NCBI GenBank assembly: GCA_964621445.1
Contig: CAZUNO010000005.1
Span: 57,338-121,337 of the forward strand
Origin: Candidatus Hadarchaeota archaeon
GTDB lineage: Archaea; CAYQAE01; CAYVLA01
Length of the DNA: 64,000 bases
Reading direction: 5' to 3'
The number at the start of each line of letters is the position of its first letter. Position 1 is the stretch's first letter. The notes beneath the pieces are model-generated. The model saw nothing but the letters and a program-made list of their open reading frames with translations, had not been told where the DNA came from and did no database searches. A program made the translations under genes and the position numbers. Below, piece by piece: positions 1-64,000 of the stretch.

Positions 1-249
1 CTAATTCCCGCCGTAAATGTGGTGGAGGCCATCGGACCTGGTACCCCTGCTTACGGTCATCTGGGTTATGGAATCACTCTGGATGCATCCGAGCAAAAAA
101 CGGTATGGCCAGGCTGGTATCTAGGCCTTCCGGTGGTAACCGACACCAAGTATAATGCAACGGTAACCATATACGACAGTCTAGGGGGAGGGGTCACCGT
201 GCTTAACGACCCCTATGTGCACACCTTCTGGGTGGAACCGAGCAGCTAG
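1..249 (+). CDS. C-terminal fragment of a hypothetical, probably secreted beta-rich protein (5' end outside window)
   Basis: Frame 1 is open from position 1 (LIPAVNVVEAIGP...) to TAG at 247-249; co-oriented with the downstream surface-protein genes. Confidence 0.55.
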   Translation, partial: LIPAVNVVEAIGPGTPAYGHLGYGITLDASEQKTVWPGWYLGLPVVTDTKYNATVTIYDSLGGGVTVLNDPYVHTFWVEPSS

Positions 250-275
250 CAGCAGGCGAAACCAGGGTGTGAACA

Positions 276-3200
276 TTGAATTATAACAGAACTCATCGCA
301 CAATCGGTATCGCACTGTTGCTATGTGTGGTCTTGTCCGGGCCCGCTTTCGCACAATCCTACTCTTTATCCTTGGATTCCCCCTCCGGGCAGACCTTCTA
401 CCGTACCAACTCCGTGCCCATAGAGGGAAGACTTACCTACGGGTCCATAGGGATAAGCGGTGCCCTGGTTACCATAGAGATACTGAACCCTAGCGACAAC
501 CTCTTCTTGCAGACCACCGCCCTCACCAACGGCAGTGGCTACTTCCAGAAGAGCTTCTCCATCCCTGGAGGAGCACCCATCGGCACCTATGACGTGAGCG
601 TCTTCTGCTTCGGCGAGAGAGATCAATCAACCTTCTCGGTGGCCGATACACCTCTGGAAGTCGACCCCACTTCCTGGACCATCGGCGACTATGGATATGT
701 ATTAACCAACTCATCCGTTGGTGACAAGGTCTTCAACCTCTCAAACTCGGACACCACGAGTCACCAGGCCACCATCACCCATCCCGATTTCCTCTCCTTC
801 GGCTCCAACAGCTCAGGGTTTAACGTCACCGTACCGGCCACCGGCAGCATTAATCTGGTGGTGACCGATGTCAACACCTCCAGCGAGGGGGATTATTCGG
901 GAGATATCGTAATCACCTCGTCCGCCGGAACGTTGAATATCCCGGTGAGCATGAAGGTCAGGGACACCCTTTCACCTGATGTGGATGTCACCCCGGCTTC
1001 CTGGCACCTGGTCACCTACAGGAGTTCCGGCGAAACCGAGTCCTTCAACGTGGCCAACAGCGGGAACCAGGGGGTCGATGTCTCGGTAAGCGAATCAATT
1101 GACGATCTCACAATACTTGATGACTGGGCTTCCTCATTCTACCTCCCCCCTGACACCTCCAGGACCTTTAGGGCCTGGGCCAACACCACCCTCAGCGGAC
1201 GGATACTTGGAAACATCAGTGTAAACATCAGTGTCGATCACGTCTCCACCACAAATATCGATGTTAACATCACCATCACCAACCGTCCTCCCACGGTTCA
1301 GGTGGACTCACCGGACAATGGTTCCACCCTGGTGGGCACCAGCACCATCGAGATATCTGGAGATGACCCCGATGGTGACCCGGTAACCTATCACATCACC
1401 CTAGTCAACGCTACCAATACCGCTAACCGCTCCACCTACCCCGGGAGCACCTATGACTGGCCGACCATGTCCTCCCCCGAGGGATGGTATCTGGTCATTG
1501 GAAACGCCACCGACGGCGAGGATTCGGTTTCCGACAGCGTAATGGTCCAGGTGATCCATAACCGGCCCCCCACAGCCTCCGACCCCTCTGCCTCGGATAT
1601 CTCCAATAGCCATTCCTTCATAGTGGAGAGCTCCATATCGGACCCTGATGGGGATGACGTAACCGCCACCCTGTTCCACAGGGAACAGGGCTCGGGAAGC
1701 TGGTCAACCAAGACCATGTCGGGTTCAGCTCCCGGTACCTACTCAGCAACCATTACAACCTCCGACTACTCGGTGGGAGATACGGTGGAGTTCTATGTCC
1801 AGGCCGAGGACATCCCTCGAGGGGCGACATACACCACATCAACCTCCACACATACCCTGCCCAATGACCCGCCTTCCGTGGGGACCCCCTCCATATCAGC
1901 ATCGGACGAGGCCCATTCCCTGGACGTAACCGCCTCGGTCAGCGACCCTAACGGTGATACCGTGGGGGCCACCCTCCGGCACAGGCAGTTCGCAGCGGGC
2001 ACCTGGAACACCAAACCCATGATCGTGGGCGGGGGCACGGCGTCCGCTTCCATATCACCTGATGACGGCTACGCAGCCGGCCAGCTCATAGAGGTCCAGG
2101 TAGTGGCATCTGATGCCTGGACCAGCAGCACCTCACCCATCAACACCGGGCTCATAGCCAATGCCGCCCCGGAGATCGGGGAAATCCAGGAGGCGGGAGG
2201 AACCGGGCACACCCTTGAGATCAAGGCACCGGTTACCGAGCCCGACGGGGATGAGCTCGAATCCGTTACCCTCCACTTCCGGGAGTCCGGAGATAGCTAT
2301 TCAACCAAGGATATGACACTCTCGGGCGGACTCTTCCAGGCCACCATAGGGCCATCCGATGGCCTCGACGTGGACGCCACCATAGAGTACAAGATCGTAG
2401 CCGCGGACGAATACGGGGCCGAGGACCAAACCCCGGTCCAGACATCTCAACTCGGCAACGCCGGACCCAGCATCGGCCAGCCTTCAAACCAGGACAGCGA
2501 TGACCAGCACTCCTTCCTAATAACCTTCCCGGTAAGCGACGTGGACGGGGACTCCATCGTTTCAGCACTTCTGTTCCACCGGATTTACGGAACGGTACCC
2601 TGGGCCCAGAAGGCTGCTACCGTATCATCGGGACAGGCAACGGTGGGAATCAGCCTCGACGACGGCTATCGACCCATCCACACCGTGGAGTACAAGCTCG
2701 AGGTGGAGGACGAGTACGGGGCCACATCCACATCGCCAAGTCACACCCACAAGATACCAAATCACGGGCCCGATTTCTCCGATATTCAATACAGTAACCT
2801 ATCAGGCCAACACGCGGTTTCCATATCGGCATCAATAACTGACGTCGATGGCGACTCGATCCTCCAGGCCCTCCTGGAACACAGGGAACAGGGGTCCGAG
2901 GAATGGAACACCAAGCCCATGTCCCTCTCCTCCGGGGTAGCATCGGTCAACCTGGGCACCGAGGATGGATATGAGCCCGACACCCCAATACAGTACCGGA
3001 TAACCTCCAGCGATCAGTACGGGGCGTCGAGCACCTCGGGTACCCAACAGCTCTCATTGCCCAACCTGGACCCAGAGGCCGGGGATGTCGGCTACCTTGG
3101 CATGGTGGGACATCAATTGAAGATAACCTCGACCATATCCGACCCCGAGGGAGACCCACTACAGGCGGTTCTCCAGCACCGGGAGAAGGGATCCGGGTCC

Positions 3201-5852
3201 TGGCAACAGGTCGATATGCTGCTAAGCGGGAGCCAGGCAACATACACCCTGGATACACCGAATGGCTACGAACCAAACCAGAGAGTTGAGTTCCGGGTCC
3301 TAGTGACCGATTCCTATGGAGGACAGGGCGTTTCCCTGACCAGGGAAGCTAACATTCCAAACCGGGTGCCCATAATCCAGGGGGTGACGGTTGAGGATGA
3401 ACCCGGGACCCATAACTTCTTCGTGGAGATAGATGGTCGGGACCCGGATGGCGACACCCTCTTCCCAACCTGCCAGTATCGAAAGGTTAACAGAACCTCC
3501 TGGTACTCACTGCCCGTTGGTGAGAGGGCGGAAATAGAGGGAGAGCTTGGAAAAACGTATGAAGTCAGGTTCAAATTGACCGATACATACGACGAGAGAT
3601 TCTCAGACATAATCACCCACACCGCTCCCAACTCGGGACCCAGCTTAAGGATAGTCGAGCCCGCAAACCTATCGATCGTTAATGGCACCCAATCCTTGAA
3701 TATCACCGCTTATGACCCGGAGGGCGATCGACTCCAGTTCAGGATCTTCGCCAATGAATCCCTCATCGCCTCTTCCCAGTGGCATACGTGGATCACCACC
3801 CTCTATTCCGATGGCTGGTACAACATATCCTCCTCGGTCACCGACGGACTACTGTCCAATTCAAGCTCAATCATGATCCAGGTGGATAACACACCGGTGG
3901 AGATAACCTCTTTCACCGGGTCAAAGAAATTCGTGAAGACCGGCGATAGTCTGACCTTCAGGGCCAACATGAGCGACTTCACCGGAGTGAGATCGGCGGT
4001 CCTGGACATCGATGGTCATAACTTCACCCTCAAGGACGACGGAGAGAGCAGCGATGACCAGCCAGGCGATGGCATATTCGGCGTTACCATCCAGATACCC
4101 GAAATCGAGGGTGGAAACCGGACGGTAACCCTGACCGCAAAGGATATGGCTAACAACTCCGTGCAGGACCAGGTAAAGATCTGTATGGACCACCTCGACC
4201 CCCAGATACATGGGATCACCACATCCCGCAACTTTACCTCGGAGACGGACCCCACGTTTAACGTGACCCTTGAGGCCACCGATAACTATGCGGTTCACAA
4301 CGTCTCATTCGGCGCCTACATGCTCAATAGAACCGGCGACGACACCTGGTATGGAGAAATCATTGGACCCATAACCGAGGGGCTGCACAACTTCACCGTC
4401 CAGGCCTATGATTTGGCGGGAAGAAACGCCTCCCTGAACTTCGGGCCCCTGGTGGTGGACAATACGGACCCATCCCTCACCCAGGCCAATGCCACCCCAA
4501 CCCTGGTGCAGGCAGGAGATGAGGTCCAGTTCACCATCGGCTGCCAGGACCAGCTTTCAGGGATTTTGCAGGTGTCCATGGAACTGGTCTCCAATATGTC
4601 CCAGGAAGCGACCCATCTGGAGATGGACCTCCTTGACGACGGCCAGAACGGTGACGGCGAGGCCATGGACGGGATATTCGGGGGATCCTTCGTTGTGAAC
4701 TCCACCCTGGCTGACGGTAACTACACCTGCAAGGTGATGGCACTCGACCGATCGGGAAACCTGGCCCTGGACAGGAACGCAGGTATAATAATAGACAATA
4801 CGGAGCCCACCATGGACCTGGAATTCCCCGAAGGGCCAACCTACAGGATTCTGGTTAATGCCGAGGACCAAAATGGCATAGAGGGAATCGAAATAATGAT
4901 CAATGGTTCCCTGGCAGCGCGGTCCGATGAAAACTCGTACCTGTGGACCCCCGACCTCCAGGAGCTTGACGGACACTCAAACATGACCGTGGTGTGCTTT
5001 GATTCCCTCAACCACAGCACCAACATAAGCCTCCCCTTATGGGTCATCAACGGGAGCAGGGTGATGACCGGTGATCCCGAGGACCTCCGCCTATACCTGC
5101 CCTCCCAGGAGATAAACATACCAGTTCAATTTACGGGAACCGCCTTTGTGGAGAATCTTACCGAGGAGAACAATTTCACCGCTACCCTGGAGTTTTCCAG
5201 GGCAAGCGAATGGGCCTACACCGAGGTCCCGATAGAGACCAACAGGACCATCCTCTTCGTGGCCCGGCCTGACGGGGAAAAGGTGCCCGATGAACAATGG
5301 TGGGAAGAGACGAGAAACGATCAGAGAATTCTCTGTCTGGCCGAGAATTCACCCTCGGACGGGCCCTACGTGGTACAGTTCCAGCCGCCTCCCAAGGAGG
5401 GGCTGCCAATTTCATTGTTCCTCAAGGTCCTGCTGGCCGCCTTGCTTCTAGGCCTTTCCTTCGTGCTGGTCAGGGGCCAAATCCCAGGACTTGAGCGGAG
5501 AGAAGAGAGAGCCCCCCTGGTGCCTCGGCCATTGGAGAGGCCCCCTCCGGAAGAGGTGGAGGAAAAGCCGGCGCCAGCCGAGATAGAGGCGGGAACGGAA
5601 AAAGGACTCCCTGAGGAGAAGCCGGCTCCCAAGCCCAAAAAGCCGGCCAAGAAGCCACCTAGAAAGGAAAAGCCCCGGAGAAAACCACAGGAACAGGTCT
5701 CAGTACCCCGGCCCGGGGATCGGAAAATGCCCAAGAAACCCCACGTCCCGGCCCGGCCCCGTGTGGATGAGAAGAGCCAGCCCTCGGCCTTCTCAAGATT
5801 CCTCGATAAGTTAAAGAGCATGTTCCAGAAGAAAAAGAAGGGCGGGCTTTAA
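276..5852 (+). CDS. Very large (1858 aa) membrane-anchored surface glycoprotein/adhesin with tandem Ig/cadherin-like domains
   Basis: TTG start; signal peptide (IGIALLLCVVLSGPAFA|QSY); repeated NxxP...DPDGD Ig-like units; two LxDDGxxxDxxxxDGIF motifs (choice-of-anchor-X-like); many N-x-S/T sequons; TM helix (LFLKVLLAALLLGLSFVLV) followed by a Pro/Lys/Glu-rich tail. Confidence 0.85.
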   Translation: MNYNRTHRTIGIALLLCVVLSGPAFAQSYSLSLDSPSGQTFYRTNSVPIEGRLTYGSIGISGALVTIEILNPSDNLFLQTTALTNGSGYFQKSFSIPGGAPIGTYDVSVFCFGERDQSTFSVADTPLEVDPTSWTIGDYGYVLTNSSVGDKVFNLSNSDTTSHQATITHPDFLSFGSNSSGFNVTVPATGSINLVVTDVNTSSEGDYSGDIVITSSAGTLNIPVSMKVRDTLSPDVDVTPASWHLVTYRSSGETESFNVANSGNQGVDVSVSESIDDLTILDDWASSFYLPPDTSRTFRAWANTTLSGRILGNISVNISVDHVSTTNIDVNITITNRPPTVQVDSPDNGSTLVGTSTIEISGDDPDGDPVTYHITLVNATNTANRSTYPGSTYDWPTMSSPEGWYLVIGNATDGEDSVSDSVMVQVIHNRPPTASDPSASDISNSHSFIVESSISDPDGDDVTATLFHREQGSGSWSTKTMSGSAPGTYSATITTSDYSVGDTVEFYVQAEDIPRGATYTTSTSTHTLPNDPPSVGTPSISASDEAHSLDVTASVSDPNGDTVGATLRHRQFAAGTWNTKPMIVGGGTASASISPDDGYAAGQLIEVQVVASDAWTSSTSPINTGLIANAAPEIGEIQEAGGTGHTLEIKAPVTEPDGDELESVTLHFRESGDSYSTKDMTLSGGLFQATIGPSDGLDVDATIEYKIVAADEYGAEDQTPVQTSQLGNAGPSIGQPSNQDSDDQHSFLITFPVSDVDGDSIVSALLFHRIYGTVPWAQKAATVSSGQATVGISLDDGYRPIHTVEYKLEVEDEYGATSTSPSHTHKIPNHGPDFSDIQYSNLSGQHAVSISASITDVDGDSILQALLEHREQGSEEWNTKPMSLSSGVASVNLGTEDGYEPDTPIQYRITSSDQYGASSTSGTQQLSLPNLDPEAGDVGYLGMVGHQLKITSTISDPEGDPLQAVLQHREKGSGSWQQVDMLLSGSQATYTLDTPNGYEPNQRVEFRVLVTDSYGGQGVSLTREANIPNRVPIIQGVTVEDEPGTHNFFVEIDGRDPDGDTLFPTCQYRKVNRTSWYSLPVGERAEIEGELGKTYEVRFKLTDTYDERFSDIITHTAPNSGPSLRIVEPANLSIVNGTQSLNITAYDPEGDRLQFRIFANESLIASSQWHTWITTLYSDGWYNISSSVTDGLLSNSSSIMIQVDNTPVEITSFTGSKKFVKTGDSLTFRANMSDFTGVRSAVLDIDGHNFTLKDDGESSDDQPGDGIFGVTIQIPEIEGGNRTVTLTAKDMANNSVQDQVKICMDHLDPQIHGITTSRNFTSETDPTFNVTLEATDNYAVHNVSFGAYMLNRTGDDTWYGEIIGPITEGLHNFTVQAYDLAGRNASLNFGPLVVDNTDPSLTQANATPTLVQAGDEVQFTIGCQDQLSGILQVSMELVSNMSQEATHLEMDLLDDGQNGDGEAMDGIFGGSFVVNSTLADGNYTCKVMALDRSGNLALDRNAGIIIDNTEPTMDLEFPEGPTYRILVNAEDQNGIEGIEIMINGSLAARSDENSYLWTPDLQELDGHSNMTVVCFDSLNHSTNISLPLWVINGSRVMTGDPEDLRLYLPSQEINIPVQFTGTAFVENLTEENNFTATLEFSRASEWAYTEVPIETNRTILFVARPDGEKVPDEQWWEETRNDQRILCLAENSPSDGPYVVQFQPPPKEGLPISLFLKVLLAALLLGLSFVLVRGQIPGLERREERAPLVPRPLERPPPEEVEEKPAPAEIEAGTEKGLPEEKPAPKPKKPAKKPPRKEKPRRKPQEQVSVPRPGDRKMPKKPHVPARPRVDEKSQPSAFSRFLDKLKSMFQKKKKGGL
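1557..3626 (+). repeat. Seven tandem ~100-aa diverged protein repeats (~300-nt period) within the surface protein
   Basis: Units start at about 1557, 1859, 2156, 2454, 2757, 3060 and 3357; consensus NxxP-x(n)-H-x-(F/L/V)...D(P/V)DGD...LxHRxxGxxxWxxxxM...DGY...(V/I)EY...DxYGA. Confidence 0.85.
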
Positions 5853-5938
5853 GGTCCCTCGGGCGCTGTGATTCTCTTGAAAAAGCGGCCTTCGGGCCCG
5901 ATTCGATATAAATCGGAGGCGGGCTTAACCCATGCGAA

Positions 5939-8900
5939 ATGCCTATTTCCCGCTCCAAATTATTGATTCTGGCGTACAGCCTGGGGTTATTGGCGGTATT
6001 ATCGACTGCATCCGGAGTGGAACCACCCTCGGAATACCGGCTCCCGGAACACCTGTGGATCAAGGAACATGGAAGTCCAGCCACCGAATGGGCTCAATAT
6101 GCAAACTCATCAGACCCACTTAAACTATCATCATCCTATTCCAAGTTAGATATCGCCTACGTGGTCAGGAGCAGGGACCCTGACGAAGTGGTAAATACCA
6201 CCCTGATAATTTACCGGAACTCCATGACCAGGAAGCGCTTCCTGGATAACGGAACCCTGCTCAAAAACGAGATCTCAATAAACTGGCCCCAGGGATATCA
6301 AAACGAAACCAACGTCTCGGTCGAACCATTCTGGGTCTGGAGGGAAACCAAGGGGAGCGGGGATAGCTACATGGGGTACTCCTACTACCTATTTCTAGCC
6401 ACCTTCGATCCCTGCAGGTATTCCGGGTACTTCCAACTCAGGGTGAACGTGACCGGTCTCCCGGGCGGCTCCTCCTGGCAATCACCAGACGGAAACCCAA
6501 ACGTGCCCTGGACCTTCTTTAACCTCCCATCGGAATCCAGTGTAGAGGTCGAACCCTACAGGCCTGGTAGCCCCCTCCGGGCCAGTTCAAGGATAAACGT
6601 AACCGCTTTCGGCCAGCCGGCCAAGGGGACTCCGGCCAGGTCCGATTATGAGATACTAATCGACGGTAAAAGCTGGGCCACCGGGACCTGCTACGGCAGC
6701 AGCTTTTTCCTAAATGGGAGGCATATTCCCCGATATCTGGAACCAGGAACCCACACCATCACGGTGATATGCGGTGAGGTGGCGTCCAGCACCCCTTTAA
6801 TTACCACCCAATGGCAGGTCGAGCTGGAGGCAGTGGTAAACGCCACCATACCTGGCGGCCCTCCGATAACCCTGAGGGGCAGGGGATTCCCACCTAATGA
6901 ACACTTCTCCATCTATCACGGACCACCAGGTGGAAATAAATCATCACTGTGCTCCGGGGCAATCTCGCCCCACGGAAACTTCACCGTCAACTACTCCTTC
7001 CCAAAGAACACCTCACTGGGAATTCATAACTTAACGGCCTCCGCAACCCAGCTATCCGGACCTCCAACCGCCTGGGCCCTGGTCAGCCTCGATCCCTGGT
7101 CCGTAAACCTCACGGTCCAGCCAGAGGTTTTGTACCAGGGCGAGTTTCTATGGATAAATGGATCCAGATACCCGGCTGATTCCCATTTCGAGATATATAT
7201 AGATGGAGATGTTCTTTACAGCGCAAACACCGACAAGAATGGCACCTTTTCTCACCGAGTCTGGACCCTTAACCCGGACTTCTCCCCGGGACTACACACC
7301 ATCTCCGCAAATGCTACCGGATACGGCGGACCTCCCTGCGGAATGGTCCACATAGAGGTGCTGGAATTCAACGCCACCCTGTCAGTAAGTCCAAAAGGCC
7401 CTCACCCAGGAACCGATATCCGGATATCGGGATCGGGCTTCCCCCCTAACGCATTGATGGAGGTAACCCTCTCCTCCCAGGTACTTGGCCAGACGGTCTC
7501 TAGCCATAAGGGTGGGTTCAACTATGTCTGTACCATACCCGACCAGTTCCCCCTGGGAGAACACCAACTACGGGCCATTGCAATCGATTATGACGGGCCA
7601 ACCCTGGGTAGTCTGCCCATCAACATAACCGGGTGGCCGGTGGAAGTCGAGGTGGCGGATGCAGGATGGCACCCCGGAGGCTGGGTTTCACTCACCGGAT
7701 GTGGCATGCCTCCACAATCGAGCTTCGAACTCACCATCAACGAGACGGCCCTCGGGGAATGGCAATCGGACGCGGATGGCAGATTCCAGGTCACAACCGA
7801 CCTTCCCATGTCACTCAAAAACCTCACCTATTTAATCAAGATCGCGGTTCCCGGATACTCCGGACCGCCTACCTGGGTGCGTACGGTCAGTATAAGGGGA
7901 TGGAAGCCCCAACTGGATTTGACGCCTCGGAACGCCCGTCCCGGCGAGATGATCGAGGTCAATGGCCATGGTTTCCCCAGGGAGAGAAAATTCCAGGTTC
8001 TCCTCGACGGAAACGATCTCGGAGCGGGAACCACGTCCAGCAACGGCACCCTCAACGCATATATCTTCCTGGCCAGAAACGCCTCGACCGGAACCCACAT
8101 CCTCAACCTTTCCCTGGATTTTCCCAACCTGACCCCGACCCTCGAAAATTTTACCATCATTGATTGGAACCCAGCTCTCCGCATCCAGCCATGGTTCGGT
8201 GGCCCCGAAACCGAGATCAGTCTCTCGGCCACTGGATTTCCTCCCAACAACCCGATTATCATTCACTGGGATGAAGAACAGGTCAAGACTGTCGCGTCAT
8301 CTTCCAATGGCTCGATTCAAGAAACCATCGATTGCTCGGGCGAGGAGAATCAGTACCATCATATCCACCTTGGCACCCAGGAGGGGTTTACCGGGAGCCC
8401 CTCGGCATCCGCATTCTTCTACCTCGGGCAGGACCCTCCCTCGCCCTCCATATATGCAGCTAACTCCACCGGAAACTCCCTCAGCTGTTACTTCCCCAAT
8501 CAAACCGTGTTCTGCAGCGGTGTGGGACTTCCGCCCACTGAGGCATCCCTGCATACCATTAACAGGAGCAATGACCAGGTCATCGTAACCGAGACCATCA
8601 ACATAGGCCCCGGTGGGGGCTTCCACCTCCCCATCATGGAAAATATCTCCATTCCCGGCACCTACGGTTTCTGGATGGACCTCAATGGAAATCTAATAGT
8701 TGATTCAAATGACCAACGGTCACCCGACTTCGAATGCAGGACCAGGCCGGAGATAGGGCTCAAATCCCTCAAACCGGACAAGACCTGCGCCGTGCAGGGG
8801 GAGGCCATCGATATCCGGCTGACCGCGGTAAACGACGGGGACCATGCCGACGATGTAACAATCCTGCTCCATCACGGGGAAACGAGGATAGGTTCCCTGA

Positions 8901-10099
8901 ACATGGCTCTCCCACCTCTTACCGAGCAGGAGGTTACATTCACCTGGCATACCTCCACCGTTAATCCCGGGGAAAGGCCCATTTGGGCCCAAGCCCAACC
9001 CCTAGGCGGGGAGATCGATCTCGGGGATAACGATCTGAAAGGACCGGATATCAGGATCCTCTCCCCTCCGGAGATAGTGGTGAAATCGTTATCCCCCCGG
9101 AAAAGGCGGGCCAAGAGCGGGGAGGTAATCAAACTAGAGGTCGTTTTCGAGAACAGGGGCAGCCGGGCCCAGTTCTTCTCCTTCGACTTGATCTGGGGAG
9201 AAATCACCGTACTCACCGACAGCCTGACCATCGGGCCCGGCACCACCAATCCCGTTATCCTCGACTGGAATACGAGCGGGGTGAGTCCGGGCATCCGGCG
9301 AATAAGGGTGGTGACCGATTCCATTCCCTTTGAGGTCAACCCTAGCAACAATGATCTGGCCTCGGGCAGAATAGAGATAATGCCCCCTAATTCCCTCCCC
9401 ACCTCGATCCCCGGTGGTCCCTATGAGGCCCTTTCAGGCTTCCCCCTCCTTCTCAACGGCTCCAGCAGCTGGGATCAGGATGGAACCATCAACTCCTATC
9501 TCTGGGACCTGGGCGATGGGTCAAATGCCACGGGGCCTATTATCCACCATACCTATGAGGGGGCAGGGCGCTTTGATATAGGCCTCACGGTGATCGATGC
9601 TGATGGGGATTCTGCCACGGGGATCTCAACCGTCCAGGTCCTCAATACCTCAAGCATATCCATTTCTCCATGTAACGAGAATGGAACTACTAGAGATGTT
9701 TTCTCCTCCCAGGACGACATATACCTCGCCCTGGAAGCACCAACAAGCATCAGGGCCCGGGTGTATCTGGCCCCCAGATATTCCTATAACGAGAACGGGT
9801 CCTTAGGAGATGTGTCCATGGCCAGCCGCGCCATGATTACCGGAGCCGATGTCTCCCATCTGATCTGGCCGGCGAGGAATTCACTTCCAGGGAGCTACGA
9901 TCTGGTACTTGACGTGGATTCCGATGGAATATTTAATCCCCGAAGGGATCCCACCTACTCGTCGTTCCTGGTAATCCCAGAGAGATCGCTGTGGATCGCC
10001 CTCCTCGTCCTGCCCTTAATTCTAGCAATCCCAAAGAAAGAGTGTAACACATGGACCGAAAGCAATCAACCCACCTCCGATCGGCATTACTCCTTCTGA
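5939..10099 (+). CDS. Large secreted surface protein: ~6 IPT/Ig-like repeats, 2 CARDB-like domains, PKD domain, C-terminal IPE+TM sorting-like signal
   Basis: Signal peptide; repeated IxGxGFPPN units; CARDB-like NxG...F.W.T...G...ExxxxNN; PKD motif SSSWDQDGTINSYLWDLGDG...HTY...LTVID; C-terminal VIPE-hydrophobic-KK. Confidence 0.85.
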   Translation: MPISRSKLLILAYSLGLLAVLSTASGVEPPSEYRLPEHLWIKEHGSPATEWAQYANSSDPLKLSSSYSKLDIAYVVRSRDPDEVVNTTLIIYRNSMTRKRFLDNGTLLKNEISINWPQGYQNETNVSVEPFWVWRETKGSGDSYMGYSYYLFLATFDPCRYSGYFQLRVNVTGLPGGSSWQSPDGNPNVPWTFFNLPSESSVEVEPYRPGSPLRASSRINVTAFGQPAKGTPARSDYEILIDGKSWATGTCYGSSFFLNGRHIPRYLEPGTHTITVICGEVASSTPLITTQWQVELEAVVNATIPGGPPITLRGRGFPPNEHFSIYHGPPGGNKSSLCSGAISPHGNFTVNYSFPKNTSLGIHNLTASATQLSGPPTAWALVSLDPWSVNLTVQPEVLYQGEFLWINGSRYPADSHFEIYIDGDVLYSANTDKNGTFSHRVWTLNPDFSPGLHTISANATGYGGPPCGMVHIEVLEFNATLSVSPKGPHPGTDIRISGSGFPPNALMEVTLSSQVLGQTVSSHKGGFNYVCTIPDQFPLGEHQLRAIAIDYDGPTLGSLPINITGWPVEVEVADAGWHPGGWVSLTGCGMPPQSSFELTINETALGEWQSDADGRFQVTTDLPMSLKNLTYLIKIAVPGYSGPPTWVRTVSIRGWKPQLDLTPRNARPGEMIEVNGHGFPRERKFQVLLDGNDLGAGTTSSNGTLNAYIFLARNASTGTHILNLSLDFPNLTPTLENFTIIDWNPALRIQPWFGGPETEISLSATGFPPNNPIIIHWDEEQVKTVASSSNGSIQETIDCSGEENQYHHIHLGTQEGFTGSPSASAFFYLGQDPPSPSIYAANSTGNSLSCYFPNQTVFCSGVGLPPTEASLHTINRSNDQVIVTETINIGPGGGFHLPIMENISIPGTYGFWMDLNGNLIVDSNDQRSPDFECRTRPEIGLKSLKPDKTCAVQGEAIDIRLTAVNDGDHADDVTILLHHGETRIGSLNMALPPLTEQEVTFTWHTSTVNPGERPIWAQAQPLGGEIDLGDNDLKGPDIRILSPPEIVVKSLSPRKRRAKSGEVIKLEVVFENRGSRAQFFSFDLIWGEITVLTDSLTIGPGTTNPVILDWNTSGVSPGIRRIRVVTDSIPFEVNPSNNDLASGRIEIMPPNSLPTSIPGGPYEALSGFPLLLNGSSSWDQDGTINSYLWDLGDGSNATGPIIHHTYEGAGRFDIGLTVIDADGDSATGISTVQVLNTSSISISPCNENGTTRDVFSSQDDIYLALEAPTSIRARVYLAPRYSYNENGSLGDVSMASRAMITGADVSHLIWPARNSLPGSYDLVLDVDSDGIFNPRRDPTYSSFLVIPERSLWIALLVLPLILAIPKKECNTWTESNQPTSDRHYSF
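6830..8420 (+). repeat. About six tandem ~90-aa GxGFPPN Ig-like repeats
   Basis: GRGFPPN, GSRYPAD, GSGFPPN, GCGMPPQ, GHGFPRE and ATGFPPN at roughly 270-nt spacing, each followed by a GxF motif. Confidence 0.75.
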
Positions 10100-11895
10100 C
10101 TGGATCCATCTTGTTGGCCGTAATAACTGGGATGGGCAGCGGAGGCTCTGGCGAAGGCCCCCAGGAGGTCTCACTCAGCATTCGAGATCAAGGTCAAAGG
10201 TCGACTCCCTTCTTCATAACCGGGGAGAATTCAACCACCTCCCTCGTCGCAACCGCCTTATTTACCATCCCCTCGGGTTCCATGATGCCCTACTCCGGGG
10301 GCGATTTCATCTGGATTACGCCTGGAGGAAGGGAGATAGCGAGAACCTGGAGGAAGTTCCAGTATCTAGGGTCCAATACCTTTAGGGCCGTGGCCGAGAT
10401 CGAGGCCAACCTGACCACCTTTCCACCAAACCTCCAACCCTACGCCTTGACCGTGGCCGCCGGTGATTGGGAGGTATCGGAGCATTTCCACATATGCGGG
10501 GACTCCTCAACCCTAATGGATGAGGATTTCTCGTCCAGCCAGGTAGGCTCCCTGCCCTCGGGGTGGCAAATAGAGGAGCCCGGGTATTCCCCCAACGCCC
10601 AGTGGGTGAAGGAACTGACCTTTGAAGGAAGAAACAAGGTTCTCAGGATGACCAGCTATATTGACCGGCCCGCGGTACTCAACCGTTCATTGAACATCTC
10701 CTGCAGCCACCTCTCCTTCTCATTCAGAGCCAGGCTGGAGGAGGAAACCAGATCTAACGATGACAGGGTAACCGCCATGTGTATCGAACTTGTAGGTCAG
10801 GACCCATTCCAGCTACTATGCCTGGGTAGGAGCGACAAGCGGGAGGATCTGCATTTCGGAATACCGTACGAACAGGGGGAATGGATCCGATTCACCGTTT
10901 ATCTAGATCTCGACCCCGCGGTATCGAGCTATTCCGTATACATGAACGATCAACGCCTGGGCAGCAGGTCCCTTCCCGGACTCCGACCAGAGGACATAAC
11001 TGCCCTCCGTTTCTCCCTGGGGTCAGGTGCCCACTACGTGGGCCAGTTCGACGATATCCGGGTGGACCAAATTCAGCTAGACGCCGGAGATCGCAGCCAG
11101 CCAGCCCGGTTATACCTTAATGTGGGAACAAGGTACGGCCAGTGGTTCGATCCCAGTAGCATGGTGGTAAACTGCACCGTGGACGTTACACCCTGTAAGA
11201 AAACCAATCCCTACCTCCAGGTAGATGGCTTCAGGATTGAGCTCTGGAACTCGACGACGAGGATTGGCACCCTGAATACCATGAGCTGGAACGACACCTC
11301 CACCTGCAAATCGCCATGCCAGGTCATCTCCCACCCCAAGAGCCTAACAATTGACCCCCACCTCATCGACCGCTTTAACTACTCCGATTTCTCGGGAGAT
11401 TACATCCTAAGATGCCTCCCTGCTGACCCCTCATTGTCCCTGCTCAACCAAAGTCTACCCTTCCATATCGATGACCCCATGCAAATCCATTTCTCCCGTT
11501 GGCCGGGTGGACCGCCAGTTAGCCCTGCCGTCTTCCCCAAACCGGCCAACGTCTCGGTAAACGTCGAACTCGACCCCCAGGGGAGGTCGGGCAATGGAAC
11601 CCATACTTTTGGTGATAAGAGCTGCCATATGTCATGGATTCACCCCGATGGGACCATAGCAGAAAACCAGACCCATTACATGAGCACTGACCTGGCCTAT
11701 CCCTCGGAACGGGCCTGGGTTTTTGGCACATTGAAGGTTAGAAGGGACTTTCCAACAGGGCTCTATTCCTGTCTCGTCTCGGTGAAATGCGACTCGGGGT
11801 ATGAAATCGTGGAGAGAAGGGAATTCAGAGTGGCCCAATCAATGATACACCTAATCCCCTGCCTGGTCCTGTTATCGGCGCTGGGAAAAAGATAG
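10051..11895 (+). CDS. Secreted/membrane-anchored protein with a concanavalin A/LamG-like beta-sandwich and Ig-like domains
   Basis: N-terminal hydrophobic signal; EDFSS...GxLPSGW...W..F.VYLD...Y.VY.N...FDDIRV pattern typical of LamG-like domains; C-terminal hydrophobic helix + KR. Confidence 0.65.
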   Translation: MDRKQSTHLRSALLLLTGSILLAVITGMGSGGSGEGPQEVSLSIRDQGQRSTPFFITGENSTTSLVATALFTIPSGSMMPYSGGDFIWITPGGREIARTWRKFQYLGSNTFRAVAEIEANLTTFPPNLQPYALTVAAGDWEVSEHFHICGDSSTLMDEDFSSSQVGSLPSGWQIEEPGYSPNAQWVKELTFEGRNKVLRMTSYIDRPAVLNRSLNISCSHLSFSFRARLEEETRSNDDRVTAMCIELVGQDPFQLLCLGRSDKREDLHFGIPYEQGEWIRFTVYLDLDPAVSSYSVYMNDQRLGSRSLPGLRPEDITALRFSLGSGAHYVGQFDDIRVDQIQLDAGDRSQPARLYLNVGTRYGQWFDPSSMVVNCTVDVTPCKKTNPYLQVDGFRIELWNSTTRIGTLNTMSWNDTSTCKSPCQVISHPKSLTIDPHLIDRFNYSDFSGDYILRCLPADPSLSLLNQSLPFHIDDPMQIHFSRWPGGPPVSPAVFPKPANVSVNVELDPQGRSGNGTHTFGDKSCHMSWIHPDGTIAENQTHYMSTDLAYPSERAWVFGTLKVRRDFPTGLYSCLVSVKCDSGYEIVERREFRVAQSMIHLIPCLVLLSALGKR

Positions 11896-11920
11896 ATTAG
11901 CGTACTGACTAATTATCTCC

Positions 11921-12829
11921 ATGAACCGCCCACATCACCGACCAAGACAGCGTTGCTGGTCCTGTATCACCGATATCGCAATGGAGGCCCTAAACAGGGC
12001 CACAGATGATGAGGAGACCAGATTTGACGTAATGAAGGAGATAACCGGAATCATGGCTTCCGGGTTGGACAGGGAAACCAATCTCCCCGTTCTGAGCACC
12101 GAGATCTTCAGGCTGATATCTAAACGCACGAAAAACCCCGACCCCTTCAAGGTAGAGAAGCAGGAGTGTAATAGAACCGCCAAGCCCATAGCGGATAGGG
12201 TCTCCCGGGAGATCATGGACATAAAGGATCCCCGGGAGAGACTTGAACGGGCATCACTGGCATCCATTGCCGGCAATACCATGGATTTCGGAACCAGCGG
12301 GCACACATTTGACCTGTCCTCTTTCGAGGAAGACTACCAGAAAACCCTGGATGAGGGACTGGCCATTAACGATTCCAGGCCCCTGGCTCGGAGGTTACCC
12401 GAAATGGGTTCCGTAATCTATCTTGCAGACAATGCGGGAGAGATAGCCTTTGATAGGATACTGGTCCGGGTGATATCCGACCTTGGCCCCCGGTTAACCG
12501 TAGCCGTCAAGGGTGGACCGATATCCAACGATGCCACCATGGAGGACGCTAATTTCGTGGGCATGGACCAGGTCAGCAAGGTAATCACCACCGGAACCGA
12601 TCACCTGGGAGTTAACTTCGAGGAATCCCCCCCTTCTTTCCTCGAGGCCTTCCGCTCATCGGACCTGGTGATCAGCAAGGGCCAGAGCAACTTCGAGACC
12701 CTTTCCTTTAACCTGGAAAAAATCAGCAACCCAATCGCATTCATATTAAAGACCAAGTGCGCTCCCATAGCAAGGTCCCTAGGGGTAAATCTGGGGGACA
12801 ACGTACTAGGACTAGTCGAACCCGAGTAG
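11921..12829 (+). CDS. DUF89/ARMT1-like damage-control metal-dependent phosphatase
   Basis: N-terminal CxxC, DPFK.EK..N, AGNTMDFG, DNAGE..FD, PISNDAT and KGQSNFE motifs. Confidence 0.9.
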   Translation: MNRPHHRPRQRCWSCITDIAMEALNRATDDEETRFDVMKEITGIMASGLDRETNLPVLSTEIFRLISKRTKNPDPFKVEKQECNRTAKPIADRVSREIMDIKDPRERLERASLASIAGNTMDFGTSGHTFDLSSFEEDYQKTLDEGLAINDSRPLARRLPEMGSVIYLADNAGEIAFDRILVRVISDLGPRLTVAVKGGPISNDATMEDANFVGMDQVSKVITTGTDHLGVNFEESPPSFLEAFRSSDLVISKGQSNFETLSFNLEKISNPIAFILKTKCAPIARSLGVNLGDNVLGLVEPE

Positions 12830-12847
12830 ATATGGGAAACGGTGCAG

Positions 12848-13690
12848 CTATTGCTGCTCCTCTTTCATATGTCTCAGGAGCTTGATATAGATCTCCCCCA
12901 CCTTTTCACCGGTTCCCGTGAGCTCGTACTTGTTCTCACCAGGAACCGGAACGATGAGGTACTTCCTAACTAGGCTCTGTATTATGTGTCCGAAATACCT
13001 GATCTTCCTACCAATGCCCTCCTCAATCTCGCTTCGGGACAGAGGCTCCTCGGTCTCCGTTATATAGGCTAATACCTCTCTCTTCAGGAAGGTCCTGCCC
13101 CCGTATTCAAGCTTCGGTGATATGAGTTCTATTGACCAGCTGTTCTGGCTCTGGCCCAGGGTAAAACGGCTGGATACCTTTATCCTAGTCGACGATACCT
13201 GTACATCGACGTTTTCGTACTCATAGCCGTATACCGTGTCAATCATTTCCTCAACCGAATTGGTCAGCTCGGCCAGTTCCAGGGCATCGGCTTCCCCGGT
13301 CCGGCTAGCCTCCACCAGGAGATTTCTTAGCTTCTTCACGTAGGAGGAGGGATACTTCGGGAAATGGTTCTTCCTTATCCCCGCTTCCACGGTTGACAGT
13401 ATCTCCTCTACATCGTCCTTGATATCCTCGTAACCCCGCTTGGTAAGCCGGTTCTTGAGGATGGTGAGGAGCCTGTAGTAATCTGGCCTGTAGTAGGAAG
13501 GACGATAGACCTTCATCCTAGATCTCATCTTCTCTATATCCTTCTTGAATTCGGCCTTCTCCTGCTTGTTCAGGTGTTTAACCTTCTCCAGGACCTCCTT
13601 CTGCATCTTGAGGTAGGACTCGCTTCCAGGAGGTGTCCTTTGTAGCTGCTTGAGAAGGGATTCTATTTCTCCCTTCTGCCCGGTCATCAT
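12848..13690 (-). CDS. Hypothetical protein, helical N-terminus with C-terminal winged helix-turn-helix
   Basis: 280-aa ORF; C-terminal EVLAYI...PLSRSEIEEGIG....GHIIQSLVRKYLI....NKYELTGTG is a wHTH pattern. Confidence 0.65.
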   Translation of the reverse strand: MMTGQKGEIESLLKQLQRTPPGSESYLKMQKEVLEKVKHLNKQEKAEFKKDIEKMRSRMKVYRPSYYRPDYYRLLTILKNRLTKRGYEDIKDDVEEILSTVEAGIRKNHFPKYPSSYVKKLRNLLVEASRTGEADALELAELTNSVEEMIDTVYGYEYENVDVQVSSTRIKVSSRFTLGQSQNSWSIELISPKLEYGGRTFLKREVLAYITETEEPLSRSEIEEGIGRKIRYFGHIIQSLVRKYLIVPVPGENKYELTGTGEKVGEIYIKLLRHMKEEQQ

Positions 13691-13762
13691 CGAAACAATA
13701 CCTCACACCACTATATTAATCTAAGACTGAAAAATCATATCACGTCGAAAGGTGTCAGACAT

Positions 13763-14344
13763 ATCAAAACAATTTCGTACCGTGACGTCCAATTCAAGGT
13801 CTTTCACGACGTGTATGAGCCCGCGGAAGACAGTTACATGCTTTTGGAGTCGGCCCTGGAGCTGGATCCCGCAAGAACCCTGGACCTGGGAACGGGATGT
13901 GGTCTAACCGCGATAATGATTTCCAAATCCGGATGCATGTTCGTGGTTGCCACCGACGTTTCCCCACAAGCCCTCGGATGTGCCCGGGAGAACGCGAATG
14001 GATTGGGGTCCGGGATCAACCTGGTCAGGGCCGACCTGTTTTCAGGCATCAAGGGCAGGTTCGACCTGGTGACCTTCAACCCTCCCTACCTGCCGGTTGA
14101 ACCCGGTGGTATGGAGCACCCTAGCTGGGCTGGAGGCCCTGAGGGTAGGTATTTCATAGACCGGTTCATCAGGGGATTAGAATCCCACCTATCAGAGGAT
14201 GGACGTGGATTGATGGTCCATTCCTCTCTGAACGATCTCCCGAAGACCCGTCGAATGGCCTCCAAAGAGGGACTCAAAATCAGGACCGTGGCCAGCGAGA
14301 GCTTCTTCTTCGAAACCCTCCGGGTCCTCGAGCTATCGAGGTGA
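13763..14344 (+). CDS. HemK2/MTQ2-family SAM-dependent protein-glutamine methyltransferase (probable non-canonical ATC start)
   Basis: VYEPAEDS, LDLGTGCG, FNPPY and WAGG..GR motifs. The frame extends upstream of the GTG at 13811 as IKTISYRDVQFKVFHD; GGTG at 13751-13754 precedes ATC at 13763. Confidence 0.85.
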   Translation: MKTISYRDVQFKVFHDVYEPAEDSYMLLESALELDPARTLDLGTGCGLTAIMISKSGCMFVVATDVSPQALGCARENANGLGSGINLVRADLFSGIKGRFDLVTFNPPYLPVEPGGMEHPSWAGGPEGRYFIDRFIRGLESHLSEDGRGLMVHSSLNDLPKTRRMASKEGLKIRTVASESFFFETLRVLELSR

Positions 14345-14361
14345 CATGCTCCCCGGCCACG

Positions 14362-15795
14362 CTATAATCCCACCTGGTATCTCCTATCCATTTCGGACCT
14401 GAATTCCCGGTACCTCTCCTGGTAATCATCAACCAGGTGATCTGGTTCCACATTTACATCGATCCTGATCATCTCTCCGGCCATCTCACCTACTCCCACA
14501 CCCAGAACCGAGGATGCGGCCAGGATGGCCGACCCCATGGCGGCCTCCGGCACCCGGGGCTTTAACAGGGACTTGTCCAGTACATTGGCCCTTATCCTGA
14601 GCCAGATCTCGCTCCTGGAACCACCTCCGGCGGTGAAGATCCTATCCCCAACCTGGGCCCCAAGCCCGGAAAGCAGGTCGTAGGCCATTCTCTCCACGTA
14701 GGCCACGCCCTCCAGCTGAGAGGCATAGAGCTCGATCCTATCACCGGGTTTCCCCTCTAGGAATCCCTTGGCCTCGGGGTCCACAAAGGGGAACCTCTCA
14801 CCGGTTCTCACCAGTGGATAATTCAGGAAATCGGTGGGAATGACCCCGGCAGCCGCGGCATCCAGGCTTTCAAGATCCTGGTTCGGGAAGTTTACGGATA
14901 TGCATTCACCCCCAGTGCTACTGGCACCACCCGGCATCCAGCATCCCTCGGGGTGCAGATGGCTGTATATGCGCCCTTTAGGGTCCTTTAGCAGCTTCTC
15001 GGTAACCCCCTTGATCACCAGCGTGGTGCCCAGGGTGGTCTCCCAATCACCTGGGGAGGCCGCTCCCGATGCAATCTGGGAAGCACAGCCGTCCGTAAGG
15101 CCAGCCATCACCGGGGTCCCTACCGGGATTCCGGTTTGCCTATGAGCAGTTCTGCACAGGCTTCCCACCTCCTCTCCAGGGGGTACCACCTGGGGCATCT
15201 TTTCCACCGGTATCCCAACTTCCTCCAGGAAATCCGGCCACCTATACTCCAATAAATCGAAACCGCTCTTCAGAGCGTTACTGTGGTCCGTGAAGGTCCA
15301 GCTTCCGGTCAGCATTCCCACCACGTAGTCCGCGGCATGAACGAACATGTGGGCTGACTCGAAGACCTTTCTTCTATTGTTCCTCAGCCAGAGGATCTTG
15401 GCGATCGAGAAAGAGGGCCGTATGCTGTATCCGAGCTTATCCTCCTGCTCCCGGGCCTGCCTGGAGATCCTCTCAGCCTCCTCGGTTGCCCTTCCATCGT
15501 TATACATCATGGCATTGGTGAGGGGCTTACCCTTGGAATCTATCGGGAACACCGTTCCCGAGGTGGAGTCGACTGAAACCCCCTCGATGTCCTCCCCATC
15601 CCGAGCCACCGATCCAATGGCCTTTTTGATGCATGGCCACCAACTTTCCACCACCTGTTCCGAACGGCCCTCGGCCAGACCCACCAGGTGGCCCTCGAGC
15701 TTCCGGTATTTCGAATTCACAACCGTTCCATCCGGCCTGGCTGCGATAACCCTACATCCCTGTGTACCCAGGTCTATTCCCAGGAATACGCTCAT
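14362..15795 (-). CDS. FGGY-family carbohydrate kinase (xylulokinase-like)
   Basis: LGIDLGTQG, DSTSGT, MYNDGRA, GLTDG, TLGTT, GERFPF, EGVAY, GGGSRS..W....A motifs. Confidence 0.9.
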   Translation of the reverse strand: MSVFLGIDLGTQGCRVIAARPDGTVVNSKYRKLEGHLVGLAEGRSEQVVESWWPCIKKAIGSVARDGEDIEGVSVDSTSGTVFPIDSKGKPLTNAMMYNDGRATEEAERISRQAREQEDKLGYSIRPSFSIAKILWLRNNRRKVFESAHMFVHAADYVVGMLTGSWTFTDHSNALKSGFDLLEYRWPDFLEEVGIPVEKMPQVVPPGEEVGSLCRTAHRQTGIPVGTPVMAGLTDGCASQIASGAASPGDWETTLGTTLVIKGVTEKLLKDPKGRIYSHLHPEGCWMPGGASSTGGECISVNFPNQDLESLDAAAAGVIPTDFLNYPLVRTGERFPFVDPEAKGFLEGKPGDRIELYASQLEGVAYVERMAYDLLSGLGAQVGDRIFTAGGGSRSEIWLRIRANVLDKSLLKPRVPEAAMGSAILAASSVLGVGVGEMAGEMIRIDVNVEPDHLVDDYQERYREFRSEMDRRYQVGL

Positions 15796-15817
15796 CGAGG
15801 GGCACTAGGCCCTTGGG

Positions 15818-15851
15818 TATTTACCTTTTTGCCCGACAAAAAAGGATTAAA
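15818..15851. promoter_or_regulatory. Symmetric back-to-back BRE/TATA promoters for the FGGY kinase (-) and gfcR-pgk (+)
   Basis: CAAAAAAGG-ATTAAA on + and CAAAAAGG-TAAATA on -, each TATA-like box ending ~23 nt before its ATG. Confidence 0.55.
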
Positions 15852-15873
15852 GCACTGAAAACCAGGGATATAC

Positions 15874-16473
15874 ATGCCCGAAGCTTTGATGGACGAGCTC
15901 CAGAGGGAACTCCTGGAGATGAGGAAGAAGGGGATGGAGACCGGGGAGATCGCCCGGAAGCTCAATCTCTCAACGGATACGGTTATCTGGCTAATAACAC
16001 ACCTGGACACGGGAAAGACTGAGAGGAGACTGACCTCCGATATGTTGATTGACTGGGCGAATATAGGAACCAGCCCGGTCCGCGTCTCACTTTTGGGAAG
16101 GATGCTGGCCGACTTCGTTCAGGAGGAGCTATGCGCGGACGAAATTCATGGGGTTATCGGCTTGGCCGTAAATGGAATACCCCTGGCCCAGGAAGTCGCC
16201 CGTACGCTGGAAAAGCCCTGCGTGGTGGCGGAAACCTCCGATAAAGTGGATTTCTACTCCCCCTTCTTCGACATGAAGGGAAGGAAGGTAATAATCATAG
16301 CCCACGTCATCAATACCGGCCGAACACTGAGAAAGGTAGTCAGGGACCTGGAAAACATGGAGACCACGCCACTGGGAATATTCATCTTCGTTGACAAGCG
16401 GTCCTGGAAATCGAACAAGAAGGACATAGAGGGAATCAGAACCCATTCACTGGTTCAGGCGGTTAAGACTTGA
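15874..16473 (+). CDS. gfcR: GfcR/PyrE-like transcriptional regulator (HTH + phosphoribosyltransferase-like domain)
   Basis: KGMETGEIARKLNLSTDTVIWL HTH, D..IDW.NIG.S..R, GLAVNGIPLA; PRPP loop degenerate (IAHVINTG). Confidence 0.8.
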   Translation: MPEALMDELQRELLEMRKKGMETGEIARKLNLSTDTVIWLITHLDTGKTERRLTSDMLIDWANIGTSPVRVSLLGRMLADFVQEELCADEIHGVIGLAVNGIPLAQEVARTLEKPCVVAETSDKVDFYSPFFDMKGRKVIIIAHVINTGRTLRKVVRDLENMETTPLGIFIFVDKRSWKSNKKDIEGIRTHSLVQAVKT

Positions 16474-17699
16474 AACCCGAAGAAGGCCTGAGGACCATTG
16501 ATGACCTGGAATCCCGCGGCGGCAAGATCTTCGTCAGGATGGATATAAACCTGCCCCTGGACCCAAGGTCCTGGGAGGTTCTGGACGACACCCGGATCGT
16601 CAAATCCTTGCCAACCCTGGAGGAGCTTGTGGATTGCGCACTGGTGATCGGTAGCCACCAGTCGAGGCCCCTTAAATCCGACTTCTCCTCGATGAGCCAG
16701 CACGCGGAGATAATAGGCAGGGAGCTGGACAAGGAGGTCCAATATGTCCCCGATATCATCGGTCCCGCCGCCTTGAGGTCAATACGTGAACTGGAACCAG
16801 GACAGATTCTCATGCTTGACAACCTCCGCCTGTGTTCCGAGGAGAACCATAATGCGTCGCCCTCAGCCCTGCTAAACACCCATTTAGTGAGACGTCTATC
16901 ACCCCTGTTCGATCACTACGTCAACGACGCCTTCGCTGCCTCGCACAGATCCCAGCCCAGCCTGGTGGGTCTACCCCAGGTGATAGAGCCCTACGCCGGT
17001 AGGCTGATGACCGATGAGATAGGGTCCATAAGCCATATGTTGGACAGGATGGACGCTCCCAGAACGCTGTGCCTGGGAGGAGCCAAGCTGGAGACCAAAC
17101 TTGGGTTGCTCAGGGTCATGCTCGATAACCAGAACGTGGACAAGGTGCTGGTATCTGGACTTGCGGGAATAGCTTTCATGGCGGCGGCGGGATACAAGGT
17201 GGGAGCGGCAAATGCCGATACGGTTAGGAGCTGTCTACCTCTTGCCGAAAGCATCCTGGAAAAGCATGAGGATCGCCTTGTGCTGCCCGTTGACGTGGCG
17301 GTCGACGAGGATGGAGATCGGGTGGAGTGCGATCTAGAGGGTGTCGCCAACAGGGTCATACTGGACGTGGGGTCACGCACCACAAGGCTCTTCGCCGAAC
17401 ACCTAAAGGAGTCCAGGAGCATCTTCGCCAACGGGCCGGCAGGCTTCTTCGAGATGGAGAGATTCCGAAAGGGAACCGACTCCCTTTTACTGGCCATAGC
17501 CATGTCCCCGGCCCCCGTAAAGGTTCTGGGGGGAGGTCACCTGGGTTCCCTGGCAGGGGAACTGGGAATGTCGGATGGGGTACACATCTCCACCGGCGGT
17601 GGAATAATCCTCGCTCTGCTAGGTGGCGAGAAGCTGCCTGCAATAGAGATCCTTAGGGGAAACTGGCAGAGGAGGGAACTGGACACCCCGGGATTCTGA
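16470..17699 (+). CDS. pgk: Phosphoglycerate kinase (archaeal type)
   Basis: RMDINLP, SHQSRP, DNLRL, NDAFAASHRSQPS, LGGAK, NGPAG.FE, GGGH, STGGG; TTG start overlaps the gfcR stop. Confidence 0.95.
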   Translation: MKPEEGLRTIDDLESRGGKIFVRMDINLPLDPRSWEVLDDTRIVKSLPTLEELVDCALVIGSHQSRPLKSDFSSMSQHAEIIGRELDKEVQYVPDIIGPAALRSIRELEPGQILMLDNLRLCSEENHNASPSALLNTHLVRRLSPLFDHYVNDAFAASHRSQPSLVGLPQVIEPYAGRLMTDEIGSISHMLDRMDAPRTLCLGGAKLETKLGLLRVMLDNQNVDKVLVSGLAGIAFMAAAGYKVGAANADTVRSCLPLAESILEKHEDRLVLPVDVAVDEDGDRVECDLEGVANRVILDVGSRTTRLFAEHLKESRSIFANGPAGFFEMERFRKGTDSLLLAIAMSPAPVKVLGGGHLGSLAGELGMSDGVHISTGGGIILALLGGEKLPAIEILRGNWQRRELDTPGF

Positions 17700-17703
17700 A
17701 CCG

Positions 17704-17733
17704 AAAAAAGGGCGGACGGGGCTCCCGTCCGCC
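17704..17733 (-). terminator. Hairpin + U-tract terminator-like element between convergent genes
   Basis: Perfect 10-bp stem GGCGGACGGG/CCCGTCCGCC with 3-nt loop, followed on the - strand by T6. Confidence 0.6.
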
Positions 17734-17741
17734 AGGTCCAT

Positions 17742-18269
17742 CTACTGGGTTGTCTCATCCGATTCAAGGGACAGTACCGATATCTCGTTGCAGAGAGAAA
17801 GATTGGAGCTGACTACCTCCAGCGGGTCGCATATCTTGATATCTGCCACATGGGACACGGCGAGTAGCGATCCCTTCACCGGATAATCGGTCGAATTATC
17901 GTTCTCGTAAACCAGTATCCCCACCTTGTATATATTGTCGGTTGCCAGCTCGATCGTATCCAGCTGCATGGTGAAGAGCCGCTCCGAGCCGGAGTTGAGG
18001 GTTCCAGCCGACGTGGCTTCTTCCCCCAGGTAATCGATCGAGGATAGGGACCCGGGCTTGACGGCTATAAGATCCACCACAATGCTTTGTTGATGGTTAT
18101 CCCGGTTTCTTAAGGTGACGTTGACCTCGTCCAGCATTCCTCGGGCGAAAAGAGTTCCGTCAGTCTCAACATCGATGCTTATTCCTTCCCTTGAACAGAA
18201 AGAAAACGCCAGCAGCCCTGTTATCACTAACAGAGCTGCCATATACCTATTTTTCTTCAAAAAACGCAC
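17742..18269 (-). CDS. Hypothetical exported/membrane-anchored Ig-like protein
   Basis: Basic N-terminus + hydrophobic helix, beta-rich body with sequons; GAGGTG RBS suggests a slightly downstream TTG start. Confidence 0.6.
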   Translation of the reverse strand: MRFLKKNRYMAALLVITGLLAFSFCSREGISIDVETDGTLFARGMLDEVNVTLRNRDNHQQSIVVDLIAVKPGSLSSIDYLGEEATSAGTLNSGSERLFTMQLDTIELATDNIYKVGILVYENDNSTDYPVKGSLLAVSHVADIKICDPLEVVSSNLSLCNEISVLSLESDETTQ

Positions 18270-18399
18270 CTCATGACCCTATATTTTGAAAGAAGATATC
18301 TCCGTTTTACATAGGGATCCAGAAAGATATTTAAAAAGATTCCAGTAGCTCATCTGAGGCCTAACAAGGACCCCGTCTGCTTCTCTGGAGGGCCCCAAG

Positions 18400-21273
18400 T
18401 TGACCGATCCGAAAGAATTAGAGCACAAATGGCAGAAACGCTGGAAGAAAAATGGGGTCTATGAGGTCGATATGGCCGAGGGTCCAAAGATCTTCGTCAC
18501 GGCGGCCTACCCCTACCCAAATGGATTGATGCACCTAGGTCACCTTGGAACCTACCTACCCGCCGATTTCTACGCCAGGTACCACAGGATGAAGGGTTAC
18601 CAGGTCCTCTTCCCCATGGGGTTTCACGTCACCGGGCCGGCGACCACCGGATTCGCCAGGGCTATCCAGAAGGGGGACCAGGACGTAATCGAGGACTATC
18701 ATACCGTACACCGGGTTAGTTACGAGGATATCGAGAGCTTCAAGGACCCCGAAAACATAGTGGAGTATTTCAGCGAGAGGATACGGGCTGACTTCCAGAA
18801 TATTGGCCTATCCATAGACTGGCGTCGAAGCTTCATGACCAAGGACCAGCCATATGTCAAATTCATCACCTGGCAATTCAACAAGCTCAACCAGGACGGC
18901 CACCTCACCAAGGGAAAGCACCCCGTAATCTGGTGTGAGTCCTGTGGCAACGCCGTGGGCGAGGCCGATAGGGTGGTTGGGGACGAGGCGGAGATACAGG
19001 AGTTCTTCGTGATAAAATTCAAGCTGGAGGACGGCAAGATCCTGCCTGCTGCCACGCTAAGACCCGAAACGGTCTTTGGGGTAACCAACATTTGGCTGGA
19101 CCCGGACGGGGACTACCGGGAGGTAGAGGTGGATGGGGAACGCTGGATCGTGGGGAAGGAGGCCCTCCCCAAACTCAACAGGCAGAAGGAATCGGTAGAG
19201 GACCTAGGAGGCTTTGACCAGTCCACCCTTTTCGGCGAGTACTGCAAGAGCCAGCTGACCGATGACCGGGTCCCCATACTACCGGCCACCTTCGTGGATA
19301 CCGGTAATGCCACCGGTGTGGTGATGAGCGTTCCCGCCCACGCCCCCCTCGACTACCAGGCCATAGAAGATCTCAAAAGCGATCCTGAAAAGCTCGAGGA
19401 CCTTGACGAGTCCATTCTTGATGACCTGGAACCCATAAGCCTCATTAAAGTGGAGGGTCTATCGAAATTCCCGGCCATAGAGGTTGTCCAGGAGATGGGC
19501 ATATCCTCTCAGGATGAGGTCGAGGAGCTAGAGAAGGCCACCCAAAGGGTCTACAAGCGGGAGTTTTACGAGGGCGTACTGAGGCCAAACACCGGTCGTT
19601 ACGCGGGACAAACAGTGTCTGAATCGAAGGAGATACTATCCAAGGACTTCATATCCCAGGGTTTCGCCGACCTCATGTACGAACTCTCCGAGAGGGTGGT
19701 TTGCAGATGTCGAACCCCTTGTCACGTCAAGGTAGTCAAGGACCAGTGGTTCATCGACTACGGAGACCCGTCCTGGAAGGAGGACACCAGAGAGTTACTG
19801 GACCGTATGAGGGTGGTGCCTGAAAAGGTGAGGGCCAGCTTTGAGTACTACATTAACTGGATGAGGGAGAAGCCATGTGCACGCAAGATCGGGTTCGGGA
19901 CCCCCTTCATTCTGGACCCGGAATGGATCGTGGAGCCGCTTTCGGATAGTACCATCTACATGGCCTACTACACCATCGCTCGTCTCATCAACCAGGAGGA
20001 GATCCCGCCCTCAAAATTGACCAACGAACTCTTCGACTACGTGTTCCTGGATATAGGAGATGAAGGCTCGGTTTCCACCTCCACCGGACTTGAACCCTCT
20101 CTGATAGAGGACCTTAGAGAGGAATTCAAAAGCTGGTATCCTAACGATATGAGATTCGTTGGACCTGACCTGGTGGGAAATCACGCCACCTTTTTCCTCT
20201 TCAATCACTCTGCCATATTTCCCCGCAAGCTATGGCCCGAAGGCGTAGCTGCCAGCGGCGTGGTGCTTTCCGAGGGCCAGAAGATGAGCAAATCCAAGGG
20301 AAATTCCATCCCTATAGCTGATTCCCTTGATGAATGGGGAGCTGATGTGGTCAGGTTATGGTTTGCAGCCTGTGCCGAGTTCGGTCAGGACATAAACTAC
20401 GAGGTCAACGTGCGAAAATCCATATTGAAGAGGCTGGAATGGTTCGATAAGAGCATTTCTGAGATACTGGAAGGCCCTAAAAATAAGCGTGAAGAAAGAA
20501 TAATCGACACCTGGCTCCTCAACCGGATGAACAAGCGGATTTCCCTGGTAGAGGAACACATCCTGAATATATCTCCCAGAAAGGCTATCCAAGAACTCAT
20601 GTTTGACACCTACAATGACATACAATATTACCTCAAGAGATGTGGAGGAGATCCCGACAGGGGACTTTTAACCAGGACCTATGATATATGGGTAAGAATG
20701 ATGGCTCCCTTCGCCCCCCACCTCTGCGAGGAGATGTGGGAGAGGCTAGGGCACGAGCCTTTTGTGGTCCTCGAGACCTGGCCCCAGCCCGAGAATGTCC
20801 AGAAAGGTGAACAAGCGGAACTATCGGAACAGCTTATAAGCAATACCCTGGAGGACGTAAAAGAGATACTGTCGGCCACGGGTTCCCAGTACTCAAAACT
20901 CAACCTCTATGTGGCCCCGGAGTGGAAGAAATCTCTCTATAGTAGGGAAATCGAGGCCTCGATGGAGGGTAAGGATATGTCAGACGTCATATCGGAGGCC
21001 ATGAAGGATCAAAAAATCCGGCAAAACGTGAAACGTGCGGTTAAATTCATTCAAAATACCTACAGTGATCTTTCCAGAATGCCGCGAGACCAGCTGCAGA
21101 GCCTGGCCAACGCCGATATGGACGAGGGCAAGGTTCTTTCGGAGGCAGCCAAATTCATCTCCCGGGAAACGGGGATGGAGGTATCGGTCCAGCGTGCCGA
21201 GGACCCTGACCACGACCCGCAGGGAAAGGCCGACCGGGCAACCCCGTATAGACCAGCAATATACCTCGAGTAG
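18400..21273 (+). CDS. leuS: Leucine--tRNA ligase (archaeal type)
   Basis: PYPNGLMHLGH (HIGH), ATLRPETVFG and ATGVVMSVPAHAP editing motifs, KMSKSKGN, C-terminal A.P.RPAIYLE. Confidence 0.97.
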   Translation: MTDPKELEHKWQKRWKKNGVYEVDMAEGPKIFVTAAYPYPNGLMHLGHLGTYLPADFYARYHRMKGYQVLFPMGFHVTGPATTGFARAIQKGDQDVIEDYHTVHRVSYEDIESFKDPENIVEYFSERIRADFQNIGLSIDWRRSFMTKDQPYVKFITWQFNKLNQDGHLTKGKHPVIWCESCGNAVGEADRVVGDEAEIQEFFVIKFKLEDGKILPAATLRPETVFGVTNIWLDPDGDYREVEVDGERWIVGKEALPKLNRQKESVEDLGGFDQSTLFGEYCKSQLTDDRVPILPATFVDTGNATGVVMSVPAHAPLDYQAIEDLKSDPEKLEDLDESILDDLEPISLIKVEGLSKFPAIEVVQEMGISSQDEVEELEKATQRVYKREFYEGVLRPNTGRYAGQTVSESKEILSKDFISQGFADLMYELSERVVCRCRTPCHVKVVKDQWFIDYGDPSWKEDTRELLDRMRVVPEKVRASFEYYINWMREKPCARKIGFGTPFILDPEWIVEPLSDSTIYMAYYTIARLINQEEIPPSKLTNELFDYVFLDIGDEGSVSTSTGLEPSLIEDLREEFKSWYPNDMRFVGPDLVGNHATFFLFNHSAIFPRKLWPEGVAASGVVLSEGQKMSKSKGNSIPIADSLDEWGADVVRLWFAACAEFGQDINYEVNVRKSILKRLEWFDKSISEILEGPKNKREERIIDTWLLNRMNKRISLVEEHILNISPRKAIQELMFDTYNDIQYYLKRCGGDPDRGLLTRTYDIWVRMMAPFAPHLCEEMWERLGHEPFVVLETWPQPENVQKGEQAELSEQLISNTLEDVKEILSATGSQYSKLNLYVAPEWKKSLYSREIEASMEGKDMSDVISEAMKDQKIRQNVKRAVKFIQNTYSDLSRMPRDQLQSLANADMDEGKVLSEAAKFISRETGMEVSVQRAEDPDHDPQGKADRATPYRPAIYLE

Positions 21274-21281
21274 GTGGAAAA

Positions 21282-22742
21282 TTGTATCTTATCCTTGGAT
21301 GCGGCAGAACCGGATATGTCCTGGCGGATTCACTCAAACGTAAGGGAAACCAGGTATGCATCGTGGATAAGGACCGGAAGCTGGTTAATTTCCTAAGGAA
21401 GAGCGGCTTCAGGGTGCTAAAGAAGGATATCTCAAAGCCCTGGAAATTCGAGGGGGTGGTCAAGCAGGCCATAGTCACATTCATTCTCACCAGCGACTTT
21501 GAGGATAACATGGAGGCCTTAAGGTACATCCAGAAGGTAAACCCCACCTGCAGGACCTTTGTCTCCGTCCCCGACGATATGGGGGAACATGACCGGAAGA
21601 AGATAGAGGCCGATCGTGCCTTCTCCCCGGAATCCATAGTGGGGAATGACCTGTTGGAGGACCTTGTGGACGAGGGACTACTCGAAATCGATAAGAGTAT
21701 GAGGAAGGCCCGGGATCTCGAAAGCCTCATCAAGGAGTCCTTCTCCGAGGAAATGCTCATAGTGATGCATAATGACCCGGACCCGGATTGCATCGCCAGC
21801 GCCATAGCCATGCAGCGAATAGCGGCACACTACGGGAAGAGAGGGGTCATAACCTACCGCGGGGAGATAGGCCACAGGGAAAATAGGGCCATGGTCAACC
21901 TGCTGGATACCAAGATATACAAGACCGATGAGTTGGATAAGCCAATCGGGGACTTCACACTGGTGGCCCTGGTTGATTCAGCACTGCCCTCAACCAACAA
22001 CCCCCTTCCACCGGACTTCAGGCCCGAGATAATAGTGGATCACCACGACGTTAGCGTTGACTTGATAAAGAGCGATTTCCTGGACGTGAGGCCCCAAATA
22101 GGATCCTCGTCCACCATAATGAACGAGTACCTTGACCTACTTCGCATACCAATCACCCCGTCCCTGGCCTCAGCCCTTCTACAGGGAGTAATGACCGATA
22201 CCGCTGATCTCACCATGCGTGCCCACGAAAAGGACGTGGAGACGGTCAGCAAACTATGGGCCAAGGCCGACCACGACATGCTGCTGAAGATAAAGAGCCC
22301 CGACATGTCCAACGAGGCGGTTGAGGTTCTGGGCCGGGCGGTGAAGAACAAGCATATACGAGGAGCCTACCTCATCTCCAACGTGGGATATGTCAAGGAC
22401 AAGGAATCCATCCCCCAGGCGGCCGATCTCCTGGTCATGCTGGAGGGCATAAACACGGTTCTGGTGTTCGGAGTGGTGGGAGAGGACGTGGTCATATCGG
22501 GCAGGAACCGGGATGTAGGCCTAAATATGGGAGAGATAATGAGAAAGGCCTTTGGAAAGGACGGACCGGCCGGAGGTAGAGTGACCTCTGGAGCGGCCCG
22601 TATTCCCATGGGACTATTCAAGGACCTCTCCTCCGAAAAGGACGTCCTCATAGAGATGATGGAGGCCTCGATCGCCTCCAGGTTTTTCGAGCAGTTGAAC
22701 CTGGAGCCGCCGGTGCCTAGTAAGGAAAGTCCTTCAAACTGA
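21282..22742 (+). CDS. TrkA-N (NAD-binding) + DHH-family phosphoesterase
   Basis: ILGCGRTG Rossmann motif, HNDPDPD, IVDHH, TDT and DHHA1 SGRN...AGG motifs. Confidence 0.88.
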   Translation: MYLILGCGRTGYVLADSLKRKGNQVCIVDKDRKLVNFLRKSGFRVLKKDISKPWKFEGVVKQAIVTFILTSDFEDNMEALRYIQKVNPTCRTFVSVPDDMGEHDRKKIEADRAFSPESIVGNDLLEDLVDEGLLEIDKSMRKARDLESLIKESFSEEMLIVMHNDPDPDCIASAIAMQRIAAHYGKRGVITYRGEIGHRENRAMVNLLDTKIYKTDELDKPIGDFTLVALVDSALPSTNNPLPPDFRPEIIVDHHDVSVDLIKSDFLDVRPQIGSSSTIMNEYLDLLRIPITPSLASALLQGVMTDTADLTMRAHEKDVETVSKLWAKADHDMLLKIKSPDMSNEAVEVLGRAVKNKHIRGAYLISNVGYVKDKESIPQAADLLVMLEGINTVLVFGVVGEDVVISGRNRDVGLNMGEIMRKAFGKDGPAGGRVTSGAARIPMGLFKDLSSEKDVLIEMMEASIASRFFEQLNLEPPVPSKESPSN

Positions 22743-23064
22743 CCATGTAGGTCCTCCCCAGCTTCTTCCTCTCCACAATATTCCGGCTCTCCAACTTCTT
22801 CAACACCCTGGTAACCTTTGGCTTAGAGAAATCCAGCATTTTGGATATGAACCTCTGCTTAACGGTTCTCTTTTCCAGGAGCAGCTTCACTAATCTCCGT
22901 TCATCCTTGGAGAGCAGGGAAAGTAGCAGGTGGGTGAACCGATCCATCGGTGCTATGTCAACCACGATCTTGGCCTTCCGGTGCTTAACGATCTCATCGG
23001 TATCGATGAGGGCGTGGATCTCCACCTCATCGTTGTAGGAGCCAGTCGATTTTCCATCAAACAT
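22717..23064 (-). CDS. MarR-like winged-HTH domain protein
   Basis: LSKDERRLVKLL....QRFISKMLDFSKPKVTRVLKKLESRNIVERKKLGRT pattern. Confidence 0.75.
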   Translation of the reverse strand: MFDGKSTGSYNDEVEIHALIDTDEIVKHRKAKIVVDIAPMDRFTHLLLSLLSKDERRLVKLLLEKRTVKQRFISKMLDFSKPKVTRVLKKLESRNIVERKKLGRTYMVSLKDFPY

Positions 23065-23163
23065 GTTTCCACGCAGTAAAGGGGTTTGAAATGAAAGAAA
23101 AAGATTTTTGCCTCCGATGGGAAATATTTTCCGGGGTGGAAAATCACTTTCCCATATCCGGAA

Positions 23164-24180
23164 TCAATTGGCCCGGGATCCGTAATCCCGAATGGCCCTG
23201 ACCATGGCCAGGTAGTTCTCATCAGGAATGAAGTCCATGGGGCTGGTGTTACAGGCAGCAACATACCTCCCCTTCCGGCTTCCAACCCTCAACATCCTGT
23301 GCGTTTCCTCACGTATCTCGGCGGGTGTATGGCTGGAAAGAAACCCGATATCCATATTTCCCGCCAGCACTATCCGGTCCCCGAACCTCTCCACGAGGTC
23401 ACCAAGGTCATTAGCCATCTTCTCACACCCATGCACCATGGAGAAACCATTCTCCACCAGCATGGGTATCACGTCATCCAGCTTTCCATCGGTGTGGAAG
23501 GTGTATGGTACGCCGATCTTGGCCAGCCGTTCAACCGTAATCCTGGTCCTCTCGAACACCAGGTCCCGGAACATCCGGGGGTTGACCATGAGCCCGGTTC
23601 TATAGGAACAATCACCGTCAAATAACACCACATCCGGTTTAACCTCCCTTATAATCGAGTCTATGGCCAGCCTGTTTCTTTCCTCCACCATCTCAAATGC
23701 CCGATCCACGAATTCGAAGTCCCGATATACCTTGACCGAGAACCTCTTCAAACCCATGGAGGTGGCTATGAGATGAAAACACCAGGGAAGGATTACCCAG
23801 GAGATCAGGCCCGCGTCCCTTATCAGCCCCTGTTCACGCTTCCATCTTTCTATCACCGGTTCCCAGTCGGGGATCTCCCTCTTCTCCAATTGCTCCAGAC
23901 TCTCAAGCCCCCCTCCGGAGTACCGGCTAACCCCGGCGCTGGTATCGTCCCGCTTGCCGAAGCCCAGGTTGATATCCACGCCTCCCAGATTAACTATGGC
24001 CAGGTCAAGGTCCTTGGCCATCTCGATCCTATTCTCGACCCGGGAAAAATCACCATACCTTCTCTGGAAGAATTCACGCATGGAGAACCATACCTCCCAG
24101 AAAGGCGGTGAATATACCCTCTTCCCCTGCAACAGGTCCAGTAGCTTGCGGCTCTCATCCATTAGGTCCAAGATAAACAT
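23164..24180 (-). CDS. Uroporphyrinogen decarboxylase/methylcobamide methyltransferase-fold protein
   Basis: GD.SYRTGLMVNP..F, FHTDG, GNMD and .P.ENY.AM motifs; start taken at ATG 24180 (ORF track start 24261 is probably too far upstream). Confidence 0.8.
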   Translation of the reverse strand: MFILDLMDESRKLLDLLQGKRVYSPPFWEVWFSMREFFQRRYGDFSRVENRIEMAKDLDLAIVNLGGVDINLGFGKRDDTSAGVSRYSGGGLESLEQLEKREIPDWEPVIERWKREQGLIRDAGLISWVILPWCFHLIATSMGLKRFSVKVYRDFEFVDRAFEMVEERNRLAIDSIIREVKPDVVLFDGDCSYRTGLMVNPRMFRDLVFERTRITVERLAKIGVPYTFHTDGKLDDVIPMLVENGFSMVHGCEKMANDLGDLVERFGDRIVLAGNMDIGFLSSHTPAEIREETHRMLRVGSRKGRYVAACNTSPMDFIPDENYLAMVRAIRDYGSRAN

Positions 24181-24306
24181 CGCCGGTTTACCCTCCGTGA
24201 TCTTAAACCAGAAGAATAATGTTCCCCCACGCTCGGAAAAGCTATTTGAGTTAGACCCCACTCATTCTGCCCTCGTTGCCCCGAAGGCTGAGGATATGTG
24301 ATTAGG

Positions 24307-27300
24307 ATGAGCAAATTAGAACTTCATGATTTCCAGCAAAGGATATCGGAGTACCGCCAAACATCCAATTGGAAAACCAGATTGGGGGAGTTACCGGAGG
24401 CCAAGGACCCGGATTACGATGACTCGGGATGGGAGACATGTAATCCCGGAACTAGCTGGGACAGAAGCGTAGGGGAGAGATGGATTCGCCGGACGATCAC
24501 CGTTCCGGAGAAGCTCTTCGGAATCGATCTCACCGGTGGAAAAATTGACTTCAGAATTATGGCCTTGGCCGAAATCCAGCTCTTCCTTGACGGGAAATAC
24601 CTGGACGGGGCTAGCTACTGGTTCGACGGGCTCTATAACCTAACATCCAGGGCCAATCCAGGCGAGAAACATGTCATAGCCCTCTGCATACCCCAGGGAT
24701 CAACCAGCGGTAGATTCAATGCCGCTAGACTCTACGTGCAGCCAATCGAGGATGCCCTTTTACAGCTACGGTTGGTGGATGCCCGGTCCAGGCTAATCCA
24801 TTCCCTGGCCGATCGAGGCCACCTGGATAGCCAACTTCCTGGGGTTAATATCGCCAGGAGAGGTCTTTTCCTGGAGGAAGGTCTACAGGAGGACCTGGAA
24901 AGGGCCTTGACCCAGGCCCACGAGTTCGACCAGGAAATCGTTCCGGCCGCAAAGCCCCTGGAGGAGCTAACCACATTCCTGGTTGGCCACGCCCATATAG
25001 ATATGAACTGGCTATGGGATTTCGAGGATACCATAGATATCTGCCGCAGAACCTTCCTCTCAGTTGACCATTTGATGGACGAGTTCCCGGAGTTCGTGTT
25101 CTCCCAGAGCCAGGGTGCAATCTACAGCCTGATGCAGGATCATGAACCGGAGGTCTTTGAACGGATTAAACGCAGGGTCAAGGAAGGTAGGTGGGATGTA
25201 ACGGCCTCTACCTGGGTAGAGGGAGACCTAAACATGGCCAGCGGTGAAAGCCTGGTCCGTCAGACAACCCATGCCCTTAGATACCTGAAGCGGGAGTTCG
25301 ACGTCCAGCCTAAGATTTGCTGGTGCCCGGATACCTTCGGTCACTGCTGGACCTACCCCCAGATTCTATCGAAATGTGGGGTCGAGTATTACTATGCCCA
25401 CAGATGCACCCGAGAACCGGGCGAACACATGTTTCAATGGGAGGCGCCCGACGGCTCGCGGGTTCTGGTGTTTAACGAGGGAGCCACCTACAATAACCAG
25501 ATCAAACCTGACCTCGTGTCCTCCCTGCCAAAGATGGTGAGCAACTTCTCGGTTCCCGCACACCTGGTTGTATTCGGGGTGGGAGACCACGGCGGGGGAC
25601 CAACACGGATGGATCTCAGGAAGGCCAGCATTCTGGACTCGGAGCCCGGATTTCCAAGTTTTCGGAATTCCCAGGCCCAGGATTTCTACATCGCCGCCCA
25701 GGCCTCGGAGAAGCTCCCGGTGATCAGGGACGAGCTCAACTTCGTCTTCCGGGGATGCTATACTACCCACGCCGACATCAAGTTGATGAACAGGCGGGGA
25801 GAGTCCATGCTCTTCGCCGCCGAGGTGCTCTCCTCCCTGGCCTCGATATCAGGGCAGGAATATCCCAGGAGCCAGCTCGAGACCGCCTGGGAGAACGTGC
25901 TATTCAACCAGTTCCACGACCTCCTTGACGGTTCTGCAATAAAGGAGGCCTACGAGCATTCGGAGAGGATTTTCGAGGAGGCCGAGTCAATCTGCCGGGA
26001 TATAGAGGAGCGTTCCCTCAGGACCCTTACCGGTAGCCCGGGAAAGGTGGGCAACGAAATTTGCATATTCAACCCCCTCGGATGGCGGAGGAGAGAGGTA
26101 ATCAGCGCCCCTCTACCGGCCGGGGAAAATGACTACGTGGTCATTGACCCCCAGGAACGGATCCAGGCAAGCCAGAGGGTAGGGGACGAGGTGCTGTTCA
26201 CGGCCGACCTTCCCTCCGTGGGGTATTCGACCTACACCATTACTACTGGCACCCGAGTTGGCCCCGTCCAGGAGAGACAGATCAAGGTGGTCCCCCCGGG
26301 AGAGGGGAGGGACTCCCATTCCTTGGAGAATCGTTTCTTCAAGGTGGAGATAGAGGCCAACAGCGGCACGATTAAATCGCTTTTTGATAAGCGCCTGGAA
26401 AGAGAGCTAATCTCGATCCCTGAAAGTGCCAATATGTTCCAGCTGTGTTACGAAAAGCCGCATGGCATGTCGGCCTGGAGAATAGGGCCCATTAGCAAGG
26501 TGGAAAACCTGACCGGGGATGCCAGGACCGAGGTTTCCCTTTCCGGACCGGTGAAGGCAACGGTAACAGTGGACATGGAGTTCTCAAAATCCACCCTGCG
26601 GCAGGAGATATCGATATACAGGGATATACCTCGAATTGACTTCCGCACGGAGGTCGACTGGCAGGAAATCGGGGGCCCAGAGGTGGATTCCCCGATGCTT
26701 AAGGTCGCCTTCCCATGGGCGCACGTCTCTGCCAACTGCATAAGGGAGATACCCTTCGGACATATCTCCTCCCCGGCTGACGGGCAGGAGGTTCCCTCCC
26801 TCACCTTCCTTGAGCTCCCTGGCGATGGATTCGGCATCTCGGTTCTCAATGACGGAAAATATGGACACGACGTGAAGGGGAACACCGTTCGTTTGACCCT
26901 TCTCCGGGCAGCATACGACCCGGACCCCGAGCCCGACCTGGGTAGTCACCATTTTACCTACTCCATAGTTCCCCATGCCGGGGACTGGAAAAGTTCCGAG
27001 GTCTGGAAAAGGGGGCACGAGCTCAATACACCCTGCCGGATTATCCCTGCTACGCCTCCCCGCCCCAGGAACTCCTGGCTATCCCTGGGATCAAAGGGTG
27101 TGGATGTCGCGGCCATAAAGAGGGCCGAGGACGACCTAGGCCTGGTGGTCAGGCTGGTAGAAATGCAAGGAAAGGAGACCAGAACCTCCCTGAGGGTAGG
27201 GTGGCCGGTGGAACAGGCCCAGAAATGTGACCTAATGGAGAGGGAAATTAGCGATCCCCTGGAGGTCCAATCAGGCGAGGTTGAAATAGAATTGAGTCCC

Positions 27301-27330
27301 TACGAGATATCCACATGGAGACTTACCTAG
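24307..27330 (+). CDS. GH38 alpha-mannosidase with N-terminal sugar-binding-like domain
   Basis: HAHIDMNWLW (Zn), SGESLVRQ, WCPDTFGH (nucleophile), GDHGGGPT, HRG-like FRGCYTTH, QFHDLLDGS; no signal peptide. Confidence 0.93.
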   Translation: MSKLELHDFQQRISEYRQTSNWKTRLGELPEAKDPDYDDSGWETCNPGTSWDRSVGERWIRRTITVPEKLFGIDLTGGKIDFRIMALAEIQLFLDGKYLDGASYWFDGLYNLTSRANPGEKHVIALCIPQGSTSGRFNAARLYVQPIEDALLQLRLVDARSRLIHSLADRGHLDSQLPGVNIARRGLFLEEGLQEDLERALTQAHEFDQEIVPAAKPLEELTTFLVGHAHIDMNWLWDFEDTIDICRRTFLSVDHLMDEFPEFVFSQSQGAIYSLMQDHEPEVFERIKRRVKEGRWDVTASTWVEGDLNMASGESLVRQTTHALRYLKREFDVQPKICWCPDTFGHCWTYPQILSKCGVEYYYAHRCTREPGEHMFQWEAPDGSRVLVFNEGATYNNQIKPDLVSSLPKMVSNFSVPAHLVVFGVGDHGGGPTRMDLRKASILDSEPGFPSFRNSQAQDFYIAAQASEKLPVIRDELNFVFRGCYTTHADIKLMNRRGESMLFAAEVLSSLASISGQEYPRSQLETAWENVLFNQFHDLLDGSAIKEAYEHSERIFEEAESICRDIEERSLRTLTGSPGKVGNEICIFNPLGWRRREVISAPLPAGENDYVVIDPQERIQASQRVGDEVLFTADLPSVGYSTYTITTGTRVGPVQERQIKVVPPGEGRDSHSLENRFFKVEIEANSGTIKSLFDKRLERELISIPESANMFQLCYEKPHGMSAWRIGPISKVENLTGDARTEVSLSGPVKATVTVDMEFSKSTLRQEISIYRDIPRIDFRTEVDWQEIGGPEVDSPMLKVAFPWAHVSANCIREIPFGHISSPADGQEVPSLTFLELPGDGFGISVLNDGKYGHDVKGNTVRLTLLRAAYDPDPEPDLGSHHFTYSIVPHAGDWKSSEVWKRGHELNTPCRIIPATPPRPRNSWLSLGSKGVDVAAIKRAEDDLGLVVRLVEMQGKETRTSLRVGWPVEQAQKCDLMEREISDPLEVQSGEVEIELSPYEISTWRLT

Positions 27331-28370
27331 GCAACCTGCAACCAGCGATCGAGCCAGGGGATTGACTTTGTGCCCTTGAAGGCGTGCCCACCCCGGAACT
27401 CGTGTTTATCCAGGCCTTCCAACGCCCCAGCGGCGCGGTAAACCCTCTCAATTCTCTCATACCCGTCTCTAAATTCCTCTTCCGGCAGCAGGGGGTCCGA
27501 GGCCCCCCTCTCGATAAACAGGGGCCTAGGTGCGATTAGGCCCATGACCTCCGGTATGTCCCCCCATTCCAGGATCCCGGGAACCACCTGCGAGCCGCAG
27601 CTACCCACCGAGATGATCCTCTCCGCATACAGATTCAGGGCGCCGGAAATCACAACCGCCTTTATCCTGTCATCCAGGGCCGAGGTAAAGGTGGCAACTC
27701 TACCGCCGTAACTCAAACCGACCATTCCCAGCCGTTGGGGGTCCACCTCAGGTCTATTTTCGAGGTAATCCAGACCGAGAAACGCATCCACCACGTCAAG
27801 GGTGAGCATGTTGTAACCAAGCCAGGAGGCCATGCTCTGGCACACATTGCAGGGATCACGGCTAAACGAGGAACGATCTAAACGCTCCCCGAAGGCCCAC
27901 CAGTCCGGTGCAAGGGTGACATATCCCTTGAGGGCCAGGGAACGTGCATAATCATAGTTATGTTCGTCTATCACCCTTTTCCCGGCCTCCCCACCGGTAA
28001 TCCCAACCACGGCATTTTTCCCTAGATTCCCCTCACTGTGCCCGTGGGCACACAGGACGCCTGGTTTTTGGTGACTCTCATCCGCTACATCTGGTAGGAG
28101 GAGATAGGCTGGGACCCGTGGACCGAAACCCGAGCTATAGACCAATTTAACCATCGTGAACCCCTCCATCTCCGTCTCCTCAATTACTTGCGACCTCATC
28201 GCTTTTCTCGGGGGCTTCATGCCCATCAGTTCTCGGAGTTTGGCCTCCCAGCTAGCCCTCCATTCCTTCCAATCCCCGCGTCCGTGTCCATTAAACTTCA
28301 TTTTCAACGGGGCAGAAGCGGCCATGTTTGCCAACCATTCCAGTGTCGACGAGGGTTTCTCCATCTCCAT
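27327..28370 (-). CDS. Alpha/beta hydrolase (dienelactone hydrolase/carbohydrate esterase-like)
   Basis: VPAYLL.P, CAHGH, APD...FGER, nucleophile elbow GLSYGG, LIAPRPL, D and GGH.F triad residues. Confidence 0.85.
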   Translation of the reverse strand: MEMEKPSSTLEWLANMAASAPLKMKFNGHGRGDWKEWRASWEAKLRELMGMKPPRKAMRSQVIEETEMEGFTMVKLVYSSGFGPRVPAYLLLPDVADESHQKPGVLCAHGHSEGNLGKNAVVGITGGEAGKRVIDEHNYDYARSLALKGYVTLAPDWWAFGERLDRSSFSRDPCNVCQSMASWLGYNMLTLDVVDAFLGLDYLENRPEVDPQRLGMVGLSYGGRVATFTSALDDRIKAVVISGALNLYAERIISVGSCGSQVVPGILEWGDIPEVMGLIAPRPLFIERGASDPLLPEEEFRDGYERIERVYRAAGALEGLDKHEFRGGHAFKGTKSIPWLDRWLQVA

Positions 28371-28469
28371 TAACCCGAAAAGGTGTTAACCAAGGTTCTA
28401 AATAACTGGCTTGGGCCTCCTGGCGGGAGGAAGGAAAGATAAGATGGTATTTCAGGGCTAACAGGAGCG

Positions 28470-28787
28470 TTGAAAGATGAAGTTTGCTTGCTTCCCCCTG
28501 CATGTCTTGAACAGATCCTCAGCCCAGGGGAGATGGAGACCTTCCAGTACGTGAATTACCACCGGTACGCACCCGGAGAGATACATGAAGACCATAGTCA
28601 TGATGATCGGGATGAGTTATTCATCTGCACCGGTGGAAGCGGGCTGGTAACCGGTGACCGGGAGAGAAGAATAGGCGAGGGAGAGGTGATCATCGTCCCC
28701 TCGGGAGAGGTACACGGATTCGTTTCCGACCAACATCGGCCGCTGGAATACATCTACATAGCCTGCAAGTTACCTGGGGAAAGGTAG
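28470..28787 (+). CDS. Cupin domain protein
   Basis: HSHDDRDELF...G.G...GE....P.GEVHG cupin motifs 1 and 2. Confidence 0.85.
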   Translation: MKDEVCLLPPACLEQILSPGEMETFQYVNYHRYAPGEIHEDHSHDDRDELFICTGGSGLVTGDRERRIGEGEVIIVPSGEVHGFVSDQHRPLEYIYIACKLPGER

Positions 28788-28804
28788 CGATGAACCGGGG
28801 ATGG

Positions 28805-29269
28805 CTATCCTCCACCGATTTCGACGGTTACCTCACTTCTCTCCCCGGACTCCCCAACCACCAAAAATTTCCCGGTCCTGGTCTGTGGACCGAGGGCCGA
28901 ACGATTCAACTCCACTAGCACCTCGTCACGTCCACCGGCCACGGAATCCGATTGGGGATCGAAAAGGAGATAGGAGGCATTGGTCTCGATGGACCACTTT
29001 ATGACCCCGCTCCCGTTATTGGAGATGAAGATGCTGGTTCTGTTCTCGCCTGCCCCAAACCTTATGGTGTCCGGTTCAACCACCAGAATATGTTCAATGG
29101 TATATATCTGGAATGCAACCATGAATGCCAGGAAGATCCAAAAAGCATACCACACGGCCCATTTCTTGGCCGGGACCTTGATCCCAAATTTCCTTATGAA
29201 AATGGGCAAAAGCATGGGTATCAAAAGGGCAGCGAACAATGGGATCAGTTTGGACTCCACAAAACCCAC
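28805..29269 (-). CDS. Membrane protein, 2 TM helices + BACON/Ig-like extracellular domain
   Basis: Two hydrophobic helices then VEP..I.FG.....I.ISNNGSG...W......YL...P pattern. Confidence 0.65.
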   Translation of the reverse strand: MGFVESKLIPLFAALLIPMLLPIFIRKFGIKVPAKKWAVWYAFWIFLAFMVAFQIYTIEHILVVEPDTIRFGAGENRTSIFISNNGSGVIKWSIETNASYLLFDPQSDSVAGGRDEVLVELNRSALGPQTRTGKFLVVGESGERSEVTVEIGGG

Positions 29270-29308
29270 CTCGGCACAATCATTAGAATAGACATCATCT
29301 GCATTCGC

Positions 29309-32050
29309 TCAGGACCCAGCCACTAGATCTCTCGACAAGGAAAGGGCCTCCCTGGGATCACCCTTACTTCCTGCACCTCTACCGAGCTCGGGCGACCCCC
29401 CTCCCCCTCCCTTCATGTGCTCTGCCAGCTTACCGGCAATATCCCCTGCATCGAGCCCCCTATCCTTCCCGCCTTCTCCCAGTGCGACAACGATATCGGT
29501 CCGTTTTCTCCCAGGAACGGTGCCCAGTAAAACCACTACATCTATCTCCGTCGCCAACCGCTCAGCCGCCTTGGCCAATACATCCGGTTTCACATCCTCC
29601 AGAAAGCTGCCCACATACGAGCAGCTCCCCACCGACTCCAGCTCGGACCTCAGACTTTTGGCCACAGCTACGGACAGGGAATCCTGCAAACGCTCGATCT
29701 CCTTTCCACGCTCCTTCCACTCCTGGAAGAACCGTTCCACGGTGTCCGGCAGCTTCTCCTTTTCCACGCTCAATAGATCCGATGCCCGGTTCAGCAGCTC
29801 TCGGTTCCTCTGGAACTCCCTTAGGGCGGCCTTGCCGGCCACATACTCCAGCCTACATATGCCATCCTGTATCCTCTCGCTCCCCAGCAGGGCGAGCAAT
29901 CCACACTCCCCGGTGTTATCCAGGTGAGTTCCACCACAGGCCTCAACATCCACGCCCTCAATATCCACGACCCTTATCCGGTCGCCCGGAGGTGCTCCTC
30001 CCTGATATAGACGGAATCCATATCTCTCCTCCGCCTCTCCCCTGGGCATGAACTCCTTGTGAACGGGTATCCTGTCCCGGATCACCTGGTTGGCGATTTC
30101 CTCCATCTCCTCCAGTTCACCGGGGCTTATCCTCTGGTAGTGGGTCACGTCCAGCCGGGCCCTATCAACGTCCTTGTGGGCACCTGCCTGCCATATATGA
30201 TTACCAAGAACCTCCCTGGCAGCAGCATTAACGATATGTGTGGCGGTGTGATGTATGGTCAGCTGCCTCCTTCGACCCTGCTCGAGTGAGCATTCAACCC
30301 TATCCCCGGCCGCGAAACCCACCTTTTCCAGCTTGTGGACCACTATATCCCCCACCTTATCCACATCCACCACCTTCGATCCCCCCATCAACCCGTGGTC
30401 CGGTTCCTCGCCTCCTGACCTGGGGTAGAAGTAGGTACGGTCAAGGACAACAAGATTCCCGGGAAGTACGCGAAGCACCTCTGCCTCAAATTCGATCCTC
30501 TTATCATCCTCATAAAAACCCAGAATGGTCCCCGGGAGCCCCTCCAACCCCTCGATGCGCTTCTCCTCCTCCTTCTCCTCCGATGACATGTGCTTTTCGG
30601 TGGTTTTTAGGTAGAAGTCCTCGGGTAGAGAGACGCTTTTGCCCTCCTTCCTCGCCGCCTCCTCGATCAGCTCTGGGGTTACCCCCTCCGACTCGTAGAG
30701 CTTGGCTAGCTCCTGGACCTCGAAGCTGGATTTGCGGGATAACAGGGAGTTCACCCGCTTCTTCGCGCGTTGGAGAGCTGCTCTGTACCTCTCCTCCTCG
30801 ACCTCCACCACCCTCAATATCTCGGGTAGACTCTCCAAAAGCTCGGGACTCATCTCCCTCATGCTTCTTGCATATAGCTCTATGACCTCTCCCAATGAGA
30901 AGGGAAATTGGAACTCGTCTATGAAAGAAAGCGCTCTTCTCAGGATAACCCGAAGATTATAGCCCCCGCCCACATTGCTCGGCAGGCCACCATCCACAAT
31001 ACTGAACGCCAGGGACCCCGCATGATCGGCAATGGCATATATGGCCTCAAATGGCCTGATGGAATCGTACAGCAGGGCCGTGGATACCCCTATCTTGTTC
31101 GCAATCTCCGCCCTTCTCCTATTCACATCCGGCATCTCGGTGTAATCCATGGAGGAGGCCAGTCGAGAGTAGCGCATGAACAGTTCTTCATCATAATCCA
31201 GGCCGGACATGGCCTTCATCTCCCCCACGACATCGCCGAAAACAGCTTCGTAACCGGAGGCAGTTCCCTGCGACAGCCAGGAAAACCTCTCCAGACCGGC
31301 GCCCATATCTATAACCGGGTTCTCCATCCGTGAATGGTTATCCGGGGTCCCCACGTACTGGGTGAACACCGCGTTGCCCACCTCGAGACCATCGACGAAA
31401 TACTCCAGAGAGGGACCGAAGGCATTGGGGCCGACCCACACGTCCTCCACCCATACAACTTTTTCCTCCGGTATTCCGAAGGAATTCACCAAAAGCCTCT
31501 GGTCAAGGTCCACGCATCTATCCTTCCAATATCCGTTCTGCCCATCATCTATGGCGTGCTGACCAACCATCACGAAACCCGTGTAGTGCCTACCCGTCAC
31601 TCCTACGTTGGGTATATCAAGGAAGCGAAGGCATCTCTGGGGAACTATCAGGGGATTGGCCGGCATTTCAAAGGAGATATTTCCATATTCCTCCCTGTAG
31701 AAGTCCACGATACTGGCGGCCGTAAAATATAGCGAGGGAAACCAGCGACAAAGCACCGGGTAACGACGTATGCTCTCGTGGCCCTCCTTGACGAAAAACC
31801 TCTCTATATTTCGCCAGGCCTCAAGGTAGCTGTAGGCCCTTTTAGTTGGAGGGTCGCCCAGGAACTCGTAATTTTGACATGTGGAATCGGGGCAGGTGGA
31901 CCTCTCTGGATCCAGGGTCCAGAAGTACCTGCCACAACTGCATCTCCTGCGCTGGAAACCCCTCTCTCGAAAGAGTTCTACCTCGTAATGTCTCTTGGGA
32001 TTGGCGGAGAACCTTTCTCTGAGAAGGTCCTTTTTTTTCAACCGACACAC
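29309..32050 (-). CDS. alaS: Alanine--tRNA ligase (archaeal type)
   Basis: RYPV..RW, ASI.DF, GRHYTGF, DMGAGLER, GGGYNLR, editing HHTATH and CGGTH, C-terminal GGGGG; likely TTG start at 32041. Confidence 0.97.
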   Translation of the reverse strand: MCRLKKKDLLRERFSANPKRHYEVELFRERGFQRRRCSCGRYFWTLDPERSTCPDSTCQNYEFLGDPPTKRAYSYLEAWRNIERFFVKEGHESIRRYPVLCRWFPSLYFTAASIVDFYREEYGNISFEMPANPLIVPQRCLRFLDIPNVGVTGRHYTGFVMVGQHAIDDGQNGYWKDRCVDLDQRLLVNSFGIPEEKVVWVEDVWVGPNAFGPSLEYFVDGLEVGNAVFTQYVGTPDNHSRMENPVIDMGAGLERFSWLSQGTASGYEAVFGDVVGEMKAMSGLDYDEELFMRYSRLASSMDYTEMPDVNRRRAEIANKIGVSTALLYDSIRPFEAIYAIADHAGSLAFSIVDGGLPSNVGGGYNLRVILRRALSFIDEFQFPFSLGEVIELYARSMREMSPELLESLPEILRVVEVEEERYRAALQRAKKRVNSLLSRKSSFEVQELAKLYESEGVTPELIEEAARKEGKSVSLPEDFYLKTTEKHMSSEEKEEEKRIEGLEGLPGTILGFYEDDKRIEFEAEVLRVLPGNLVVLDRTYFYPRSGGEEPDHGLMGGSKVVDVDKVGDIVVHKLEKVGFAAGDRVECSLEQGRRRQLTIHHTATHIVNAAAREVLGNHIWQAGAHKDVDRARLDVTHYQRISPGELEEMEEIANQVIRDRIPVHKEFMPRGEAEERYGFRLYQGGAPPGDRIRVVDIEGVDVEACGGTHLDNTGECGLLALLGSERIQDGICRLEYVAGKAALREFQRNRELLNRASDLLSVEKEKLPDTVERFFQEWKERGKEIERLQDSLSVAVAKSLRSELESVGSCSYVGSFLEDVKPDVLAKAAERLATEIDVVVLLGTVPGRKRTDIVVALGEGGKDRGLDAGDIAGKLAEHMKGGGGGSPELGRGAGSKGDPREALSLSRDLVAGS

Positions 32051-32108
32051 TCCGTGAACTAGCCCAAACCAGGGCCTCTACCGAATTCAACTACCAGATG
32101 GTTCAAAT

Positions 32109-32420
32109 CTAACCAAACAGAGCGCCAAGTCCAGCAAGATCTTCCTCTTCCTCCCCTTCCTCCTCGGCCTCTTCTTCCTCTTCGGCCTCTTCCTCCGGCT
32201 CTTCAGCCGGTCCGGCCTCAGCCGGTGCTGGGGTAGGAGCAACGGCAATCGACTTAGAGATTGCCTCCTCGATGTCAACCCCTTCCAGGGTCGCCACGAG
32301 GGCCTTCACTCTTGCTTCTTCGACTTCCACATCTGCTGATTTCAGTACGGCAGATACAGCTTCCTCGGTAATGTCCTTTCCTGCCGAGTTCAGAAGTAGT
32401 GCCGCGTAGATGTATTGCAT
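32109..32420 (-). CDS. rpl12: 50S ribosomal stalk protein P1 (L12)
   Basis: [11 protein letters not shown]-terminus, acidic hinge, C-terminal AGLGALFG. Confidence 0.97.
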
Positions 32421-32443
32421 TTACCTAACACCTCCATTTAGAC

Positions 32444-33463
32444 TCACGCGAAAAGAGCACCCAAACCGGCGCCCTCCTCCTCTTCTTCTTCCGGAGCTTC
32501 ATCCTCTGCCTCTGCCTCTGCTTCTTCTTCCTCTTCCTGTTCGCTTTCCTGTTGCTCCTCCTCCTGGGGAGGAGGGGTGGAGGACAGAAACTCCCTTAGA
32601 TCCTCGCCAACCGCCTCAGGGTTGGAGTTCAAGACAACGCTAGCAAGGGCCAGCATCTCCTGATGACCCATGGACAGTATCTCCCCGGCCGTTTGTTGAG
32701 TAAGCACCCGGGCATTAACCGAAAGCGACCTGGCCTTTGTGTAGCAATCCTGAATCATGGGTACTATGGTCAGATCGGTGTAGTATCCCGCGTTAAATGA
32801 CAGGTTGAAGGCTTGTTGGGCTGCCAAAGACAACTGACCCTTCATCTCCTCCCTGTCCACGTCCAGAACGGACCTGCCAAAAAGCATGCCTTCTTCATAT
32901 ATTACTTTGACATCGAGTCCTATCCTAATGGGATTTATCTCCAGGCGAGACAGTATGTCCGCCTTGGCCTTACTTATGGCCTCACCGGCCTCCACAAATA
33001 GGGTATCTTCAAGTATCACTACCTTTCCTCTCTCTATCCGGGCCGGTATTCCAACCTTCTGAAGCTCGCTGACTATTGGCCCGGGAGGGAATGAGGTCTT
33101 ACCCGATTCGACCCACACGTCCTCGGTGGGCACGTGACCGGGCTTTGCCGGCGCGTTTACCTTGTTTTCCTCTAAATATCTGAAAAGTTTGAAGGGGTTC
33201 ATCCCCGTGAATATAAGCGCAACCTGTCCTTCCAACCTGGGCTCCAGCTGGTCGACCTCCTCACTTTCGCATTTCTCAAATGCCCTGGTTATTAAGGTCT
33301 TTTTGGCAACCTTGATCTCCGCCTGACCTCTCATGTCACGGCGGATGGCCTGGAATTCCTTGGCAGGTATCTCGTGAATTGAGGCCACCCCGATTACCGG
33401 GTACTCATCGGCCAGATTTGCGAGTCTCTCCACCTCAGCTTTCTTCCAGTCCAGGCTCTTCAT
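32444..33463 (-). CDS. rpl10: 50S ribosomal protein uL10 (P0)
   Basis: WKK.EV, NPFKL, APAKPG, T.F.PGP, acidic tail ending AGLGALFA. Confidence 0.97.
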   Translation of the reverse strand: MKSLDWKKAEVERLANLADEYPVIGVASIHEIPAKEFQAIRRDMRGQAEIKVAKKTLITRAFEKCESEEVDQLEPRLEGQVALIFTGMNPFKLFRYLEENKVNAPAKPGHVPTEDVWVESGKTSFPPGPIVSELQKVGIPARIERGKVVILEDTLFVEAGEAISKAKADILSRLEINPIRIGLDVKVIYEEGMLFGRSVLDVDREEMKGQLSLAAQQAFNLSFNAGYYTDLTIVPMIQDCYTKARSLSVNARVLTQQTAGEILSMGHQEMLALASVVLNSNPEAVGEDLREFLSSTPPPQEEEQQESEQEEEEEAEAEAEDEAPEEEEEEGAGLGALFA

Positions 33464-34110
33464 CTTGCCACCTCGACCGGTTTACCCATGGTGGTCTTAA
33501 CCTTGACTGACCTGACGTTCTCGTGACCGCGGGGGAGGTTTCGCTCAACGGCTTCAACGACTGCATTTAGGTTCTGGACCAGGTCCTCGTTGCTCATTTC
33601 CTCTGTCCCTATACAGGAATTGATAATTGGCTGGCTTCTCTGGGTGCGGATGGATATGGTATTTGAAAGCCTGCCCACCACATCATCCAGATCCGCATTG
33701 GGAGCCACCGGCGTGGGCATCTTTCCACGTGGACCCAGAACGCTACCCAGGCTGCGTCCCACCTGGGGCATCATGTTTGTCTGAGCAACGAAGGAATCGT
33801 ACTCATCGGCCAGCTTCTTAACCTCCTTCCTGTCGTCGGAAAGGGATTCCAGATCATCCTTGGTTAATACCTTTAGACCTGCTTCCTTGGCCTGTAGAAC
33901 CAGGTCACCCTCACCTATGATACAGATCTTGGCCTCCCTGCCCATGCCGTTGGGCAGGAATACATCGGCCGATATCCTGTTCTGCTGATCCTTTACGTCG
34001 AATTCCCTCAGATTGATTATGGCATCCACCGACTGCTGGAAATTCCTATCCCCGCTTTTCTCCTTCGCTTCCTCTATTGATTGTTTTGCAGATTCGATGT
34101 CAATTGGCAT
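33460..34110 (-). CDS. rpl1: 50S ribosomal protein uL1
   Basis: RNFQQSVD.IINL, LGPRGKMP, KTTMG. Confidence 0.97.
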   Translation of the reverse strand: MPIDIESAKQSIEEAKEKSGDRNFQQSVDAIINLREFDVKDQQNRISADVFLPNGMGREAKICIIGEGDLVLQAKEAGLKVLTKDDLESLSDDRKEVKKLADEYDSFVAQTNMMPQVGRSLGSVLGPRGKMPTPVAPNADLDDVVGRLSNTISIRTQRSQPIINSCIGTEEMSNEDLVQNLNAVVEAVERNLPRGHENVRSVKVKTTMGKPVEVAR

Positions 34111-34122
34111 GAAAAAACCTCC

Positions 34123-34602
34123 CTATGATAGAAGATCGCTATATTCTCCCTCATCAATCGCTTTCTGTATTTCCTTCGGGTGCTCTCCCTCCACGGTGAC
34201 GCCCATGCTCACGCAGGTTCCTAGGACTTCTTTCACCTTGTCGGCCTTTTCGTAGGACAGCATTGATTCCCCTTTGCCATCGGCTATCTTGACGATCTCC
34301 TCCAGGGAAATGTCCCCTACCGTCTCGCTCCCAGGGTTTTCCGCACCCTTCTCTATCGATGCCCGTTTCTTAATAAGAGCGCTAACGGGCGGAGAGCCGA
34401 TCTCTATCTCGAATTCCTTTGTCTCCGAGTCGGCAATGACCTTTACAGGTACATCCATGCCCGAATAATCCGCCGTTTTCTTATTTATCTCGCCGACTAC
34501 TTCCATTAGATTGAGTCCTAGAGGACCTAGCGCTGGCCCTAGCGGCGGCCCAGGGGTGGCTTTCCCTCCACTTACAAGTATCTCCACGGTTTGTTTCGCC
34601 AT
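34123..34602 (-). CDS. rpl11: 50S ribosomal protein uL11
   Basis: GGKATPGPPLGPALGP, PPVSALI, GTCVSMGV. Confidence 0.97.
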   Translation of the reverse strand: MAKQTVEILVSGGKATPGPPLGPALGPLGLNLMEVVGEINKKTADYSGMDVPVKVIADSETKEFEIEIGSPPVSALIKKRASIEKGAENPGSETVGDISLEEIVKIADGKGESMLSYEKADKVKEVLGTCVSMGVTVEGEHPKEIQKAIDEGEYSDLLS

Positions 34603-34617
34603 TTTTGAAACACCAGC

Positions 34618-35091
34618 CTAATCTTCCTCCGATTCCTCCTTTTCCACTATCCTGAGTGAAGTACCTGGAACCGTCACTGGTATGGGCACCGATGCCTCCA
34701 GAAGCTCCAGGGTAGCCTCCTCCTTACTCTCATCAATTCGGATTATCTTGGCTTTTTCTCCCTTGAAGGGCCCCGAAATAAGCTCCACCTTGTCCCCAAC
34801 ATCGATATCCAGAACAATTGAACGGGGCACAAGCAAATGCTCGATCTCGCTCATATCCACAACCCCGTCAAGAACCCCGCGGATGTGGGGAACACCTCTG
34901 CAAAGGTCTTCCACATTCTTGAGGCTGGGAGATTCTACCATGATGTAACCCTTGAGGGAATCGGAGACCATAACGGAATACACCCCGCTTTCCTCGTCGG
35001 CCTTAGCCTCCAGAATCCTCAGGGAGGTCTTTTCTTGACCCACGGTGGTTCTAATTGCAAACAGTTTCATATCTGCCAAAGAGTCAGCCAC
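34618..35091 (-). CDS. spt5: Transcription elongation factor Spt5 (NusG)
   Basis: TTVGQE NGN domain, KGY..VE, KOW GD.VE..SGPFKGE.A. Confidence 0.96.
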   Translation of the reverse strand: MADSLADMKLFAIRTTVGQEKTSLRILEAKADEESGVYSVMVSDSLKGYIMVESPSLKNVEDLCRGVPHIRGVLDGVVDMSEIEHLLVPRSIVLDIDVGDKVELISGPFKGEKAKIIRIDESKEEATLELLEASVPIPVTVPGTSLRIVEKEESEED

Positions 35092-35105
35092 CCTAAGTTC
35101 CTAGA

Positions 35106-35270
35106 TCATCTCCAGGACTGTAGTGCCAGCCAGATCAGGAAACCTACCAGTCCTATCAGAAATATTCCTAATCCCGTGATCTTTGCAGTCTGCTTGTACT
35201 CGTCACCAGACGGTTTTGTGGCAACGACAAAGACCCTTTTGCACTGTGATAGGAATTTTCTTATTTCCAT
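35106..35270 (-). CDS. secE: Protein translocase subunit SecE (Sec61 gamma); absent from the ORF track
   Basis: Hand translation MEIRKFLSQCKRVFVVATKPSGDEYKQTAKITGLGIFLIGLVGFLIWLALQSWR; canonical position between ftsZ and spt5. Confidence 0.93.
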   Translation of the reverse strand: MEIRKFLSQCKRVFVVATKPSGDEYKQTAKITGLGIFLIGLVGFLIWLALQSWR

Positions 35271-35380
35271 CAATAGGACCTTAATTCCTCGACAGGTCGG
35301 GAACCTGCATAATAAATATTATCGTTTCCATAGAGGAATGTACAACCGGCCTTATGCGCCCTAAAGGGCTGCATTAGGTT

Positions 35381-36529
35381 CTATACGGAGGATATCCCCA
35401 GATCTTCAAGTCTCAGCTTGCCTATATCTTCCTCTTCCTCTTCTTCGCCCAGTTCAAGTTCCGGGCTCTCCTCGGCCGCCTTCCCCACTATATAGGGTGA
35501 ACTTACGCCGGAAATGATCACCAATACCCTCATGGTGCTCTTCAGTTCCTCATCGATCTGAGCTCCCCATATAATCTGGGCATCGGAACTCAGCTTGGCC
35601 GAAACCATCTCCACGACCTTTTCAACTTCCTGAAGTTCGACGTCGGCACCGGCCACTATATTGATCAGGGCACCGGTTGCCCCGCCTATATCTACATCTA
35701 GAAGCGGACTGTTCAGGGCGTCCTCTGCAGCTTCAACCGACCTATTATCGGTATCACTCTCACCGAGGCCTATCATGGCCACTCCGCCATTCCTCATGAC
35801 GGTTCTAACATCGGCGAAGTCCAGGTTAACAAGCCCTGGTTTATTTATCAGCTCGGTTATACCCATAACCGCTCCCATAAGGGTCTCGTCCGATACCTTG
35901 AAGGCCGCATTTATGGGTAGCCCGGGGGCAAGCTCCAGAAGCTTATCATTCGGAATAACTATGACCGTGTCAGAGGCTTCCTTCAATTTCTCGAGTCCAA
36001 GCCTGGCGTTTTGCATCCTTACCTGGCCCTCGACGGTGAAAGGCAAGGTGACAACCGATATGGTAAGCGCCCCTCCTTTCTTGGCCAAATCTGCGCACAC
36101 GGAGGACCCTCCAGTTCCGGTTCCTCCGCCCAGACCACAGGTAACGAAAACCAGGTCGACATCGGTAACCAGGTCCTTTATCTCGGCCTCGCTCTCTCGG
36201 GCAGCCTCCTCTCCAACCGTGGGATCATTACCCGCACCTAGGCCGCCGGTTACTCCACGGCCGAGAAGGACTTTCTTGTGAGCCTGACTGTATAGCAAAT
36301 CCTGGGCATCGGTGTTTAGAGCCGAGACAGTGCATCCACTCACGCCAACTTCCATGAGGCGCTCCACGGTATTGCAGCCTGCTCCACCACAGCCAAGGAC
36401 AACGATTCTGGCCTTGGCTTCTCTGAGTATCTCCTCAAGTTCCTCGTCGATTACCCTCTCAACGCTGTCCGTATCGGCAGATGTTTCATCTTCCTTTATC
36501 TTGTCTAATACGTCCTCGACGCTGCTCAA
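35381..36529 (-). CDS. ftsZ: Cell division protein FtsZ (FtsZ1 type)
   Basis: GCGGAGCN, NTDAQDL, GGGTGTG, NLDFAD; TTG start at 36529 after GGAGGT RBS. Confidence 0.97.
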   Translation of the reverse strand: MSSVEDVLDKIKEDETSADTDSVERVIDEELEEILREAKARIVVLGCGGAGCNTVERLMEVGVSGCTVSALNTDAQDLLYSQAHKKVLLGRGVTGGLGAGNDPTVGEEAARESEAEIKDLVTDVDLVFVTCGLGGGTGTGGSSVCADLAKKGGALTISVVTLPFTVEGQVRMQNARLGLEKLKEASDTVIVIPNDKLLELAPGLPINAAFKVSDETLMGAVMGITELINKPGLVNLDFADVRTVMRNGGVAMIGLGESDTDNRSVEAAEDALNSPLLDVDIGGATGALINIVAGADVELQEVEKVVEMVSAKLSSDAQIIWGAQIDEELKSTMRVLVIISGVSSPYIVGKAAEESPELELGEEEEEEDIGKLRLEDLGISSV

Positions 36530-36703
36530 ATCTACGACCTCCAATAATCATAACCTAATACGCGGTCGACTTCAGGTCTGCCAGTTTTTCTAACTTTTTC
36601 ATTAATATATGTGACGGCACTTCAGGGGCGAAAATCTCAATAAAAAAGCACTTGGATATGTATGGAGAAGTTCAACGGCCCCAAATCACCGTACAATGCC
36701 TGA

Positions 36704-37507
36704 TTAGCCTCCCCTGAGACAATCCCGTAAGCGCCGATATTCCAGACCCCATTCATCAAGGGAACGGATCGCCCCTTCCCTCTGGGAACCGTTCATTCCC
36801 TTCCATTCCATAACCGCCATTTGTGGTCTCGGCCTACTCGCCTCCATTAGCTCCTCAAGAATCCGGTCGTTGAAATCCCCCATTGCATACTTGGCCACTA
36901 TATGAGAGACCGAGTACCTTGTCTCAAGCATGAGCTTTGTGAACCTTCGGGAGTAATGGGGCCCTCCCAGTCCAAGAACCACGATCCCTCCCTCCACCCT
37001 CTTGCCAATAGCCCCCATGATCGAACGGGCAATGACCTCACCCGCATCTTGATCACCCCACCGGTCCGGCCTGCTGCCTATTTCGATGAAGAAGCAGGGG
37101 ACCTGGGTGAAGGGACCGTGGTGCGTGGCCTCCATGGTAATCTCGTAGGGCAGATCTGAACCATATTCGGCTAGATATCGAAGTGCGGCCCCCATGTAGT
37201 GTGGGGCTGAGACCGATGGCTTTCCGGGCATTCCCCCCAGGTCGGCCGACCCGAAATTCCCTGGAGGATGAACCGTGAGACAGGGACGACCCGACTTACT
37301 CTCATGCCTCGAGGCGAATATCGCCATGTCCGGTCGGGGTTCCAGCTGGTCAGGAAATCTTTCAGCGTACACTATCTCCTGCCCGACCGTTTTCACCTGA
37401 ACCTCAAGGGGAAGCGATGCCTCATCAAGCATGGGCTCCAGATGTTTGATTATATTCATTCCCGCCTTATCCCTCTCGGAGGCCACCACCGCAATTCTTC
37501 TAGGCAT
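36704..37507 (-). CDS. dtdA: D-aminoacyl-tRNA deacylase (archaeal DtdA)
   Basis: SRHES, LTVH.PGN, EATHHGP, FIEIGS, GG.HY motifs; conserved position upstream of ftsZ. Confidence 0.93.
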   Translation of the reverse strand: MPRRIAVVASERDKAGMNIIKHLEPMLDEASLPLEVQVKTVGQEIVYAERFPDQLEPRPDMAIFASRHESKSGRPCLTVHPPGNFGSADLGGMPGKPSVSAPHYMGAALRYLAEYGSDLPYEITMEATHHGPFTQVPCFFIEIGSRPDRWGDQDAGEVIARSIMGAIGKRVEGGIVVLGLGGPHYSRRFTKLMLETRYSVSHIVAKYAMGDFNDRILEELMEASRPRPQMAVMEWKGMNGSQREGAIRSLDEWGLEYRRLRDCLRGG

Positions 37508-37617
37508 CCACTAAGCTTGATGAATGGCCAACTTAATAGTTTCGGGGAGAAAAAACCCCCGCGGGCGCAGCCTCTATTTTAATATACTTAAATTGAGTGG
37601 GGTAACCGCTGCAGGGC

Positions 37618-39207
37618 TTGATCCGGTTGAATATGAAAAAGAGGGCACAGATCGCCAAAGGTCTGATTCTTCTTCTCGTAGGAGGCATAATTGGCTTCTA
37701 CCCGGTCCTAAAGTACGGTCAACCGCGGAGCTCTGAATCTTGGTCCCACCTCGAGAACCTGAAAGCGATCCCGGATCCCTTGAGCGCCCTCAACTTTCCA
37801 AGGATGATCGAGCTCTTTGACTACAAACAACACTACGCAAAGTATCCCCTGTTCTACTTTCTTGCCAAGGCGGTTTCGGTGGATTCTCCGTGGGAGGCAG
37901 CGGTTTTTAGCGCCGTCGTTTTTTCTACCCTCCCCCTTCTTTCCTTCCTGGTCGCTAGAAATCAGCTCGATGACCTGGAATCAATGGTCGTGGGGCTCGT
38001 AATAGCCATAACCCCCGCCTTCGTGTACACCACCAACTTCTTTTCGGGTGGAGAGCCCCTTGCTCTGGCCCTTTTCCTGCTGGGGCTGTACCTTCATCTG
38101 GAACGGCGGTCGCTATTAGCCCTCCCGGTATTCGTCTCGGTGGTATTTCTTCATCCGGTCACCGCGGTTTTCCTTTGGTTGTTCCTGCTGGTTTTCCCGC
38201 TGCTGGATGGGGAACAGGTGGATACCGGGAAAAACCTGATGTTTACAGGGACCTATTCCGCTATATTCCTGGCCTGGGTCATGGCCCAGATCTCATGGGG
38301 GCTCCCCCTCGGTAGCTACGTCACATCCAGCATTTCCCCGAGCATTATGGTTCTCGCCTTCATCTCCATAACCCTGCTTGGAGTCCTACCCCTCCTGCTT
38401 ATGGGCCGGGGACAATCCCGAATTATACCGAAAATAAGGAAGGCTTCCGAGGTTCTGGGCGCGAATTTGCCCAGGATAATCGTCATCATGGAACTCGCTT
38501 TGCTCATAGTTTTCCTTTCTTTCGGCATCCCAGGAACGGAAAAGGAGCTCGAACCGGTTCATTTGGTCTTCTATTCCCCCCTCCTCCTGGCCATCGCTCT
38601 GCCTCTGGCCAACGGTAAACGCGTCCCCCCCTTCACACTGGCGCTAGCCGGGTGCTTCCTATTGCTTCTGGCCTCCGGATTGACGATAACTCCCAGGGGA
38701 GTTCCCGTGTACCGCCTTGCTCCCTACGGGGCTCTTACCCTGGCATTCCTCATCGCTCCTCTTGTCCGTGCGCGGCGCCTCAGGTGGTCGTTACCCATAT
38801 TACTTGCCGGGCTTGCGGCAACCACGTATCCGGGTCCGGAATTCTATTTCGGTTTTGATGAGCAGTACTACCCGGCAGAGATCGATGCAGTGAGCTCTCT
38901 GGAGGAGTTCTCCCTGAACGGAGAAATCCTCACTGATACCAGGATGGAGGACCTAGTGGGTTTCAAAACCGGTAAGCCGGTAACCGCCCATGGTGGGCAG
39001 CCGGTGATAATGGAGGTAAATGACCTGGCTCTCACCACCAGAAATATGATGGTTCATGGGCTTTACCCACCCGGTTCCCAATGGTATCGCCGACCTTTCA
39101 GGCTAGACCTCTCGAAACTTGAATCAGATTCCCTCAGGATCTATGACAATGGTTGGTCAAGAATCAATATTGCCGCCGGGAGCGAGATCCCGTTGAGGGT
39201 TGAATGA
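37618..39207 (+). CDS. Polytopic membrane protein, GT-C (ArnT/PMT)-like glycosyltransferase candidate
   Basis: More than ten hydrophobic segments; acidic first loop, YPLF motif, HP.T, soluble C-terminal domain ending IYDNG. Confidence 0.55.
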   Translation: MIRLNMKKRAQIAKGLILLLVGGIIGFYPVLKYGQPRSSESWSHLENLKAIPDPLSALNFPRMIELFDYKQHYAKYPLFYFLAKAVSVDSPWEAAVFSAVVFSTLPLLSFLVARNQLDDLESMVVGLVIAITPAFVYTTNFFSGGEPLALALFLLGLYLHLERRSLLALPVFVSVVFLHPVTAVFLWLFLLVFPLLDGEQVDTGKNLMFTGTYSAIFLAWVMAQISWGLPLGSYVTSSISPSIMVLAFISITLLGVLPLLLMGRGQSRIIPKIRKASEVLGANLPRIIVIMELALLIVFLSFGIPGTEKELEPVHLVFYSPLLLAIALPLANGKRVPPFTLALAGCFLLLLASGLTITPRGVPVYRLAPYGALTLAFLIAPLVRARRLRWSLPILLAGLAATTYPGPEFYFGFDEQYYPAEIDAVSSLEEFSLNGEILTDTRMEDLVGFKTGKPVTAHGGQPVIMEVNDLALTTRNMMVHGLYPPGSQWYRRPFRLDLSKLESDSLRIYDNGWSRINIAAGSEIPLRVE

Positions 39208-40274
39208 TGATCGACCTGGTATTCCAGATCATAAGTTTGTCAGTAGTGATCTTCTATACTGCCATCCTCCTCCTTTCAAGGGAGGGCGGGGGGGAAAGGG
39301 AAGCTGTAAGGGAGGAGGTTAAGGTGTTGGTTCCAACCCACAATGAGGTGGATACCATAGAGGACTGTCTGAGGTCCCTGCTGTCCATGAAAACCAGGAT
39401 ACCGCATTCAATATATGTCCTCGATGATAACTCAACCGACGGGACCCTGGACATAGTATCCGGTTACACCCCCCGGGTATCACTCGTCCGCAGAGATGTT
39501 CGAAAATCCAAGGCAGATGCCCTGAATGAGGCCGTCAGTAACCTGGATGGAGAGCTATTTGCGGTGGTGGATGCCGATTGCACCGTGGCTGAGGACTGGC
39601 TCCCCAATATGGTTCTGGGGTTCGGGGATCCCTCCCTGGGGATCCGGACCGGACCGGTCCTGGTCGGGAATAGGTCCGACTCCCCACTGACCCGTATCCA
39701 GAGCTGCGAAATGGCATTCCTCTGCCACCAGCTCCTAAAGCCGGTGGAAAAGGTGGGGATGCTGTATTCAATTAACGGAAATAATTTCGCCTTTACTAGA
39801 ACCTGCTGGGAGAAGGTTGGGGGTTTCGACACCTCAAAACTGACCGAGGATACCGATTTCGCGGTCCGCACCCGTCTTGCCGGTATGGATATAGAGGTAG
39901 CCAACGCCAAGGTGTTCACAAATGCCCCTAGCCGTCTGGGGAACCTGCTCAGGCAGAGGAGACGATGGTACATAGGATGGTACCAGGACCTGTCCACCAT
40001 TAGCCTACTGGGAGGTGCCCTGTTCATACTGCTTTTCTACTACGCGTTCATATTCTTCCTGGTAGCCTCTTCGCCTCTCTCCCTAACCTGCTTCCTGGCT
40101 TATTACCTTCAGCTGGCATTCACCTATAGAAGGTCCTACCGGTCGACCAGCCTGGTCAATCCTCTCCTCTTTATCGTATCTGCCCCCATAATCACCACCA
40201 CAACCATACTTATGGCCCTTCCCAGCGTGATTAGGGGCAAAGGCCAGATAGATCTAAAGGATCACTGGCAATAG
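39204..40274 (+). CDS. GT2 glycosyltransferase, cellulose-synthase-like (D,D,D,QxxRW)
   Basis: P.HNE, DDNSTD, K..ALN, DAD, TED, QRRRW and C-terminal TM helices. Confidence 0.9.
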   Translation: MMIDLVFQIISLSVVIFYTAILLLSREGGGEREAVREEVKVLVPTHNEVDTIEDCLRSLLSMKTRIPHSIYVLDDNSTDGTLDIVSGYTPRVSLVRRDVRKSKADALNEAVSNLDGELFAVVDADCTVAEDWLPNMVLGFGDPSLGIRTGPVLVGNRSDSPLTRIQSCEMAFLCHQLLKPVEKVGMLYSINGNNFAFTRTCWEKVGGFDTSKLTEDTDFAVRTRLAGMDIEVANAKVFTNAPSRLGNLLRQRRRWYIGWYQDLSTISLLGGALFILLFYYAFIFFLVASSPLSLTCFLAYYLQLAFTYRRSYRSTSLVNPLLFIVSAPIITTTTILMALPSVIRGKGQIDLKDHWQ

Positions 40275-40413
40275 ACCCCCTGCCTTATTGAAATCCCCTG
40301 TCAAATTAAAGGCTCATCGGCGTTACATATTTAATTCATTTCACAAGTAATAATATACAGTATAGAGGCCTTAATCCCCCCTCTATTTCCCCTCCGCGAA
40401 GAGGTCGATTACC

Positions 40414-40968
40414 ATGGAATACGTAAAGATCCCCCTAGATAGGGTAGCGGTTTTGATCGGTAAGGACGGTTCTATAAAGAGGGAACTAGAAAAATCCACC
40501 GGCACGGAGATTGACCTGGACAGTAAATCCGGGAAGGCGGTGGTGACCAAGGTGGAGGAGACGGAGGACCCCCTGGCATCCTGGGTCGCACGGGACATAA
40601 TAAAGGCCATAGGCCGCGGTTTCTCTCCGGAAAAGGCCTGGCGTCTCTTACGGGAGAACCAGATGCTCAGGGTGATCAACCTCAGGTCCAGGATTGGAAA
40701 ATCTCCCAAGGCCCTTCATAGACACAAGTCCAGACTTATAGGTAGGAATGGAAGGACCAGGGAGATAATGGAAAACACGACCCGGACCGACATCTGCGTG
40801 AAGGGAAAGACGGTGGCGGTGATAGGTGACGAGGTCCAGGTTTCCTACGCTCAGGAGGCGATATCAATGATCCTCAGGGGCGTGCCCCACAAATTCGTAT
40901 ACAGATTCCTGGAAAGGAAGAGCCGGGAGCTAAAGGACAGGGAAACCGAGATCTGGCGCGAAGCATAA
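40414..40968 (+). CDS. KH-domain pre-rRNA processing protein Dim2/Pno1
   Basis: RVAVLIGKDG, KAIGRGFSPE.A, R.IGRNG.T, G.PH..VY. Confidence 0.93.
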   Translation: MEYVKIPLDRVAVLIGKDGSIKRELEKSTGTEIDLDSKSGKAVVTKVEETEDPLASWVARDIIKAIGRGFSPEKAWRLLRENQMLRVINLRSRIGKSPKALHRHKSRLIGRNGRTREIMENTTRTDICVKGKTVAVIGDEVQVSYAQEAISMILRGVPHKFVYRFLERKSRELKDRETEIWREA

Positions 40969-40983
40969 CCAGGTTGATAGTAA

Positions 40984-42711
40984 ATGGCATTAACGAAGGC
41001 AGAACAGGAGCAGTTGAGTGATCAATTCACCCATGCAGATGAGATATTCAAGGATTTTAAGTCCCTCAGCTTATCCGAATTCTTCCGAAAGAATCCGGCC
41101 ATGCTGGGACTGACCGGAAAGATCAAGTCGTTCTCCATGATAGTGCACGAGGGTGTGACAAATTCCCTCGACGCCGCTGAAGAGGCCGGGGTTCTACCGG
41201 ACATCTACGTCTACATCGACCAGATGGATGAGGATTATCACTATAAGCTGACCATAGAGGACAATGGCTCGGGGATACCGGAGGACTTCATAACCGACGT
41301 GTTCGGCAAGATGCTGGCCGGAACAAAGCACAAGTTTGTGCAAAGGAGGGGTCAGCAGGGCATAGGCATTTCCGGGGCAACCATGTTCGCCCAGATGACC
41401 AGCGGGAAGCCCATACATATCTACACCAGCACCGGCGATGAGATAATCAGCGGTGACCTCAAGATAGACGTGAAGAAAAACAAGGGCCAGCTTTTCGATA
41501 AGGAGAAATACGAGAATGACGAATTCAGGGGGACCAGGATAGAGTTCAACCTCAAGAACGTGCTCTTCAACAAGGGGAAACAGGCCCCCCTAGGGTACCT
41601 GAAGATGTCGGCGATTGCAAATCCCCATGCCAATATCACCTTCATTTCCCCCGACGGCGAGGTATATCGATGGCAGAGGAGCTCGGAAAAGCTACCAACA
41701 AAGCCCAAGGAGATAAGGCCCCATCCCTATGGAATAGGTGCTGACGATCTTCTGAACCTGGCCAAGGGGGCCGAAAACCGTACCATCTCGGGGATGCTTT
41801 CCGACTGCCTGTGCAGGGTTTCATCATCGAGGTTAAAGCGTATTCAGAAGGCACTGGCCTTTGCGGCACTATTGAAGAGATACGACAATTACGTAACCCA
41901 GAACCTCAGATCCAAGATAACTGAAGCCAAGAACCTCAAGGCCAGGATCAAGATAGTGGGAAAGATTCTCTCGCGAAACAGCCTAAAATGGAAAAAGGCG
42001 CTGAAAAGCGAGGAGAAAAAGGCCGGTAAACTGCTGGGAAAAAGGCCATCATCCCTGAGATTCGAGGAGGCCGAGGAAATCGTCAACGCCTTCCGCTATG
42101 TGAAGTTCATGTCACCTCCCACCTCTGGCCTCTCCCCCATAGGGAAGGAGAACATAATGAAGGGCATGAACCAGATTCTAAGGCCCGAATTCGTATATGC
42201 CACCACCCGGAAGCCAACCACCTACCGCGGGGGCATACCTTTCATAGTTGAGGTGGGAATGGCCTACGGCGGGTACTGTCCCCCCGGCATCGACGTCTAC
42301 CGTTTCGCTAACCGCGCGCCTCTGATGTTCGACGCCGGTGGATGCGTGATAACCGAGGCCGCCAAGAGCATTGACTGGAAACGCTACGGGGTAAAGGACG
42401 ATGAGAAGGCCCCGCTGGCCATCTTCGTCAACATCGTTTCCACCTTCGTTCCATACACCTCCACAGGAAAGCAGGCCGTGGCCAGAGAGGCAGAGGTGCT
42501 AGATGAGATTCGCATGGGCATAATGAGCGTGGCCCGGAACCTGAAGAGACACCTCACCCACAAGAGGAGGATCTTTGAACGGGCATCTCGCAGAAGCTCA
42601 CTGCTAAGGTACATTGACGAGACCTCAGAGGCCATAGCCAGGCTATCCGAAGAGGACCAATCGGAGATTAAGGAGAATCTGCAGAAACTGGTCGACGATA
42701 AATTCACCTAG
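40984..42711 (+). CDS. top6B: DNA topoisomerase VI subunit B
   Basis: SEFFRKN, HE.VTNSLDA, EDNGSGI, RGQQGIG GHKL motifs; PHP.G, RFANR.PL, transducer STGKQ. Confidence 0.95.
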
Positions 42712-44561
42712 CCCCTGAAAACGGGTCTCCTGGAGAGGAGCCTGGGGAGGGGCAGCGATCTTTTTGGAAAACCCTCCACCTCAGCGGATATCCTTGACAC
42801 CAATTTCTCCAGGGACATATCCTCGATCTCCCCGGAGTTTCTAACCCTAACCGGCAACAAGCCGGAACTCCGCTCATCGTCGCCAACCACCACTATGTAG
42901 GGTACCCATTCCCGCTCGGCGTCCCTCACCTTTCTGCCCACGGACTGAGATCTGTCGTCGATGTCCACCCTGATCTTACTGGACTCCACCCGTTCCGCAA
43001 GCTTTTCCGCGAAACCAAGGTGGTCATCACTTACCGGACATATCCTAAGCTGGGTGGGAGAGAGCCAGAGAGGGAGGGATGCCGTCCTTCCATTCTTCTG
43101 GTCGAGATGTGCCTTTTCCAGAAGGGCGTAGACGGTCCTGTCTATCCCACCGCTTATGCTGGCATGCAACATAAGGGGAAATCTTTCCTCGCCCTCGCTA
43201 TCCACGTACTTAATGTCGAATCTCTTGGTGTTCTCGGTATCTATCTGGACCGTGGATAGGGCGGAGGCCTTGTCCAGGGCATCGATAAAGTTAAACTCGA
43301 ACTTCATTACGAAATAGAAACTCCTCTCGTCCCACATCTCTATGAGCACCGGCTTGTCCACCATACTGGCCAGCTTATTAGGCAGATCCCGATTTTCATC
43401 GAAGAAGTCGCGAACGAACCTTATTCCCACCTGATAATCTATGCCCAGGTCCCTCATCCAGCCCATGCACAGCTGGTACTGTTTCACGAACTCCTCTATG
43501 GCCTGATCCATATCCTGGGCCAGGGTATGCATATCAGGCATGGTAAAAGCCCTGAGCCTTCTAAGACCCACGACCTCCCCCCGCTGCTCCCGCCTGAAGC
43601 TGTAATGTGTTAGCTCATATAATCTAAGGGGCAGATTTCTATAGGAGATGGACATGTCGTGCTTCATCAAATACTGGCCGAAGCAGGCCGCAAACCTAAG
43701 GAAAAGATTCCTTCGGTCGGACTCGAGGGTGTACTGCCTGGCCGGGAACCGGTCTATATAGGCCTTAAGATTGGGGTGGGACCTATCGTACATTATGGGT
43801 GTTTCAACCTCCATGCCCCCATTTGCGCGGGCTATGTCGGTGACGTGCTCCTCAAGGAGCCTCTTTACCAGGGCGCCTTTTGGATACCACCTCAAATTGC
43901 CAATATCGCTCCCTGGTTCGTAATCGGCCAATTCAAGCCTCTGCATGAGCTTAACGTGGGGGGGAACCTTATCAACGGCCCTGGCCTTGGTCCTTTCGTA
44001 CTGAAGAAACTTCTGCAGGTCGGGATATTCCTCGAAATCGAAGTTACCGGGTTCCACGAGATCGCCCTCGGGGGTCAGTATGTACCACGAGGACTCTATC
44101 TTTTCCTCCCTTTCAAGGGCCTGTGAATCGCGCTGGCCGCCCTCCAACTTGATATCTCGGCTCAGCTCGGAAAGCGGATGTCCCTTGCAGCTTATTTCGA
44201 AGGCCTTATAATAACCAAATGGGGCCCTCCTCACCTCAAGACCGGAGTCAAGCTCCGATTCCAGGCCCCTCAAAACCTCCACCGCGGTTTCAGGAGAGGA
44301 TAGTTGCGATGAAAGATGTGCATAGGGGTAAATCAGGACTTTCTCGACCCCGACCTGCCCCGCCACGTCCTGTATCTCCCCGGCCGCTCTTTGAACCACC
44401 TGCTGGGGATCATCCTCATCCGGAGATTCAACAGCGGTGAAAACCACGAGGACTTCATCCATCTTATCGCCGGTGAAATCTTCCGGCAGATCCTCGGCGT
44501 GTCTCGTCTTCTTCTTAATGTCGTATTGCATGGAGTCGGCATGGATGAGAAGCATTCTCAT
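42708..44561 (-). CDS. thrS: Threonine--tRNA ligase (archaeal type with N-terminal editing domain)
   Basis: MRMLLIH, YPYAHLS, PFGYYK.F...CKGHPLSE, RFAACFG, RAFTMPDMH. Confidence 0.97.
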   Translation of the reverse strand: MRMLLIHADSMQYDIKKKTRHAEDLPEDFTGDKMDEVLVVFTAVESPDEDDPQQVVQRAAGEIQDVAGQVGVEKVLIYPYAHLSSQLSSPETAVEVLRGLESELDSGLEVRRAPFGYYKAFEISCKGHPLSELSRDIKLEGGQRDSQALEREEKIESSWYILTPEGDLVEPGNFDFEEYPDLQKFLQYERTKARAVDKVPPHVKLMQRLELADYEPGSDIGNLRWYPKGALVKRLLEEHVTDIARANGGMEVETPIMYDRSHPNLKAYIDRFPARQYTLESDRRNLFLRFAACFGQYLMKHDMSISYRNLPLRLYELTHYSFRREQRGEVVGLRRLRAFTMPDMHTLAQDMDQAIEEFVKQYQLCMGWMRDLGIDYQVGIRFVRDFFDENRDLPNKLASMVDKPVLIEMWDERSFYFVMKFEFNFIDALDKASALSTVQIDTENTKRFDIKYVDSEGEERFPLMLHASISGGIDRTVYALLEKAHLDQKNGRTASLPLWLSPTQLRICPVSDDHLGFAEKLAERVESSKIRVDIDDRSQSVGRKVRDAEREWVPYIVVVGDDERSSGLLPVRVRNSGEIEDMSLEKLVSRISAEVEGFPKRSLPLPRLLSRRPVFRG

Positions 44562-44615
44562 GGTCGGCCACTACCATGCAACGACCTGAATAAGAGCTAA
44601 TAAATGGTGCCGGAG

Positions 44616-47600
44616 CTAAATGAAGTCCCCAAGGCTCATCTGAGGGGCTTCCCGGGTCTCAATCGAATTGAAATTGGCCCTTATCATTGAAACCTGCAGA
44701 TTTGATTCCCCTCGGTCCATCTCCAGCGGCGAGGTTTCAACCAGATCCAATAGGGACGCAACATCGACCTCGATGGAACAGGGCACTACCTGACCCGAGC
44801 AGTCGCAGGTACCGCTGAGGGGAATTCTCCTATAGGTTTTCCCACACTTACCACACACGAACTCCCTGGTGCCTCCCCTCATGGCCGCAGTTTTGGCCAG
44901 CTCCGTTACCTCCAGGACCACGCTCCTGCAGATCTCCACCTCCAGATCCTGCCCGCAGTCCGGACAGCTGAAGTCCCTAAGATCCATGATGGTAAATGAT
45001 CGACCACAGCTCCCGCATACGTACTCCTCTAGTTCGTGCCCTAGAACGGGGTAGCTCTTGAGTTTCGGTTTTGGCTTTGGTTTGGGTTTTGGCTCCTTCT
45101 TGGACTTCCCTCCTCCTAGGGCATCCAGCAGGGTAAGCTGGGAGGAATCGGCGACTAGCTCATCGATGTCAAGCTCGAGAGCATCGAATATTCTACGAAC
45201 CGGGGGAAGTATCTGTCGCCTTATGTAATACTCGTGATCCAGGTTTATATCATGCTCTCGTACGTAGGTCGGGTCCTCTGACCTCTCAACCAGCAGGCCA
45301 TTCCCATGGGTTATCACAAAGGGAACTCTACTGCCCACCTCGGGAGCACTGGCTGGATCCCTTCTTCTCATCCTCTCACAGAGCTCCGCATGAGGCTGTC
45401 TTCCCTTGTATTCGCTGGGGCTCTTGCTCAGGGTTCTGGTTTGGATAAGCTTTTCCAGGGGTATTCTGTCCTCCCTGAGATCCTCGATAAGAGATTTCAT
45501 GTACTTCGATGCTTCCTCAATTTCACCCTTTCTGAGCAGGAGGTCAAGGACCTTCTTCATGGCCTCGGTGGCCTGGTTGCACCACTCTCTTCGAACCGTT
45601 TCCAGGCCCTTGACCTTCATGGGCGGTTCCTTGCCCTCCATGAACAGGGCGTACCTCTTCTTGGTAACGAATAATGCCCTCTGTGAAAAGGCCTCGTATT
45701 GCAGCTCCATGGGCTCAGGTAACGAGTCGCTGAGGATCTCCCCCATACGAGCTCCAAGGGAGGCCGCATCCTCTACAGGAATCCCTTTCCTATCAGTACC
45801 GACCGGGTTCATCTTAACGAAAACGCTGTCGGTGTCCCCGTAAACAACCTCCAGCTCCACCTCGGTCAGGCCCTCCCTATCCTCCACCTCATCTTCCAGG
45901 AAGGCCTTTCCATTTCCCAGGTATGCTCTCATCAATTCGGACTCGATGATCCTCTTAGTCTCGGTAATGGTCTCCCTACCGGTTCTGGTAACGGTGTTTG
46001 CTATGGTCAGCTCGTACATGCGAGACCGAATGTATCCAAAATAACCGTAGAAGCTGTTGAGGAGTATCTTTACAGCCAGCTGTGTCATGTCCAGGATCCT
46101 GTACTGGTCCCCCTTTTCGACCTTCTTGAGCTCCCCCTTTAGGAGGAGTCTCTTTTCCAGGAGCTCCTCCAGGATCCTGGGCACGATACCCTTGTACTTG
46201 TCCTTACTTACGAACTTCCCCTTATCCAAGGTCGAGAAGCAAATATTATTTGCGATCATGATCGTTGGATACAGGGATTTGTAATCCATCACGATTACGT
46301 TCTCCTGGAGGCCGCTCCTGGGCTCCAGAACATGACCTCCCTTCAGCCCCTCTTCCTTTCTAACCCGACGCCTCTTGGCGGTCTCCTCATCATCGGGCTT
46401 ACAGGGCATGACCCTCTCGTAACGACCAAGCTCTCTCAGGAGTAGATTATCAATCATGATGGACTGACCAGCCTCCACCAGGTCCTGCAAAAGGGTTCCG
46501 CTCACCTGGGCCAAGGCCACATGCTTGTCAAGAAGTCCCTTGGATAGGAGTATATCCAGGGGCAATATCGCGTCCTTTCTGGAATATCTAACCAGCTTTT
46601 CAAGCCCTTTGCCCTGGCTCTTCCAAAGGGTCGGTATCTCGGTATGGTGGACATCGACCTTGTCCTGACCCAGAATCTCCTTTGAAACCGCTCCCAGCCC
46701 GTAGCGCTTGAATGCGAAATCGCTCCTGACCAGGGGGAGAACATCCACAACCACCCGTCCGGTTATGCTGATGCTGGTCCTGTTCCCGAAACTACGATAA
46801 TAGCTATTCTTATCCGCCCTTCCCATCTTGGGTTTCACGCCCAGCTGCCTCATGCGGTCGATTATATAGGGAAAGTCGAACTGATTGGAGTTGTAGCCCA
46901 GGAGAACATCGGGGTCAAATCTCCTGAGTATATCAAGGAACCTCCCCAACATTTCCTCCTCGTTTTCAAAACCCTGAGCGCCGTCAATTGATACCGGGCG
47001 GCTGACCAGCACTAGATCCTCTCTGCCCTCAAAAGAGGGGTTGAAGGCCAGGCTGATCATGATGATGGGGTCCATCTCGGGCTTTGGCATCCCATCGCCG
47101 CTCTCGGCCAGGCACTCTATATCCAGGCAGAGGTACCTTAGGTCCGGGTGCTCCTCTATATCGCTGGAACCAAGGTTATTTGATATGGTCTCCAACTTGA
47201 TTTTGGTGTTGACCGTCTTAGTTCTAGTGGGGCGGTAGTTCTCAACCCGTATCCAGCTATTGGGCTTGAGGCCGGTGTCTATTAGAAACCTATTCTTGAA
47301 CAGGATGTCGGCCTCGTATATGGTTCCGTACTCCTTTACGGACTCCCTGAGATCCCTCACATTCTTGGGCTCCTGGGCCACGATGAGAAGCATCTGCTTC
47401 TTCTGCTTCTGGTATCCGAAAGGAGTGTACCTCTCCACGATCCTAACATCATTTATCTTCTTGAATCTCTGCTTGAGCTCCTCGCTCAGGGCCCCCAGCG
47501 AATCCCGGGAGTCCAGGCCGGGGTTTAAATAGAAATAGGGCTTGAAACCCCTGACGAAGACCGTGGTGCTCCGGTCGCTTTCATCCTTGCAGAATAGACG

Positions 47601-47672
47601 AATCACCGGGTCTCCGCTGCTTTCATATGAATAATCGGCCCCAAGCAGATAAAGGGGAATGGCATTAGTCAT
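44616..47672 (-). CDS. polB: Family B DNA polymerase with unusual C-terminal double Cys4/PolD-like extension
   Basis: ExoI DIE, ExoII YN..FDFPY, ExoIII Y...DA, PolA DYKSLYPT, PolB K...NSFYG, PolC YGDTDS, KKRY, KGLETVRR; followed by ~170 extra aa. Confidence 0.95.
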   Translation of the reverse strand: MTNAIPLYLLGADYSYESSGDPVIRLFCKDESDRSTTVFVRGFKPYFYLNPGLDSRDSLGALSEELKQRFKKINDVRIVERYTPFGYQKQKKQMLLIVAQEPKNVRDLRESVKEYGTIYEADILFKNRFLIDTGLKPNSWIRVENYRPTRTKTVNTKIKLETISNNLGSSDIEEHPDLRYLCLDIECLAESGDGMPKPEMDPIIMISLAFNPSFEGREDLVLVSRPVSIDGAQGFENEEEMLGRFLDILRRFDPDVLLGYNSNQFDFPYIIDRMRQLGVKPKMGRADKNSYYRSFGNRTSISITGRVVVDVLPLVRSDFAFKRYGLGAVSKEILGQDKVDVHHTEIPTLWKSQGKGLEKLVRYSRKDAILPLDILLSKGLLDKHVALAQVSGTLLQDLVEAGQSIMIDNLLLRELGRYERVMPCKPDDEETAKRRRVRKEEGLKGGHVLEPRSGLQENVIVMDYKSLYPTIMIANNICFSTLDKGKFVSKDKYKGIVPRILEELLEKRLLLKGELKKVEKGDQYRILDMTQLAVKILLNSFYGYFGYIRSRMYELTIANTVTRTGRETITETKRIIESELMRAYLGNGKAFLEDEVEDREGLTEVELEVVYGDTDSVFVKMNPVGTDRKGIPVEDAASLGARMGEILSDSLPEPMELQYEAFSQRALFVTKKRYALFMEGKEPPMKVKGLETVRREWCNQATEAMKKVLDLLLRKGEIEEASKYMKSLIEDLREDRIPLEKLIQTRTLSKSPSEYKGRQPHAELCERMRRRDPASAPEVGSRVPFVITHGNGLLVERSEDPTYVREHDINLDHEYYIRRQILPPVRRIFDALELDIDELVADSSQLTLLDALGGGKSKKEPKPKPKPKPKLKSYPVLGHELEEYVCGSCGRSFTIMDLRDFSCPDCGQDLEVEICRSVVLEVTELAKTAAMRGGTREFVCGKCGKTYRRIPLSGTCDCSGQVVPCSIEVDVASLLDLVETSPLEMDRGESNLQVSMIRANFNSIETREAPQMSLGDFI
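45059..45100 (-). repeat. (KP)n low-complexity linker in PolB (AARCCN hexamer repeats)
   Basis: KKEPKPKPKPKPKLK between the PolB thumb and the Cys-rich extension. Confidence 0.8.
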
Positions 47673-47739
47673 CTAGATTCCTCTAAACAAAAGGGGAATA
47701 AAGATTCTTTTACCTATAGTATGGGGCAAGGAAGAAGGG

Positions 47740-48252
47740 TCACTGTTCCTGGGGCGAGGCCTCCTCTGCCTCGACCTCCTCCTCATCCAATTCAAATTCC
47801 CCCTCTTCCCATTCCATTTCCTCTCCTCCACCACGCTTGTCCTTAACGTAGAAAAGTCCTGCAATTACGAACATGATAATCCCAACCCAAAGCATCCACC
47901 TGAGCATGATCACTTCCTCGTTCTGTGATGGCTCCTCCCCGTATCTCATAAGGTCCCTGTACCATAATTCGGTGTACAGGCCGACCACTAGAAACACGGC
48001 GGCCAGGATTACCACGGCCTTGATGAACCCGAAAGAACCCTCGGCTCCCTCCGAGACAACGTCGGTGTCTGGAAGCCCGGATATGGCCTGTTTGACATGC
48101 TCCTTCTCCACCATATCGGCTTCCGACATCTCGGCTGCCTTTTCGGAGTCCTTCTCTATCCTCCTAAGGACCTTATCGATCTCCGCCGCGTTTCCGGGGA
48201 TTTTCTCCCTCCTCGATTCCAAAAATTCCTTAGCTCCAGTACTCCATTCCAT
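47740..48252 (-). CDS. Small membrane protein: N-terminal helical domain (PCP_red-like), 2 TM helices, acidic tail
   Basis: MEWSTGAKEFL....KIP......RRIEKDSEKAA......VEKEHV..A resembles the BchB C-terminal PCP_red pattern; two hydrophobic helices. Confidence 0.6.
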   Translation of the reverse strand: MEWSTGAKEFLESRREKIPGNAAEIDKVLRRIEKDSEKAAEMSEADMVEKEHVKQAISGLPDTDVVSEGAEGSFGFIKAVVILAAVFLVVGLYTELWYRDLMRYGEEPSQNEEVIMLRWMLWVGIIMFVIAGLFYVKDKRGGGEEMEWEEGEFELDEEEVEAEEASPQEQ

Positions 48253-48342
48253 GGATGGTTCCCCGCATTCAGGTTACTTGAACAAAGCAGACTCGACCCC
48301 CAACCCATATAAATCTATTACGGGGAAATGAGTTTTTCGGAC

Positions 48343-51060
48343 CTAGGCCTCTGCCCGCTGGGTATCATCCACTTCCCTTTCCGCCCCATCTCGGATCACC
48401 ATTGAACCCAACATGAGTTCATCAATCTCCGATACGAAAACCGGTGAAAGGTCTTTCATATCCCTCACGAAGAAAATACGACCCCCTCCTATGTCGGCGA
48501 TCTGTTGGGCCAGCCGCGGATTATACCACTTTGACTCCCCATCCTCGTCCACATCCCCGATACATACCACGGAGATGGTTATCCCGTACTTGGCGGTCAT
48601 CCTGGCACATCTGCGTGCATACTCGGCGGCGAATCTTTTCGGCTTAGGATGAGTGGCATCGCCATCCGTTAGCAGTATGACCTGCTTCCTACGTTCCGAA
48701 ACGACTTCCGGGTCATTGGAGCCCGGCTCCATATCCTTAAGGTCGCCAACCAATAGGTCCAGTGACCTCCTCAACCCGGCAGCGATGTTGGTTCCACCCT
48801 TTGGTAGCAAATTCGCCACCTCGGCAAGGGTCGTGTTTCGATCGGACCCCAAATCTGTGACCTCGGTGGAAAGGTCCCTGAAACCAACCACACCTACCCG
48901 ATTACCGTATCTCTCCGCTATAAGATTAAGCACCACTATGGCCTGTTTCGCGTACCATAGCTTATCTCCGTAGGCCATGCTCCCTGAGAGGTCCAGCACC
49001 ACCACTATATCCACGTCCCCCTCTGCCATGAGTTCACGCTTTTCCGGTTCCCTTTCGTAGACATAGAGGTTATCCCTTTGGACATCATCCCGACCATCAC
49101 GTATGGCATCCCTGATGGTTTCTCGAATGGCTATGTCCTTGTAGGAATCCCCTCTCCTATACTTTCGAACGTCCTTGATCTCCGAGCTGGGCAAGGGAGG
49201 AAGCTCCTGGTAGGAGACTCCGCGAAGCGCTGCATCAATCCTTTTCATAATCTGGTCATCGACATCGGACACCAGGAACCTCGATATCCTATGGGTAAAT
49301 GAGATTTTATCCTCTGAGCCATTGATCAGCCCCTCCCTCTCCAGATGCTTCCTCAAAGCACCCACGGGATCACCCTTTCCCTGTTTCGGTTCCGGTCTGT
49401 TTAGAATAGAGGCCAGTGCCGGGTACTGATCGGTCTTTTCCTTTGCTAGATCGGCGATATCCTCAAGAGATGCTCTGGTTCCCGATCTTTCCGCGTAAAG
49501 CTCGTCCCTTGCAGTCGAAATCTCCTTTACGGCCCTGCCTAGGTCATCGCCCTCTAATTCGCCGGAAAGCAACGAGGATTTCTCCGAGATATTGTTATAG
49601 AGACTGGTCAGGGGTTCCCAATCGATGCCAAACCTCTCTCTAATGCTTGACATCACCCTTGAATCCCTGATCCAACCACCCATATCCAGGTAATCAAACA
49701 CAAAGGTAGCTAGAAAGGTCATCGCCCCAAAAAGGCCCACCAGAAAAAAAGGCGATATGTTGTCGAAGGCGTGAGGAGGATCCATACCATTACCGGGTCC
49801 CGCGGAACCTTCCCCGGTCTGGCCTAGAACCCTTCCAGTGTAATTCTCGACCACCCAGGTTCGATTCTCATCCTGGACATAGAGACTGTCCGTATCCCCG
49901 TCATATGTTATCGTCGCGTTACTGCCCGGGTCGACCCCGGTCTCCTCGCTTATCTCACCCATTATGGAGTCCGGTATGTCGGTAACCTCCGTTCCCCCAC
50001 TGACATTGGTACCATCCGCGACCTCCCTCAAGTCGTCGGATAGATTGGGCATGTCCTCGTCGATATTGCCGGGATTTGCATTGTCTACTATTAGAAAGGC
50101 CACCAGGCCAAACACCAGTATGGCGCAGGCCACCATGATCGGGGTTCTATACCGTAAGGACCCGCCTGGTCGCTTTGATGAGGACTCCTTCTCCTCCTTG
50201 GCTCCTAGGAAAACATCCTGGAGAAGATTTCTAGCCACTTCCCGGTTACTCTTCCAGGAAAAGGGGTTGACCTTTATGGAATGGGACAGGGATGAATTAC
50301 ACGAGTTATACAGGTCTCTCTCCTCCGGTTCCCGTCCCGAGAGCTCGCTGCTGGCTGACACGTTTTCCACAAACCTCACGCCGGCCCTGGTGCTTGCTCC
50401 CTGTTCTAGATCGGGATGCCTTCTGCTTCTTTCCAGAAATCTCGAGGCGATATCGGGAACGTAATCCGGAACTGGAGCCAGAGTTTGGGACTTGGATCGT
50501 ATGTATTCCTTTTCGAGATCACGGTCCTCTGGATAGGAAACGGTCACTACCTGGAAATGATCCAATAGTTTGGGATCGATTTGATCTGATGTGGCCAGGG
50601 CAATGATCCTTGCATCCACATCAACCTTATACTGGAAGATCTCAATCATCCCGGTGTCCAAGAAATCCGCCAGGGCCATCGTTAGCTTCCGTGGCATGTT
50701 GTCGATATCCCTGAACAGTATCGCTCCCCCGTCGCTCTTCTCGATAATTCCGGGTATGTAGGATCTATCGTCCGAGAATCCGTATTCCTTGAGGGCCAGG
50801 GGATCAACATCTCCAAACAAGTCCACATTTCTCAGATTGGACGAGCAGTTAACCCTATCTGTATCTAGATCCAGCACTTCCAGGATAATGGAGGCCACGT
50901 TCTCCTTATCCACTCCCCGGGGACCGATGATCAGGATTGGTCTTCCAGTTAGGACGGATGATATGAGGTCAGCCTTCTCCCTTTCCGAAAGCAAGGTCTC
51001 GGATAGCTTCTCCTCCATCTCTCTGATCAGGGTCCTATTATCCTTCACCTGAGATACCAA
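48343..51060 (-). CDS. ChlD-like protein: degenerate AAA+ domain - TM - extracellular loop - TM - vWA domain
   Basis: Walker A GPRGVDKE and Walker B LFRDID degenerate; TMs IMVACAILVFGLVAFLIV and FFLVGLFGAMTFLATFVF; MIDAS DLSGS, GGTNI and LLTDG intact. Confidence 0.85.
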   Translation of the reverse strand: MVSQVKDNRTLIREMEEKLSETLLSEREKADLISSVLTGRPILIIGPRGVDKENVASIILEVLDLDTDRVNCSSNLRNVDLFGDVDPLALKEYGFSDDRSYIPGIIEKSDGGAILFRDIDNMPRKLTMALADFLDTGMIEIFQYKVDVDARIIALATSDQIDPKLLDHFQVVTVSYPEDRDLEKEYIRSKSQTLAPVPDYVPDIASRFLERSRRHPDLEQGASTRAGVRFVENVSASSELSGREPEERDLYNSCNSSLSHSIKVNPFSWKSNREVARNLLQDVFLGAKEEKESSSKRPGGSLRYRTPIMVACAILVFGLVAFLIVDNANPGNIDEDMPNLSDDLREVADGTNVSGGTEVTDIPDSIMGEISEETGVDPGSNATITYDGDTDSLYVQDENRTWVVENYTGRVLGQTGEGSAGPGNGMDPPHAFDNISPFFLVGLFGAMTFLATFVFDYLDMGGWIRDSRVMSSIRERFGIDWEPLTSLYNNISEKSSLLSGELEGDDLGRAVKEISTARDELYAERSGTRASLEDIADLAKEKTDQYPALASILNRPEPKQGKGDPVGALRKHLEREGLINGSEDKISFTHRISRFLVSDVDDQIMKRIDAALRGVSYQELPPLPSSEIKDVRKYRRGDSYKDIAIRETIRDAIRDGRDDVQRDNLYVYEREPEKRELMAEGDVDIVVVLDLSGSMAYGDKLWYAKQAIVVLNLIAERYGNRVGVVGFRDLSTEVTDLGSDRNTTLAEVANLLPKGGTNIAAGLRRSLDLLVGDLKDMEPGSNDPEVVSERRKQVILLTDGDATHPKPKRFAAEYARRCARMTAKYGITISVVCIGDVDEDGESKWYNPRLAQQIADIGGGRIFFVRDMKDLSPVFVSEIDELMLGSMVIRDGAEREVDDTQRAEA

Positions 51061-52073
51061 CCATAATCATGTAGAACTTCGAGGGCCTGTTTCTTTACCT
51101 CCGAATGGGGGGCTCCGGTAGCCGCGGGGAGAACCGAACAAAGGGCATCATATAGATCCTTAACCTGGGCAGAGCCGTTTCCGGAGATAAGCGAGTAGGC
51201 CTGGGTCTTCTCGAAGATCTTTATGCTCGCCCTCACGCTGGCCGGTTGGAAATTTGTGTTATTACCCCTTGTTTTTTGGGTTGAGGATGCAATAGCTTCC
51301 ATCATCTCCTCACCCACCTTAACTCCAAGATCCTTTGCCTCATTCTTTATTATCGTTGCCTCGTCCTGGATCCTATTGGGATAGGACATCTCTATAACGT
51401 CAACTCTATCAAGTAGTACGTCGATGAGGGGAACATCGCCAGACTCGGCGGAAAGATTGGATGTGGCTATCATAAGGAAATCCGCCGGGTAGTCCAGATC
51501 GTAACCCGAGATGGTGGCCTTCCCTTCATCAAGGACCTGCAAAAAGGCCCCCTGCAACCTCTGGGGCATCTTCGCAATCTCGTCGCAGAAGACTATCCCG
51601 TTATTGCCCTTGAGCAGTTTTCCCGGAGTGAAAGCCCGATAATCATCGGGGGAGTATTTGAAAGCCGCAACTGGATCTATGTCTCCAAGGAGGTCCTGGA
51701 CGGTTAGGTCAGGGCTTCCCTGAATTCTCACGAATCTCTCGAGGCCACTGACATTTCTTGTAGGGGCTCTCTCCGGGTCCATTTCCGAATCGCCGTATCG
51801 GCTCCTACAAACTGGACACGCAATCTGATCGGGCTGACAGTTGAACTCGCATCCCTCTATCACATTGATAGGACCCAGCATCTTTGCCATCTCCTTGGCT
51901 AGCGTGGTCTTTCCACAACCCCTTGGCCCCTTGAGGATGACATCGTGTCCGGCCACAATTGAGGCCAGGAACTGCTTCTTCGCTTCCCTCTGTCCAATTA
52001 TCCGGGATAGCGGATCCTTTCCCTCTCTCACCGACTTGATTAGGATTTCTCGGATCTCGGTTTTGACATCCAT
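51045..52073 (-). CDS. ChlI/MoxR-like AAA+ ATPase
   Basis: IIGQ, Walker A GPRGCGKTT, C-x3-C-x6-C-x2-C motif, RIQGSPDLT..DLLGDIDP, Walker B FCDE, ATSN, LLDR, sensor II SVRA. Confidence 0.9.
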   Translation of the reverse strand: MDVKTEIREILIKSVREGKDPLSRIIGQREAKKQFLASIVAGHDVILKGPRGCGKTTLAKEMAKMLGPINVIEGCEFNCQPDQIACPVCRSRYGDSEMDPERAPTRNVSGLERFVRIQGSPDLTVQDLLGDIDPVAAFKYSPDDYRAFTPGKLLKGNNGIVFCDEIAKMPQRLQGAFLQVLDEGKATISGYDLDYPADFLMIATSNLSAESGDVPLIDVLLDRVDVIEMSYPNRIQDEATIIKNEAKDLGVKVGEEMMEAIASSTQKTRGNNTNFQPASVRASIKIFEKTQAYSLISGNGSAQVKDLYDALCSVLPAATGAPHSEVKKQALEVLHDYGWYLR

Positions 52074-52332
52074 GACCTCAACACACCCCTTCGTGTTAGT
52101 CTTCCTACCGTTTAACTCTATTCTATTTCATTCTGAAATAACTGAAAGGCGAAATAATGGGGCTTCAAATGTCTAGGATTTCCCTTTTCTTATTTAATAA
52201 CATTTTATGAAAATTGGTATGTCATAATTACTGCAATATAATAATACTAATTATATATTCCACCATTACCTTGACCGTGAAACGGCGTTTTTCGCCTACA
52301 TAAGATTAATAAGGTAAATCATCAGCGCTCCA

Positions 52333-53154
52333 ATGCTCACAATTCAGGGAAATCCAGGGGGCAACGCAGGCTTGGATGAATATATATTATTCTCGAAAAA
52401 CGGAGAGGACTCCTTCGAGGTCAAGATTCCCTTTTCTTCCGACTCCTTGAACCAGGTCTCGGATCTACTGACCAAGCAAGGATTCCTAGTGGAAAGAAAG
52501 GAGATGGATAGGCTTCAGACCGAATTAGTCGAACTCAAGTCCATGCTAAGTGAAGTAAGGGAAGAAAACGAAAGCCTCGGTCGACTTCTCCAAGATATCC
52601 TCAAAGGACTGGACAGCACCAAGTCCCAAGGCGCTAACCGGGAGACCAAATCGGGACTGACCGATACGGGAACTGAGAAGATGAGAATCCCGGATGATAA
52701 GATCTCCATGCTCCCCTCCCCGGATACAAAGGCATTCAAGCTCATAAGCAAGCTGGCAAAGGAGCACATGGATGAGAAATTTACCACCTCCGGCCTAAGC
52801 CTGTACGAAAAGCGAGTTTTCTCCCTTCTAGTCAAGAGATATGAGTTCGCGAGAAGGGTGGGTAAGAAGGGTCGCAGCGTCGTATATACCTTCCACCCTC
52901 CGGCCCTTGAATCCCTATGCAAGGAGCTCGGCGGAAGGGCCATGATCTCAGTTCGTTCCCGGGTGAGATCGAAATCGGTGGTGGACTTCCTGGAAAAGAT
53001 GAAGGATAGATATCCCCATTTCTGTTACAGAGAGGTTCCCAGCCAAACCGGGTACAAGCAACATGAGCTTCTCTTCTCCGACAAGTCGGTCAGAAAATCG
53101 GTGATGGGCAACCTGACCCGGACCTTCGGGCCGAACAGCGTCAAGATCCTGTAG
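52333..53154 (+). CDS. Hypothetical protein with coiled coil and possible winged-helix domain
   Basis: Heptad-rich MDRLQTELVELKSMLSEVREENESL segment; basic helix-wing-like region (RVGKKGRSVVYTF). Confidence 0.55.
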   Translation: MLTIQGNPGGNAGLDEYILFSKNGEDSFEVKIPFSSDSLNQVSDLLTKQGFLVERKEMDRLQTELVELKSMLSEVREENESLGRLLQDILKGLDSTKSQGANRETKSGLTDTGTEKMRIPDDKISMLPSPDTKAFKLISKLAKEHMDEKFTTSGLSLYEKRVFSLLVKRYEFARRVGKKGRSVVYTFHPPALESLCKELGGRAMISVRSRVRSKSVVDFLEKMKDRYPHFCYREVPSQTGYKQHELLFSDKSVRKSVMGNLTRTFGPNSVKIL

Positions 53155-54064
53155 AGTTTAGGTCCCCGGAATCCAGGCCCATAACCACCCCGTAAATGAC
53201 GTCCCCCACAGCCTTGAGGCTATCGGCATCTATCTTGTCCAGGTCGTCCTTCTCAGTATGCCAGTATGAATTCAGGGGGCCATATTCGAAATCGATGAGC
53301 ACACATGATGGGACCCCAGCAGACATGAAAGGCACGTGATCGTCCAGCACCATTATCTGTGATTGGCCGAAATGTTCATTATACCCCATCTCATCGGCCT
53401 TAGCCCATATATAATTCAACAGCTCCCTGTCCGAGTTACCATCCCTTTGAATCATAAGCTTTCTGTCCCCGATCATATCCGGTACAATGAGCCAGGAGGG
53501 TAAACTCTCCTCCTCTTCCAGCAGCTCAACAAGGTGGCGACTCCCGTAGAACATTGTCTCCGGATCATCCCCCGTGTCCTCACCGTCGAAGAATATCAAC
53601 CACACCGTATGCTCCAGGGCCTGCTCAACCAGCACTTCTCCCAGCTCCAACAGCAGTCCGGCACTGGACCCGCCATCATTGGCCCCGGGAATATCCTTGG
53701 TATCGTAGTGGCCCCCAACCGCTATTATCCCCCTCCCTCCACTTCCTGGTATGATCCCTATGATATTTTCCATATCATAATCAGTACCCTCATAGGTGGC
53801 CACGAAGGGGTCACACCTGACCTTCAATCCCATCACCCGTAGCTGACCTTTGATGTACTCCCTGGCCTGGGCAATCGAATCAGATCCTATGGACCGAGGA
53901 CCCAGGGACACCAGGTGTTCCACCTGTGAAAGGGCCCTTTCACCGGATACGGGGGTCATATCGCCATCCCCGATGGAAACCTCATTACCGTGGTCCAGGA
54001 TGAAGAGCATGGAGAGGAGGGCTCCGAGAAGCAAAATTATGGAAATAGTAAGCTTTCGGTCCAT
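53141..54064 (-). CDS. Membrane-anchored M28 metallopeptidase / glutaminyl cyclase-like
   Basis: N-terminal TM; GHYDT, GANDGGSS, FFDGED, DMIG, DDHVPF, YWHT..D Zn-ligand motifs. Confidence 0.88.
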   Translation of the reverse strand: MDRKLTISIILLLGALLSMLFILDHGNEVSIGDGDMTPVSGERALSQVEHLVSLGPRSIGSDSIAQAREYIKGQLRVMGLKVRCDPFVATYEGTDYDMENIIGIIPGSGGRGIIAVGGHYDTKDIPGANDGGSSAGLLLELGEVLVEQALEHTVWLIFFDGEDTGDDPETMFYGSRHLVELLEEEESLPSWLIVPDMIGDRKLMIQRDGNSDRELLNYIWAKADEMGYNEHFGQSQIMVLDDHVPFMSAGVPSCVLIDFEYGPLNSYWHTEKDDLDKIDADSLKAVGDVIYGVVMGLDSGDLNSTGS

Positions 54065-54121
54065 GATAAAAGATTAATAAGCAAATCAGAGGCTTATTAA
54101 CGTTCCCTAAGAGGTCGCAAG

Positions 54122-55609
54122 TTGAGAAGAACCCTTCCCATACTGCTCTTGATCCTTATATTCTCCCCGATTTCGGTCTTTTCTTTCGCCGAAGTTGAGA
54201 GAATGCCCTACTTCGTCAAATCCCAAGGCGGGAAGACGATTTACTGGAACGAATCCTATAGGATCCTCGCCGGCGACCTGGAACTCCAGCTGGTAACCGG
54301 TACAGCACGGGTATCCGACCAGTTTGGTGACCGGATGCTGGAATGGGATCCGGAAATAATATCCATAAAGGTCGAAGACGAGGAGGTAATGCGTAGAAAG
54401 ACGCTTGAATTCATCTCCGACGATCCCCTCCTCAACATGCCTTTCCTGGGGATAGGCGGCGTGGTGTCCCCAACAAATGAGATAATGGGACTAACCCCTT
54501 CGGGGGCACCCGCATCCAATTTGGAGTGGGGAGAGAAAGGAGAGGAAGGTGTTGTGTCCTGGTCTACCTCGTATCAATACAAGGCCGGGGATAGAATATC
54601 ATGGCTTAATAGGTCCTTCCTGCTGAATGCGAGCCTTAAGATCGATTGTGAATTCACGGTTGTGGATGCATATCAGGCCATGGAACAGAAGGTAATGGTC
54701 ACCAACGGGGACGAATCCCAGTCCCTTCCCTTCCCCCTGGAGACCGCGTTCTGCCTGGGCTCCTCATTTGAGGAAAAGGCCTTGAGCCTGCCAAATATGA
54801 CCCTTGAACCCGACAGGTACTTCACCTATCCGGCCACCGACCTTCCCGTCCAGTGGTATGACCCCGCCTCAGATTCCTACAGCCTGCCGGGATCCATGTG
54901 GTCGGAGGATGATCTTCCCGGACTTCTATATACCGAGTTTGATCTTCAAAACCGCGACTGGTTCGGCGCAGTAACCGAAACCCAGATATCCTATCAAATG
55001 CAGGGAGGCGCGGGGGTGAGGGTGCTTTCAAGCCAGGGATTTGAAGATTTCCGCCCCTATTCCATGTTCATCTCCGGCGAGGATGACCACATGGTATTCG
55101 GGTTCAAACCGTACAGCCAAGCCGGGAGTTACGATGATTTCACACCCATGACCGTTGATCCGGGTGAACAAGCATCACTTGAACTCCTTTGGTTTTTCCC
55201 GGAGTCCGAGGGGGAAACCATGGGACTGTCCGACCTCGAGGAGTTCGCCAACCAGTCCATCTCAGTTTCGCAATTCGTCCAATCGGAGAAGGACGCGGAA
55301 GAGCTCTTCAAGGAGGCTAATTCCCTGGCCGCTGATGGCCAGATGGTCCAAGCGGTCGACAAGGCCACCTCGGCCTTCCTCACCTACCAGAATCTGGGAA
55401 AGATTTCTGACACCATGCTGGAGGAGAGCCGCAACATCAATACCACGATAACAACCTGGAGGAACTCAGCATCCGACCCCGAACCCCACCCAGAAAAGGG
55501 GGATAGGAGCGCCATGTTCATCACCCTGGGGATCTTCCTGGTTCTATTAATCTCGATTTCGTTCTGGGTCTATGTCATCAAGCCACGCCGTGCACAGGGA
55601 AATGATTAA
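54122..55609 (+). CDS. Exported protein with beta-sandwich body, helical stalk and C-terminal TM anchor
   Basis: Signal peptide, acidic body, helical A..LF..A......A...A..A segment, TM + KPRR. Confidence 0.7.
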   Translation: MRRTLPILLLILIFSPISVFSFAEVERMPYFVKSQGGKTIYWNESYRILAGDLELQLVTGTARVSDQFGDRMLEWDPEIISIKVEDEEVMRRKTLEFISDDPLLNMPFLGIGGVVSPTNEIMGLTPSGAPASNLEWGEKGEEGVVSWSTSYQYKAGDRISWLNRSFLLNASLKIDCEFTVVDAYQAMEQKVMVTNGDESQSLPFPLETAFCLGSSFEEKALSLPNMTLEPDRYFTYPATDLPVQWYDPASDSYSLPGSMWSEDDLPGLLYTEFDLQNRDWFGAVTETQISYQMQGGAGVRVLSSQGFEDFRPYSMFISGEDDHMVFGFKPYSQAGSYDDFTPMTVDPGEQASLELLWFFPESEGETMGLSDLEEFANQSISVSQFVQSEKDAEELFKEANSLAADGQMVQAVDKATSAFLTYQNLGKISDTMLEESRNINTTITTWRNSASDPEPHPEKGDRSAMFITLGIFLVLLISISFWVYVIKPRRAQGND

Positions 55610-56100
55610 CCATCATCCATCCGGTAGGTCATCTTGATTGCATCCTCTCCATCCCTGTAATACCCAGGTACCAATCTATCGGTCTCGTACCCCAGTGAAC
55701 GGTAGAGTTCTATGGCCGAGGTATTGCTTTTCCTAACCTCAAGTTTCACCCGGTCAGCCCCTGCTTCCTCCAGCTTTCTGTCCACATTCCTGATAAGCAG
55801 TCGGGCTATCCCCCTTCTTCGTTTCTCCGGACGGACGGCTATCGATATGATGTGGCCCTCCCTTTCATTCCTGATATCGGCTATAACATAGCCAAGCAGA
55901 CGATCATCTGCCTCAGCCACCAGAAATGTTGATCTATTCTTGTTGGCCAAAAACCTTAGGTACCCCATTGGGTAAGGACTAGGGAAGGATTTTTCCTCTA
56001 GGTCGAGTATCCTCTCCAAGTCCTCGCGGCGTACCTCCCTGATCCCGATTTCCGCAGCGCCTTCCAGGTGACTTCCCCCTTGACCTTTCAGCAAACCCAA
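55606..56100 (-). CDS. rimI: RimI/Ard1-like N-acetyltransferase (GNAT)
   Basis: LEE.SF..PY, GHIISIAV.P..RRRGIA, LEVR.SN..AI.LY, YY.DGEDA; true start uncertain. Confidence 0.92.
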   Translation of the reverse strand: MGLLKGQGGSHLEGAAEIGIREVRREDLERILDLEEKSFPSPYPMGYLRFLANKNRSTFLVAEADDRLLGYVIADIRNEREGHIISIAVRPEKRRRGIARLLIRNVDRKLEEAGADRVKLEVRKSNTSAIELYRSLGYETDRLVPGYYRDGEDAIKMTYRMDDG

Positions 56101-56238
56101 ATCATGGCCTAATATATTTGAGCCAGGGTCCGAGCCCTTCCATTACCCAATATGCAGTTCAGATTCTCCAAATTTTCCCTTAATCCATGGTCATACATAT
56201 TAGTCATTTCAGTCAATTTTCCTCAAGGCGTGTAGAAC

Positions 56239-56643
56239 TTGAGCAACAGGAGACGTGGCATAAACTACGAAAGGAAGTTGGTGGACCTACTTCATGAAAT
56301 GGGCTATGCTGCGGTTAGGGTGGCCGGGAGCGGAGCCAAAGCCCTGCCTTGCCCCGACGTCGTTGCCTGTCATAAAGGGGACATACTGGCCATAGAGGTC
56401 AAGACCACGCGCAAGAACCAGGTCTACCTGTCGGACAACCAGGTCGATGATCTAAAGATCTATTCCAGGAATGCCGGGGCCAAGCCGCTGGTAGCCGTAA
56501 AATTCACCCATCTCGACTGGTATTTTCTAGAGCCATCCGAGATTCCCAGGACCGATGGAAGCGTATTGGTGGTCTCCAGGGATATGGCCACCCAGGAAGG
56601 GTTAACCTCCCTGGACATCAAGCCCATGACCGAGAAGGTGTAG
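56239..56643 (+). CDS. hjc: Holliday junction resolvase Hjc
   Basis: G..YER.L, R..GSG, PDVVA, IEVK PD-(D/E)XK motifs. Confidence 0.93.
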   Translation: MSNRRRGINYERKLVDLLHEMGYAAVRVAGSGAKALPCPDVVACHKGDILAIEVKTTRKNQVYLSDNQVDDLKIYSRNAGAKPLVAVKFTHLDWYFLEPSEIPRTDGSVLVVSRDMATQEGLTSLDIKPMTEKV

Positions 56644-56645
56644 GT

Positions 56646-57716
56646 TTGCAGATCCTCAAATTGGATCTGAAGAATAACACGGTAAAGCTGAAAATCGATG
56701 ATATCGATGACCTTTGGGTCGTATACAACACCATCGAGCAGGGCGATCGTGTCCGCGCCAGGACCTTCAGAAGGGAAAAACTGGATAACCAGGACTCCCG
56801 TCCGGAGAGGCCCCAGAAGAAACCCGTATTCCTGACCATCCAGGTCGAGAAGGTGGAATTACACAAATACGTTAACATGGTCCGCCTCATAGGGAGGATA
56901 ATTGATGGTGTGGACGTTGGCAGTTATCACAGCATAAACGTTAGAGAGGGCACCGTATTCTCCATTGTGAGGGATTGGACAAGGAGCGAGATCGGGAATC
57001 TAAAGGAGGCGGTCAAGGACAGCAAGAGACCCTCCGTCCTGGTTGTGGCTCTGGAAGAGGGAGAGGCTACATTCGGACTGGTGAGGCAGAGGGGAATTGA
57101 CTTAATGGGCGATATATCGCATAACATCCCCGGGAAACGTGAGAAGGGTTCCCGCGAATCATCCCGGAAAGAGTTCTTTTCCCAGTTAGTCAATGGAATT
57201 CAAGATTTTGTCGAGTCCAGGAATACAGAATACGTGCTGATAGTTGGGCCCGAGCTAACCCGTACCGGATTCAGTAAATATGTACAGGAAAAGGGGCTAC
57301 TGGATGATGTTAACCTATCCTATGAGACCTGTTTTTCCCCCGGTGAGCCTGGGATATACGAGGCCATTCGAAGAGGTGCCGTCGATAGACTTGTAAAGAC
57401 CAGCCGGGTGTCCCAGGAGATGTCCTGGATGGAGGACCTGTTGGAGGAGATAGCAAAGGAGGGCAAGGCTACCTACGGTGCAGATCAGGTCGAAAACGCG
57501 GTAATGGCTGGGGCGGTGGACACCCTTCTGATTACCGATGAGTTTTTCCGTAAGCGGAGACGACGATCGGAGCGGCTTATGAACAAGGTCGAGGATTATT
57601 CGGGCCAGCACGTGTTGATAAGCACCGACCATCAGGGCGGTAAAAAGCTCCAATCTCTGGGAGGGGTGGCCGCAATCCTGAGGTACCAACTCCCCGACAC
57701 GGGGATAGGTTCCTAA
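56646..57716 (+). CDS. pelA: mRNA surveillance protein pelota (aDom34)
   Basis: DDLW, GD.V...T.R, G.YH, IPGK, YG...V..A...GAV..LL, LGG.AAILRY. Confidence 0.95.
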   Translation: MQILKLDLKNNTVKLKIDDIDDLWVVYNTIEQGDRVRARTFRREKLDNQDSRPERPQKKPVFLTIQVEKVELHKYVNMVRLIGRIIDGVDVGSYHSINVREGTVFSIVRDWTRSEIGNLKEAVKDSKRPSVLVVALEEGEATFGLVRQRGIDLMGDISHNIPGKREKGSRESSRKEFFSQLVNGIQDFVESRNTEYVLIVGPELTRTGFSKYVQEKGLLDDVNLSYETCFSPGEPGIYEAIRRGAVDRLVKTSRVSQEMSWMEDLLEEIAKEGKATYGADQVENAVMAGAVDTLLITDEFFRKRRRRSERLMNKVEDYSGQHVLISTDHQGGKKLQSLGGVAAILRYQLPDTGIGS

Positions 57717-57831
57717 AAACCTGTCAGGGAAAATACGAAACAAACTTAAATAACCAGATAAGGTCAAATCTTCCGGGACATGGTCCCGCTATCACGTCAA
57801 GAGACGGAGACATTTGCACGGAGGTACAAAG

Positions 57832-58143
57832 ATGAAAGAAAACACAGTGTATATCGGAAAAAAGAAATTGATGAACTATGTACTGGCCATCGTTACGCAG
57901 TTCAACTCGGCGAACGCGGACGAAGTTGTAGTAAAGGCCAGAGGGAGAGCCATAAGTACTGCAGTTGATACATGCGAGGTTACCAAAAACCGTTTCCTTC
58001 CCGACCTGGTCTACAAGGACATTAAGTTGTCAACGGAGACAGCGAAGAGAGACGACGGAAGTGAGCTCAACGTTTCGTCGTTCGAGGCCATCCTGAGCCG
58101 GGGTAATCCGGAATCCAAGAAAAAGGAAAACGACTCCGAATAA
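57832..58143 (+). CDS. albA: DNA/RNA-binding protein Alba
   Basis: VYIGKK.LMNYV, KARGRAIS.AVD; ATG at 57832 after GGAGGT. Confidence 0.95.
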   Translation: MKENTVYIGKKKLMNYVLAIVTQFNSANADEVVVKARGRAISTAVDTCEVTKNRFLPDLVYKDIKLSTETAKRDDGSELNVSSFEAILSRGNPESKKKENDSE

Positions 58144-58221
58144 TTTCCCGATTAGTTTTCCTTCACAGGTACCGCTTGATCTGAGTAATAGATAATAGAG
58201 CTTGGCGGTTCCGGCCTATTA

Positions 58222-59403
58222 ATGAGGGTACTTATCGTCACCTGGGTCTTCCCAACCCACGGTGGGGTGTTCAACTTCCTGGAGAAGGTCATATCCGGCC
58301 TTTCCGGGGGAGAACACGAGTTCGAAGTGGTGGCCGTGGAGCCAAGTCCCGAAGCACGTAGGGAGTGCAACTATCTACCCGAACACCAGATACACACGGT
58401 TTCCCAGGTAGCCCTCCCAAGTCCCCTTTCCTTCCCTCTCATCGGAATGATCTTGACCGTCGTGGGAATCGCCAGGAGGGGGAATTTCGATGTTATCTTC
58501 TGCCAGGACCCCATGTTTGCGGGCATCCCATCCCTAATCGCGTCCGGGATAACTGGCATCCCCCTGCTGGTGGCCGACCACGGGCTGGTCAAGAATTTCA
58601 AGAAGGAGGAATATTGGAGAAATTTCGGTTTTCAACTCATCATCATATGGAGGATAATATCCCTAATGGTGATGAAACCGGTGTTTAAGATCTCGTCTGG
58701 GATCTATGCCCCCGGCGAAGATGTGGCCAACGCCGTTCGCGGGCTATTCGGGAGGGAACTAACGGGGAAGATCACGGTCTTTCCAATAGGCATCGATACG
58801 GAGCGCTATCAGCCCGAAGCTGACCTTGGAAGTGAGATTAGACGGGGTCTATCCATCAAAAAAGGTCCTGTGGCCACTTTTGTAGGACGCCTACACATCG
58901 AAAGTGGGCTAGATACACTGATAGAGGCCGCCTCCGGGTTTGATGAAGATACCCTACCCATTTTTCTGATCGTGGGGGACGGGAATCTAAAAACGGGCTA
59001 TGAACGGCTGGCCAGGGAGAAAAGCGGCGGTAATTTCATCTTCCTGGGATACAGAGAGGATGTAAACCCATACCTGGCGGCCTCGGACATCTTCGTTTTC
59101 CCCAAGATCTTCGCAGGGGGTCACTCCGTTGCCCTCAGGGAGGCTATGGCAGCATCTCTGCCCTGTATAGCAACTTCAGGAGTCGATTCACACGATGAGA
59201 TAATCGATGACGGTAAGAACGGAATTCTGGTCAGCCCCGGCGCGAGCTGGGAACTCCATAAGGCCCTTAAGGACCTCCTTGATAATCCATCCCTCAGGGC
59301 CAAACTGGGAACCGCCGCCAGGAACTACGTAATTGAGAGGTACGGCATGAAGATCTTCCTGGACAACGTGAAGCGTCTATTGTCATCACTCGAGGAGAGA
59401 TGA
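58222..59403 (+). CDS. GT4 glycosyltransferase
   Basis: FP..GG N-terminus, GID...Y.P, FVGRL, IVGDG, FLGYR.DV, ...EAMA motifs. Confidence 0.9.
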   Translation: MRVLIVTWVFPTHGGVFNFLEKVISGLSGGEHEFEVVAVEPSPEARRECNYLPEHQIHTVSQVALPSPLSFPLIGMILTVVGIARRGNFDVIFCQDPMFAGIPSLIASGITGIPLLVADHGLVKNFKKEEYWRNFGFQLIIIWRIISLMVMKPVFKISSGIYAPGEDVANAVRGLFGRELTGKITVFPIGIDTERYQPEADLGSEIRRGLSIKKGPVATFVGRLHIESGLDTLIEAASGFDEDTLPIFLIVGDGNLKTGYERLAREKSGGNFIFLGYREDVNPYLAASDIFVFPKIFAGGHSVALREAMAASLPCIATSGVDSHDEIIDDGKNGILVSPGASWELHKALKDLLDNPSLRAKLGTAARNYVIERYGMKIFLDNVKRLLSSLEER

Positions 59404-60525
59404 ATACCCATCCACTAGTCTTCCGGCCATTTTTCTCCAGTTATACCTGTTTTGGGCATCCAAGGCAGCCCGGCTCATCCTATCGTAGATATCATCATCC
59501 ATAATGGTTCTAATCGAGTCGGCCACCTCCTCCACTTTCTCCGGGTCCACTGCGAGGCCATTTCCCTCCGCTTTTACTATCCTGCTTTTCTCCCCCAGGT
59601 CGGAGACCAGAATTGGTTTTCCGGCCGCAATCGACTCGAAAAGCTTGTTGGGAACGGTTAGCACGTTATTAGGATCGTTCCCCTTGTATAGAGCAAACAG
59701 AAGATCGCTGGCCAGATCATAGGCGGGAACCAGGGTGGGATCGATCTCTCCTCCAAATATGACCCGGTCATCGACCTCAAGCTTCCCTACCATGCTCCGT
59801 AATTTCCCCTCGATGGGGCCATATCCCCCTATAAACAAGTTAACTCCCTCCAGCATTGAAACCGCCCGGACGGCCTCCTCCAAGCCCCGGTTGGGAAACA
59901 GACCACCGATGTAAACCATTAGAAACTCCTCGTCAGATGCCAGTGATTCGCGAAGCCCCTCTACCTCCTCCTCCGGACATGAGAAGGGCTCGAAACAATT
60001 CATCACCGTTATCACCCTCTTACCCCCGCTCTCCCGGGCAATACCGGCTATGGGCGTGCTGGTGGCCAGAACCATGTCCGCCCTCCTGATGAGAAACGGC
60101 TCCAGGAGCCTCAGTATGCGGACCAGAGGTCGGGGAGCGAAGGTTGATATGAAATCCGGGTAGGACTCGTGCATATCGTAGACCAGCCTGATGGATTTCA
60201 ATCTTGTAACGATTAGTCCGGGGACCATGGTGTCCATGTCGTGGCAGTGAACCGCATCCAGGTCGCTTCCAAGGCCAGCAAGGATCAGGTGGATATAGAA
60301 AAGAATAAAGCCGGGTACCAGTGACAGAAACTCCCCGTAGTCAGCCCGGATCGGGTGACGAATGACCCTCACCCCATCAAATTCCTCCTCAAGGGGCAGC
60401 TTGCATTCCCTATCCCAGGCCTGAACGCATACCTGGTGACCGTTATCAACTAGGCTCCTTGCTTCCCGGAGGACCCTGAGGTCGGGCTTAAACGGATTGG
60501 CCAGGAACATCGATATCCTAGACAC
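59386..60525 (-). CDS. GT4 glycosyltransferase
   Basis: D.RV..EA.SL, HCHD, YD.HE, YIG....RGLE, PNKLFE..A.GKP; start probably GTG 60525. Confidence 0.9.
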   Translation of the reverse strand: MSRISMFLANPFKPDLRVLREARSLVDNGHQVCVQAWDRECKLPLEEEFDGVRVIRHPIRADYGEFLSLVPGFILFYIHLILAGLGSDLDAVHCHDMDTMVPGLIVTRLKSIRLVYDMHESYPDFISTFAPRPLVRILRLLEPFLIRRADMVLATSTPIAGIARESGGKRVITVMNCFEPFSCPEEEVEGLRESLASDEEFLMVYIGGLFPNRGLEEAVRAVSMLEGVNLFIGGYGPIEGKLRSMVGKLEVDDRVIFGGEIDPTLVPAYDLASDLLFALYKGNDPNNVLTVPNKLFESIAAGKPILVSDLGEKSRIVKAEGNGLAVDPEKVEEVADSIRTIMDDDIYDRMSRAALDAQNRYNWRKMAGRLVDGYSSLLE

Positions 60526-60632
60526 TGGGAAATAGTGAAATGGCCACAAGGTAAAAGCTTTCCCCCAGGCAGAGATCATTTATCATGGAGGACCTTATTG
60601 TCTTTCCTCTAGCAGCCATGAAGTGTTCGTGA

Positions 60633-61778
60633 ATGAAGATTCTCATCGTGCCGGCCATTGATTGGTTTACGGCCCTGGAGAACAGGGTTCACCACCTAGT
60701 TAGATGCTGGCAGGAGAATCACGAGATACACGTCGTGCACCTGCCCCTGGGAGGGGAACCGCTTAGAGAGCCTGGTGGAGAGGTCATGCATACCTTCTCG
60801 ACGGCCAGGACCAGCAGCCTGCTAACCTATTACATTATGAACTTCATTCCCCAGGTGCTTCAGATAGTCCGGCTAATCAGGTCCAACAACATAGACCTGG
60901 TGGTTACCACCAACCTATCAGCCGGCACCGCGGCCATACTTGCGGCAAGGATATGTAATGTGCCCTCGATATTCGACTACTGTGATTACCTCCCGGCATT
61001 CTCTCATTATGCCGGCGTGTCATCAATCCTGCAACCCATATTGGGGTTCATCGGCGAACTGCTGACCATACTCAACTTCAGGCTCTCGGAGGTTACCGTG
61101 GTCATCGGTAAAAGGCTGATGGAGCATGCCCAGGACTACTCCGACGCCGTTCTCGAGGTCCCGAACGGGGTCGATGAGCGGAGATTTAGGGTCAAAGAGG
61201 AGTGGCGCCCAGGGGATAACCCGGTTCTGGGATATGTAGGAATACTTGAATTCTTCGTTAACCTGGGAACGGTCATCGACGCGCTCAAGTACCTTGATCG
61301 TTTTCGCCTGGTGGTAGTGGGCTCAGGTCGGGAGATGGGTAACCTGGTAGAATACGCCCAAAGGAGCGGGGTGAAGGAGAGGGTAAAGTTCGTGGGAAGG
61401 GTTCCTTACCAGAGGGTAGGGCGTTGGATCCAATCCATGGACGCGTGTCTGCTCCCTTTCTCCAGTAGCGACCTGACGGAATCCGCCCTGCCCCTGAAGG
61501 TACACGAGTACGCAGTTTGTCGCAGGCCGGTCATTGCCTCACCCCTTTTCGAGGTGGTTAGGATGTTTGGCGAGCTCCTACTATACGCCCGGGGACCCAG
61601 GGAGATCGCTTCGAAGGTGCAAAATCTTCTAAGCAATAGGACTGAAACTAGAAGAAGGATAAGGAGGGCCTACATCCGAGCTGCCGTCACCTACAGATGG
61701 AGCCGGTTCGGATCCCGATACGAAAAAGCATTTTCCAGGGCCCTGGGCGGGGGTGAGGCGTATAGACATGAACATTAA
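60633..61778 (+). CDS. GT4 glycosyltransferase
   Basis: PNGVD...F, GYVG, VVGSG, F.G.VPY, PLKVHEY...RPV. Confidence 0.9.
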   Translation: MKILIVPAIDWFTALENRVHHLVRCWQENHEIHVVHLPLGGEPLREPGGEVMHTFSTARTSSLLTYYIMNFIPQVLQIVRLIRSNNIDLVVTTNLSAGTAAILAARICNVPSIFDYCDYLPAFSHYAGVSSILQPILGFIGELLTILNFRLSEVTVVIGKRLMEHAQDYSDAVLEVPNGVDERRFRVKEEWRPGDNPVLGYVGILEFFVNLGTVIDALKYLDRFRLVVVGSGREMGNLVEYAQRSGVKERVKFVGRVPYQRVGRWIQSMDACLLPFSSSDLTESALPLKVHEYAVCRRPVIASPLFEVVRMFGELLLYARGPREIASKVQNLLSNRTETRRRIRRAYIRAAVTYRWSRFGSRYEKAFSRALGGGEAYRHEH

Positions 61779-63561
61779 TCCTGTTCGGGGAAATGGCCTA
61801 AGCCTAGGGCTGCTCCTAATACTGATATTGGCCCTCTCGGCAACTACCAGGCTTTACTTTCTCACCACCTGGGATCAAATTCCCACCAGTGACCCTTATC
61901 ACTTCATCGGATGGACCTCGGGCGTTGACCAATCAAGTCATCTTGATTTCCCTGGATCCGAGGACAGGGCCTACGGACAATATCCGGACGGTTACCCAAT
62001 TCTACTTCAATTTCTCTCCACCACGGGCGATATCTCGCTGGTCCCCCTATCCAAGTTCCTTCCGGTCATCGTCGGATCGATGTGCACCCTGCCCGTCTTC
62101 CTCGTGTTCCGGAAATTGACGCGGAGGTCCCTCTATCAGCTCGCCGGGACGGTGATGGTGGTCTTCTCCCTGGCATTTCTCAAATACACATCGGTCTCGA
62201 TCCCCAATATGATGGGCCTCTATCTTTTCTGTCTCGCCGCATGGATTGCCCTCAGATTGGATAGGCAGGGAAAGAGGATGTTAGCCATGCTCGGCTTCTT
62301 GGTGCTAGCGGTATCACGCATTCATTACCTTTCCCTGGTCTGTATCGGGGTCCTCCTGGCCATAGTCATTTCCAGGAAGCTGATGGTCAGGGCATCCGGG
62401 CAGGAGTTCGACCCCCGACGTATGGCCTTTATTCTCATAGTGGCCCTTGTGGCGGGAATCTTGGCCTGGACCGCCGCGTACCGAGTGATGTACATGCTCT
62501 ACGGAATAGACATCACCAGCCAGCCGCCGGCCAGGTTGAGCCTGGTTCTAAGCTTCCTGGGCTATCCCTTGATATTCGGGGTTTTACAGATACTTTTCGT
62601 ACCCCTGGGCTTAATTCACCTGGCAAAGGACTATATCTCCAGGCACTTCACGAGCGAGGATGGAAATCTCAACCTCGATCCAGTTCTGATCTTGGCCCTG
62701 TTTTTGGTGTTCCTCCTATTTGCCTCTGGTTTCCTGAAGGTGGAGTACTACCCCTTTAGATTCAATTGCTTTCTGATCCTTCCCCTGGTCATGGTATCGA
62801 TCCTTGGCCTTCTGTTGGCCAGGGGGCTCTTGATGGATTCTCCGCTCCGTGCTTTTGCGTGGATGGTGATCCCCCTCACCGTTTTGATGGTCATCATTCA
62901 GCCCCTGGCGGCCTCGATCATTCCATTTGACGATGGAGAACCCTTCCTGCCCTGGGAACAGGAATACGGTGAAACCGAGATGCCGGCATTGAGAAGCTGG
63001 ATGGAGGAAAAGCTGCTTTGCACGGAGTTCAATCGGAGCGGTGGCCCTGAGTCTAAATCCCTTCCCCGCCGGGAGATGGTCATGGCCGATTGGGTTCGGT
63101 CAAGGGCCCTGAACGCCTTCGGGTTCGACAGCGTCCACATACACTGGTGGTTTTTCCAGGGTTGGTACGACCTCCAGAGGGAGCCCTTCAGGTATAGAAG
63201 CCTTGACATCTATGCCGGGAACTCAAGTCAAGCTCTGGATAGACTCGCCGGGCTTTACCTGAGGAAGGCCACCGGGAGCACCGGTGACTGGTATTATCAT
63301 TACAAGTACATATACACCAGCAAGTGGCTGGGCGAGGTCATGGTCAATGACTTCGGTCTACAGCCTAACTTCACCAAGTTCGACAACTATGATGGCTCGC
63401 TACTCTATGACTGGAGGCGTAGCTCTTCCCAGGGTGACAGGGTTATCGCCGAAAGCGAAAGGGCTCTTGGAGCACCTTACATGCTGCCACCATTCGACCG
63501 GCTTTACTCCTCACCAGGGGTCGGGATTTACCTATTCCCGGATTTGAAAAGGGTCATCTAG
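61753..63561 (+). CDS. Polytopic membrane protein, GT-C-like glycosyltransferase candidate
   Basis: TM1-R...SDPYH acidic loop, YP.GY, many TM helices, soluble C-terminal domain ending FDRLYS...V.IY. Confidence 0.55.
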   Translation: MRRIDMNINPVRGNGLSLGLLLILILALSATTRLYFLTTWDQIPTSDPYHFIGWTSGVDQSSHLDFPGSEDRAYGQYPDGYPILLQFLSTTGDISLVPLSKFLPVIVGSMCTLPVFLVFRKLTRRSLYQLAGTVMVVFSLAFLKYTSVSIPNMMGLYLFCLAAWIALRLDRQGKRMLAMLGFLVLAVSRIHYLSLVCIGVLLAIVISRKLMVRASGQEFDPRRMAFILIVALVAGILAWTAAYRVMYMLYGIDITSQPPARLSLVLSFLGYPLIFGVLQILFVPLGLIHLAKDYISRHFTSEDGNLNLDPVLILALFLVFLLFASGFLKVEYYPFRFNCFLILPLVMVSILGLLLARGLLMDSPLRAFAWMVIPLTVLMVIIQPLAASIIPFDDGEPFLPWEQEYGETEMPALRSWMEEKLLCTEFNRSGGPESKSLPRREMVMADWVRSRALNAFGFDSVHIHWWFFQGWYDLQREPFRYRSLDIYAGNSSQALDRLAGLYLRKATGSTGDWYYHYKYIYTSKWLGEVMVNDFGLQPNFTKFDNYDGSLLYDWRRSSSQGDRVIAESERALGAPYMLPPFDRLYSSPGVGIYLFPDLKRVI

Positions 63562-63565
63562 AAAC

Positions 63566-64000
63566 TTAACGGAGGTCCATAGCCAACAGTCCCTTAAACG
63601 CCCCCGTGATAAGGAAAAATACCGGTAATAAGAGATCCTTGAACCAGGAAAGCTCCACCACCTCTATCCTCCATAGTCGGACTCTCCCTCCCCCATTTTC
63701 CACCGAAGCCAGCAGCTTTCCGTCCTTTGAGAAGGCCATGTCATATGGATCGTCAAATCCCGCTTCTCCCGGCACGCCGCTAAATCCCCCCAGGTGATCC
63801 CCATTTGAGTTGAAGAAATATATCCTGTCGGCTCCAAAATCTGCGACCGCCACCATGCCATTTTCTGACACATCTATGCCCACTGGTCGGGTAAATCTAA
63901 GCCTGCTCTGTATATCCCATATGGTGGAGTTGAAGGAGAAATCGGGATTGAAAATTTGAACCCTCCTCACATATCCCTCGGGTTCCAGATATGCGTCAAC
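63566..64000 (-). CDS. C-terminal part of an NHL-repeat beta-propeller protein with C-terminal membrane anchor (5' end outside window)
   Basis: F..P.GIDV...G...VAD....RI..F...G NHL repeats; frame open to the window end. Confidence 0.8.
   Translation of the reverse strand, partial: VDAYLEPEGYVRRVQIFNPDFSFNSTIWDIQSRLRFTRPVGIDVSENGMVAVADFGADRIYFFNSNGDHLGGFSGVPGEAGFDDPYDMAFSKDGKLLASVENGGGRVRLWRIEVVELSWFKDLLLPVFFLITGAFKGLLAMDLR

Follow-up and report, generated by a model that had tools for sequence, protein, structure and literature searches.

A pair of overlapping archaeal genes encodes an AAA+ ATPase and a vWA-domain adaptor. The linker of the adaptor seems to make two passes through the membrane, and none of the relatives examined shares this layout. 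The pair lies within a 64,000-nucleotide stretch of DNA, here called the window. Judged by sequence and by analogy with better known systems, it may be a membrane-tethered, repurposed remodelling motor of the ChlI-ChlD/MoxR-vWA type, with a probable origin in a soluble system of CODH/ACS gene clusters; this reading is given about an even chance of being right. The ATPase (I subunit) is followed by the adaptor (D subunit), which consists, from N- to C-terminus, of a degenerate AAA module, a first hydrophobic helix, a sequon-rich loop of ~110 aa, a second helix, a conserved linker and a vWA domain. The features are as follows.

51045..52073, minus strand: I subunit, active ChlI-like AAA+ ATPase, 342 aa (ORF, Pfam, PDB)
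48343..51060, minus strand: D subunit, ChlD-like adaptor, 905 aa, or 901 from the GTG start (ORF, homologues)
51045..51048, minus strand: GTGA junction, GTG start of D (901-aa form) over TGA stop of I (sequence)
50164..51060, minus strand: degenerate AAA+ module, D residues 1-299, paralogous to I (BLASTP, motif table)
50086..50145, minus strand: hydrophobic helix 1 (TM1), aa 306-325, after KRPGGSLRYR (Kyte-Doolittle peak 2.90)
49759..50085, minus strand: predicted outside loop, aa 326-434, 109 aa (six N-x-S/T sequons; small helix and three-strand unit)
49690..49758, minus strand: hydrophobic helix 2 (TM2), aa 435-457, then IRDSRVMSSIRER (Kyte-Doolittle peak 2.02)
49012..49689, minus strand: juxtamembrane segment and linker, predicted cytoplasmic, aa 458-683 (alignment, profiles)
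48448..49011, minus strand: vWA domain, aa 684-871 (Pfam; DLSGS at nt 48979-48993, then T and D)
47740..48252, minus strand: 170-aa protein, membership uncertain (two hydrophobic segments, acidic C-terminal tail)
52333..53154, plus strand: 273-aa protein, divergently transcribed, membership uncertain (ORF)

Both ORFs of the pair were confirmed at these coordinates, overlapping on the minus strand. The 905-aa length of D in the preliminary description holds for an alternative TTG start at 51060; the database protein (P0001) begins at the GTG four codons in and is 901 aa long. The GTGA overlap implies that translation of I and D is coupled. The earlier reading as a pair of the ChlI/ChlD type, in which I is active and D joins a degenerate AAA module to a vWA domain, is backed by Pfam, PDB matches, paralogy and the states of the motifs.

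The best Pfam match of I is Mg_chelatase (2.1e-16, 60.4 bits against a cut-off of 20.3), followed by AAA_3, and ChlI/BchI head its PDB matches, at about 1e-10 (ChlI 6l8d, 6.7e-11). All ATPase motifs are retained in its sequence, including Walker A GPRGCGKT and Walker B FCDE. A Cys4 insert (CEFNC...CPVC) follows Walker A and is common to the relatives of I, where the Cys columns are invariant. Identity of I is 74-78% inside the family with the transmembrane (TM) form and 41-51% to about 1000 stand-alone relatives. Within the family, I is more conserved than ThrRS (68-69%) or PolB (64-65%, from two full-length matches, L002 and L003), which speaks for purifying selection to keep the ATPase functional.

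The best matches of I, to ChlI/BchI, would suit the motor of a class I chelatase of tetrapyrroles (Mg, Co or Ni). The vWA part of D also matches TIGR02442, ‘putative cobaltochelatase’ (1.2e-11), and some I homologues are called ‘Mg-chelatase subunit ChlI’ in source databases (JGI names). The layout is likewise that of ChlI/ChlD (BchI/BchD) and CobS/CobT, in which an active AAA+ protein of ~340 aa adjoins an adaptor with a weakened I-like AAA, a long linker and a C-terminal vWA/MIDAS domain. A chelatase is nevertheless disfavoured and highly improbable, as scores are far under the equivalog cut-offs (BchI-ChlI 58.8 against 466.95; TIGR02442 43.8 against 779.45) and the clusters that hold the nearest relatives are of the CODH/ACS and not the tetrapyrrole kind. 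The absence of CobN/ChlH from the window, remarked on earlier, was borne out and extends to the 96%-complete genome, in which no PF02514 gene was found by a search to which control genomes responded. The linker of ChlD is soluble, acidic and proline-rich, whereas that of D is a hydrophobic hairpin with a predicted outside loop.

The N-terminus of D aligns with I at 25% identity (BLASTP, E 1e-22), the DLFGDVDP of D pairing with the DLLGDIDP of I. Its Walker A reads GPRGVDKE and its Walker B FRDID. Across the family, the Walker A Lys is retained and the Ser/Thr replaced by Glu or Asp in 10/10 members, while the Walker B Glu is changed to Ile or Leu in 9/10. The Arg finger is kept in nine of the ten members, with His in the D of the window, and the sensor-2 Arg is also present in nine. 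AF2 models residues 1-299 with pLDDT 70-90. Because the Walker B Glu and the Walker A Ser/Thr are lost, the module would be incapable of ATP hydrolysis; the motif states establish an I-like docking module that mostly retains a trans-acting Arg finger.

The two hydrophobic helices and the outside features of the loop were proposed earlier from the window alone, and both recur across the family, the helices in 10/10 homologues and 3/3 further loci. In a Kyte-Doolittle analysis with a 19-residue window, peaks in all ten homologues range from 1.9 to 3.0, being at least 1.96 for helix 1 and at least 1.91 for helix 2. The flanks before TM1 and after TM2 are rich in K/R, and clusters of these residues occur at these two cytoplasmic flanks only. 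The loop of the window D holds exactly the six sequons first listed (NLS, NVS, NAT, NRT, NYT and NIS), a density of 5.4 per 100 aa, compared with 0.93 for the remaining protein. Loop density is 3- to 16-fold above that of the remaining protein in 10/10 members, and loop sequons exceed those of composition-matched shuffles in every member (P <= 0.0375 in all, <= 0.0085 in 9). The description of the loop as acidic stands for the window D (24 D/E, 3 K/R) and fails for P0004 and P0010, two of the ten, where it is net basic. An in-out-in topology of D fits the hydropathy, the K/R-rich flanks and the sequons.

The segments may instead belong to a soluble protein as buried or amphipathic helices, or form a monotopic anchor that leaves the loop in the cytoplasm. 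AF2 gives them low confidence (pLDDT < 50), and sequons alone are no proof of an outside location, as one conserved in 9/10 falls in the vWA domain. This alternative is improbable given mean hydropathies of 1.9 to 3.0 (19-residue stretches, 10/10 members), modelled helices of 21-25 residues, the placement of the K/R clusters and the sequon density, and soluble relatives examined have no such pair of segments.

The AAA-hairpin-vWA layout is kept in all 10 full-length homologues of D (52-61% identity) and in 3 further metagenome loci; D is therefore not a product of chimeric assembly, an error that the preliminary description had considered. The TM form was found in one archaeal family, where it occurs in 4/4 species genomes (0/1 in the sister family). 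Of the other 149 best matches among 1.84 billion representatives, none carries a pair of hydrophobic segments in the interval from AAA to vWA. The TM form of the pair is thus rare, being found in a small group of uncultured archaea. Literature searches found no description of an AAA-TM-TM-vWA architecture, which agrees with the earlier proposal of an undescribed membrane system; the pair is more aptly described as a repurposed variant, specific to one lineage, of a motor type already known.

In sequence, both subunits are closest to the proteins of a soluble system encoded in CODH/ACS gene clusters. Its loci are termed type A (31 loci, 27 complete and 4 cut, in which a soluble AAA-vWA protein comes after I), and a description of this system was not found in the literature. 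The gene set comprises an I homologue, a CooC-like NTPase (beside the I homologue in 29/31), an optional CdhC (12/31), the soluble AAA-vWA protein and an optional CODH, with a Prismane/CODH-family gene in three of the six loci with sampled flanks. Walker A is intact in 27/27 complete type A adaptors, and those examined have no paired hydrophobic segments. The TM form and type A share 44-50% identity in I; the D profile matches type A proteins at E 1e-62 to 1e-32. In the tree of I, the TM-form clade (support 100, stem of 1.3 changes per site) falls within a 97-supported clade holding all type A rows; the root being arbitrary, a sister relationship to type A is as compatible with the tree as descent from it. 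The TM-form pair probably descends from, or is sister to, this soluble system. It differs from type A in having no CooC-like neighbour. No CdhC (ACS), CODH or close CooC was found in the genome of the window, whose sole Prismane gene encodes a hybrid-cluster protein; the original client set of the soluble system is missing from this genome.

The region between TM2 and the vWA domain has two parts. The first ~80 residues are family-specific and, with invariant columns, among the most conserved of D. From about aa 540-570 on, the linker, with its KYRRGDSYKDIAIRETIRD motif, is common to soluble relatives, and profile stretches starting at positions 533-568 match the soluble P0019, P0027 and P0028. 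TM-form D and type A adaptors thus have in common a stretch of the linker together with the motif ahead of the vWA domain. The linker sub-profile matched TM-form family loci only, and no Pfam family matched the segment. The vWA domain of D matches VWA_2 (PF13519, 7.9e-14), VWA (PF00092, 4.1e-10) and VWA_CoxE (1.1e-8). The MIDAS DLSGS...T...D is identical in 10/10 family members, a complete site, as first described. AF2 models the domain poorly. All the topologies considered place it in the cytoplasm, though it holds the well-conserved sequon (9/10) mentioned above.

NorQ/NorD and CbbQ/CbbO, MoxR-class AAA+ proteins with a vWA adaptor that act in metal insertion or client reactivation, follow the same module logic, and NorQ/NorD can have a membrane enzyme (cNOR) as client. 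The family profile matches NorQ weakly in PDB (2.3e-4). NorD is soluble and reaches its membrane client from the cytoplasm, whereas the adaptor here is predicted to be membrane-embedded. In addition, I is of the ChlI type and not core MoxR, and D has a full extra AAA-like module absent from NorD. Docking of the vWA finger in the pore and of the N-domain on the ring, with stretching of the linker by ATP turnover, is the mechanism proposed for NorQD in passages of PMC13036017, and repositioning of the vWA domain to the pore is described for CobST in part of bioRxiv 10.64898/2026.10.09.757910. By analogy with both, I would assemble as a hexamer, with the vWA domain of D docked at the pore and the N-terminal module on the ring. 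ATP turnover would rotate one end of D against the other and strain the linker, and the MIDAS would hold an acidic residue of the client. The strained linker would here be the membrane hairpin with its highly conserved juxtamembrane segment, so that the motor would act at the inner face of the membrane. Its task would most likely be the assembly of, or metal or cofactor insertion into, a membrane-bound client, and the putatively glycosylated loop would be mainly an anchor and spacer. The His at the Arg-finger position of the window D (Arg in 9/10) and the poor AF2 models of hairpin and vWA domain count against this mechanism.

With six D subunits under an I hexamer, after the older two-tier view of ChlI/ChlD, the twelve helices might form an ATPase-powered channel or translocon, with a topology that would resemble FtsH. 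The retained Arg finger and sensor 2 of D are features of ring-forming subunits, and two-tiered hexameric double rings are reported for CobST and ChlID in part of bioRxiv 10.64898/2026.10.09.757910. Such a pore is decidedly improbable, since recent NorQD and CobST structures, in passages of the same preprint and of PMC13036017, show a single vWA adaptor per hexamer, located at its pore. By inspection of the alignment, conserved polar or charged lining residues are absent from both helices, and the surroundings hold no evident genes for a substrate or for secretion.

The loop may be more than a spacer, to judge by its conserved sequons and a mini-domain that seems able to fold. Three sequon columns are conserved (7/10, 9/10 and 9/10), as is a stretch with the consensus YD..TD.LYVT.GN.TWV..NYT, and residues of about 350-405 are modelled as a helix and three strands (pLDDT 60-70, AF2). 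A transmembrane mechanical or signalling device, the bolder reading of the preliminary description, is accordingly a possibility, if on the unlikely side: strain on the hairpin by ATP turnover would move the loop (inside-out), or a ligand bound to the loop would shift the helices and gate the motor (outside-in). The hairpin occupies the force-bearing linker segment described in passages of the NorQD work (PMC13036017), and the strong conservation after TM2 also speaks for a device. Elsewhere, however, the loop is the most variable region of D in length, charge and sequence. It has no Pfam family and matches no known sensor or binding domain, and no extracellular partner gene was singled out among the neighbours.

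The neighbourhood does not discriminate a client, because every neighbouring gene, PolB and ThrRS included, is syntenic in every family locus. The gene for the 170-aa protein is flanked by those for D and for the family-B DNA polymerase; it has no family match and occurs in 5/6 family loci (about 1 kb from D in L002, L012 and L013), the sixth, L001, ending about 0.9 kb after D. The 273-aa protein is 58-75% identical in 6/6 loci, with no Pfam or NCBIfam match and Atlas leads only (0.80 or below).

Two further systems may be compared with the membrane-tethered motor. CoxE lacks both an AAA module and a hairpin, and the domain layout of D differs from that of CoxD/CoxE. D nevertheless resembles CoxE in its VWA_CoxE match (35.3 bits against a cut-off of 26.4). 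CoxD/CoxE of the aerobic Mo-Cu CO dehydrogenase are an AAA+ ATPase and a vWA protein in metal-cluster maturation, according to passages of PMC4240915; CODH of either kind was not detected in the genome of the window. The MoxR-vWA modules of archaea and bacteria whose vWA partners are membrane or secreted proteins (arCOG01314 neighbourhoods, Bat operon) are a precedent for AAA+/vWA pairs with envelope proteins, and part of Makarova et al. 2015 (PMC5898192) predicts a module of a COG0714 ATPase and a secreted vWA protein beside membrane proteins. In arCOG01314-type modules, the vWA domain is predicted outside and the ATPase is of the MoxR/GvpN type, whereas here both AAA and vWA are predicted inside and only the loop outside. 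With a score of 23.3, the BatA model stays below its cut-off of 380.

The gene of the ChlI-like AAA+ ATPase (I) and that of its ChlD-like adaptor (D) are arranged as follows.

51045-52073, minus strand: I gene, a 342-aa ORF, upstream of D
48343-51060, minus strand: D gene, a 905-aa ORF; the database form begins four codons later, at GTG

The GTG start of D and the TGA stop of I share two bases (GTGA), and because of this overlap the two genes are considered to be translationally coupled. The I protein is a member of the ChlI family of AAA+ ATPases, matching PF01078 (Mg_chelatase) of Pfam at 2.1e-16, with 60.4 bits against a cut-off of 20.3. Second to this is a match to PF07726 (AAA_3, the MoxR group) at 3.1e-13, which covers residues 113-224 only. 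The closest solved relatives in a PDB search are ChlI/BchI, at about 1e-10. The Walker A (GPRGCGKT) and Walker B (FCDE) motifs are intact, and Walker A is followed by a four-cysteine insert whose columns are invariant in the alignment.

The preliminary description regarded the N-terminus of D as a degenerate paralogue of I. This has held: the identity is 25% (E 1e-22), with DLFGDVDP aligned to DLLGDIDP. Across the ten family members, the Lys of Walker A in D is invariant, the next Ser/Thr is Glu or Asp in all ten, and the Walker B Glu is changed to Ile or Leu in nine. The sensor-2 Arg is retained in nine of the ten, as is the Arg finger, where the D of the window itself has a His.

50575-50577: His at the Arg-finger position of the window's D, His162 in the 901-aa numbering and His166 in the 905-aa numbering

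By these motif states, the N-terminal module looks incapable of ATP hydrolysis, yet its shape would still let it take a place in or on an AAA+ ring. At its C-terminus D has a vWA domain (VWA_2 7.9e-14, VWA 4.1e-10 and VWA_CoxE 1.1e-8 in Pfam). Its MIDAS, previously reported as intact, is identical in residues (DxSxS...T...D) in all ten members.

In its domain content the pair resembles the class I chelatase motor, which likewise combines a ChlI-family ATPase with intact Walker A and B and an adaptor in which a linker joins an I-like AAA module to a MIDAS-bearing vWA domain at the C-terminus. Unlike that motor, it is found in a genome without the ChlH/BchH/CobN large subunit, and the linker of D carries two hydrophobic segments in all ten members. 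The lack of ChlH/CobN, first noted for the window, now extends to the archaeal genome to which the window belongs (3.21 Mb, 96.2% complete), where PF02514 has no match; the same search was positive in five of 14 reference genomes. In NCBIfam, I falls below the BchI-ChlI equivalog threshold (58.8 against 466.95), while D scores 43.8 against the 779.45 cut-off of TIGR02442 and is absent from the matches of the BchD-ChlD equivalog model. It would be most surprising if the pair were a chelatase.

The pair is similar to the MoxR-vWA pairs (NorQD, CbbQO, RavA-ViaA and CoxDE) in that a neighbouring gene, here an overlapping one, codes for a vWA protein whose MIDAS is complete. Such pairs usually have a defined client enzyme with its gene close by. 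The Bat-type membrane-anchored vWA proteins (BatA/BatB), with an N-terminal anchor and the vWA as their main soluble domain, are unlike D, which has an AAA module and an internal hairpin and scores 23.3 bits with the BatA model NF047508, against 380. The nearest precedent is the MoxR plus secreted-vWA modules predicted beside archaeal membrane proteins (PMC5898192), whose layout differs from the form with two helices and a loop between AAA and vWA (the TM form).

The two hydrophobic stretches of D, aa 306-325 and aa 435-457, have Kyte-Doolittle means of 2.90 and 2.02 and enclose a loop with the same six sequons that were originally listed. Both score 1.9-3.0 in all ten homologues and are also present in three further family loci. 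The loop of the window's D is 109 aa long, with six N-x-S/T sequons; 24 of its residues are acidic and 3 basic, and clusters of K/R precede the first stretch and follow the second. It had been described as acidic, which is correct for the window's D; as the loop is net basic in two of the ten members, acidity is no family trait. The density of sequons per 100 aa is 1.8-6.6 in the loop against 0.13-0.93 in the rest of the protein (10 members). Loop sequons exceed composition-matched shuffles in every member, with P <= 0.0375 in all and <= 0.0085 in nine. Three sequon columns of the loop are conserved (7/10, 9/10 and 9/10), and one conserved sequon is also found within the vWA domain.

Archaeal N-glycosylation marks segments that face outside, and the positive-inside rule for the flanks of membrane proteins is established. 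An AF2 model of D made from a 10-sequence alignment is weak overall (mean pLDDT 59.6), too much so for fold searches; in it the AAA module is confident and the vWA domain mostly below 60. Both hydrophobic stretches are modelled as long helices, and loop residues ~350-405 as a helix and three strands at pLDDT 60-70. Hydropathy, the K/R flanks, the sequons and the AF2 model are the grounds for predicting a membrane hairpin with its loop outside. ChlD is soluble. An explanation of the helices of D without a membrane is unlikely, and that a D ring makes a pore is slightly more improbable still. A complex prediction with the TM-loop-TM module (residues 292-470) in four copies scored 0.00, with controls not folded and the partner fold uncertain, and so counts neither for nor against.

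A PepSY-like or other known fold was considered for the loop and rejected, as Pfam searched to E 10 gave only chance-level matches (DUF2283 0.12, Fn3-like 0.17). No known domain was found by Pfam in the linker after the second helix (best Zw10_N, 0.15), and residues 290-625 of D had no usable match in the Atlas.

A word-indexed search of 5.8 billion proteins returned ten full-length homologues of D, none of them named, at 52-61% identity, and beyond these nothing above noise. When 1.84 billion representatives were searched exhaustively with a profile, one full-length family representative and two fragments came first, ahead of a tier of proteins 684-805 aa long (E 1e-62 to 1e-32). Of the 2335 profile matches, the best 150 were inspected for hydrophobic segments, and the hairpin layout between AAA and vWA was found in none of the other 149. 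At a strict threshold these 149 contained only N-terminal anchors and one unrelated tail; at the permissive threshold of 1.6, segments occurred in 26, nearly all single and marginal, again with no hairpin layout. The protein P0055 was considered as a split TM form and rejected, being an active I-type ATPase that lacks a vWA domain and whose hydrophobic tail, rich in Gly/Ala, is unrelated.

In the species-level genome set, where the phylum comprises five genomes, the I/D pair is present in all four of the window's family and absent from the single genome of the sister family. Only one small family of uncultured archaea has the TM form. A chimeric assembly, which the preliminary description had raised as an objection, is ruled out because the same layout recurs in 13 independent occurrences. 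The architecture is real and conserved. It is apparently without precedent: no paper on a membrane-spanning ChlD-like protein was found in the literature searched, most subscription journals lying outside it.

Relatives of I are numerous. Their family consists of stand-alone ATPases of ~345 aa, with 1042 matches at 41-51% identity in anaerobic archaea and bacteria, named at source as ChlI, MoxR ('MoxR family ATPase') or AAA family ATPase. One homologue, P0036 (755 aa), has a large insert in the sensor-1 region, after which ...HNTMNPED... resumes by eye; from its sequence, the insert looks like an intein.

The genes downstream of I-like genes were profiled with local HMMs in 80 metagenome loci. 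The TM form is present in three, where I is at least 75% identical. Type A, the soluble relatives in CODH/ACS gene clusters, accounts for 27 loci and four more that are cut by contig ends. Here, I is followed after 0.7-2.7 kb by a soluble protein of ~730 aa, in which Walker A is intact and a helical linker leads to a vWA domain. Type B (22 loci) has an I homologue, 41-44% identical, overlapping or abutting a vWA-only protein of ~395-411 aa with DUF58/CoxE-like features and without a second AAA module. A fused form is found in one locus. No partner was found in 23, of which 17 have less than 1.2 kb downstream of I; the other six extend at least 2.3 kb past I, still with no vWA gene.

L023, L025, L027, L028, L033, L043, L046, L047, L051, L078 and others, e.g. 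L047:3410-8976: type-A operon
L066-L091, e.g. L072:5989-8203: type-B loci

In type A, a P-loop NTPase of the CbiA/CooC type comes right after I in 29 of 31 loci, and the gene for acetyl-CoA synthase beta (CdhC) then follows in 12 of the 31. A Prismane/CODH-family gene comes after the adaptor in three of the six loci with sampled flanks. The operon order in many anaerobes is ChlI-like ATPase, CooC/CbiA NTPase, (ACS beta) and soluble AAA-vWA protein, in some cases with a CODH-family gene last. This operon may be an undescribed ATP-driven helper of Ni-Fe-S cluster assembly in CODH/ACS; no paper on a ChlI/vWA pair in CODH/ACS clusters was found in the literature searched, which leaves out most subscription journals. 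In five type-A loci ACS beta is divided between an ORF of 252-317 aa and a following one of 109-126 aa, which match successive parts of the Pfam model; a recoded codon, a frameshift or a stop in frame could account for this.

L025:7222-8613, L028:7874-9262, L033:7969-9372, L051:4165-5535 and L078:8068-9261: split ACS beta

The TM form is related to type A. In a quick maximum-likelihood tree of 79 I sequences, with an arbitrary root, the I subunits of the TM form group with those of type A: all 30 type-A rows fall in one clade of support 97, separate from the main type-B clade, and the TM form branches within it as a clade of its own (support 100), with a long stem of 1.3 changes per site. In the D profile, the vWA domain, a pre-vWA motif and the end of the linker are common to type-A adaptors; what is specific to the family is the hairpin and the ~80 highly conserved residues that follow it. 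The CooC-like NTPase gene beside I, found in 29 of 31 type-A loci, is absent from all six family loci, and the genome of the window is without ACS and CODH, the presumed type-A client. The Walker A pattern seen in all 27 complete type-A adaptors occurs in none of the three TM-form adaptors in the loci and none of the ten family proteins.

Within that genome, CdhC (PF03598) has no match, and the single Prismane-family gene is a hybrid-cluster protein/hydroxylamine reductase (788.8 bits). CooC-like matches are weak (best 1.8e-6, 24% identity) and lie elsewhere than I. Besides D there is just one other VWA_2 gene. With CobN/ChlH, CdhC, CODH and a close CooC all missing, the pair here is neither a tetrapyrrole chelatase nor a CODH/ACS helper. 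Across the family I is 74-78% identical, exceeding PolB (family-B DNA polymerase) or ThrRS over the same loci. This conservation, together with the missing clients, points on sequence grounds to a functioning ATPase that has been given a new job.

From domain content, motif state and gene coupling onwards, the mechanism is a matter of inference. It has been reported for NorQD that a vWA finger enters the pore of the AAA+ hexamer while the N-terminal domain of the adaptor binds the ring, that the partner stimulates the ATPase, that the linker between the docking ends is stretched as ATP turnover turns the vWA end, and that MIDAS and linker grip the membrane client cNOR (PMC13036017). In CobST the vWA domain is repositioned to the pore by ATP (bioRxiv 10.64898/2026.10.09.757910). 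Mapped from this template, the docking ends of D would be its I-like module and its vWA domain, and the linker would be the hairpin plus the juxtamembrane segment. By analogy, there is about an even chance that the pair is a membrane-tethered remodeller with its client at the inner face of the membrane.

The preliminary description had proposed such a remodeller, possibly gated by or transmitting force to an extracellular domain; its observation is confirmed and its interpretation partly supported. The sequon-rich loop, predicted to be outside and modelled with a helix and strands, would suit the second half of that proposal, in which strain is handed to, or arises from, the loop. The loop reading is a tentative one, clearly behind the remodeller at the inner face. 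In it, ATP hydrolysis by the I hexamer would twist the vWA end of D against its N-terminal end and so pull on the hairpin. The pull would move a glycosylated extracellular mini-domain, or an event outside would gate the motor. More doubtful again is the fullest form of this idea, a first AAA+/vWA motor with a force-bearing linker through the membrane, giving prokaryotes a cross-membrane mechanical signalling device made from chelatase and CODH-maturation parts.

AAA+/vWA pairs, among them the chelatases, NorQD, CbbQO and midasin, are a widespread means of using ATP to pull or twist a client, and the transmission of force by the adaptor linker is only now being resolved. A natural membrane-hairpin linker would put the linker-strain model to test in a new setting, and would show that this type of motor can be wired to the membrane or the cell exterior. 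The architecture suits a timely mechanistic question, though within a small uncultured lineage. The type-A system, the probable parent, has the wider reach: many anaerobes carry it among genes for CooC-like proteins, acetyl-CoA synthase and CODH. Should it be an ATP-driven helper of Ni-Fe-S cluster assembly, it would bear on the maturation of one of the oldest carbon-fixing enzymes.

On the strand of the pair, the neighbouring genes encode p170 (170 aa, two helices), PolB and ThrRS. Upstream of I are the divergent p273, an M28 peptidase, p495 and a GNAT protein.

52333-53154, plus strand: p273, 273 aa, divergent from I; 58-75% identical across loci
54122-55609, plus strand: p495, 495 aa, well conserved; a hydrophobic N-terminal segment and C-terminal stretch by eye
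44616-47672, minus strand: PolB, 1018 aa, family B

The block from GNAT to ThrRS is syntenic in all family loci. The neighbourhood comparison called for earlier thus found a conserved gene order and singled out no client gene, since with all neighbours syntenic everywhere none can be picked. The sister-family genome G001 was rejected as a synteny control as too distant, its PolB being 33% identical and an I orthologue lacking. No Pfam or NCBIfam family was found for p273, p495 or p170, and p273 had only leads in the Atlas, at <= 0.80.

The acidic tail of p170 was considered as a ligand for the MIDAS and dropped as unsupported, because an extra ~1 kb parts p170 from D in three of the six loci. 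This spacer, which holds at least one ORF, is missing in the window, L003 and L014.

L002 ~11640-12780, L013 ~9680-10820 and L012 ~9750-10720: extra ~1 kb between D and p170

PolB lies just downstream of the pair, on its strand, in five of the six family loci, L001 ending earlier. Its C-terminal extension has several CxxC pairs after a lysine/proline-rich stretch.
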